The notes under the pieces were generated by a model that saw only the letters and a list, made by a program, of their open reading frames with translations, did no database searches and was not told the DNA's origin. A DNA stretch of 36,035 nucleotides from an uncultured Gammaproteobacteria bacterium (GTDB lineage: Bacteria > Patescibacteriota > Patescibacteriia > Magasanikbacterales > UBA922): NCBI GenBank assembly GCA_964412535.1, contig CAYPPF010000001.1, forward strand, positions 1 to 36,035, read 5' to 3'. Made by a program: the position numbers and the translations under genes. Each line of letters begins with the position of its first letter. The first letter of the stretch is position 1. This document shows positions 1 through 36,035 of the stretch, piece after piece.

Positions 1-2
1 GT

Positions 3-221
3 GATCTTCCAGGAGAACTATACCGTTATGCAATTAAGTCAGCCACTAACAAAGATATTGTAATGGCCAAGAAGTGTGCCAAGATGGCACAGGATATTAT
101 TGGAGAGTTATCTGAATTCAATTTGACTAGTTATTTACGTACCAAGTTTGATCAGGCTAAAGGCGCTGTGAATAGACTAGAATATGTGGTGTACGAGTTG
201 AGCATGAGAGAGAAGAAATAA
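3..221 (+). CDS. Translin/Trax (C3PO) family protein, C-terminal part (truncated by window start; absent from ORF track)
   Basis: Frame +3 reads DLPGELYRYAIKSATNKDIVMAKKCAKMAQDIIGELSEFNLTSYLRTKFDQAKGAVNRLEYVVYELSMREKK*. This matches the translin/Trax motifs DLxGELxRxAI and LRxKxD...ExVVYxLSxR. Confidence 0.85.
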   Translation, partial: DLPGELYRYAIKSATNKDIVMAKKCAKMAQDIIGELSEFNLTSYLRTKFDQAKGAVNRLEYVVYELSMREKK

Positions 222-229
222 CAAACAAG

Positions 230-248
230 ACCCTGGTGTTACCAGGGT
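230..248. terminator. Hairpin between convergent genes, probable terminator
   Basis: ACCCTGGT-GTT-ACCAGGGT perfect 8-bp stem between the stops at 221 and 251; U-tracts are weak. Confidence 0.6.
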
Positions 249-250
249 TG

Positions 251-529
251 CTACCGGTGGGGATCGCGTCTTTTGTAGGACACGTAGAGCATTCCAGGAA
301 GGAGTTTGAGGATGCAGGTAGTATAGAACAGCACCCCAACTGTTACGTGAACCCAAAGGGGGAGGGGAGTCTGTTGCGCTATTACCACCTTTTTCACCAT
401 CGGCTCTATGGCCGGGGTGGAGGCTACCTGGTGTGCCATGAGGGCTATTATGAAGACGATTAGGCAACAGAGCCCAACCACACCTGCCAGTAACCAGGCC
501 GTACTCTCTTCCTTCATCTCATTTTTCAT
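251..529 (-). CDS. Small hypothetical membrane protein (2 TM)
   Basis: Two hydrophobic segments (WLLAGVVGLCCLIVFIIAL; LWVHVTVGVLFYTTCIL); GAGGGA SD-like sequence upstream; lies 14 nt downstream of 544..765. Confidence 0.65.
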   Translation of the reverse strand: MKNEMKEESTAWLLAGVVGLCCLIVFIIALMAHQVASTPAIEPMVKKVVIAQQTPLPLWVHVTVGVLFYTTCILKLLPGMLYVSYKRRDPHR

Positions 530-543
530 CTCATTCCCTCCGG

Positions 544-765
544 TTATGCTGGGCAGAGCCAGTTACTGGGCAAAACGCCCCTCGCCTTGTCTCCACTTTT
601 GACTTCAACCAGGTTTGCATTCTCTCGTGCTCTAGGTGGGTCTATGTCCACCACTTGGAAGATGGTGGAAAGATTTCCGCCAGTCCATTTTTGAGCGTAG
701 GAGATGCGCATTGACCCTATAGAAGGGTCAATCATTACTCGCATACCAAGTCCAAGATTACTCAT
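544..765 (-). CDS. Small hypothetical protein, possible SH3/KOW-like beta-barrel
   Basis: AGGAGG SD upstream. Pattern LGMRVMI...IFQVVDID...LVEVK...GVLPSNWLCP resembles an SH3-like barrel (inference). Confidence 0.65.
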   Translation of the reverse strand: MSNLGLGMRVMIDPSIGSMRISYAQKWTGGNLSTIFQVVDIDPPRARENANLVEVKSGDKARGVLPSNWLCPA

Positions 766-905
766 TTGTTCCTCCTGGGAAAAGATCTATATATAAACAC
801 CTGTTAAGGTGGATTAGTTAGCAATATTTAATCACAGAAAGATTGATTTGTCAAGCAAGGGAAAATAGGATAAAATTAAGTTATTGAGTTAATATATACT
901 AAATC

Positions 906-2237
906 ATGTATATAAAGAAAATTGTTAAAAAAATATTACCCAAATCCTTGCTAAACCTATGGCATTCTTTTTTTGCTTGGTATGGGGCAGTAAAGTACAA
1001 TAATGCTTCTGAAGAGCTTCTTGTTATTGGCGTTACTGGTACTAGTGGGAAATCAAGTGTAATACACTTTTTGCGACAGGCCTTGGAAGAGTCTGGTTTC
1101 AAGGTTGGTTCTTTGTCCACCATTGATTTCTATGTCAACGGAGTGGTGGAAATGAATGACAAGAAGATGACCATGCTTGGTAAAATGGAAATTCAAAAGT
1201 ATTTGCGTGAAATGGTTGACCAAGGATGTAATATTGCAATAGTGGAAACAACCTCAGAAGGATATATACAACACAGGCACAAGTATATTAACTATGACAT
1301 GATGATATTGACTAATTTGTACCCGGAACACATTGAAGCTCATGGTAGTTTTGAAAATTACAAAAAAGCTAAGCTGGGTATTTTTGAACACATGAAAGAG
1401 TGTGAAACAAAAGAATTGGAAAATATTCCTCCTTTTCAAAAGACAGCTATTTTGAATGGTAATAGTAAATATGTGAAAGAGTTTTTGAAACTAAAGTTTG
1501 ACAACGAGATTTTATTTGGAAGAGATGATGTTGAGAAGTACAGAAAGAATATTCATTTGCTTGCTAGCGAGGTAGGGGTAGACAAAGATGGACTAACTTT
1601 CTCTGTCCATGACAGGGAGTTTCTCCCTAAGCTGTTAGGTGAATATAACGTAATGAATATTTTAGCAGCTGTTTCTGTGTTAAGAGTCCTTGATATTAAT
1701 TGGTCAGAAATACAAAGAATTGTTGATAATCTTAAACCAGCACCAGGAAGAATAGAGATTATTCCTGAAGCAGAGGAAAAAGGAATAACAGCAATTGTTG
1801 ACTATGCTTTTGAGCCAGTGGCCTTGGAAGAGTTATACAAAGTGGTTGATTTACTAAAATCTAATAGGATTATCCATGTTTGTGGCTCTACTGGAGGGGG
1901 TAGGGACAAATCAAGGCGAGGGTTGATTGGAGAGCTGGTGGGAAAAAAAGCTGATTTCGTTATTGTCACTGATGAAGATCCATATGATGAAGATCCAATA
2001 GAAATAATTGATCAAGTGTCAGATGGTGCTCAAAAAGTTGGTAAAAAACTAGGAAAGAATTTGTTTGAGGTTATAGACAGGGAAGAGGCTATAAATAAAG
2101 CGATTGATGTTGCAAAGAAAGGGGATTTGATTTTAGTAACTGGTAAGGGGAGTGAGCAGGCAATGTGTGTAGCAGAAGGTAAAATGATTCCCTGGGATGA
2201 CAGGGAGATGGTAAGAAGAGCTATATTAAACAAATAA
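906..2237 (+). CDS. murE: UDP-N-acetylmuramyl-tripeptide synthetase (MurE-type Mur ligase)
   Basis: P-loop GVTGTSGKSS, TNLYPEHIEAHGSFENYKKAK, PGRIE, VDYAFEP, GGGRDKSRR, GDLILVTGKGSE. Confidence 0.9.
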   Translation: MYIKKIVKKILPKSLLNLWHSFFAWYGAVKYNNASEELLVIGVTGTSGKSSVIHFLRQALEESGFKVGSLSTIDFYVNGVVEMNDKKMTMLGKMEIQKYLREMVDQGCNIAIVETTSEGYIQHRHKYINYDMMILTNLYPEHIEAHGSFENYKKAKLGIFEHMKECETKELENIPPFQKTAILNGNSKYVKEFLKLKFDNEILFGRDDVEKYRKNIHLLASEVGVDKDGLTFSVHDREFLPKLLGEYNVMNILAAVSVLRVLDINWSEIQRIVDNLKPAPGRIEIIPEAEEKGITAIVDYAFEPVALEELYKVVDLLKSNRIIHVCGSTGGGRDKSRRGLIGELVGKKADFVIVTDEDPYDEDPIEIIDQVSDGAQKVGKKLGKNLFEVIDREEAINKAIDVAKKGDLILVTGKGSEQAMCVAEGKMIPWDDREMVRRAILNK

Positions 2238-2238
2238 T

Positions 2239-2862
2239 ATGTCTATTGAAAAAAAGATAAAGCTAAAAGAACAAGAAAGGATTATATCTGTAATTCACAG
2301 ATATAGCCTGACATTCTTTTTGTGGTGGGTCCTTATCGCCCTCCTATTCACCATCCCATTCTTTTTCATGTTCTGGTTGTTTGACCATGGTTGGTGGGGG
2401 CAAACCTTGTTCATAATACCAGTCGTACTAGGTTTTTTTACACTCATCAGGACAATATTTGTATGGCAGAAGAATATTCTAGTAATTACCACACATAGAG
2501 TGGTAGATTTTGATCAAAGAGGATTTTTTGAACAAATAATATCTGATGTACCATATGATCAGATTGAAGATGTAATGGGCAGGATAAAGGGAGTGTGGGG
2601 CACTTTGTTTAGGTATGGGAACCTAAATATCCTCACTGGGAATGGAAAGGTGCAGATTATCGTTGACAAAGTAAAACAACCCACTTTCATACAACAGGAA
2701 ATAAATGAGATGAGGGAGAAGTATTTGTCCCGCCATGCCCATGATTTTAGCGGAGATGTATGTGATGCTGTAATTGACAAGCTTCATGAGCTTGATTTGG
2801 GAGATTTAATCAGAGTGGATAAAGCAGTAAGGAGAAGAAAGAAGAAACTAACTGAAGGCTAA
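2239..2862 (+). CDS. Membrane protein with bacterial PH (bPH_2/YdbS-like) domain
   Basis: Two TM helices, then ITTHRVVDFDQRGFF...IEDV...LFRYGNLNILT. Confidence 0.75.
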   Translation: MSIEKKIKLKEQERIISVIHRYSLTFFLWWVLIALLFTIPFFFMFWLFDHGWWGQTLFIIPVVLGFFTLIRTIFVWQKNILVITTHRVVDFDQRGFFEQIISDVPYDQIEDVMGRIKGVWGTLFRYGNLNILTGNGKVQIIVDKVKQPTFIQQEINEMREKYLSRHAHDFSGDVCDAVIDKLHELDLGDLIRVDKAVRRRKKKLTEG

Positions 2863-2891
2863 AAAAGAAACAGTCCAGCAATAGCCGGACT
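2861..2891 (-). terminator. Intrinsic terminator
   Basis: Minus strand AGTCCGGC-TATT-GCTGGACT followed by GTTTCTTTTTT, directly after the stop of 2892..3176. Confidence 0.7.
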
Positions 2892-3176
2892 TTATGAAGA
2901 ACCTTCTTTAATACCATCTTGAATTGGTGTGCCAAAGGCATGGGAAAGGGATTCTACCCTTTCTTTTTTTGCTTGCCTTAGGGTTAGTCCAATGTTTTCT
3001 CGCGGTCTTCCGCAGTATGGGCAGAACTTTGCTCGGGCTTCCAAGCATTTGAAGCATTCGCAACAAATTATCGCGCCTTCTGTTATTAGTTGATTTCCGC
3101 AATCTCTACAGAAATTATCTTTTTCTGGTATAGGGGAGACAGCGTTGGAGTCGCAATTCAAGCAGTATTTACTCAT
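2892..3176 (-). CDS. Double zinc-ribbon protein
   Basis: Four CxxC pairs (CLNC, CRDC, CCEC, CPYC); AAGGAGG upstream. Confidence 0.8.
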   Translation of the reverse strand: MSKYCLNCDSNAVSPIPEKDNFCRDCGNQLITEGAIICCECFKCLEARAKFCPYCGRPRENIGLTLRQAKKERVESLSHAFGTPIQDGIKEGSS

Positions 3177-3208
3177 TGTGGAGTACCTCCTTCAAAGAAC
3201 TGTGGTAC

Positions 3209-3237
3209 ATTATACCTAATTTGTGATATAATGTGAA
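3209..3237. promoter_or_regulatory. Overlapping divergent sigma70 promoters (ftsB and zinc-ribbon gene)
   Basis: Plus: TGaTATAAT 3224-3232, 7 nt before the ftsB ATG. Minus: TTCACA-17-TATAAT (3237-3209). Confidence 0.6.
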
Positions 3238-3239
3238 AC

Positions 3240-3644
3240 ATGAGACAAAAGCAACAATCTTTGTTAAGGCGTTTTTTTGGTTCACGCCTGTTCTTGATTA
3301 TAGCGCTAGTACTAGCAGTATTAGTTGCCTTGGGGTATGCAAGAGCATATTACCAAGATTACAAGATCAAGCAGGAGATTAGTGCTTTACAAGAAGAAGT
3401 AAAAGGATTAGAGCACAAGAAGCTAGAATCAATGGAGTTACTTAAGTACGTCACTTCACAGGCTTTTGTAGAAGAAAAGGCCAGAACAGAGCTAAATATG
3501 AAAAAACCTGGTGAAAATGTGGTTGTGATTAATAATCAGGCAGAAGTGGAGACAGTGGAAAAACAAGAGGCTGTGGAAAGCGGGGGGTTGAACAATTCTA
3601 TCAAATGGTGGTATTATTTCTCTGGTAAGGATATTAATAATTAA
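3240..3644 (+). CDS. ftsB: Septum formation initiator, FtsB/DivIC family
   Basis: One TM helix, coiled coil, FVEEKARTELNMKKPGENVV motif. Confidence 0.8.
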   Translation: MRQKQQSLLRRFFGSRLFLIIALVLAVLVALGYARAYYQDYKIKQEISALQEEVKGLEHKKLESMELLKYVTSQAFVEEKARTELNMKKPGENVVVINNQAEVETVEKQEAVESGGLNNSIKWWYYFSGKDINN

Positions 3645-3653
3645 GAAAACTGT

Positions 3654-4640
3654 ATGGAATTACATAAGAAAAGGGGAAGAAAGAGTGGTAGTTCAGCACT
3701 ACCTGCTTTTGTATTAGGTGTTGTTGCTATACTAATCGTTGTTGGACTAGTATATGTTGGAATAGTTTGGAAAGGAGTAAAGAATGTGTCAGAGGCCAGT
3801 TATGTCCTTAAGACAGCTGATGTCTTTAACTTCGGGGCAGCAAAGATCAATGGGAACAAGGTTGAATATACTGAGTATATAGACGATGTGCAGACACTAA
3901 GAAGGTTTTACTCTTCTCAGTCTGATACACCTGCACCTCCAGAAGAAGATATTTCCACCCAGGTTATTACAAGGCTTTTGGCTAATGAGTTAATCTCTGA
4001 ATTGGCAGAAGAGTTTTCTGTTGAGGTTACAAATGAAGAGATAGAGACTACTAGTAATGAGCTTGTTATGCAGTTTCAGAATAAAGAAGAGGCTGAGAAA
4101 GAATTACTTAAAAGATATGGATGGACTTTAGATCAATATGCTGGAAAGGTTATCAAGCCTGTTTTGCTTGAGCAAAAGCTACAAAAGATGGTTGCTGAAT
4201 CAGATAATGAGGAGTTACTAAAATATGCTGAGGAGCAAGTAAAGGCTAGACATATTTTGTTCAAGGTGGAAGAAGAAGAGTTTGACAAGGCAGTGAAAGA
4301 AAAGGCAGAAGATATATTGGGAAGAATAAACGGTGGAGCAGATTTTACAGCTCTTGCAGCAGAGTATGGAACAGATGGCACTAAAGACGAAGGTGGAGAT
4401 TTGGGATGGTTTGGCAGGGGAGTAATGGTGCCTGAATTTGAAGAGGCAATATTTGCCCTAGAACCAGGAGAAATTAATATTGTCAAGACTCAATTTGGGT
4501 ATCATGTAATAAAGTTAGAGGAAAAGAAATTAATTCCTGACTTTACTTCTTTTATGGATGGTAGACTATCTACTTCCAAGGTAAAGATGTTGATCAATAT
4601 CAAGAATCCTCTTGAGGATGCTTTCAAAGAGGACGAGTAA
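3654..4640 (+). CDS. PrsA/SurA-like parvulin peptidyl-prolyl isomerase
   Basis: N-terminal TM, SurA-N-like helices, rotamase motifs VKARHIL, GGDLGWF, MVPEFEEAIF, TQFGYHVIK. Confidence 0.9.
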   Translation: MELHKKRGRKSGSSALPAFVLGVVAILIVVGLVYVGIVWKGVKNVSEASYVLKTADVFNFGAAKINGNKVEYTEYIDDVQTLRRFYSSQSDTPAPPEEDISTQVITRLLANELISELAEEFSVEVTNEEIETTSNELVMQFQNKEEAEKELLKRYGWTLDQYAGKVIKPVLLEQKLQKMVAESDNEELLKYAEEQVKARHILFKVEEEEFDKAVKEKAEDILGRINGGADFTALAAEYGTDGTKDEGGDLGWFGRGVMVPEFEEAIFALEPGEINIVKTQFGYHVIKLEEKKLIPDFTSFMDGRLSTSKVKMLINIKNPLEDAFKEDE

Positions 4641-4647
4641 GTGAAAA

Positions 4648-4719
4648 GCGGGTGTCGTATAATGGTTATTACACAAGCTTCCCAAGCTTGATACGGCGGT
4701 TCGATTCCGCTCACCCGCT
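4648..4719 (+). tRNA. tRNA-Gly (anticodon CCC)
   Basis: Acceptor GCGGGTG/CACCCGC, anticodon arm CAAGC-TTCCCAA-GCTTG, T arm GGCGG-TTCGATT-CCGCT; CCA not encoded. Confidence 0.95.
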
Positions 4720-4724
4720 CAAGG

Positions 4725-4751
4725 AAAACTCCCATAATCTGGGAGTTTTTT
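4725..4751 (+). terminator. Intrinsic terminator after tRNA-Gly
   Basis: AAAACTCCCA-TAATC-TGGGAGTTTTTT. Confidence 0.85.
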
Positions 4752-4755
4752 GATC

Positions 4756-4784
4756 TTGATTTTTAGTTAGCAATCTGATAGTAT
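4756..4784 (+). promoter_or_regulatory. Sigma70 promoter
   Basis: TTGATT-17-TAGTAT with extended -10 TG. Confidence 0.55.
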
Positions 4785-4829
4785 TATTTTATGCGGTTTA
4801 ACTGATTCCTCGAAAAGAGGAGAGGAGAC

Positions 4830-5288
4830 ATGATGTCGACTATATCTGTAACTGTGGATCCAGTTTCTGTGGAGATGGGTGATCTTCAACCGAGTGAGCT
4901 GAAGAAAGTACGTAGGGGCATTAAACTGGTGCGAGCCATAAAGAAAAGGTCTGGCAGTGCCGGATTCTATTCTTTCCTTGGATGGATGTTCGGCATAGCC
5001 ATTACGGTGATTCTCACGGCCGTGGAAAAAGAACGCGGTTTTATAGGATCTTCTTCCGGGATTTTCGGGGTCGGTTGCTTTTTCGTCACTGGCTTGACAG
5101 TGGCAATACGGTCCTGGTGGGCTGGAGTAGAGCAGACGAAGACCAGGAGCGACATAGTGGCGCTCCTTGGTTGCATGCGTGATTCAGCGCGGTGCAGCCA
5201 GTTTGTAGAGGAATTTGCTGAAAACGATGGCGACTTTGCCAAACAATTGGCAAGGCACTCACCAAAGCCGGTAGTCGTAACTGCCTAG
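4830..5288 (+). CDS. Hypothetical membrane protein (2 TM), GC-richer than flanks
   Basis: Strong SD AGGAGAGGAG; two hydrophobic helices; no recognised family. Confidence 0.75.
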   Translation: MMSTISVTVDPVSVEMGDLQPSELKKVRRGIKLVRAIKKRSGSAGFYSFLGWMFGIAITVILTAVEKERGFIGSSSGIFGVGCFFVTGLTVAIRSWWAGVEQTKTRSDIVALLGCMRDSARCSQFVEEFAENDGDFAKQLARHSPKPVVVTA

Positions 5289-5402
5289 CGATCTCTAGAT
5301 CGCTTCCAGACTTCGCTCTTTGTCTCGTACGAGGTACAAGCCAGGGGAAACACATTCCTTTTGGAGCGTTTTTTCCCTGCGCTCCGTTCAAAATTATATT
5401 AT

Positions 5403-6002
5403 ATGATTAAAGCTATAATTTTCGACCTAAACGGTATATTCATCACCAGTAAGTTGCTTGGTAATCGTTTTACTGATGATTTTGGAGTGCCTGCAGAGAA
5501 GTTTCTTCCAGTATTGAATGAAATAATGGGGGAAGTAAGAAAGCCCGGAGCAAAGGGTATTTTTTCATACTGGGAACCCCACCTAAAAGAATGGGGAGTA
5601 GCTATGTCTAAAAAAGAGTTTTGCGATTACTGGTTCAAGGCAGAGTATGAAGTGCCAGAAATGGTGGAGTTGGTTGGTGAACTAAAAGACAGTGGAATAA
5701 AGATTTTCATCCTGTCTAATAATTTCAAGGAAAGAGCTCAATTTTATACAAAACATTTCAAGTTTTTAGAAATGTTCGACAAGATTTATTATTCTTGGCA
5801 AACTGGGTATGTAAAGACAGACGAAATGGCGTATAGAATGATTTTGAATGAGAATGGATTAAAGCCGGAAGAATGTATGTTTTTTGACGACAAGCAGAAA
5901 AACGTAGAAAAAGCTGGTAGTCTTGGAATACGGTCTTTTCATTTTGATATAGTGGGGAATTTAGTTGAAGATATTAGAAAAAAATTACCAAATCTATGTT
6001 AA
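5403..6002 (+). CDS. HAD-superfamily phosphatase
   Basis: MIKAIIFDLNG (motif I, second Asp replaced by Asn), LSNN, GYVKT, CMFFDD; start moved to ATG 5403. Confidence 0.85.
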   Translation: MIKAIIFDLNGIFITSKLLGNRFTDDFGVPAEKFLPVLNEIMGEVRKPGAKGIFSYWEPHLKEWGVAMSKKEFCDYWFKAEYEVPEMVELVGELKDSGIKIFILSNNFKERAQFYTKHFKFLEMFDKIYYSWQTGYVKTDEMAYRMILNENGLKPEECMFFDDKQKNVEKAGSLGIRSFHFDIVGNLVEDIRKKLPNLC

Positions 6003-6331
6003 CTGAATCAAAATTCGTTAAAATAAAGACATCTGTACCAGTAAAAGATGTAGAAAAAGTGAGAAAGGCAATTGGAGATGCTGGTGCTGGTATTCAAGGG
6101 AACTACTCTCATTGTAGTGGGTCTTCTAAATGTATTGGTAGATTTATCCCTTTAGAAGGAGCTAACCCAGCTATTGGCAAGATTGGCGAGTTAGAAGAAG
6201 TAGAAGAGGAAATAATCGAAGTACTTTGTCATGTAGACAAAGTGGTTGAGGTGGTAGATGCTTTGAAAAAGGCTCATCCATATGAGGAGCCTCCAGTTGA
6301 TATTATTCCTCGTCTAGAACTGCCATCTTAG
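5996..6331 (+). CDS. Stand-alone YqfO/NIF3-insertion (PII-like) domain protein
   Basis: DAGAGIQGNYSHC, GRFIPLEGANPAIG, AHPYEEP motifs. Confidence 0.85.
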   Translation: MLTESKFVKIKTSVPVKDVEKVRKAIGDAGAGIQGNYSHCSGSSKCIGRFIPLEGANPAIGKIGELEEVEEEIIEVLCHVDKVVEVVDALKKAHPYEEPPVDIIPRLELPS

Positions 6332-6395
6332 CTCAGTTGGCTAGAGCAATGCTTTCGTAAAGCAGAGGTCCAGGGTTCGATTCCCTGAGATGGCT
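6322..6395 (+). tRNA. tRNA-Thr (anticodon CGT)
   Basis: Acceptor GCCATCT/AGATGGC, D arm GCTC..GAGC, anticodon loop TTCGTAA, T arm CAGGG-TTCGATT-CCCTG. Confidence 0.93.
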
Positions 6396-6413
6396 CTATA
6401 TCTTTGTTAATTA

Positions 6414-6439
6414 AAAACAACTCTTTGTAGGGTTGTTTT
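6414..6439 (+). terminator. Intrinsic terminator after tRNA-Thr
   Basis: AAAACAACTCT-TTGT-AGGGTTGTTTT. Confidence 0.7.
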
Positions 6440-6520
6440 GGGTTCCCCTGTCTTTGTTGCTTTTAGTTTCCCACAATACACTGTTCAACACACTTGTTTT
6501 TATGATATAATCTATACAGT

Positions 6521-7192
6521 ATGATAAAATTCGATGGTGTTTCAAGATACTATACCCAAGACAGCATTGGCCTAGATGATGTCACTCTTGATATTGGGCC
6601 AGGAGAGTTTGTTTCAGTAGTGGGACAGAGTGGAACAGGTAAAACTACTTTTGTGAAGCTGTTAATTGCAGAAGAAGTTCCAGATACAGGTACTATTGAA
6701 ATTGGTGGCTGGGACATAACTAGGATCAGGCAAGGTGAGATTCCTTTCCTTAGAAGGCAGATAGGGGTTATCTTCCAAGATTTTAAGTTACTACCTAAAA
6801 AGACTGTTTTTGAAAATGTTTCTTTTGCTTTGCAAGTGGGGGACACCTCTCGTTTTCGTATTAGAGAAGTGGTTCCCAAGGTTCTTGATATAGTGGGGTT
6901 GGGTCATAAGATGGAAAGATACCCACATCAGCTATCAGGGGGGGAGCAACAAAGAGTGGTGATTGCTCGTTCTTTAGTTCATAGACCAAAGATATTGGTT
7001 GCTGATGAGCCCACTGGTAATCTTGATTCTATTAATGCTGAAGAGATAATAGAGATATTAAAGAAGATAAATGAATTTGGTACTACTGTTGTATTGGTAA
7101 CCCATAACAGGGATGTTGTTAACCGTCTGGGTAAAAGAGTAGTTACTTTGGATGATGGTAAGGTGGTGGCAGACAAAAAAACAGGGATATAA
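6521..7192 (+). CDS. ftsE: Cell division ATP-binding protein FtsE
   Basis: GQSGTGKTT, LRRQIGVIFQDFKLL, LSGGEQQRV, ADEPTGNLD; followed by ftsX; TGaTATAAT at 6503-6511 just upstream. Confidence 0.93.
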   Translation: MIKFDGVSRYYTQDSIGLDDVTLDIGPGEFVSVVGQSGTGKTTFVKLLIAEEVPDTGTIEIGGWDITRIRQGEIPFLRRQIGVIFQDFKLLPKKTVFENVSFALQVGDTSRFRIREVVPKVLDIVGLGHKMERYPHQLSGGEQQRVVIARSLVHRPKILVADEPTGNLDSINAEEIIEILKKINEFGTTVVLVTHNRDVVNRLGKRVVTLDDGKVVADKKTGI

Positions 7193-7195
7193 TAT

Positions 7196-8104
7196 ATGCT
7201 TTCATTACTACGAGTAATAAAATTTGCTTTTCAAGATATTTACCGTAATTTCAGCCTGTCTATCATGACTGTCCTTATTCTAGTACTAATGCTTTTGTCT
7301 ATTAACACTCTGGTGATAATAAACGTGTTGACTGGCGAGGCAGTAAGTTCTGTAAAGGATCAGATTGATGTGGGTATATATTTTAATCACGAAGCTAATA
7401 ATGAAGAAATTGAAGAGATACGATCATACATTAGTTCTTTCCCAGAAGTGGTGGAAATAACCTTTCTAGACAAAGATCAGGTTCTGTCCAGTTTTAGGGA
7501 ACAGTATGAAGACAATGAAGAGATTACGGCTGCATTAGAAGAACTAGGTGAAAATCCTTTAGGTCCTACCATGATAGTGAAAACCAGAGAGCCTAGGGAG
7601 TATGAAAAAGTAATTACTGCTTTAGATGTTCCAGAGTATGAGAATGTGATAGAGGCAAAAACTTTTGCTGACACAGAAAAGGCTATTGAGCGTATTCATA
7701 CTATTACTACTCAAGTAGAAAGATTTAGTTTGGTCTTAAGTTCATTATTTGCTGTAATAGCTTTTTTGATTATCTTCAACACCATACGGGTGGCTATATA
7801 TACCCACAGGATTGAAATTAATATTAAGAAGCTGGTTGGAGCTACTAATTGGTTTGTACGAGGACCATATATAATAGAATCATTGATTTTTAGTTTGTTT
7901 AGCATGTTGATTACCTTGGCTGTTGTATGGATTTCTCTTGATTTACTAAATCCATACATAACCATAGTGTTCCAAGAGCCAGGTTTGTTAACAAACTACT
8001 ACCTATCCAACCTTACTGTACTATTAGGTGGACAATTGGTAGGGGTGGTGTTGTTAACAGTATTATCAAGTTTGTTGGCAATGCGGAAGTACTTGCGTGT
8101 ATAA
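7196..8104 (+). CDS. ftsX: Cell division permease FtsX
   Basis: 4-TM layout, GENPL, FNTIRVAI...EINIKKLVGATNWFVRGPY. Confidence 0.92.
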   Translation: MLSLLRVIKFAFQDIYRNFSLSIMTVLILVLMLLSINTLVIINVLTGEAVSSVKDQIDVGIYFNHEANNEEIEEIRSYISSFPEVVEITFLDKDQVLSSFREQYEDNEEITAALEELGENPLGPTMIVKTREPREYEKVITALDVPEYENVIEAKTFADTEKAIERIHTITTQVERFSLVLSSLFAVIAFLIIFNTIRVAIYTHRIEINIKKLVGATNWFVRGPYIIESLIFSLFSMLITLAVVWISLDLLNPYITIVFQEPGLLTNYYLSNLTVLLGGQLVGVVLLTVLSSLLAMRKYLRV

Positions 8105-8116
8105 TATTAGTTTACT

Positions 8117-8146
8117 AAAAAAATACCGATCTAACGGTATTTTTTT
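8117..8146. terminator. Bidirectional intrinsic terminator
   Basis: AAAAAAATACCG-ATCTAA-CGGTATTTTTTT. Confidence 0.85.
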
Positions 8147-8275
8147 GATACTTCCAGAATAAGCAAAGTTATTTGTTTTCTCTGGGTGTAGCAGTTCAAG
8201 GTTATTGAACCGCCGTGATTGGACTAATCAGAATGCGCTATTGCGCGTGTGATTGTCAGAAACGAACGTTTCCTC

Positions 8276-8998
8276 CTATTCCTTCGGAGCCTCGGGTTTG
8301 TCGCCGGGTTCTCCAGCATCGGGCTGGTCTTCGGTTGGGACTGGGAATGGGCCCAGGACTTCGGCACCTAGCAGTTCACTCAGAGCACTGATGAGCGAGC
8401 TTATGCCATAGACCGGCAACTCCCTTCCATATCCCCCCAGTTCTCTCGCTGCTCTCATCTTCTCTGGGGGCAGGCCTTCCATATTTTCGATGTACTGCTT
8501 GTGAGTGAACGGAAGGCTGACTTCCCTTGCTTGTCGCAGGAGTACCAGCGCTTGCGAGGGGACGACAATGTCATCCAATTCCTGGGTAAGGAGGTGGAAC
8601 AGGCCTTCCAGTGAAACGACACCGGCGCCCATTTCTCTTTCCTTGTTCCAGTAGACGTACCCATGAGGAATGATCTCGGAACAGTTCCGGCCACTACAGA
8701 GCTCGAAGCTCATCCCGGCCATCTCTGTGTCCTCAGTCTCGTGGGTGCAGAGCAGCTCCATGAGCGCACCCATGTTCTCGGGCATGCCCGTTTTGCTGAT
8801 CTGATCGCGCAGGACCTGGATTTCATCGGCCGTGTTGTCCGGGTCTCCTGCCAGGTCATAGAGGGTAGCTTCCACCTGGTGCATGGTGAAGACCTTGGTA
8901 GCGTTTCCACCTTCGTCGATGATTCGACCATAGGGCAGACCTACAAGAGCGAGCAATGGTAACTTCTTCTTCTCGAGCGACTGAAAAATTGCCGGCAC
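8276..8998 (-). CDS. Hypothetical protein, strongly GC-elevated
   Basis: Long ORF. AGGAGG lies 6 nt before GTG 8998, the preferred start. Pro/acidic C-terminal tail; no family recognised. Confidence 0.8.
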   Translation of the reverse strand: MPAIFQSLEKKKLPLLALVGLPYGRIIDEGGNATKVFTMHQVEATLYDLAGDPDNTADEIQVLRDQISKTGMPENMGALMELLCTHETEDTEMAGMSFELCSGRNCSEIIPHGYVYWNKEREMGAGVVSLEGLFHLLTQELDDIVVPSQALVLLRQAREVSLPFTHKQYIENMEGLPPEKMRAARELGGYGRELPVYGISSLISALSELLGAEVLGPFPVPTEDQPDAGEPGDKPEAPKE

Positions 8999-9127
8999 GG
9001 GCAACCTCCTCTGTTGTTACTCTCCTCCCCTAGGAGAGTACAGTTATCAATAGTAATTCGGGGGGAAAATACGCAAGGTTTACGTACTTATCCTCCCGGA
9101 TTACTGGTATAAGGAGCGCAGTGGAGT

Positions 9128-9156
9128 ATATTACATCAATATAGTTTGTTTGTCAA
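9128..9156 (-). promoter_or_regulatory. Sigma70 promoter
   Basis: TTGACA-17-TAATAT on the minus strand. Confidence 0.7.
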
Positions 9157-9165
9157 GATCTATTG

Positions 9166-9191
9166 AAAAAAGCCCTTTTATGGGCTTTTTT
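9166..9191. terminator. Intrinsic terminator
   Basis: AAAAAAGCCC-TTTTAT-GGGCTTTTTT immediately after the VKOR stop. Confidence 0.8.
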
Positions 9192-9192
9192 G

Positions 9193-9579
9193 CTAATAAA
9201 TGGCTAGAATTGAGAGAAAAAGGAGTAGATTAATCAAGGCAGACAGAAGGCAGTATAAACAGTATTCTTTTATCTTTACAACTTGAATGTATGTAAGGAA
9301 GAGTGAGTATAGGAACCCAAGACTAGTGGCAATTAAAAGAATCTCTATTTTGTTGTGTATAGATAAAACTGATATACCTATAAGTACTATATAGTATAGC
9401 AGACCCCAGGCTTCATTCTTTACACCCAGAAACTTGTTCCATTTACTTGACAATACAGCATGACAATCGCTGTTTAGGGGACAGGTTAGGGTTTTATTTG
9501 GTCTGTTTTTGTATAGTAAGTAGATTGAGTCTAGGATTCCTAGACAAGCTAGTATAATGAAAATATTAAGTAGTTGCAT
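9193..9579 (-). CDS. Vitamin K epoxide reductase (VKOR) family protein
   Basis: Loop cysteines CPLNSDCHAVLSSKW, active-site CLYC, 4 TM helices. Confidence 0.92.
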   Translation of the reverse strand: MQLLNIFIILACLGILDSIYLLYKNRPNKTLTCPLNSDCHAVLSSKWNKFLGVKNEAWGLLYYIVLIGISVLSIHNKIEILLIATSLGFLYSLFLTYIQVVKIKEYCLYCLLSALINLLLFLSILAIY

Positions 9580-9606
9580 TTTTTAAAAGCTTCTATTTGG
9601 TTAAGA

Positions 9607-10587
9607 TTATTTCCTGTTGGACGGCAAAGGTATAGAAACTTCGATCAAAAATTTTATAGCCTCTTTCAAAACATTCCTAGTTTTACCATAGGTCGGGCTA
9701 TAGTGAATAAACAAATCTGGTTTTCCATTTATCTCTAGAATATTAAAAGATTTTTTTGTTTGTTTTTTTGATATATCTTTACAAATTACGTCCACCCCGA
9801 CAAGATATTTTCCAACTGTTTTTGAGGCAGACACACATATGTCTTTCGCATCTTTGTGAACAAGCTCTGTAACGTCTCGTGTCTCCCCACCCTCTGCTAG
9901 ACAAGAGTTTCTTTTGATATAAATAACCTTGTTTTTGGGGACCACGCTTCTAAGTGAAACCTTTTGACTTTTTAAAATTTGGTTTAATTTTTTATCAAAT
10001 TTCGTCCGCACTTCAGTGTCAGACTGCTTCTCTTTGATAATTTTTTTTACAGTAGAGATACCATCACCAACAATATGAGGGTGAATCATTTCTAGTGCTC
10101 CGATAATTTTTTCACCCAAAACCAAAATTCGATATTCTTTCCCAAAAACCATTTCTTGAGCAACCATGCTTCGGTAATGGGGTAATTCTTTTTTAAGTAT
10201 TTTAAGGGCTTCCTTAGTACTCATAACAGTTGGGAAAACCCCCCGACTATTTGAACCAACAGCATTTTTTAAAATAACAGGATATTTTAAGGTGTCTAAC
10301 TTTTTTGTTGCCTCTGTTTTATTGTAAGTTCTATTATAAAAACATTCTGTGGCCGGGGAAGGTAGACCATTTGCTAGAAGTAGTTTATGGGCAATTTCTT
10401 TACACTTTGTTAACCTCACACTAATAAAAGACTGCCTAGTGATAGAAATATTATTTTCCAACAAAAGACTCTTGCCTTGAATATTGACATAAAAACAATT
10501 TCGCTCTGGGACAAATTCTTCAATTGTACCACCCATGTTCAAAATAACGTTTTTAACTGTAAGAAAGTTTTTATTCCTTTTTTTCAT
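9607..10587 (-). CDS. Stand-alone ATP-grasp ligase of the CphA/GshF-like subtype
   Basis: YPVILKNAVGSNSRGV, GKEYRILV, IVGDGISTVKKII insertion, VGVDVI, ILEINGKP. Confidence 0.8.
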   Translation of the reverse strand: MKKRNKNFLTVKNVILNMGGTIEEFVPERNCFYVNIQGKSLLLENNISITRQSFISVRLTKCKEIAHKLLLANGLPSPATECFYNRTYNKTEATKKLDTLKYPVILKNAVGSNSRGVFPTVMSTKEALKILKKELPHYRSMVAQEMVFGKEYRILVLGEKIIGALEMIHPHIVGDGISTVKKIIKEKQSDTEVRTKFDKKLNQILKSQKVSLRSVVPKNKVIYIKRNSCLAEGGETRDVTELVHKDAKDICVSASKTVGKYLVGVDVICKDISKKQTKKSFNILEINGKPDLFIHYSPTYGKTRNVLKEAIKFLIEVSIPLPSNRK

Positions 10588-10641
10588 TGTATTGTGCTAA
10601 TAAAAAGTATGGGTGGGGTGAAAACGAGAGTTTCTTCTCTA

Positions 10642-11460
10642 TTATTTCAATCCTATAAACGGACTAGCATTGCCCCAATATTGGGGAACCTTGCCATCCC
10701 ATTTTTCTATCCAGCGAAGTTCTACTACTTTAGGATTTTGTAACAAAGCGCTGGCCTCGGTTCGAATGGCCTTAGCCTTACCTTCTGCTTCAACTATTTT
10801 TTGTTCTGCTTCAATTCTAATTCTTTCAAGATCTCTGTCAGCTTTTAATTTCAATTGCTCAGCCGTCACCTTTGCTTCAATCGCTTCATTGAAGGCGTCT
10901 GAGAAGTCAAAATTAACAATGTTGAGTTCATCAACCATAATAAATCTTTCCATTAACCTTTTACTGAGATTGGCCTTGATCTCTTCTTTGACTTCATTCC
11001 TTTTGGTGATAAGTTCTTCGGCAGTGAACTGGGCAGTTGTTGCCTTGACTGCCTCTTGGATACTAGGGGCAATAACGCGGACATTATAATTCGTTCCTAC
11101 TTCCTGCCAGATTTTATTGACTGAAGCAGGATCCAGGTGATAATTCAAGGCAATCTTAGAAGTTACTGTCTGCAAGTCTTTGGAAAAAGCCCGGGCTGGT
11201 ACTTCGTCTTTCTGCATCTTTACATCCATTTTTAGTACTCTTTGGATCAACGGAATTTTTAAATAAAGCCCTTCTTCAAAGATTTTGTCCTCTACCGCTC
11301 CGAATTGGAGTAGTACGCCTCTCTCACCTGCACCCACTGTACCAAAACTACCAAAAATCAATATTACAAGAACAACTCCAATAATCACAAGAGAAGCAAA
11401 CCCTCCAATTTTTTTCCCCACTACCTTTATTTCATTAATTTGTTCATTAATGTTGTCCAT
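10642..11460 (-). CDS. Prohibitin-like SPFH/Band-7 protein
   Basis: TVGAGERGVLLQFG, SKDLQTV, AEELITKR, FSDAFNEAIEAKVTAEQ, IEKWDGKVP. Confidence 0.92.
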   Translation of the reverse strand: MDNINEQINEIKVVGKKIGGFASLVIIGVVLVILIFGSFGTVGAGERGVLLQFGAVEDKIFEEGLYLKIPLIQRVLKMDVKMQKDEVPARAFSKDLQTVTSKIALNYHLDPASVNKIWQEVGTNYNVRVIAPSIQEAVKATTAQFTAEELITKRNEVKEEIKANLSKRLMERFIMVDELNIVNFDFSDAFNEAIEAKVTAEQLKLKADRDLERIRIEAEQKIVEAEGKAKAIRTEASALLQNPKVVELRWIEKWDGKVPQYWGNASPFIGLK

Positions 11461-11514
11461 AGGTATATTTAGTTAAAAGTTGATTATGTTAGTAATGTTT
11501 TAATTAGTGGTCTA

Positions 11515-11543
11515 ATCTTATCAAAGGGGAAAGCTTTAGTCAA
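11515..11543 (-). promoter_or_regulatory. Sigma70 promoter for the prohibitin gene
   Basis: TTGACT-17-TAAGAT with extended -10 TG. Confidence 0.65.
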
Positions 11544-11546
11544 ATT

Positions 11547-11577
11547 AAAAACACTCCGTAGGTACGGAGTGTTTTTT
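11547..11577. terminator. Intrinsic terminator after tRNA-Gln
   Basis: AAAAACACTCCGTA-GG-TACGGAGTGTTTTTT. Confidence 0.85.
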
Positions 11578-11580
11578 GTC

Positions 11581-11654
11581 TGGCTCGGGAGTAGGGATTC
11601 GAACCCCAATAGCTAGGATCAAAACCTAGAGTCCTACCATTAGACGACTCCCGA
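11581..11654 (-). tRNA. tRNA-Gln (anticodon TTG)
   Basis: Minus strand TCGGGAG...CTAGG-TTTTGAT-CCTAG...TGGGG-TTCGAAT-CCCTA-CTCCCGA-G-CCA; CCA encoded. Confidence 0.96.
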
Positions 11655-11666
11655 ATAACGATTAAC

Positions 11667-11696
11667 ATGATACCATAAAAAGGGGGTGTTTGTCAA
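11667..11696 (-). promoter_or_regulatory. tRNA-Gln promoter
   Basis: TTGACA-18-TATCAT with extended -10 TG; the -35 overlaps the TGA stop of the upstream gene. Confidence 0.6.
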
Positions 11697-13837
11697 TCTT
11701 CAAGTAGATATTCATACACCCACACTCTACTATCTCCTAGCTCCCACCAGTTATTAGCCTCCATTTTAGCGTTGTCTCGTATTTCTGCTGCTGGAGCCCA
11801 GTAGCTAGTGTGAATAAAATATGCTTTTTTTACCCCTACGTATCTCATAGCTTGTTCCATCCATTCTTTTTTAGGTTTTTCATACACCATCTTCCTAAAA
11901 AACTGATATAGGGGACCTCCAGTAGGTATAGAATAGAAATAGTGTTTTCCTGCTGGAGTATCAAAGTATTTTACAAAACCAAATTCCCTTAATGCGGCAG
12001 CAGCTACTTTTTGGTTAGAGAGTACTATGTAGTCCTTTATATTGTTGTTTCGGTGGTCAATGAAATGAATTGCATTTATATCAGCCTGCCGTACAGTGTG
12101 TCCAGTGTGAAAAGATACTGGATCACGGGTGGGATATGTAAAATACCAAGAGATTAACAAAAGAAAAGAAAAGAATATGGCTAAGGAGGTTTGGATAACA
12201 GGCTTTTTAGAAGCCCTTAAAAAAACTTCCCTTAAGGTCACCACTAAAAATGGCACTAACAATATCATTATCATCTCCAACACTCTGTTGGCATATACAT
12301 TTTGCTCGTAGGAGATTACGTTAGGGAACTTAATTGCTGTAGAGAGAATAAAGGAAGATATGAATAGACTAATAGAAGTGGTGATATAGAAAGAAGGGGA
12401 CTGCTTCCTATATCTTCGTATAACAACCACTATTCCAACAATAATTAATATTACAAATAATAATTTGATAAAATCCCGATATATATATAACAATTGCCAA
12501 TCTAAAGTACCCTTATGAAGCCATACCCAATGAGGTCTTTTGAAAAGCAAAAGGAATGTTTGTATATTTGCAAAAGGATTTTGTATACCAATCTTCTCTC
12601 CCAATCGTACAGAGTTGATAAAAAAAGCAAAAGGAATAATTAGAGTAAGGATGGTACCATATAGTATATGGGAAAGCGTTCTAATCTTTCCTTTAAGAGG
12701 CACCAAAAGTTTGTACCCCGCATAAACAACTAAAAGAGGTAGACCTACAAACGGATGAATAGAACAAGTGGCCAATATCAATAGAGAAGGAATGATCCAA
12801 GATTTTTTAGTTGCATTCCTGCTTTCATACCACATCCAAGTGAATACAATGTATGCTAGGAGTAGTGCTAGATTGTTGGGGGTGGTGAAAGTAAAGAATA
12901 CCAGAGGAAGTAGGGGAATTAGAAGAATGGCAGGAAACACCTTTCTTTTGAATCCAGTTCTAGAAAAAGAAAAGTATGTGATGAGTGGGACAATAATGCC
13001 AGCTCCAATTGGAACAATGATTTTGTCTATTGCCTCGGTTGATACATGGGAAACGAGATGGGAAAATACTACTAGCATGTACTGTCCAATGTAGTATGGG
13101 TTTTTAGGGAGAATTGCATTGTGTTTTGCAATCCAAGCTTCAGTAGCTTGATGGATAAAAGGATCAAAGCCAAAGCCTAGCTTGAATACTATTAGAGCAA
13201 CACTAAGGACAAGTAAAGAGTGAATTGATGTTAGTAGTAGATTTGAAGGATTATGCTTTGATTTTTGTAGCACCCACAATAAAAGCATGGTGGTGATTGC
13301 AAATATTAGGAAGAACTTAGGACCAAATAAAGTCCATGGGGAGATTAGAGTATCTGTGAATCTCCTAGAGATCAGGACACTGAATAGTGACATCTGTCCT
13401 AAGAATACTAGTACAGCTATTAGTTTTGTAGATAGGTATGATTTTACATGGACATATGAATCAAATTCAAATTCTTTTACTATGTCTGTAAATACATCTA
13501 TATCTATTTCTTTGTTTCGTTGTAGTGATATTAGTAAAGGAATTGCTACTAATAGTACAGAGATTACTTCCTTATCTATTTGGTAGAACCAGTAGACAAG
13601 TGAAAGAAGTATTGTTTGCATGCAGAGCAGTGATATTGTTCCAAAGAAAGTTTGCCAAAATCTTTTTTCTTTTGGTAGGAGCCACTGGCCTAAATAAAAA
13701 CCAAAACAAAGAGAGTATGCAATAAGGGCTACTATATTCCAAGAGTTTGCACTATTGCTCCATACTGAAAAAAGAGCCAGTATTGTCACCAAGGCCCCTA
13801 AAATGATATACTTTCCATTAGTAGCTAATAATTTCAT
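11693..13837 (-). CDS. Large polytopic membrane protein, putative GT-C fold glycosyltransferase
   Basis: Many TM helices, loop motif FGFDPFIH, soluble C-terminal domain. The CDS is clear; function is inferred. Confidence 0.7.
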   Translation of the reverse strand: MKLLATNGKYIILGALVTILALFSVWSNSANSWNIVALIAYSLCFGFYLGQWLLPKEKRFWQTFFGTISLLCMQTILLSLVYWFYQIDKEVISVLLVAIPLLISLQRNKEIDIDVFTDIVKEFEFDSYVHVKSYLSTKLIAVLVFLGQMSLFSVLISRRFTDTLISPWTLFGPKFFLIFAITTMLLLWVLQKSKHNPSNLLLTSIHSLLVLSVALIVFKLGFGFDPFIHQATEAWIAKHNAILPKNPYYIGQYMLVVFSHLVSHVSTEAIDKIIVPIGAGIIVPLITYFSFSRTGFKRKVFPAILLIPLLPLVFFTFTTPNNLALLLAYIVFTWMWYESRNATKKSWIIPSLLILATCSIHPFVGLPLLVVYAGYKLLVPLKGKIRTLSHILYGTILTLIIPFAFFINSVRLGEKIGIQNPFANIQTFLLLFKRPHWVWLHKGTLDWQLLYIYRDFIKLLFVILIIVGIVVVIRRYRKQSPSFYITTSISLFISSFILSTAIKFPNVISYEQNVYANRVLEMIMILLVPFLVVTLREVFLRASKKPVIQTSLAIFFSFLLLISWYFTYPTRDPVSFHTGHTVRQADINAIHFIDHRNNNIKDYIVLSNQKVAAAALREFGFVKYFDTPAGKHYFYSIPTGGPLYQFFRKMVYEKPKKEWMEQAMRYVGVKKAYFIHTSYWAPAAEIRDNAKMEANNWWELGDSRVWVYEYLLED

Positions 13838-13859
13838 ATATAGTTATTTTATCAAATCT

Positions 13860-14483
13860 ATGGATAGAATCAAGTACTTTGTAAAAAAACACCCTAAATT
13901 GTTCACTTATATACATCCAGATCACCTTCATCACCACGACCATTTAATGGATATAGTGTTTTTACGTTTTGTACCTGATTACATTACTCCTAATAGAGTT
14001 ACAGCTTTCAGAGTACTAACAACCCCCATAGTTTTCCTGTTAATACTCTTTGGTTTCTATAAAATAGGGGTGGTCTGCTTTCTTTTAGTTGCATTTACTG
14101 ATGTAATAGATGGTTCTCTAGCTAGGACAAGAAACAAGATTACTAAATTTGGAATGATGTTTGATCCTTTGGCTGATAAGTTTCTGATTGGTTCAATGGT
14201 TCTGTTATTGGTATTTAGGTATTTTAATGTATGGCTAGGAGTAGCTATACTAGGTTTAGAAATTATTTTCATTGTGACTGCTTTAGTTTCTAGTTACAAA
14301 TTCAAGACAGTAAAGATGGCCAATCTTTGGGGAAAGACAAAGATGTTGTTGCAAGTAGTTGCTGTATTTTTCACCTTAATAGCTCTTTTACTGGAAATGC
14401 CGTACTTCTTGACTATAGCTGCCTGGATTTTTGGATTAGCCATTGGATTCGCAATAGTCAGCCTATTTTCTCACGGGATATAA
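13860..14483 (+). CDS. CDP-alcohol phosphatidyltransferase (PgsA-like)
   Basis: ITPNRVT and DVIDGSLAR-x7-GMMFDPLADK signature; start moved to ATG 13860. Confidence 0.92.
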   Translation: MDRIKYFVKKHPKLFTYIHPDHLHHHDHLMDIVFLRFVPDYITPNRVTAFRVLTTPIVFLLILFGFYKIGVVCFLLVAFTDVIDGSLARTRNKITKFGMMFDPLADKFLIGSMVLLLVFRYFNVWLGVAILGLEIIFIVTALVSSYKFKTVKMANLWGKTKMLLQVVAVFFTLIALLLEMPYFLTIAAWIFGLAIGFAIVSLFSHGI

Positions 14484-14487
14484 GGAT

Positions 14488-16704
14488 ATGAATCGAATAA
14501 AGCAAAAGATAGTTTTAGCTAGTCTGTCTGTAGGGCTACTTTTTTTGTATTTCAATCTTCTTTCCTGGCAAATGTCTTGGCTAGGTTTTCTTTTACTTGT
14601 TTTCTACTTGTTAGTTAATTCTTGGTTTTGGCAGGCTATTTGGCAACAGGTATTTGGATTGAACAAAAGGAGTGGTATAAATAAAGTGTTTTCTTGGTTG
14701 ACAACATTTTTTTTACTCTCTTTTTCAGCCTCTTTTTATATTGTTGTTAACAGACTAACTTCTCTTTTAATATGGTTTTGTTTCTTGATCACTTCTGTTG
14801 TTACTGTGGCACTATATTTTTGGATAAAAGGTCATAAATACAGGAGAGGGGAATGTGGGAAAGAAAAAAAAGCTAATTTAGTGTTGTTTGGAAGGAGTTG
14901 GATATTGTTAGCAGCTTTTTTTGCTTTATGGATATCAGGATTCTTTTTTCTAGTGGTATATGGAAAGGGAGATGGAATATTCTCTCCTTGGCAAAATCTT
15001 CATCCATACTCTTTGTTGATATTTTTTGGATTGCTAATCATATCAGGTATTTTGTTGTTCTCTAAATACAAGACAAAGACTTTGTTGTTAGTATTTGTTT
15101 TGTTTTCTTTTTTGATTCACATGTATCTTCCATACTCTTCCATATACCCTTGGGGTGGAGATGCTTGGAGACATATTGGAATAGAGAGCAAGATACAAGA
15201 TGGAGAGCAGATTCTTCCTGTGTTAGTAGGAAATGATGCTGAATGGGTGGAAGTAGTTGGAATTGATCTCCCTAAAGTACTAGTATATCCGCAAAAATAT
15301 ACATATACTCAATTTTGGGCCAGTGTCGTGGTAGTAAATGAGGTAATGCAGTCTGATTTAATTTTTGTTCATCGATGGCTAGGTCCTTTTGTCTGGTCTC
15401 TAGTTATGCCACTCTTGTTGTTTAGGATAGGGCGGTTGTTGTTTGGTAGTAGGAGAAAAGGATTGTGGCTTCCTTGGTTAATGTTTTTGTTTTTTCCTTT
15501 CCAAGCCTTGGGTGGTCTGACTTTGCCAGTAAGTTTGGGGTATTTAACATTCTTTTTTGTAATAATGATGTGGCTGCAGTATGTAAGGGATGGATTACCT
15601 TGGCAGAAAAGAATTGCTTTGCTTTTTAGTGTGTTAATGGTATTTGGATATACTCTTCATTTTATTCTAATCTGGCTTTTGATTCTTTTTACCTTAGTTG
15701 TGAGAAGAATAGCGAAGATAGAGAAGACAGAACTGCAATATACTTCTTTTGCCGGCCTATTTCTCCTTTCATGGTTCGTGTTCCCTGTAATTGAATTGGT
15801 GGGGAAGATGAGTTTTGTTCCTGAGAAGATAGAGTGGTGGAATAACCTGAAACAATTAATTGGCCAGTTTTTTGGCTGGTTCTACGCCTCTAGTATCAGG
15901 CCTCATGATATCCTTAGTGGGAATATACTATTCAACCATACTCCAGGGTGGGCTTTTGTGCCTAGCATATTCAATAGTTGGAGATGGTGGATTATTCCTC
16001 TAATGATTTTGATTATCTTAGCTACTAAGTTTGCTTTTTTCCAAGCTTGGAAGCCCAAGAGTGAGTTTAAGTGGAAGATGGTTATACTTTTTACCGGAAC
16101 TGTAGTTGGAAGCTATATAATATCCTGGTTTGTTTTAGAGGGGGATAGATCTTTAGTACGAAGGATGGATCTTTTCCTTACTCTTGCAATAGCAGTTCTC
16201 TTGATATATACAATCCAATATTTTCTAGTAAAGCTTGATTTGAAAAAACTATACACCAGGATTATTATACTAATTGGAATCTTTGCACTTAGCTGGTTTG
16301 GTGCTTTGGCATATGCTTCTGGTCCCGACCTAAGAGTAGTTGACCATAATGAGTATATTGCCGCTAACCATATATGGGATGAGATGGGGCAAGAAAAGCC
16401 ATACTGTGTACTAGCAGATACTTGGCCTCTCCTAGTTTTGGAAGGAGTGTCTGGTAGAGAGGTTGTTGGTGGAGGTTTTCCAATTGATAATCAATTTGCT
16501 CAACCAGAAAGAGTGGATTTGTTTACTAAGCTCATAAATAGAGAAGTAATTGACTTGGAATGGATGGGGGAGTTGACTGGGGCTGAAAAATGTTGGTTTT
16601 TACGCAAAAGAGGGGAGTCAGAAGAGCTTGATGAAGAGAGTGGAGAGGTATGGATTAATAATTTCGTTGTTTGGGAGCAGGGGTTGAAAAAAGTGGTGAA
16701 ATAA
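14488..16704 (+). CDS. Large polytopic membrane protein, putative GT-C fold glycosyltransferase
   Basis: Many TM helices, loop motif WGGDAWRH, soluble C-terminal domain; same layout as 11693..13837. Confidence 0.7.
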   Translation: MNRIKQKIVLASLSVGLLFLYFNLLSWQMSWLGFLLLVFYLLVNSWFWQAIWQQVFGLNKRSGINKVFSWLTTFFLLSFSASFYIVVNRLTSLLIWFCFLITSVVTVALYFWIKGHKYRRGECGKEKKANLVLFGRSWILLAAFFALWISGFFFLVVYGKGDGIFSPWQNLHPYSLLIFFGLLIISGILLFSKYKTKTLLLVFVLFSFLIHMYLPYSSIYPWGGDAWRHIGIESKIQDGEQILPVLVGNDAEWVEVVGIDLPKVLVYPQKYTYTQFWASVVVVNEVMQSDLIFVHRWLGPFVWSLVMPLLLFRIGRLLFGSRRKGLWLPWLMFLFFPFQALGGLTLPVSLGYLTFFFVIMMWLQYVRDGLPWQKRIALLFSVLMVFGYTLHFILIWLLILFTLVVRRIAKIEKTELQYTSFAGLFLLSWFVFPVIELVGKMSFVPEKIEWWNNLKQLIGQFFGWFYASSIRPHDILSGNILFNHTPGWAFVPSIFNSWRWWIIPLMILIILATKFAFFQAWKPKSEFKWKMVILFTGTVVGSYIISWFVLEGDRSLVRRMDLFLTLAIAVLLIYTIQYFLVKLDLKKLYTRIIILIGIFALSWFGALAYASGPDLRVVDHNEYIAANHIWDEMGQEKPYCVLADTWPLLVLEGVSGREVVGGGFPIDNQFAQPERVDLFTKLINREVIDLEWMGELTGAEKCWFLRKRGESEELDEESGEVWINNFVVWEQGLKKVVK

Positions 16705-16712
16705 GGTAGATT
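16684..16712 (+). promoter_or_regulatory. Sigma70 promoter for HIT-Nudix-rfbB operon
   Basis: TTGAAA-17-TAGATT. Confidence 0.5.
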
Positions 16713-16733
16713 ATAAATTACTAATATAAACAT

Positions 16734-17135
16734 ATGCCTGATTGTATATTTTGTAAAATAGTAGAAGGGGAGATACCTAACTACACAGTGTATGAAGATG
16801 AGAATGTTCTAGCCTTTCTAGATATACATGCCCATGCAAAAGGTCATACTATTGTAATACTCAAAAAACATGGAGAAGTGCTATTTGACTACACTGAAGA
16901 AGAAATCAAAGAATTGTCTCTGGGAGTAAAGAGAGCTATGGACAAGATTGAAAAGGTTCTTTACCCAGATGGATATAACGTAGGATGGAATCAAAAAGAA
17001 GTTGCTGGGCAAGTAATCCCCCATCATCATATTCATATTATGCCTAGATATGATGGAGATGGTGGAGGTAATATGCATAGTGTGGTAAATAACAATGGGG
17101 GAATGAATGTAGAGAAAGTAGCAAAGCTTTTCTAA
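16734..17135 (+). CDS. HIT family hydrolase
   Basis: DCIFCKIV...AFLDI...GHT...AGQVIPHHHIHIMPR. Confidence 0.95.
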   Translation: MPDCIFCKIVEGEIPNYTVYEDENVLAFLDIHAHAKGHTIVILKKHGEVLFDYTEEEIKELSLGVKRAMDKIEKVLYPDGYNVGWNQKEVAGQVIPHHHIHIMPRYDGDGGGNMHSVVNNNGGMNVEKVAKLF

Positions 17136-17136
17136 T

Positions 17137-17682
17137 ATGACCAAACGCTTGAAAAAAATATCTGAAGAAGTAGTCCACCAAAATCCATGGTGGACGTACA
17201 AGCATGATAAATATCAAAAGCCTAATGGTGAAGAAGGGGACTACTACTATGGAGAAACCAATGGTAATGCAATGGTTGTCCCTGTAACAGAAGATGAAAA
17301 ACTAGTACTAGTTCTCCAGCAAAGGTATATAAATGACAAGCAAAGCATAGAATTCCCTTGCGGAGGGATAGTTGATGGAAAAACACCTTTAGAGACAGCT
17401 AAAAATGAGCTTTTAGAAGAGACTGGGTATATAGCTGATGAATATATCAAGATAGGGGAGTTTGAGGGTCTAAACGGCGTTTTCAAAGATACTTGTCATG
17501 TCTTTTTAGCATATGTTGTTGAGCAGGGAGAACAAAAGTTGGATGATACTGAAGATATAGAAGTGTTACATAGAAGGCCTGATGAATTTGATGAAATGAT
17601 ACGCAAGAATGAGATCTGGGATGGACAGACTCTTGCTTCGTGGGCAATGGTGCATCATCATTTTTTGCATAAGGAATTATGA
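17137..17682 (+). CDS. Nudix hydrolase (ADP-ribose pyrophosphatase-like)
   Basis: EFPCGGIVDGKTPLETAKNELLEETGY (divergent Nudix box), LDDTEDIEV, IWDGQT. Confidence 0.88.
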   Translation: MTKRLKKISEEVVHQNPWWTYKHDKYQKPNGEEGDYYYGETNGNAMVVPVTEDEKLVLVLQQRYINDKQSIEFPCGGIVDGKTPLETAKNELLEETGYIADEYIKIGEFEGLNGVFKDTCHVFLAYVVEQGEQKLDDTEDIEVLHRRPDEFDEMIRKNEIWDGQTLASWAMVHHHFLHKEL

Positions 17683-18686
17683 GAATTTTAGTAACAGGTG
17701 GAGCTGGATTTATTGGATCCAACTTCATCCATTATATGTTAACTAAGTATCCAGATTATGAAATAATCAATCTGGATCTTTTGACATATGCAGGGAATTT
17801 AGAAAATTTAAAAGAATTTGAAAATGATTCTAGGTACAAGTTTGTAAAAGGAGATATATGTGATACTGAATTAGTAAATGGTTTGGTAAAAAATATTGAT
17901 CTAATTATTCACTTTGCAGCAGAGTCTCATGTAGATCGCTCTATCATGGATTCCTCTAGTTTTATAAGAACCAACGTTCTTGGAACACAGATATTACTAG
18001 ATGCAGCTAAGAATAATGGGAATACAAGATTTCACCATATTAGTACTGATGAAGTGTTTGGTTCTTTGGGACCAGATGATCCAGGGTTTAATGAAAGAAA
18101 TACATACGATCCTCGCAGTCCATATAGTGCTTCTAAGGCAGCGGCTGATCATTTAGTAAGAAGCTATTTTCATACTCATGGCTTGCCTATTACAATTTCC
18201 AATTGCTCTAACAACTATGGACCATACATGTTTCCAGAGAAGTTTATTCCTCTTTTCATCACCAACCTAATGGAAGACAAGAAAGTTCCATTATATGGAG
18301 ATGGTGGGAATATACGTGATTGGATCTTTGTGGATGATCATAACAAAGCAGTTGATTTGATTATTCATGAGGGTAAGATTGGCGAGACGTATTGCATAGG
18401 AGGAGATGCTGAAAAAAGTAATAAAGAAATAACATATTTGATTTTGAAACTAATGGGTAAGGATGAAGAAATGATTGAGTATGTGAAAGACAGACTTGGG
18501 CATGACAGAAGATATGCAATAGATTTTTCTAAGATACAAAATGAACTAGGTTGGAAACCAGAAATGGACTTTGAACAGGGTCTTGAAAAAATGATTAAGT
18601 GGTACCAAGATAATGAAGAGTGGTGGGGGAAGATAAAGAGCGGAGAATATATGGAATATTACAAAAAACAATATAAAGAAAGATAG
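17679..18686 (+). CDS. rfbB: dTDP-glucose 4,6-dehydratase
   Basis: TGGAGFIGSNF, HFAAESHVDRS, STDEVFG, YSASKA, DRLGHDRRY. Confidence 0.96.
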   Translation: MRILVTGGAGFIGSNFIHYMLTKYPDYEIINLDLLTYAGNLENLKEFENDSRYKFVKGDICDTELVNGLVKNIDLIIHFAAESHVDRSIMDSSSFIRTNVLGTQILLDAAKNNGNTRFHHISTDEVFGSLGPDDPGFNERNTYDPRSPYSASKAAADHLVRSYFHTHGLPITISNCSNNYGPYMFPEKFIPLFITNLMEDKKVPLYGDGGNIRDWIFVDDHNKAVDLIIHEGKIGETYCIGGDAEKSNKEITYLILKLMGKDEEMIEYVKDRLGHDRRYAIDFSKIQNELGWKPEMDFEQGLEKMIKWYQDNEEWWGKIKSGEYMEYYKKQYKER

Positions 18687-18687
18687 T

Positions 18688-19560
18688 ATGAAAGTATTAA
18701 TAATTGGTAGAGGGTATGTGGGCAATCGTTGCTTTGAAGCATGGGAAGACGTTGTGGTAGCTGAGAATAGGATTAAAAGTAAAGAAGATGTACTTTCCCT
18801 TTTATCTGAGCATGATCCAGATGTAGTATTGAATGCAGCGGGAGTACGAGGTAAGCCTAATGTAGATTGGTGCGAAGACCATGCTTTGGAAACAATACTA
18901 GGTAATACCAAACTTCCAATTACAATAGCAGAAGCTTGCCAGGAAAAAGGAATATACCTTCTTCATATTGGTTCTGGTTGTATATTCTATGGCGATTCTC
19001 CTCATCCAGACAAGAAATGGAGAGAGGAAGATATGGGTAATCCTACAGAAGTAACATACTCTAGAACTAAATGGGCAGCTGATTTAGCACTATCTACTTT
19101 AGATAACGTCGGTATTGCTAGAATACGTATGCCCATTGATTGGATTCCCTCTTCTTTCAACATGATAGACAAGCTAGCTGCTTTTCCTAAAGTAATAGAT
19201 GTAGAGAATAGCGTGAGTATTGTTGATGATATGGTAGATGTTTTCTATCAACTACTAGAAAAAAAAGCTCAAGGTATATTTCATGTTACTAATCCTGGCA
19301 TACTGAAACACAGGGAGATAATAGAGTTGTATGAAAAATTAGTAGACTCAGACCACACCAATGAGTGGATTACTAATGAAGATTTAGTGAAACAAGGTCT
19401 GGCTACTAAAGGAAGATCAAATAACTTCCTGGAATCAAAAAATCTAGAAAAAGTGGGAATAAAGATGAGAGAGGTGCACGAAGCAATGGAAGATACTATG
19501 AAAAAGTATGCTGAAGCAAAGAAAAAAGGGGAGAAGAGTGAAGAATGTTTGAGTTGTTAG
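18688..19560 (+). CDS. NDP-4-keto-6-deoxyglucose epimerase/reductase, eukaryotic NRS/ER (UER1)-like member of the RmlD family
   Basis: NAAGVRGKPNVDWCE, GSGCIF, YSRTK, RIRMPI, VTNPG, RSNNFL. Confidence 0.8.
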   Translation: MKVLIIGRGYVGNRCFEAWEDVVVAENRIKSKEDVLSLLSEHDPDVVLNAAGVRGKPNVDWCEDHALETILGNTKLPITIAEACQEKGIYLLHIGSGCIFYGDSPHPDKKWREEDMGNPTEVTYSRTKWAADLALSTLDNVGIARIRMPIDWIPSSFNMIDKLAAFPKVIDVENSVSIVDDMVDVFYQLLEKKAQGIFHVTNPGILKHREIIELYEKLVDSDHTNEWITNEDLVKQGLATKGRSNNFLESKNLEKVGIKMREVHEAMEDTMKKYAEAKKKGEKSEECLSC

Positions 19561-19576
19561 GGTAATCCAATCAATT

Positions 19577-19607
19577 AAAAAATCACCTAGACAATAGGTG
19601 ATTTTTT
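19577..19607. terminator. Bidirectional intrinsic terminator
   Basis: AAAAAATCACCTA-GACAA-TAGGTGATTTTTT between convergent genes. Confidence 0.88.
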
Positions 19608-19611
19608 GTTG

Positions 19612-19824
19612 CTAGGTATAGATCGAGTACGTGAATAGGATTATTGCAATGATAATAAGGAAAGCACCTGTATAGTGATAGTACTTCTTTTCCTTTCTTA
19701 GATTATGCTTTATTCTAAGTGTATTTAAAACAAAAGATTGGAACTTGTAGACTTGCTTCGGGAAGAGGATTATGATTAGACCAGCTATGAGAAAGATAAT
19801 TGAGCGAATGATATTTAGTTCCAT
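19612..19824 (-). CDS. Small membrane protein (2 TM)
   Basis: Two hydrophobic helices with a basic loop; tight operon spacing. Confidence 0.7.
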   Translation of the reverse strand: MELNIIRSIIFLIAGLIIILFPKQVYKFQSFVLNTLRIKHNLRKEKKYYHYTGAFLIIIAIILFTYSIYT

Positions 19825-19831
19825 ATTTTAT

Positions 19832-20260
19832 TTATAACATCCTATCATCTAGTGCTTCATCCCATTCTTCTAAGGCCTTATCAAGCTCAGCTCGAAGTCC
19901 TCGTTCCTCAATTTGTATATCAGCTTCAAGTTGTGCAATTTCTTTTCTTTCTAGTTCAATTGCTTGAAATTCTTCCCCCGGCTTACCCATATTAGCCTCC
20001 ATTCGGGCGTCATTTTCATGACGACGATTTAGTGCTGCGTCCATTCTTTCTCTAACATCTTCATATTTTTTCTGCAATTCCATGTATTTTTCACGAGCCT
20101 CAGCTACACTAGATTCATCTTCTTGGTTTTCTGAGTCTGGTTCTTCGGGTTGATCTTCTGTTGATTGCTTACACGCATCACAGTTGCCTGGAAAGTTGCC
20201 ATGTTCGCACATGCCGCTTTCTTTGAGACCTGGTTGTCCTTTTTCTCGTTCGTCTACCAT
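19832..20260 (-). CDS. Hypothetical coiled-coil protein with N-terminal C-x-H-x6-C-x2-C motif
   Basis: CEHGNFPGNCDAC, acidic linker, E/R-rich heptads. Confidence 0.75.
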   Translation of the reverse strand: MVDEREKGQPGLKESGMCEHGNFPGNCDACKQSTEDQPEEPDSENQEDESSVAEAREKYMELQKKYEDVRERMDAALNRRHENDARMEANMGKPGEEFQAIELERKEIAQLEADIQIEERGLRAELDKALEEWDEALDDRML

Positions 20261-20296
20261 ATGTTTGGGTTAGATTAATATTGTCCTTGGATACCT

Positions 20297-20746
20297 TCAT
20301 AAATTATCTTTTTCCATAATCAATCCATTTATCGAATATTCCAATTTTTCAGGCTCGTCTGTCCCTATCCTGTATATTTTACCACTCTTCATCCTTATTT
20401 CAACTGCACCAAAGCCAGAAACATTGAAGATCCACATACGAGGCATCCACCAGAAACGTATTCCCCATCCATAGTACCAATGGTTCCTTACTGCTTTTGC
20501 TGATTCTATGTTTTCAAGTAGAAAACGTTTCCTAAATATCCCATAGCCAAACTTGATTCTTAGGTACTTTTCATCAATCATTACGTTAAGCCAGGAAAAG
20601 GAAACAAGGATCAATAATATGACGAGCATATAGCCCAGAATGGCGTAGTCAAGACCTGTTTGTATGAGAACAACACCAAATAGTATTACAATGGCAATTG
20701 TTACAGATATCATTAAATGTCCAATCTGGGTGTGTTTGTATATCAT
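20297..20746 (-). CDS. Hypothetical membrane protein, 2 TM plus PH-like domain
   Basis: LRIKFGYG...IES...WYYGWGIR...AVEI...YRIGTDEPEKL. Confidence 0.75.
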   Translation of the reverse strand: MIYKHTQIGHLMISVTIAIVILFGVVLIQTGLDYAILGYMLVILLILVSFSWLNVMIDEKYLRIKFGYGIFRKRFLLENIESAKAVRNHWYYGWGIRFWWMPRMWIFNVSGFGAVEIRMKSGKIYRIGTDEPEKLEYSINGLIMEKDNL

Positions 20747-20857
20747 ATTATTTTATTGAAATACTCTAATAATATAATACCATCTAGAGAAAAGGAGTAC
20801 AATGTTTTATTTTTCTTGATTTGGTGCTAGAATAGGAAGCAATATATATATTAATCT

Positions 20858-22369
20858 ATGAGAAGAAAAATACCATCAACAATGGCTACCCAGCATCCTG
20901 ATAATGCTGGTGCTCCTTTTTGGGAACAAGATGGAGATGGTTTTATCAGTATTCATGAAGAGCTTGATGAATGCGTGTCTTGCTTTCAAAAACTTTCTGT
21001 TGATGAATTTATGTGGGATTGGGAAGGTAAGTACGCTGATGAAGCAGTAGTTGAGAAATTGTTTTCTAATTATTATGATTTTTTCAAGAAAAAGCAGCTA
21101 AGTAAGGATATATTCCTTACATTCCGCTTACCTAACATCTGGCATGAAAAAGGGTATAGTTTACTTAGGGCGTTGATGGTTATATTGACTAGTGAGGATC
21201 TTTCTCATGATTTGAAGCTTAAAAGACCTCTATTTGAAGTAATACTACCTATGACGGAAAAAGCAGAGCAATTATTGTATATTCAAAATTGCTTTACTAA
21301 ACTTGCTCGCTTCAAATCAAAAGAATTCAAGCATCAGTTGAGGAAAAACAGTGATTATTTGGAAATTATTCCTTTAGTTGAAGATGTGGCAGGCCAAGTG
21401 GGAATTCGTAAGATTTTAGATAAGTACGTAGAACTTCATCAAAAACAGTTTAAAAATAAGCCAAAGTATTTGCGAGTTTTCTTGGCTCGTAGTGATCCAG
21501 CCCTGTCTTCCGGTCTAGTGGCAAATGTTTTGGCTAACAAGATTGCTCTGTCAGAGATAGAAGCATTTGGTAAGGATTATAAAATGCCAGTACACCCTAT
21601 TATTGGGGCTGGAGGATTGGTGTTTAGGGGTGGACTAAATCCAGAAAATGTTAAGAATTTTGTAAAACAGTATCAAGGAGTAAAGACAGTAACTATTCAA
21701 TCTTCTTTTAGATATGACTACCCTTTGTCAAAAGTTAAGAAAAGCATAGAGTATTTGCAGAAAAAGCTACCCTTGTCTAAAGCTGTTGACGTTCCTTTAA
21801 AAGATGCTAAGGTTTTGAAAAAAATCATTAACTTATCCAAAGGCTACTATAACGAGGAGATTGCTAAAATTAGTCAGGACATGATTCCATTTTTCGATGC
21901 TGTTCCAAGGCGGCGTGAAAGAAGGCTACATATTGGATTTCTCTCATACAAGAGAAAGGTTGCTGGGAATAACTTACCAAGGGCTATTGCTTTTACAGCT
22001 GCTTTCTATTCCATTGGAGTACCACCAGAATTTATTGGCCTAGGAAAAACCTTGAAAGAACTTTCTGACGATGAGTTTAAAGTGCTTTACAAGTACTATC
22101 CGTATTTAAAAAATGATATACAGGAGGCAGGTAGGTATCTGAATAAAGAAAACTTAACTAAATTAGTAAAGAAAAATAGTGGATGGAAGGATGTTATGGA
22201 AAGCATTAGATTATGCGAAGAGAAGTTAGATATAGAACTAGGACCTAAAAGCAAGTTAGATTGTTTGCATAAAAATATTACAGCTAATGTGTTGATCCTC
22301 AAAAAGAACAAGGAACGAGTGCATGAACTAATGATAGAGACTGGGAAGATACGGAAAAGTCTGGGTTAA
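20858..22369 (+). CDS. ppcA: Phosphoenolpyruvate carboxylase, archaeal type
   Basis: IPSTMATQHPDNA, EFMWDWEGK, RVFLARSDPAL, FRGGL, TIQSSFRYD, LPRAIAFTAAFYSIGVPPE; about 500 aa. Confidence 0.95.
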   Translation: MRRKIPSTMATQHPDNAGAPFWEQDGDGFISIHEELDECVSCFQKLSVDEFMWDWEGKYADEAVVEKLFSNYYDFFKKKQLSKDIFLTFRLPNIWHEKGYSLLRALMVILTSEDLSHDLKLKRPLFEVILPMTEKAEQLLYIQNCFTKLARFKSKEFKHQLRKNSDYLEIIPLVEDVAGQVGIRKILDKYVELHQKQFKNKPKYLRVFLARSDPALSSGLVANVLANKIALSEIEAFGKDYKMPVHPIIGAGGLVFRGGLNPENVKNFVKQYQGVKTVTIQSSFRYDYPLSKVKKSIEYLQKKLPLSKAVDVPLKDAKVLKKIINLSKGYYNEEIAKISQDMIPFFDAVPRRRERRLHIGFLSYKRKVAGNNLPRAIAFTAAFYSIGVPPEFIGLGKTLKELSDDEFKVLYKYYPYLKNDIQEAGRYLNKENLTKLVKKNSGWKDVMESIRLCEEKLDIELGPKSKLDCLHKNITANVLILKKNKERVHELMIETGKIRKSLG

Positions 22370-22382
22370 TTGAGTGGGATTA

Positions 22383-22409
22383 AAAAAACAGGCTAAAAGC
22401 CTGTTTTTT
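22383..22409. terminator. Bidirectional intrinsic terminator
   Basis: AAAAAACAGGCT-AAA-AGCCTGTTTTTT. Confidence 0.88.
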
Positions 22410-22416
22410 GTTTAAA

Positions 22417-22623
22417 TTAATCCTTTATTTTCTTAAAACGAGGCACTCTTTTATTATTTATTACAATATCTTCAAGAAACATTTTTTTAGTCCTTGCCCA
22501 TATTTTCTTGTCCCCGTACAGTGCTTTGTATACAACTAACTCTTCTTTAGTTTTCCTATGTGTTGCAACACAAATAACTTCGTACAATTCCCCTTTATGA
22601 TGTTGGTACTTTCCTGTTTTCAT
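22417..22623 (-). CDS. DUF1653 family protein
   Basis: GKYQHHKGELYEV...ATH...EELVVYKALYG...WAR...MF...PRF. Confidence 0.9.
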   Translation of the reverse strand: MKTGKYQHHKGELYEVICVATHRKTKEELVVYKALYGDKKIWARTKKMFLEDIVINNKRVPRFKKIKD

Positions 22624-22630
22624 TTTCTAG

Positions 22631-23191
22631 TTAGTTACCTAGTGTTTCTTGAAAGAAATTATTTACTTCCGGATTCTTAGATACTATATCCCTAACCATC
22701 TTCTGAGTGTCTTTGTCTAACCTGTCATACATGAATTTTATTTTACGTCTGGTTTCCTCAGCTCCTCTTTCTTTCAGAAATGATGGTAGTCTCTGAACAA
22801 AGTATGCCACACTATCTGCTCTTTTCACTAATTCAGCATCTTCATCACCACCAACTTCATGATTTTGTACTAAATACCTTACTCTTTCAATACTATCGGT
22901 ATCAAAATCAAACTTATCTAATATTTCACATAATATCTTAGCTGAGTTTTCAGCATGAGCCTTCTTATATTCATCGTAGTTATCAAAATATTCTTTCCTT
23001 GTTTTTCTGTCTGGAAAATACCTTTCTATATCATGTCCCAGTGTGGCAATCTGTACTATCTCACTAGCATCAGGCTTTATCTTCAGTAGGTATTCCCAGG
23101 ATGTTTTAAGGTGACTTAATTCTACCTCTGGTGAATAGGCATTCTTAGCTAATTTTTCTATTTCTTTTTTAATTAGATCAAACTTGCTCAT
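22631..23191 (-). CDS. HD-domain protein (DUF4202-like)
   Basis: H...GHDIER...YKKAHA...HE...AD motif set. Confidence 0.8.
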   Translation of the reverse strand: MSKFDLIKKEIEKLAKNAYSPEVELSHLKTSWEYLLKIKPDASEIVQIATLGHDIERYFPDRKTRKEYFDNYDEYKKAHAENSAKILCEILDKFDFDTDSIERVRYLVQNHEVGGDEDAELVKRADSVAYFVQRLPSFLKERGAEETRRKIKFMYDRLDKDTQKMVRDIVSKNPEVNNFFQETLGN

Positions 23192-23340
23192 AATATTTTT
23201 ATTTCCAAATTCTTTTCATATTAATTTCTTCCTTGTTTTCCTCCAGTAGTTAGAATTTCTCTGTATATACTACCATTCAACCACCCTTGGGTCAAAATTC
23301 TACATCAAAAATCACCATAAACAAGCTATTTTCACAGATA

Positions 23341-23369
23341 TTTACTTTTCCCCGTATTTTTGCTAATAT
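23341..23369 (+). promoter_or_regulatory. Sigma70 promoter for the glycosylation operon
   Basis: TTTACT-17-TAATAT with extended -10 TG. Confidence 0.55.
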
Positions 23370-23398
23370 ACTACTGTTAATTTAGCTAATTTTTTTGT

Positions 23399-24475
23399 AT
23401 GCCTGTTTCTTTTTTAGACGATTTAACTAAAATCAAAAAACTAGATTCCCAAAATATGCTGGGAAGCCTTCAGTTGTTAGGAAAACAAGTGGAACAAGTG
23501 TGGGAAGTAGCCCAAAAACTAAAAGTTCCTGTTAATCATTCAAAGACTGATCGCATTGTTGTCCTTGGAATGGGGGGTAGTGCTCTAGGGGCTGATGTGA
23601 TAAAAAGAATGTATGCTGAAGAATTGAGAGTACCTCTTGAAGTTGTTAATGACTACCATCTGCCTAGAATGGTAAATAACAAGACCTTGGTAGTAGCTTC
23701 TAGCTACTCTGGTAACACTGAAGAGGTAATATCAGGTGCAAAAGAAGCTAAAAAAAGAAAAGTTAAGCTATTAGTTATCACTTCTGGCGGAAAGTTGGGC
23801 ACATGGGCAAAGAAGAATAATATACCTGCATTAGTTTTCCCTACTGATAATAATCCATGCAAATCTCCTAGAATGGGAATTGGATACTCCATCGTAGGAC
23901 AAATAGTACTATTTTCCAAGGCCGGGCTGCTGAGGTTAAGTCAGAAGAAGGTAAAAGAGGTGGTAAAAACCATTGCTTTGTATGATACAAAGTATGGAAC
24001 ACTCACTCCATTAAAAGAAAATACAGCAAAACAAGTAGCAAGAAAAACAGTGAACAAAAGTATCTGGTATATTGCTTCAGAACATTTAATAGGCAATGCT
24101 CATGTTGCGGCTAACCAAATGAATGAAAATGGGAAGAGATTTGCTGGGTATTTCACTATTCCAGAGTTGAATCACCACTTACTGGAGGGGATGATTAATC
24201 CTATAAGCAACAAAAAAGAACTATTATTCGTTACAATAGAGTCAGAATTATACGACAAAAGGACGCAAAAAAGGTATTCAGTGACTAAAAAGGTGCTAAA
24301 AAAGACAAATATCAACTATACAGAGTACGAATGTAAGGAAGCAGACAAACTATTACAAGTATGCGAAGTACTTGTATTTGCCAGCTACCTAAGCTACTAT
24401 TCTGCTATATTGAAAAAGATTGACCCCACTGATATACCTTTTGTAGACTATTTCAAGAAACAAATGAAAAAATAA
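23399..24475 (+). CDS. Bifunctional phosphoglucose/phosphomannose isomerase (SIS domain)
   Basis: GMGGSALG, SYSGNTEE, SGGKL, SPR, QMNENGK, PELNHH, DPTDIPFVDYFK. Confidence 0.9.
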   Translation: MPVSFLDDLTKIKKLDSQNMLGSLQLLGKQVEQVWEVAQKLKVPVNHSKTDRIVVLGMGGSALGADVIKRMYAEELRVPLEVVNDYHLPRMVNNKTLVVASSYSGNTEEVISGAKEAKKRKVKLLVITSGGKLGTWAKKNNIPALVFPTDNNPCKSPRMGIGYSIVGQIVLFSKAGLLRLSQKKVKEVVKTIALYDTKYGTLTPLKENTAKQVARKTVNKSIWYIASEHLIGNAHVAANQMNENGKRFAGYFTIPELNHHLLEGMINPISNKKELLFVTIESELYDKRTQKRYSVTKKVLKKTNINYTEYECKEADKLLQVCEVLVFASYLSYYSAILKKIDPTDIPFVDYFKKQMKK

Positions 24476-24477
24476 CT

Positions 24478-25329
24478 ATGGATCTTAGCATAATCACAGT
24501 TACATGGAATTCAGCAGATAGAATAGCAGAGCAAATAAACTCTGCTGTTTTAGGTTGCAGAGAAATTAGTTTTGAACAGATTGTGATTGACAACGGATCA
24601 AAAGACAAGACCTGTGAGATAGTAGAAAAAGATTTTCCTAATGTGAAGTTAATTAAGAATCAAAAGAATAAAGGATTTGCTGGAGCAAACAACCAGGGAG
24701 TGGAAATTGCTCAAGGAAAATACATCCTCTTCCTTAATCCAGACATGAGAGTGGAGCAGGGGAGTCTAGACACGATTGTTAGGTGGGTGGAACATAAAGA
24801 GAAGATAGGAATAGCTAGTTGCAAGCTGGTTCATTCAGATGGGAAATTATGTGAGGATGCAAAACCAAGAAGGTTCCCTAAAGTCTGGGAACGGATATTA
24901 CTAATACTAAAGTTACCTCATTTGGTTCCAATGATTCTTGATCATTATATGATGAAGGATTTTAATTCTGAGGTTGAACAAGAAGTGGATTCTGTTAGAG
25001 GTTCTTTTATGCTAGTAAGAAAAGAATTAACTGAAAAACTTGGTTGGGGATTTGATCCTCGCTATTTTATCTGGTGGGAAGATGTAGACCTGTGTAGAGA
25101 GGCTAAAAAACTAGGATACAAAGTGATATATACACCGATAATAACCTGTGTTGACTACGTGGGCCAAAGCTTTAAGCAACAAAAAAGCTCTTGGAAGCAG
25201 AAAAACTTCACTAAAAGCATGGTAATATATTCCCAAAAGTGGGAACCTTGGTATAAATGGATATGGATCAAGATATCTAGACCTATTGGGATGCTACTCT
25301 CCCTATTAAATGATATTTTTGGAATATGA
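24478..25329 (+). CDS. Glycosyltransferase family 2 (WbbL-like)
   Basis: IDNGSKD, GFAGANN, LNPD, FDPRYFIWWEDVDLC. Confidence 0.92.
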   Translation: MDLSIITVTWNSADRIAEQINSAVLGCREISFEQIVIDNGSKDKTCEIVEKDFPNVKLIKNQKNKGFAGANNQGVEIAQGKYILFLNPDMRVEQGSLDTIVRWVEHKEKIGIASCKLVHSDGKLCEDAKPRRFPKVWERILLILKLPHLVPMILDHYMMKDFNSEVEQEVDSVRGSFMLVRKELTEKLGWGFDPRYFIWWEDVDLCREAKKLGYKVIYTPIITCVDYVGQSFKQQKSSWKQKNFTKSMVIYSQKWEPWYKWIWIKISRPIGMLLSLLNDIFGI

Positions 25330-26345
25330 AGCTTTCAGTACATCTAGTAACATGGAATGGGGAGAGATATATCAGATATCTTTTTGATTCTTTGAAAAAT
25401 CAAACCTTTAGAGATTGGAAACTGGTAGTATTGGATAATGGATCACAGGATAATACTGTATTTAACATCAGAAAAGAATTAACAGACTTTCCTTTTGAAA
25501 GTGAACTAATTGAAGGCAGTGAAAATATAGGATTTGCCAATGGACACAATCTTTTATACAAAAAAGCTAACTCAGAATATTTCCTTCTCCTTAACCAAGA
25601 CATGTGGTTAAGTAAGGATTGCTTGGAAAAACTAGTAAGGTTTTTAGACAATAACAATAATACAGCCTCTGTGAGCCCCAGATTAATGCGTTGGGATTTT
25701 GATAAGATTGAAAATGAATTAGGATTTACTAACCATATTGATTCTCTAGGACTCAAGCCAATGTATAACAAGAGAGTGACAGAACTAGGGGCCCAAGAAG
25801 AGTGGAAAGATAGCGGAGAAACAAAAAAAGAAGTATTTGGAGTATCAGGAGCCTTGCCAATGTACAGAAAAACAGCTATTGAGGCTGTAAAATTCTCTAA
25901 TGGTAGTTTTTTTGATGAGCTATATCATTCATACAAAGAAGATGTTGATTTGGCCTTTAGGCTAAGATCCGCAGGGTATGATTCGTTTGTGGTACTTGAT
26001 ACAGAGGCATATCATGACAGGTCTGGAGTTGGTTTGGGTGAACTCGGAGACATGGTTGCTTTGAAAAACAAAAAAGGACAGTCTGAATGGATAAAATATC
26101 ATAGTTACAAAAATCATCTAATGACTTTGTACAAGAATGAATACTGTCAGAATCTTTTAATTGATTTCCCATCTATTCTATGGTACGAATTAAAGAAGTT
26201 CTTCTTCTTTCTTTTTTTTGATGCTAAGGTTCTAAGAGGGTGGAAGGAAATTTGGAGAAATAGAAAAGTGTTAAAGAAAAAAAGGAAAGAAATAAAAGAA
26301 AAAAGGAAAACATCTTGGAGAAAGATGAGAAAATGGTGGAAATAA
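25326..26345 (+). CDS. Glycosyltransferase family 2
   Basis: LDNGSQD, GFANGHN, LNQD, YKEDVDLAFR. Confidence 0.92.
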   Translation: MKLSVHLVTWNGERYIRYLFDSLKNQTFRDWKLVVLDNGSQDNTVFNIRKELTDFPFESELIEGSENIGFANGHNLLYKKANSEYFLLLNQDMWLSKDCLEKLVRFLDNNNNTASVSPRLMRWDFDKIENELGFTNHIDSLGLKPMYNKRVTELGAQEEWKDSGETKKEVFGVSGALPMYRKTAIEAVKFSNGSFFDELYHSYKEDVDLAFRLRSAGYDSFVVLDTEAYHDRSGVGLGELGDMVALKNKKGQSEWIKYHSYKNHLMTLYKNEYCQNLLIDFPSILWYELKKFFFFLFFDAKVLRGWKEIWRNRKVLKKKRKEIKEKRKTSWRKMRKWWK

Positions 26346-26347
26346 CT

Positions 26348-27193
26348 ATGAAAGACATAAACATTGTATTCCTAAACTATTTAATGAAGAAAGATATACT
26401 GCAAGCAGTAGAATCTTTGATTAAGGATACAGAAAGATGTCCATATGATGTTCAGATTACTGTAGCAGACAATTCATCTAATAGAGATGGGATAAAGAAT
26501 GATTTACAGACTAATTTTCCGCAAGTGAAATATATTAATTGCGGTGGTAATGTCGGATTTGGCAAAGGAAACAATGCTGGTTTTGAAGCCACTCCTGCCA
26601 GATACTACTTTGCCCTTAACAGAGATACTATTGTCCCTCAAAACACGCAGGTAATTGAAAGGATTGTTAAATTCATGGATGATCACAAGAAGATAGGGTG
26701 TATAGGACCTAAATTAGTTAATCTAGATGGATCTCTCCAATATTCTTGCTATAGATTCGATCTTCCCTCTATCCTCATCAAACCACTTAAACAAATCAAC
26801 TTTGACAAAAAGTACAAGTGGATTAAAAAACATGCAGACAAGCTGGTGATGAAGGACTTTGATCACAATGAAACTAGACCAGTAGACTGGGTTCTAGGAG
26901 CTGCCATAGTAGTAAGGAAAGAAGTGGCTGATGAGATTGGGTTTTTTGATGACAGGTACTTTATGTATTTAGAGGATTGTGATTGGTGTCACACTATGTG
27001 GGAAAAAGGATGGCCTGTCTATTATTTACACGATGTTGCTATACGGCATATGCATGCCCGTGACTCAGCTAAAATACCAGGCATTTTCAATGCTTTGGTA
27101 AAAAACAAGCTGGCTCGTATTCATATGGCCAGCTGGATAAAATATTTGTGGAAGTGGAGAGGGAATCATAAATACTATAAATACAAAAAATAA
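26348..27193 (+). CDS. Glycosyltransferase family 2 (WbbL-like)
   Basis: ADNSS, GFGKGNN, LNRD, FDDRYFMYLEDCDWC; start moved to ATG 26348. Confidence 0.92.
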   Translation: MKDINIVFLNYLMKKDILQAVESLIKDTERCPYDVQITVADNSSNRDGIKNDLQTNFPQVKYINCGGNVGFGKGNNAGFEATPARYYFALNRDTIVPQNTQVIERIVKFMDDHKKIGCIGPKLVNLDGSLQYSCYRFDLPSILIKPLKQINFDKKYKWIKKHADKLVMKDFDHNETRPVDWVLGAAIVVRKEVADEIGFFDDRYFMYLEDCDWCHTMWEKGWPVYYLHDVAIRHMHARDSAKIPGIFNALVKNKLARIHMASWIKYLWKWRGNHKYYKYKK

Positions 27194-27194
27194 T

Positions 27195-28292
27195 ATGGAT
27201 AATTTTCCCAAAATAGCTATTGTATACCTCTCATTTCATTGTGAGCCATATATTGATGATGTGGTTTCTTCTTTGAAAAAAATATCATACCCTAAAGACA
27301 AGGTTGAGTTTATCATCATAGACAACCCTCATCCAGAACATGGATCTTCAGTAAGGCATTTAGAAGAAAATGTAATGCCATTGTCTGGAACAGAAATACC
27401 ACATGTTACCCTATTGGCTCAAACAGAAAATCTTGGATTTGCAGGAGGGAACAACGAAGGTGTTAAATGGGCAATTGATAATGGGTACGATTATGTATAT
27501 TTTCATAATAATGATGGCTTTGTTGCTGCTAATTGTCTAGAACCCTTGGTAAAAGTAATGGAAAATGACAAAAAGATAGGGATAGCACAGTCACTAATGC
27601 TTCTTCATCCAGAAACTGACCTGATTAACAGTGCGGGCAATGCTTTTCAATATCTAGGCTTTGGCTTTTGTAATAATTACCGACACAAGTACCAAGGAAT
27701 TGATTTGCCTGAAGTAAAAGATATTGCATATGCTAGTGGAGCTGCTTTGTTAATGAGAGTTGATTTGTTAAAAGAATACGGGCTATGGGATGAAGATTTT
27801 TTCCTATACCACGAAGATTTAGAATACTCTTTTCGTTTAAGAGTGGCCGGATATAGTACAGTGTTGGTAAAGAATTCTATTTTCTATCATAAATACAGAT
27901 TTAGTAGAAGTATAACCAAATTTTATTGGATGGAACGCAATAGGTATGGACTAATGCTCATGTTTTTCCGTTGGCCCACCCTTTTACTACTTTTACCAAT
28001 GGCACTAGTATTAGAGGCTGGATTATGGCTCTTTGCCATTAAAGGAGGCTGGGCAAAAGAAAGAGTAAAGGTATATTCATATTGGCTAAAACCAAAAAGT
28101 TGGAAGCTGTGGTTGAAAAAAAGAAAGAATATTCAAAAGATTAAAAAGATTAAAGACAAAGACTTGCTAAAATTAGCAGTACCCGGAGTTCATTTCCAGG
28201 AAGAGTCAATGGAAAACCCTATTCTAAGGTATGTTGGCAATCCTGTTATGACAGTATATTATTGGATTATGAGAATAATTATTCAATGGTAA
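27195..28292 (+). CDS. Glycosyltransferase family 2
   Basis: IDN, GFAGGNN, HNND, FFLYHEDLEYSFR. Confidence 0.92.
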   Translation: MDNFPKIAIVYLSFHCEPYIDDVVSSLKKISYPKDKVEFIIIDNPHPEHGSSVRHLEENVMPLSGTEIPHVTLLAQTENLGFAGGNNEGVKWAIDNGYDYVYFHNNDGFVAANCLEPLVKVMENDKKIGIAQSLMLLHPETDLINSAGNAFQYLGFGFCNNYRHKYQGIDLPEVKDIAYASGAALLMRVDLLKEYGLWDEDFFLYHEDLEYSFRLRVAGYSTVLVKNSIFYHKYRFSRSITKFYWMERNRYGLMLMFFRWPTLLLLLPMALVLEAGLWLFAIKGGWAKERVKVYSYWLKPKSWKLWLKKRKNIQKIKKIKDKDLLKLAVPGVHFQEESMENPILRYVGNPVMTVYYWIMRIIIQW

Positions 28293-28293
28293 T

Positions 28294-29385
28294 ATGAAGA
28301 TACGGAAGGCAATCCTGACAGGTGGTGGAAGAGCAACGAGACTACATCCAATTACCACCACCACTAACAAGCATCTTTTGCCATTGGCAAATAAGCCAAT
28401 GATTTTTCATGCTATTGATAAGGCAGTGGAGGCAGGAGTGAGAGAGATATTTATCAATACCAACCCTGGAGAAACGGAATTACAAAAATATATAGGTGAT
28501 GGCGGATATTGGGGAGTATCAATTAAGTTTTTTGAACAAGAGGGTGGTCCTCAAGGAATTGCTCATGTAGTAAAGTGTGCTGAAGACTATATCGGTAATG
28601 ATCCTTTTATGTTTTTCTTGTCTGATAATATTGTATTAGGAAGCCTAAAGCCTACTTTTGAACATTTTGTTCAAGAAAAACTAGATTGCATGTTGGCTTT
28701 TGCCAAGGTTCCTGATGCAAGACCTTTTGGGGTACCAATATTTGATGATAGTGGAAAGTTGGTTGATGTTTGGGAAAAGCCTGACAATCCACCCAACAAC
28801 TTAGCTCAAACAGGAATATACTTGTATGGGCCTAAAGTTTTCTATAAAGCTTTTGATCAAATTGAAAAGAGTGCTAGAGGAGAGTATGAAATTTCAAGTA
28901 TCCATTCTCATTTTTTAAAGAATGGTTTCAAGGTGGGACACAAAGAGGTGACAGGCTGGTGGAAAGACACTGGAATGCCTGAAGATATGATTACAGCCAA
29001 TCAATTACTATTAGAGGAAATACCAGCTGAAGATTTTTCCAACTATGGAAAAATAAACTCTGGTACTGAGGTACAAGGAAAGGTGCAGATTGGGATAGGC
29101 AGTTTGTTAAAAAATAACGTAAAGATTATTGGCCCAGTAATAGTAGGGGAGAATTGTATTTTAGAAAACTGTACAATAGGTCCATATACAACTATTGGGT
29201 CAGGATCAGAAATCCGTAATGCTAAGATCAAAAATTCAATTGTTCTAGAAAACAGTCTTATACATGTAGATATGGAAATAGACAATAGTATTATTGGCAA
29301 GAGCGTAAAATTAGTTCATCGAGAGAAAAAAGAAGCTGAGGGTCATAGAATGATTATCGGAGACAAGACTGTCTTGGAAATATAA
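28294..29385 (+). CDS. rfbA: Glucose-1-phosphate thymidylyltransferase, long form with left-handed beta-helix
   Basis: GGGRATRLHPIT, KHLLPLANKP, EKP, SARGEYEI, WKDTG, hexapeptide C-terminal repeats. Confidence 0.88.
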   Translation: MKIRKAILTGGGRATRLHPITTTTNKHLLPLANKPMIFHAIDKAVEAGVREIFINTNPGETELQKYIGDGGYWGVSIKFFEQEGGPQGIAHVVKCAEDYIGNDPFMFFLSDNIVLGSLKPTFEHFVQEKLDCMLAFAKVPDARPFGVPIFDDSGKLVDVWEKPDNPPNNLAQTGIYLYGPKVFYKAFDQIEKSARGEYEISSIHSHFLKNGFKVGHKEVTGWWKDTGMPEDMITANQLLLEEIPAEDFSNYGKINSGTEVQGKVQIGIGSLLKNNVKIIGPVIVGENCILENCTIGPYTTIGSGSEIRNAKIKNSIVLENSLIHVDMEIDNSIIGKSVKLVHREKKEAEGHRMIIGDKTVLEI

Positions 29386-29398
29386 TTAAGTGGCAAAA

Positions 29399-29427
29399 AT
29401 AAAAACTCCCTAAAAGGGAATTTTTAT
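29399..29427. terminator. Probable bidirectional terminator
   Basis: ATAAAAACTCCC-TAAAA-GGGAATTTTTAT (one mismatch) between convergent genes. Confidence 0.55.
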
Positions 29428-29441
29428 AATTATTTCAGTTA

Positions 29442-30749
29442 TTAATATTCCAATTCAAACAGTCCTCGTTTTTGAGCCACTCTTCCAAGAAAGAAAATCT
29501 TTCTTTCTTTTGTATTCACTCCTATTTTTTCCATACTACCGTTGTTGAGCAGCTCGTGACTTATGTAGTAACCCGGATTAAATCCTGTCAATTTATTCTC
29601 TGAAGCCAAAAGAAGGACACCTTGGTTGTCTAACGGATTTACATGCTGTATTTTTTCTCCAGTTCTATTAAGGAGAGCAAGACTTCCATTATCATATATA
29701 GTCCAGAGTTCCCACCAAGACCAGGTGATCCACTCTTTTGTCTTTTTGTTGTACAAAAGATGTTGGGTAGGGAGAGTTTGGTGCTCTTCTTTTTCAAGGG
29801 TTAGTATTTGAATATTGTTAGGTATTTTTACAATTACCCTTTCTTTGTTTATATCCACTATCTTTTCAACTTCTTCTTTAAAAGATAGTTCCCTGTCATC
29901 ACTCACTAGTTCTCTTTTTTCTTTGTTATATATCCACACATTTTCTTCTCCATCAACAAACCATACATTAGAAAATGTTGTTTTAATGGTCTTTTGATTA
30001 AAGACATTCAATTCAACTATCTCGTTGTTTGTTTTTATGTATATAGACGGGCTAAAGCTATTTTTTGCCCATTGAAAAGATTCTATAGTACTTTGGAAAG
30101 AATATGTTTTAGATAGTTCTTGATTATCTGCATTTATTATCTGCATTGTTTCTTCTCCTCCCTGTCTTGTTTTTATCATCAGAAAGTTAGCATGTGGTGA
30201 CCAGGACACTTCTGGTTCTATACTGCTGTTTATTCTTAGTAAAGAATCCTTTTGTTTTTTCTCAGTATCAAATGGTGTTATTTCATACACTCCTTTTTCT
30301 AAAGAAGTAATAGCTAGAAAAGATCCATCATATGAAGCGTTCATATCAATCATGTTCTCAGCTATGTCAATTTGCACAGGTAGAGAGTCTTTGAACAATA
30401 CAATGTTTTTTATATATGTTGTCCTCCTGCTTTCTATGGTTACATCTTTTTTCCATTCTTTATATCCAGGAGCTAGAAACTTGATTTCATAGGTTCCAGG
30501 GGCTCTGTTTGGGAAGTATATTGGCAGATTCTTTGTTATCTTTACATCATTTAGGTATACATCAGCATGATCTGGTTCCACATCAACACTCAACACCCCT
30601 GTTTGCACTATCTTCTTGTTTCCCCAGTCATACCTATATCCAGCAGTATACATGATTACTATAGGGGAGATTACTAAAAAACTGGTAATCAAAAAACACA
30701 TTATACAAATGCGGATAGGTCTAGTAAGTCTACTTGGAGAGTGTGGCAT
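29442..30749 (-). CDS. PEGA-domain membrane-anchored protein with probable beta-propeller C-terminus
   Basis: TM, YTAGYRYD, TGVLSVDVEPDHADVYLND...PGTYEIKFLAPGYKEWKK, WSP-type blades. Confidence 0.8.
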   Translation of the reverse strand: MPHSPSRLTRPIRICIMCFLITSFLVISPIVIMYTAGYRYDWGNKKIVQTGVLSVDVEPDHADVYLNDVKITKNLPIYFPNRAPGTYEIKFLAPGYKEWKKDVTIESRRTTYIKNIVLFKDSLPVQIDIAENMIDMNASYDGSFLAITSLEKGVYEITPFDTEKKQKDSLLRINSSIEPEVSWSPHANFLMIKTRQGGEETMQIINADNQELSKTYSFQSTIESFQWAKNSFSPSIYIKTNNEIVELNVFNQKTIKTTFSNVWFVDGEENVWIYNKEKRELVSDDRELSFKEEVEKIVDINKERVIVKIPNNIQILTLEKEEHQTLPTQHLLYNKKTKEWITWSWWELWTIYDNGSLALLNRTGEKIQHVNPLDNQGVLLLASENKLTGFNPGYYISHELLNNGSMEKIGVNTKERKIFFLGRVAQKRGLFELEY

Positions 30750-30758
30750 AGTAAATAC

Positions 30759-30787
30759 TTGCTTTTTGTTATGTTTTAGTATACAAT
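30759..30787 (+). promoter_or_regulatory. Sigma70 promoter for murA
   Basis: TTGCTT-17-TACAAT. Confidence 0.65.
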
Positions 30788-30810
30788 ACTATCGTAATTT
30801 AGCAAAAAAT

Positions 30811-32112
30811 ATGGCTAATTTCGTTATTCACGGAGGTTTTAAACTCCATGGTAGTATTGATGTAAACACAGCTAAAAATTCAGCTGTGGCTTTGCTTTGT
30901 GCCTCTTTACTGGTAAAGGGAAAAGTAGTACTGAAAGATATCCCTAAAATCCAGGAAGTAGACCGCATTCTGGAGATTCTATCTAGTATTGGGGTAAAAG
31001 TCAAGTGGGAGACAGAACGTACTCTTGTTTTAGATAGTTCTACAAAGCTAAGAATGGATAATATTGACCGTAGAGCTTGTAAGCTGACCCGCTCTTCTTT
31101 GTTGCTTTTAGGGGCACTGGCTGGAAGAGTGAAAGAATATAAATTGTATAAGACAGGCGGATGTAAACTAGGAGAGAGAACAGTAAAGCCTCATCTGTTT
31201 GCTTTAGAAAGATTAGGGGTGAGTGTAAAATCAACACTCAAATATTACGAGATAAAAAACAAGCCTTTGAAGCCAGCAGAGATAGTAATGTATGAATCAG
31301 GAGATACTCCAACTGAAAATGCCATTATGGCAGCAGTACTAGCTCCAGGGAAGACTGTAATCAAATTTGCTTCTTCCAACTACATGGTACAAGACCTTTG
31401 CTACTTCCTACAAAAAGCTGGTGCTAAAATTGAAGGAATAGGCTCTACCACTTTAGAAATAGTTGGAGTGAAGAAACTAAAACCAGTAAATGAATACCAC
31501 ATAATGCCAGATCCAATTGAAGCAATGGCTTTTGTCTCACTAGGAATAACTACTAAGTCTGGGCTGACTATAAAAAACTGTCCAATTGAATTCTTGGAAC
31601 TGGAATTGGAAAAGTTGAGGATTGCTGGACAGAAGTATAGTCTGCATAACAAAAGAAAATCTAAGAACAAGAAATTTGACATAGTGGATATAAAGCTAGT
31701 TCCTTCTGATCTGAATGCTTTACCTGATAAAGTATATGGTCGCCCATTCCCAGGACTAAACGTAGACAACCTACCCTTTTTTGTCCCCATCCTTACTCAA
31801 GCTAAAGGAAGATCTTTAGTACATGATTGGGTGTATGAAAATAGGGCAGTATATTACTTAGAACTTCAAAAACTTGGAGCAAAAGTAACCCTACTAGATC
31901 CTCATAGAATGTTTGTGGAGGGAAAGACCAGGCTTCATCCAAATGAAATAATATGTCCTCCTGGAATCAGGCCAGCCATGGTGATCCTAATCGCAATGCT
32001 AGCAGCCAAAGGCAAATCAATTTTACGCAATATATATCCAGTAGAAAGAGGGCATGAAAACCTAGCTAAAAGACTAGAAAAGATTGGGGCTAGAATTGAA
32101 AGAACAGAATAA
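30811..32112 (+). CDS. murA: UDP-N-acetylglucosamine 1-carboxyvinyltransferase
   Basis: AKNSAVALL, GGCKLGERTV (catalytic Cys), MPDPIEA, PFPG, VYENR, ERGHE; start moved to ATG 30811. Confidence 0.93.
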   Translation: MANFVIHGGFKLHGSIDVNTAKNSAVALLCASLLVKGKVVLKDIPKIQEVDRILEILSSIGVKVKWETERTLVLDSSTKLRMDNIDRRACKLTRSSLLLLGALAGRVKEYKLYKTGGCKLGERTVKPHLFALERLGVSVKSTLKYYEIKNKPLKPAEIVMYESGDTPTENAIMAAVLAPGKTVIKFASSNYMVQDLCYFLQKAGAKIEGIGSTTLEIVGVKKLKPVNEYHIMPDPIEAMAFVSLGITTKSGLTIKNCPIEFLELELEKLRIAGQKYSLHNKRKSKNKKFDIVDIKLVPSDLNALPDKVYGRPFPGLNVDNLPFFVPILTQAKGRSLVHDWVYENRAVYYLELQKLGAKVTLLDPHRMFVEGKTRLHPNEIICPPGIRPAMVILIAMLAAKGKSILRNIYPVERGHENLAKRLEKIGARIERTE

Positions 32113-32113
32113 T

Positions 32114-32141
32114 TTGACAAATTAGCATAATCTGGTATAAT
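32114..32141 (+). promoter_or_regulatory. Consensus sigma70 promoter of the pro operon
   Basis: TTGACA-16-TATAAT with extended -10 TG. Confidence 0.85.
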
Positions 32142-32151
32142 ACTTACCAAT

Positions 32152-32205
32152 ATGATATCAAGTTTGATAAAACTTACTCCACCTAGCAAGAGCTGCCTGC
32201 TGTAG
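32152..32205 (+). CDS. Putative pro-operon leader peptide MISSLIKLTPPSKSCLL
   Basis: ATG 10 nt after the -10 box; tandem Pro codons CCA-CCT at 32179-32184; overlaps alternative hairpins. Confidence 0.7.
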   Translation: MISSLIKLTPPSKSCLL

Positions 32206-32232
32206 TTTCTTGCTTAAGATTAATTACACAAT

Positions 32233-32264
32233 AGGTAGCGTCAATAAAGACGCTACTTTTATTT
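32233..32264 (+). terminator. Attenuator terminator upstream of proA
   Basis: AGGTAGCGTC-AATAAA-GACGCTACTT then TTATTT; lies between the promoter and the proA start. Confidence 0.85.
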
Positions 32265-32271
32265 CACTCAT

Positions 32272-33510
32272 ATGAATACTCAAGAACAACTTATATCCGC
32301 CAAACAAGCTTCAGTACAATTGCGTACTGCGACTACTAAACAAAAAAATGATTTCCTCACTAAGCTGGCTAGTTTGCTAGTGGAAAACAAAGAAAGAATA
32401 GTGGAAGAAAATAAAAAAGATCTTTCAGAAGTACAAGGTATTACTAAAGCAATGGAAAAAAGATTAAAAATCTCTGCTGAAGCAATAGAAGACATTGCGC
32501 AAGGACTAAAAGAAGTAGCAGAGTTGGCTGATCCTGTAGGAACTATCACTAAAATGTGGAAACGCCCTAATGGAATGCAAGTAGGTAGAATGAGAGCCCC
32601 TATTGGCGTTATCTTCTTCATTTTCGAGTCCAGACCTAATGTAATTGTAGATGCAGCCGCTCTTTGCATAAAAAGCGGGAATGTTTTGATTGCTAGAGGA
32701 GGAAAAGAGGCTCTAAACTCAAATAATATTCTTTTGCAGTACATTAAACAAGCACTTGAATCTGTAGCACTACCTTCTGGAGCTGTGCAACAGTTAGAAG
32801 ATAGAAACTACGAAGCAGTGACGGAGGTGGTAAAGTCAGACAAGTATGTTGATCTAGTAGTTCCTAGAGGAAGAGAGAAATTAATTAGATCAATCAAAGA
32901 AGCAGCTCAAGTACCAGTGATTGCTCATGAAAGAGGGCTCTGTCATCTGTATATAGACAAGAGTGCTAACAAAGAAAAAGCAATCGAAATTGCTTTGAAT
33001 GCAAAAACATCAAACCCTTCTACTTGTAATACGATAGAAACTATTTTAGTGCACAGTGATATGGCTGAAGAAGTTGTTTCTAGTTTAGTAGACAAGTTAA
33101 TTGAAGCTGGAGTAGAAGTCCGAGGGTGTGAGAAGGTCTGTGCTTTGAATCAAAAAAGTAATCTAGCTAGTGAAGAAGATTGGGATACAGAATATTTAGA
33201 CATGATTGTCTCTATCAAAGTAGTAGATTCTTTTGAAAAAGGAATTGAACATATACAAAAGTATAGTTCTGGACTAACTGACACAATAGTGACAGAAGAC
33301 TATCAAAGATCTAGAAAGTTCTTGGAGATGATAAACAGTGCTGCGGTGCTAGTGAACGTTTCTAATCGCTTCACTGACGGCAACCAATTTGGTTTAGGGG
33401 CAGAATTAGGGATAAGTACGTCTTCTGTCCATATGAAAGGCCCTATGGGCTTAGAAGACCTTACAACCACAAAGTACATAGTACTAGGAGATGGTCAAAT
33501 AAGGGAATAA
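32272..33510 (+). CDS. proA: Gamma-glutamyl phosphate reductase
   Basis: PIGVIFFIFESRPNV, RGGKEA, VPRG, CNTIETIL, RFTDGNQFGLGAELGIST, GPMGLEDLT. Confidence 0.96.
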   Translation: MNTQEQLISAKQASVQLRTATTKQKNDFLTKLASLLVENKERIVEENKKDLSEVQGITKAMEKRLKISAEAIEDIAQGLKEVAELADPVGTITKMWKRPNGMQVGRMRAPIGVIFFIFESRPNVIVDAAALCIKSGNVLIARGGKEALNSNNILLQYIKQALESVALPSGAVQQLEDRNYEAVTEVVKSDKYVDLVVPRGREKLIRSIKEAAQVPVIAHERGLCHLYIDKSANKEKAIEIALNAKTSNPSTCNTIETILVHSDMAEEVVSSLVDKLIEAGVEVRGCEKVCALNQKSNLASEEDWDTEYLDMIVSIKVVDSFEKGIEHIQKYSSGLTDTIVTEDYQRSRKFLEMINSAAVLVNVSNRFTDGNQFGLGAELGISTSSVHMKGPMGLEDLTTTKYIVLGDGQIRE

Positions 33511-33512
33511 AT

Positions 33513-34574
33513 ATGAAGAATAACCTTGCCATCATCAAAATAGGGACAAGTGTTCTCATAGATGAGAATGGACAATTGCGTGAATCTGTAATTAGAAGCA
33601 TATTTTCAGCTGTAAGTGAGAAGATCAAAAAGGGTGAGAAGATTGCCTTAGTTAGTTCAGGAGCTGTTGCCATGGGAAGAGCAGTAAGTGGAGATAAAGA
33701 AATGAATAAAAGATTGGCCGCCTCTATTGGACAAGTACACCTAATGTCATACTTTCTTGGTGTGGCCAGAGAAATGGGTCTAGAAACAGCCCAATTACTA
33801 ATATCCAGAGCTCATCTGATTCAAAGACAGCAGTTTCTTCAACTACAACAGACTATTGAACAAGCTTTACCAGCTGGAGTGATTCCAATTATTAATGAAA
33901 ATGACGCTCTTGTTATTGATTGGGGCTTTAGTGACAACGACAGCCTAGCTGTCTCTCTTGCTATTGCTTCTAATGCTTCCAGGTTAATAGTACTAAGCCA
34001 TGTGCCTGGACTATATACTGGAGATCCTTCTAAAGACCAAAACGTTGAGTTAATCAAGGAAGTGAAGGATGTAAATGCTGAATTAATGAAGTATTGTGGG
34101 AAAGAAGCTTCAGAACAAGGAAGAGGAGGCATGCTTTCCAAACTAAAAGCAGCCAGGCTATGTACAGCAGTTGGTATTCCTCTACAAATCGTAGACGGAC
34201 TAAACACAGAAAATATTGGTAAAGCATTGGACAATGAATCTGTAGGAACTGTGTTCCTACCCCGCCAATTAACAGAATCTATGAAGAATAGGGATAGGTG
34301 GCTCTTGGCAGCTAAAAGTTCTCCTGCTAGTATAGAGGTGGATGATGGGGCAGTTAGTGCACTAAAGAATGGTAAAAGTTTGTTAGCTGTTGGGATAAAA
34401 AAGATATATGGAAGTTTTGCAGAAAAAGAAATAGTAGAGATTGTGAATGACAAAAAAGAGGGGATTGCTTTTGGACTAACTGACGTTAGTTCCAAGATGT
34501 TGGAACAAAAGGAATTTTCAATGCAAAAAGGCATTCAAGTAATGCATGCTGACAACATAATGGTATTTGCTTAA
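33513..34574 (+). CDS. proB: Glutamate 5-kinase with PUA domain
   Basis: IKIGTSVL, VSSGAVAMG, PIINEND, FSDNDSL, GGMLSKLKAA, PUA domain VDDGA...KSLLAVGI. Confidence 0.96.
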   Translation: MKNNLAIIKIGTSVLIDENGQLRESVIRSIFSAVSEKIKKGEKIALVSSGAVAMGRAVSGDKEMNKRLAASIGQVHLMSYFLGVAREMGLETAQLLISRAHLIQRQQFLQLQQTIEQALPAGVIPIINENDALVIDWGFSDNDSLAVSLAIASNASRLIVLSHVPGLYTGDPSKDQNVELIKEVKDVNAELMKYCGKEASEQGRGGMLSKLKAARLCTAVGIPLQIVDGLNTENIGKALDNESVGTVFLPRQLTESMKNRDRWLLAAKSSPASIEVDDGAVSALKNGKSLLAVGIKKIYGSFAEKEIVEIVNDKKEGIAFGLTDVSSKMLEQKEFSMQKGIQVMHADNIMVFA

Positions 34575-34584
34575 TCAATTTAGT

Positions 34585-35373
34585 ATGAAAAAAATTAGTA
34601 TCATAGGCAGTGGAGTGATGGGAACTATATTTCTCAAGGCTGCTTTAGAGACAAATCAGGGTAGTGAAATTATAATCACTGACCGATCTGAAGAAAAACT
34701 TGAAGAGATACATAAAGAACATCCTCAAGTTATTACGAGTACAGATAATGTTCAGGCAATAAAAGACGCTGACTTGATTATTTTGGCTGTAAAACCACAA
34801 TCTTTTTCTGAGTTAGGCAAAGAAATTCAAGGAAATATTAACAAAGATGCTTTAGTTGTTTCAGTGATGGCTGGTATAGGACTCGAAGAGATACAAAACA
34901 CCTTAGGAACAAATGATATTGTTCGCACTATGCCTAATCTAGGGGCTAGAGTGGGTAAGTCAATGACAGTTTGGACATGTACTGATGGAGTTGATAGGGA
35001 AATAGTTACCAAACTATTAAAAAGTATTGGCCAAGAACTATTTGTAGAAAACGAGGAGATGATAGACAAAGCCACTGCAGTGAGTGGAAGCGGTCCTGGT
35101 TTTTTCTACCACATCATGGAAGAGTGGACTAAGGCTACTATTGATTTAGGTTTTTCCGAGGCAGAAGCTCAACAGCTTCTTCTAGCAACAATAGATGGAG
35201 CTAACGAACTCTGGCAAAAGGAAAAAGATGCTTCTGACTTGAAAAGCCAGGTAGCATCTAAAGGGGGAACCACAGAGGCTGGACTAAATATTTTGAAAGA
35301 ATCTAATATTGATCAGATCTTGCAAAAGACTTTGCAAGCCGCACTATCCAGAGCCAAAGAACTGTCAAAATAG
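34585..35373 (+). CDS. proC: Pyrroline-5-carboxylate reductase
   Basis: IGSGVMG, LAVKPQ, RTMPN, TAVSGSGPG, VASKGGTTEAG; start moved to ATG 34585. Confidence 0.95.
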   Translation: MKKISIIGSGVMGTIFLKAALETNQGSEIIITDRSEEKLEEIHKEHPQVITSTDNVQAIKDADLIILAVKPQSFSELGKEIQGNINKDALVVSVMAGIGLEEIQNTLGTNDIVRTMPNLGARVGKSMTVWTCTDGVDREIVTKLLKSIGQELFVENEEMIDKATAVSGSGPGFFYHIMEEWTKATIDLGFSEAEAQQLLLATIDGANELWQKEKDASDLKSQVASKGGTTEAGLNILKESNIDQILQKTLQAALSRAKELSK

Positions 35374-35374
35374 T

Positions 35375-36035
35375 ATGGAAAAAATACTAGTTGCAATGTC
35401 AGGAGGAGTGGACTCTTCAGTAGCCGCTGCCTTGTTACTGGAAAAAGGGTATGATGTTACCGGAGCTTTTATGATCAACTATGAAGAAGATTCTTCCGAC
35501 TGTTGGCTTTCTGACTACAGAGATGCAACACGAGTGGCTGCCAAACTAGGAATACAGTTACTCAAGCTCAACTTTACCAAAGAGTATGAAAGAGATGTAC
35601 TAGACTACATGTACAAGGAATATGAAAAGGGGATTACTCCCAATCCAGATGTACTATGCAACAAATATATTAAATTTGGAGCCTGGATGGAAAAAGCAAG
35701 AGAACTAGGATTCAGTAAACTAGCTACCGGACACTATGCTTCTACAAAAGATGGAAAGCTAATCATGGCTAAGGATGAAAACAAGGATCAAACATACTTC
35801 CTACATCAGTTAAACAAAGAGCAGCTTAGTCAAGCAATTTTTCCTTTAGGAGAGTTTACTAAAAAAGAAGTAAGGGAGTTAGCCAAGAAGTATGACCTTC
35901 CTACCGCAGAAAAGGAAGAAAGTATGGGTATCTGTTTTGTAGGAGAGGTAAATATGAAAGACTTCCTGCAAAAGAAAATAAAGTTAAAAAAAGGAAAGAT
36001 CGTAATGTCCAATGGAGAAGAAGTGGGAGAACACG
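35375..36035 (+). CDS. mnmA: tRNA 2-thiouridine(34) synthase MnmA, 5' part (runs off window; absent from ORF track)
   Basis: MEKILVAMSGGVDSSVAA, TPNPDVLCNKYIKFG, ATGHYA, KDQTYFL, ESMGICFVG. Confidence 0.96.
   Translation, partial: MEKILVAMSGGVDSSVAAALLLEKGYDVTGAFMINYEEDSSDCWLSDYRDATRVAAKLGIQLLKLNFTKEYERDVLDYMYKEYEKGITPNPDVLCNKYIKFGAWMEKARELGFSKLATGHYASTKDGKLIMAKDENKDQTYFLHQLNKEQLSQAIFPLGEFTKKEVRELAKKYDLPTAEKEESMGICFVGEVNMKDFLQKKIKLKKGKIVMSNGEEVGEH

Follow-up and report, generated by a model that had tools for sequence, protein, structure and literature searches.

A putative proline leader-peptide attenuator upstream of proA-proB-proC in a 0.95-Mb bacterial genome

Results

A compact leader unit precedes the proline biosynthesis genes

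Between positions 32114 and 32271 of the window (the whole 36,035-nucleotide stretch of DNA that was analysed) lies a unit that is likely to be a ribosome-mediated leader-peptide transcription attenuator of proA-proB-proC, sensing the supply of prolyl-tRNA. As such, it would most likely turn on the proline-making genes only when proline-charged tRNA is short. The assignment draws on the sequence and on modelled RNA folds. The hallmarks of classical attenuators that are seen in silico are (i) a promoter-proximal ORF, (ii) tandem Pro codons, (iii) a terminator, (iv) an antiterminator that excludes it, and (v) suitable codon placement, the last being taken from constrained folds of eight leaders in which stalling at the second Pro codon gives a borderline result for the genome that carries the window (G000). 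A look for RNA runs that cover this DNA listed none. We infer that the leader ORF is translated, that ribosome and polymerase are coupled, and that the unit responds to proline. The promoter, the 17-codon ORF, its CCA-CCT pair, the helices and the terminator had been picked out in an earlier note on this DNA, and all of them were found where that note had placed them:

30616..32112, + strand: murA (UDP-N-acetylglucosamine 1-carboxyvinyltransferase), the upstream gene (ORF list; NCBIfam NF006873, E 1.4e-105, residues 66-497)
32114-32119, + strand: −35 hexamer TTGACA (promoter scan, sequence)
32133-32141, + strand: extended −10 element TGgTATAAT, with a 16-nt spacer from the −35 hexamer and 10 nt to the ATG
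32152..32205, + strand: leader ORF of 17 codons plus TAG, MISSLIKLTPPSKSCLL (sequence, ORF list)
32179-32184, + strand: Pro codon pair CCA CCT (codons 10-11), proposed as the site of sensing (sequence)
32185..32214, + strand: protector hairpin (1:2 helix), 32185-32196/32202-32214, −12.5 kcal/mol alone (MFE folds)
32190..32242, + strand: antiterminator, outer helix 32192-32199/32232-32239, extendable to 32190/32242, −17.9 kcal/mol
32233..32267, + strand: intrinsic terminator, 32233-32242/32249-32258, loop AATAAA, T-rich tail TTTTATTT, −14.4 kcal/mol
32272..33510, + strand: proA (glutamate-5-semialdehyde dehydrogenase), the first regulated gene (NCBIfam NF001221, E 8e-161)
33513..34574, + strand: proB (glutamate 5-kinase; TIGR01027, E 5.9e-81)
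34567..35373, + strand: proC (pyrroline-5-carboxylate reductase), overlapping the end of proB (TIGR00112, E 2.1e-65)

The stop codon of murA occupies 32110-32112, and its true start probably lies later than 30616, since the NF006873 match begins at residue 66; transcripts from murA enter the leader too. The leader promoter, of the sigma-70 type, is the sole 12/12 match in an 8-kb scan of 28000-36035, where the runner-up scores 10/12. The leader ORF, with its ATG at 32152 and its TAG at 32203-32205, has no Shine-Dalgarno sequence, which is the norm for this genome (no Shine-Dalgarno enrichment), and carries a T at position −1, like 79% of the ATG starts of G000. It is probably leaderless or nearly so.

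CCA CCT are the only Pro codons of the ORF, which leaves just two codons for sensing, a point that weighs against the attenuator reading; they are unpaired in every predicted fold. ARAGORN detected a single tRNA-Pro (UGG) in the G000 assembly; by the usual wobble rules one such tRNA would decode all CCN codons. A code in which TAG is read as sense, which would lengthen the leader ORF, was rejected on two grounds: of 810 naive ORFs, 244 end in TAG, and the anticodon stem of the tRNA bearing a CTA anticodon is mismatched.

Mutually exclusive hairpins in the leader RNA

The RNA downstream of the Pro codons can adopt alternative structures. The protector hairpin is included in the MFE fold of the window leader. 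The outer helix of the antiterminator, which encloses an inner hairpin (32201-32211/32216-32228), takes up the terminator 5′ arm (32232-32242). This antiterminator is the MFE structure of a transcript cut before the terminator 3′ arm, in folds with and without a modelled ribosome, and shuffling the intervening sequence 300 times gave an equally stable one only 3 times. The terminator stem has 10 pairs, five of them G-C; the hairpin ends 13 nt before the proA ATG and, read on the minus strand, has no T-run. Furthermore, the leader as a whole folds more stably than each of 200 shuffles (z = −4.05).

The full-length equilibrium fold retains the terminator in every modelled ribosome state, which means that antitermination would have to be kinetic, as in classical attenuators; the switch thus depends, in our model, on assumed co-transcriptional kinetics. 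As equilibrium folding with a modelled ribosome (assumed footprint, A site plus 10 to 12 nt) does not discriminate between the states, transcripts cut before the terminator 3′ arm were folded instead. The earlier note had proposed, as a check, folding with the ribosome-covered nucleotides blocked: the cut transcripts do switch in such folds, but the full-length equilibrium folds always keep the terminator. When the A site holds the second Pro codon and the footprint is +12, pairing persists at only 4 of 10 terminator-arm bases in G000 and at 2 of 10 in two relatives (G106 and G107). This low pairing makes the switch model footprint-sensitive and tips it towards the first Pro codon as the stall site.

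Proposed mechanism

We propose the following model for the leader. The consensus promoter would start transcription a few bases ahead of the leader ATG, giving an mRNA that is leaderless or nearly so, and a ribosome would translate the 17-codon ORF while the RNA polymerase transcribes the leader. When Pro-tRNA(Pro) is scarce, the ribosome would pause once one of the two Pro codons (32179-32184) has entered the A site. It would then extend forward to about 32189-32194, covering the protector 5′ arm and leaving 32192-32199 exposed, and the exposed strand would pair with 32232-32239 of the terminator 5′ arm around the inner hairpin. The antiterminator so formed would block the terminator, and the polymerase would continue into proA. 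When proline is plentiful, the ribosome would reach the TAG codon (32203-32205) and cover the antiterminator strand; upon its release, the protector helix would form. With either the ribosome at the stop codon or the protector helix in place, the terminator (32233-32258) and its U-tract would form, and transcription would stop 13 nt before proA.

The unit recurs beside pro genes in the family

proA was found in 26 of 107 genomes of the same family, and the leader unit lies directly upstream of the pro operon in eight of these 26, which belong to six genera and, being related, are not eight independent observations. The conserved short ORF with Pro codons that the earlier note had proposed to look for upstream of proA in relatives is thus there in these eight genomes; the unit is absent from 17 of the 26, including the 59%-identical G010, and one (G027) is not assessable. 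In each of the eight units, a TTGAC(A/T) promoter is followed, 6-13 nt beyond its −10 box, by the ATG of a 14-23-codon ORF that holds PP or PPP (at codons 9-14 in all eight); a GC hairpin and a T-run come next. The leader peptides are:

G000: MISSLIKLTPPSKSCLL
G090: MKNNYSQIVPPPIFA
G107: MKKINTIFPPCSAA
G106: MNNINTIFPPCSAA
G022: MKFFKNKIVPPPMRYLV
G111: MNRRAYTTFVPPTYTSPPGV
G109: MNRYIQTTVVPPTYTPPSGV
G091: MKISVYKQRSRVIPPYNRVRGMI

The tandem CCN codons are all that these peptides share, and the third bases of the codons differ (CCA CCT; CCA CCA CCA; CCT CCA; CCT CCG CCA; CCG CCA), a pattern that speaks for selection on codon identity. PPP occurs in the G090 and G022 leaders, and two PP pairs occur in those of G109 and G111.

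Because the leaders are too divergent to align beyond G000, G106 and G107, each was folded and shuffled separately. In all eight, the strand that pairs with the terminator 5′ arm lies within the ORF, between the Pro codons and the stop codon: it is found 10-22 nt after the first Pro base, and 1-8 nt separate its end from the stop. When the modelled ribosome occupies the first Pro codon, from 4/8 to 7/7 bases of the arm are paired upstream (−12 to −18.5 kcal/mol), and with a ribosome modelled at the stop codon the remaining structure amounts to 0 to −3 kcal/mol. In these models, a ribosome stalled at Pro leaves the antiterminator strand free and a ribosome at the stop codon covers it. For each genome, 0-19 of 300 shuffles equalled both the energy and the pairing; by the number of pairing bases alone, five of the eight genomes do not stand out from their shuffles. 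In G109 and G111, a ribosome that stalled at the second PP pair would mask the antiterminator.

The antiterminator helix is kept across genera with differing sequences, and a hairpin equivalent to the terminator is present in all eight leaders. Full-length folds of five leaders contain the protector helix in G000, G106 and G107, but it is absent in G090 and G022 (the G111, G109 and G091 leaders were folded as truncated transcripts only and stand outside this comparison). Of the three competing helices that the earlier note had described, antiterminator and terminator thus hold throughout, whereas the protector, according to these folds, is not a conserved part of the unit. The recurrence of promoter, PP or PPP ORF, antiterminator and terminator in the eight genomes supports the reading of the unit as a Pro-Pro attenuator.

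The genes behind the unit are ordered proA-proB-proC in seven genomes and proB-proC-proA in G091. The unit is present in two proA clades and in these two gene orders, and murA is immediately upstream of it in G000 only. Judged by these neighbourhoods, the unit goes with the pro genes and not with the neighbouring gene. In six of the eight genomes (the window and five others, where the distance is 14-28 nt) the hairpin lies 13-28 nt before the ATG of the gene, which leaves no room for another promoter. A hairpin acting only as the murA terminator, with a separate proA promoter downstream, is excluded by the 13-nt gap in the window and by the adjacency of murA in G000 alone.

Alternative readings

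The same device could respond to another signal, in that stalling at PP or PPP would report EF-P activity or general translation capacity. The PPP motifs of G090 and G022 and the paired PP motifs of G109 and G111 would suit such a device, and consecutive Pro codons need EF-P for efficient translation, a dependence that the Salmonella mgtP leader exploits (PMC5021804). However, G000 has an efp gene that scores above the family cut-off, which should relieve stalling at PP, and the regulated genes are always proline biosynthesis genes. Furthermore, the Arg- and Asn-run leaders that precede argG and a tRNA-Asn gene in the same genome (see below) do not carry EF-P motifs and fit the sensing of cognate tRNA. 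We therefore regard a response to EF-P or translation capacity as unlikely.

It is more improbable still that the hairpin is an ordinary terminator, of murA or of a small independent transcript, with the ORF and its Pro codons arising by chance and proABC expressed by constitutive leakage. Of 1029 intergenic ATG short ORFs in G000, 45 contain PP; a terminator-like hairpin is found close to 107 short ORFs of this genome; and the terminator is always part of the full-length MFE structure, all of which chance would accommodate. Chance does not account for a promoter that lies upstream of the terminator, with the 13 nt before proA too little for another one, nor for a PP unit that recurs in eight genomes beside pro genes while the neighbours differ, nor for an antiterminator that beats shuffles.

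The unit is likewise missing from 160 proA loci of other phyla. The detector, which recovers seven of the eight known positives, found no unit within 200 nt of proA at 80 genome loci and at 80 metagenome loci from other phyla, and none at 36 proA loci from other families of the class. The class-level set comprises 401 genomes, 38 of them with proA; 36 of the 37 other loci were used, G326 having been dropped with a match at the contig start, and five loci (L128, L129, L135, L137, L139) are cut by contig ends, such that the region upstream of the operon is not always covered. No further PP leaders emerged from the order-level search (240 genomes, 12 with the proA clade) or the class-level search, and scans of genome and metagenome contigs for proA, whose matches had at most 51% identity and came mostly from other phyla, added no leaders and supplied the negative controls.

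A known riboswitch, T-box or leader family was rejected as the identity of the unit, as an Rfam search of the leader gave nothing relevant: no Rfam leader family (Trp_leader, His_leader, Leu_leader, Thr_leader and others) matches 32000-32400 (best SIB_RNA, E 1.7, and STnc420, E 8, minus strand), and the window has no match to the T-box RF00230 with a specifier region and GGUGGUACCGCG box. Elsewhere in the class, full-length T-box matches lie upstream of proB in two of the 36 loci from other families (L159 and L160; genomes G287, E 4e-16, and G398, E 5e-14, both below the Rfam gathering score), which suggests that tRNA-based control of proline synthesis occurs there by means of T-boxes. The least probable of these readings is an RNA-only switch, that is, a riboswitch or protein-binding leader whose helices respond to a ligand while the ORF stays untranslated: alternative helices do exist and other families of the class do use a T-box for proB, but Rfam yields no match (best E 1.7), the genera have no conserved sequence or ligand-pocket-like core and have in common just the frame, the tandem Pro codons and an ATG placed 6-13 nt downstream of the −10 box, and a leader of about 110 nt is too short for a T-box.

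Discussion

Relation to known attenuators

Leader-peptide attenuation is established for Trp, His, Phe, Leu, Thr, Ile/Val and Cys, and the only forms of proline control that we know of are T-boxes and feedback inhibition. The earlier note knew of no described leader peptide for proline biosynthesis, and our literature search agrees in having found none; an earlier prediction may exist in comparative-genomics papers on attenuation from subscription journals, such as the Lyubetsky group's in Mol Biol. Nor did the search return an attenuation paper on the candidate phyla radiation. If the attenuator reading is true, the unit is a proline-biosynthesis leader peptide for which no earlier report was found, and transcription-translation coupling controls genes in a very small, uncultured-type genome with little Shine-Dalgarno use. 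At about 150 nt including its promoter, the unit could act as a compact prolyl-tRNA sensor.

The classical leader-peptide attenuator is E. coli trpL, which controls the trp operon. The two leaders are alike in (i) a leader ORF, 14 to about 17 codons long, in which two cognate codons stand in tandem, (ii) a 1:2 protector, a 2:3 antiterminator and a 3:4 terminator with a U-tract, and (iii) a logic, predicted for the Pro leader, in which strand 2 is freed by a ribosome stalled at the cognate codons and masked by one that has reached the stop codon. The Pro leader differs in serving proline synthesis and in bearing no sequence relationship to trpL (no Rfam match). Its ORF begins 6-13 nt after the −10 box without a Shine-Dalgarno sequence, leaderless or nearly so, its protector helix is dispensable in some relatives, and its host has a genome of 0.95 Mb, a size that would suit the CPR mentioned in the earlier note.

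The T-box leaders of Bacillus proBA and proI likewise couple tRNA-Pro charging to proline synthesis through a choice between terminator and antiterminator. They, however, bind the uncharged tRNA directly, without translation, and the Pro leader is half as long.

Consecutive Pro codons in a short ORF also choose between alternative stem-loops and read-through in two Salmonella leaders, mgtP (of mgtCBR), which is sensitive to Pro-tRNA and EF-P (PMC5021804), and mgtL, the mgtA leader with its proline-codon ORF (PMC3641672). Both are long, multi-input enterobacterial leaders that control Mg2+ transport and virulence genes rather than proline synthesis, whereas the present unit is minimal, about 110 nt, with its terminator directly before proA.

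In mycobacteria, leaderless short ORFs with a polycysteine stretch are reported as amino-acid-responsive attenuators of the downstream operon (bioRxiv 10.1101/834739). They share with the Pro leader a leaderless short ORF with consecutive cognate codons, but the codons are for Cys and not Pro and the hosts are Actinobacteria; the likeness noted here is one of architecture. The uORFC-8-2 motif of cysS in Rhodobacterales, which a comparative analysis reads as ribosome-mediated attenuation (PMC8632094), combines a conserved upstream ORF, just two tandem cognate codons and a terminator stem with a U-run. It differs in its Cys codons, in the tRNA synthetase gene that it precedes, in its alphaproteobacterial hosts and in its ordinary 5′ UTR.

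Related leaders in the same genome

Two further leaders of like architecture are present in G000: an ORF with an RRRR run precedes argG, and one with an NNNNN run precedes the only tRNA-Asn gene detected in this genome. The Pro/proABC, Arg/argG and poly-Asn/tRNA-Asn leaders may well form a lineage-wide set of leaderless attenuators that read tRNA supply by translation, a proposal that we favour by a modest degree. The sole cargo of the poly-Asn leader is the tRNA-Asn gene, and the leader would place a tRNA gene under feedback sensed by the ribosome, an arrangement for which we know of no precedent; the literature search found none for the tRNA-Asn leader either. The presence of these Arg and Asn leaders suggests that the lineage uses such regulation as a general strategy, and the tRNA-Asn case is the more surprising lead: its leader is found at 28 of 30 tRNA-Asn loci of the family.

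Architecture of the proline leader

The space between murA and proA contains the following elements.

ends 32112, plus strand: murA (ORF list and family match)
32114-32119, plus strand: −35 box TTGACA, two bases after the end of murA
32133-32141, plus strand: extended −10 box TGgTATAAT, 16-nt spacer from the −35 box
32152-32205, plus strand: leader ORF MISSLIKLTPPSKSCLL, 17 codons, ATG ten bases past the −10 box
32179-32184, plus strand: CCA CCT, the sole Pro codons of the leader ORF
32185-32196/32202-32214, plus strand: protector hairpin, present in the MFE fold of 32148-32271
32233-32258, then TTTTATTT, plus strand: terminator stem of 10 pairs, present in the same fold
from 32272, plus strand: proA, 13 nt past the terminator stem, with proB and proC next (family matches)

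This promoter was the sole 12/12 match in a scan of 8 kb, the runner-up scoring 10/12, and the MFE fold had a z-score of −4.05 against 200 shuffles. An Rfam search of the leader matched no family. As the promoter scan, the ORF, the MFE fold and the proABC order all agree, the earlier note, which had proposed a Pro-Pro leader-peptide attenuator at 32114-32271, was correct in every detail of its promoter, 17-codon ORF, CCA CCT codons and helices. The longest ORF of the neighboring murA begins with a TTG at 30616 and overlaps a minus-strand ORF (29442-30749); its family alignment starts only at residue 66, and the true start is thus probably near 30810.

Recurrence before pro operons of relatives

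The distribution of proA in the group is patchy: 10 of the 61 nearest genomes and 26 of 107 family genomes have it, and a class-level sample of 401 genomes yielded 38 with proA (E-value cut-off 1e-40). The clade of the window's proA is present in 12 of the 240 order-level genomes (cut-off 1e-90). The sequence leading into the pro operon's first gene was read for all 26 family genomes, including those with a proB-proC-proA layout. The complete unit of promoter, short ORF with tandem Pro codons, antiterminator and terminator occurs in eight of them, belonging to six genera, although these genomes are related and the counts overstate independence.

Leader peptides of the eight family genomes carrying the unit (G000 is the genome of the window)
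G000: MISSLIKLTPPSKSCLL
G090: MKNNYSQIVPPPIFA, proA 66% identical
G107: MKKINTIFPPCSAA, proA 62% identical
G106: MNNINTIFPPCSAA, proA 61% identical
G022: MKFFKNKIVPPPMRYLV, proA 47% identical
G111: MNRRAYTTFVPPTYTSPPGV, proA 34% identical
G109: MNRYIQTTVVPPTYTPPSGV, proA 33% identical
G091: MKISVYKQRSRVIPPYNRVRGMI, upstream of proB

Beyond the tandem Pro codons, whose third bases differ among leaders, and a preceding residue that is hydrophobic or Thr, the peptides have nothing in common. All eight leaders carry a −35 box TTGAC(A/T), an ATG 29-36 nt after it (6-13 nt after the −10 box) and a GC hairpin with a T-run; T is at −1 in seven. Seven genomes have proA-proB-proC behind the unit, G091 has proB-proC-proA, and murA is the direct neighbor in G000 only. 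The unit is absent from 17 of the 26 genomes, and in one of these (G010, proA 59% identical) a tRNA and a promoter lie immediately upstream; G027, whose contig starts at the site, was left out of this count.

The hairpin ends 13-28 nt before the ATG of the gene in six of the eight genomes. In G107 (locus L093) and G106 (L094), the terminator and proA are some 150 nt apart, separated by repeat-like sequence that contains GC-rich inverted repeats, e.g. CCCGACAAGGTCGGGG. This insert resembles a small repeat element and could have its own promoter.

Competing helices and ribosome placement

The terminator is kept in the MFE of the full leader whichever part the ribosome is taken to cover, and equilibrium folding therefore does not discriminate between ribosome positions. 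We thus folded decision-point transcripts, which end just before the terminator 3′ arm. The antiterminator put forward in the earlier note is then the MFE structure of the G000 transcript, and comprises two helices:

32190/32192-32199 with 32232-32242, plus strand: outer helix, the second strand being the terminator 5′ arm
32201-32211/32216-32228, plus strand: inner hairpin

The energies of the protector, antiterminator and terminator of G000 are −12.5, −17.9 and −14.4 kcal/mol, respectively. When the modelled ribosome has the first Pro codon in its A site and its front edge at +10-12 nt, 7-9 of the 10 terminator-arm bases have upstream partners; moving the second Pro codon into the A site, with the edge at +12, leaves four of the 10 paired. 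A ribosome on the stop codon leaves no stable structure (−1.1 kcal/mol). Both the footprint of the ribosome and the kinetics are modelled assumptions. Among 300 dinucleotide-shuffled versions of the intervening sequence, only three were as stable.

All eight leaders share this geometry: the partner strand of the terminator 5′ arm sits within the ORF, starting 10-22 nt past the first Pro base and ending 1-8 nt before the stop, and the helix is kept with differing sequences between genera (GCUGCCUG/UAGGUAGC, GUGCUGCC/GGCGGCAU, UUGCCU/AGGCAG, UCGGGUGU/ACACCCGA). With the modelled ribosome at the first Pro codon the antiterminator holds (−12.0 to −18.5 kcal/mol), and with the ribosome at the stop it is lost (0 to −3 kcal/mol). 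Shuffles matching both the observed energy and the pairing numbered 3, 19, 6, 6, 0, 1, 2 and 0 per 300, while the pairing count by itself is unremarkable against shuffles in five of the eight leaders.

The ORF, antiterminator and terminator recur in the eight genomes. The protector is probably an optional part, since of five leaders folded at full length only those of G000, G106 and G107 contain it. The conserved core is the Pro codons, the antiterminator strand, the stop and the terminator. In G109 and G111 a second pair of Pro codons overlaps the antiterminator strand; it may be a by-product of the high GC content of the stem, and stalling at this pair would favor termination.

A model for proline attenuation

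What the computation shows is the set of sequence elements, the pairings that compete and how they are placed, and the repeated association of the unit with pro genes; the model best supported by these results is classical attenuation of proABC by the leader peptide. A ribosome awaiting Pro-tRNA at 32179-32184 would leave 32192-32199 open to capture the terminator 5′ arm. A ribosome that reached the TAG would cover 32192-32199, and upon its release the protector and then the terminator would form. We infer that the ORF is translated in a leaderless or Shine-Dalgarno-independent manner, that ribosome and polymerase are coupled, and that the leader responds to proline. Judged by computation, this putative attenuator is solidly supported.

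The start context of the leader ORF is typical for G000, since Shine-Dalgarno-like words show no upstream enrichment (96 of 652 upstream windows, 15%, versus 190 of 840 within genes, 23%) and 79% of ATG starts have T at −1. A and T predominate in the 20 nt upstream of gene starts, and the 16S 3′ tail was not found with the one pattern tried. A single tRNA-Pro (anticodon UGG) was detected. ARAGORN also called a CTA-anticodon tRNA (‘tRNA-Pyl’) on contig C5 (7858-7930, minus strand), with two mismatches in the anticodon stem. We rejected it as a sign of a changed code in view of these mismatches and of the use of TAG as the stop of 244 of 810 naive ORFs. The tRNA is probably decayed or false.

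The main variant of the model is that stalling at Pro-Pro reports EF-P or translation capacity. The presence of an efp gene in G000 and the parallel Arg and Asn leaders described below favor sensing of the cognate tRNA.

The other readings, an RNA-only switch and a chance meeting of ORF and hairpin, are both unlikely. Among 1029 intergenic ATG short ORFs of G000, 45 have tandem prolines and 107 lie near a terminator-like hairpin, and only the proA leader, judged by eye, combines tandem prolines with a consensus promoter. A detector of ATG ORFs of 8-30 codons with tandem prolines and, within 70 nt, a perfect stem of 6 bp or longer with a T-run recovered seven of the eight leaders. Applied to the best 80 proA loci in the genome collection (other phyla, 235 kb upstream), it gave two matches, and among the best 80 metagenome proA loci (78 kb) it gave seven rows at six loci; none of these was less than 200 nt from proA (all 371-696 nt away). 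Those at 371-451 nt represent a single ORF that recurs and lacks promoter-like sequence in the 40 nt upstream. At 36 class-level loci of other families there were no matches, and a relaxed scan added only chance ORFs inside a T-box region.

Arginine and asparagine leaders of the same build

Two further leaders of G000 are alike in build to the proline leader, with a promoter, a near-leaderless ORF and a terminator:

contig C2, ~23760-23587 (L125/L275), minus strand: argG leader, TTGACA-17-TACAGT-9-ATG, ORF MKMMINNSRRRRMKLQKLR, terminator
contig C29, ~5085-5304 (L164, 2086-2305), outside the window: tRNA-Asn leader, TTGACA-17-TGgTATTAT-8-ATG, ORF MKHSLVNNNNNMSS

The Arg run of MKMMINNSRRRRMKLQKLR is CGC CGT CGT AGA, and a 12-bp terminator with a T-run lies just before argG (argininosuccinate synthase, E 8e-154). 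G082 and G104 likewise have leaders with three or four Arg codons and terminators before argG, and G010 has a weaker two-codon case; argG lies directly behind another gene in nine other genomes. In the Asn leader, CGGCGG directly after the stop pairs with the terminator 5′ arm as an antiterminator, and the terminator and T-run lie 13 nt before tRNA-Asn(GTT), the sole tRNA-Asn found in G000. A second terminator follows, so that the tRNA is the leader's sole cargo; Rfam matched only the tRNA itself at this locus. Of 30 family tRNA-Asn loci, 28 have an ORF with 4-8 Asn codons and a terminator, and in a class-level sample the unit lies at 15 of 28 tRNA-Asn genes (one from the same family, the rest from others). 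Going by sequence, the lineage, whose member G000 has a genome of 0.95 Mb, a size that fits the candidate phyla radiation, appears to use leaderless leader-peptide attenuators routinely. Two further promoters of G000 with near-leaderless short ORFs and terminators lie upstream of uncharacterised ORFs, on C10 (minus strand, ~28594, MIRYSNNFYFYQTS) and C8 (minus strand, ~5444, MLILDMNLNNQNLTHHKISFE).

The proline leader would be an added case of a classical attenuation mechanism. It is nearest in logic to trpL, with two tandem codons and four strands. It is nearest to Salmonella mgtP and mgtL in the codon sensed (PMC5021804), to mycobacterial poly-Cys short ORFs in leaderless layout (bioRxiv 10.1101/834739) and to the cysS uORF motif in discovery route (PMC8632094). 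The full-text literature searched, which covers few subscription journals, contained no leader peptide for proline biosynthesis and no attenuation study in the candidate phyla radiation, in agreement with the earlier note. The same literature contained no precedent for a leader before tRNA-Asn, and the tRNA-Asn leader may be more novel than the proline leader.

Other arrangements before proB

Two genomes from other families of the class carry full-length T-box matches upstream of proB, both below the Rfam gathering score of 93:

G398, L159, 1402-1636, plus strand: T-box, 69.8 bits, E 5e-14
G287, L160, 778-985, minus strand: T-box, 77.9 bits, E 4e-16

These genomes seem, from the matches, to control proline synthesis by T-box and not by leader peptide; tRNA-Pro control would thus be used by another route in the group. 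In G031 (L114) and G127 (L120), both of genus g32, a promoter-like site and a short GC hairpin (GGTAGCT..AGCTAC), whose T-run ends at the ATG, precede proB; neither locus has an ORF with tandem prolines before proB, and L120 has only a two-codon ORF. About 150 nt upstream of proB in G392 (L149, another family), TTGACA-17-TATGAT is followed by a GTG-start ORF, VKTLSSNSIPFPTTSC (read by eye), and by a hairpin, GACCGCC-agca-GGCGGT, with a T-run. A Phe codon lies between the two Pro codons of this ORF, which places it outside the detector's definition, and the site may be a variant Pro leader.
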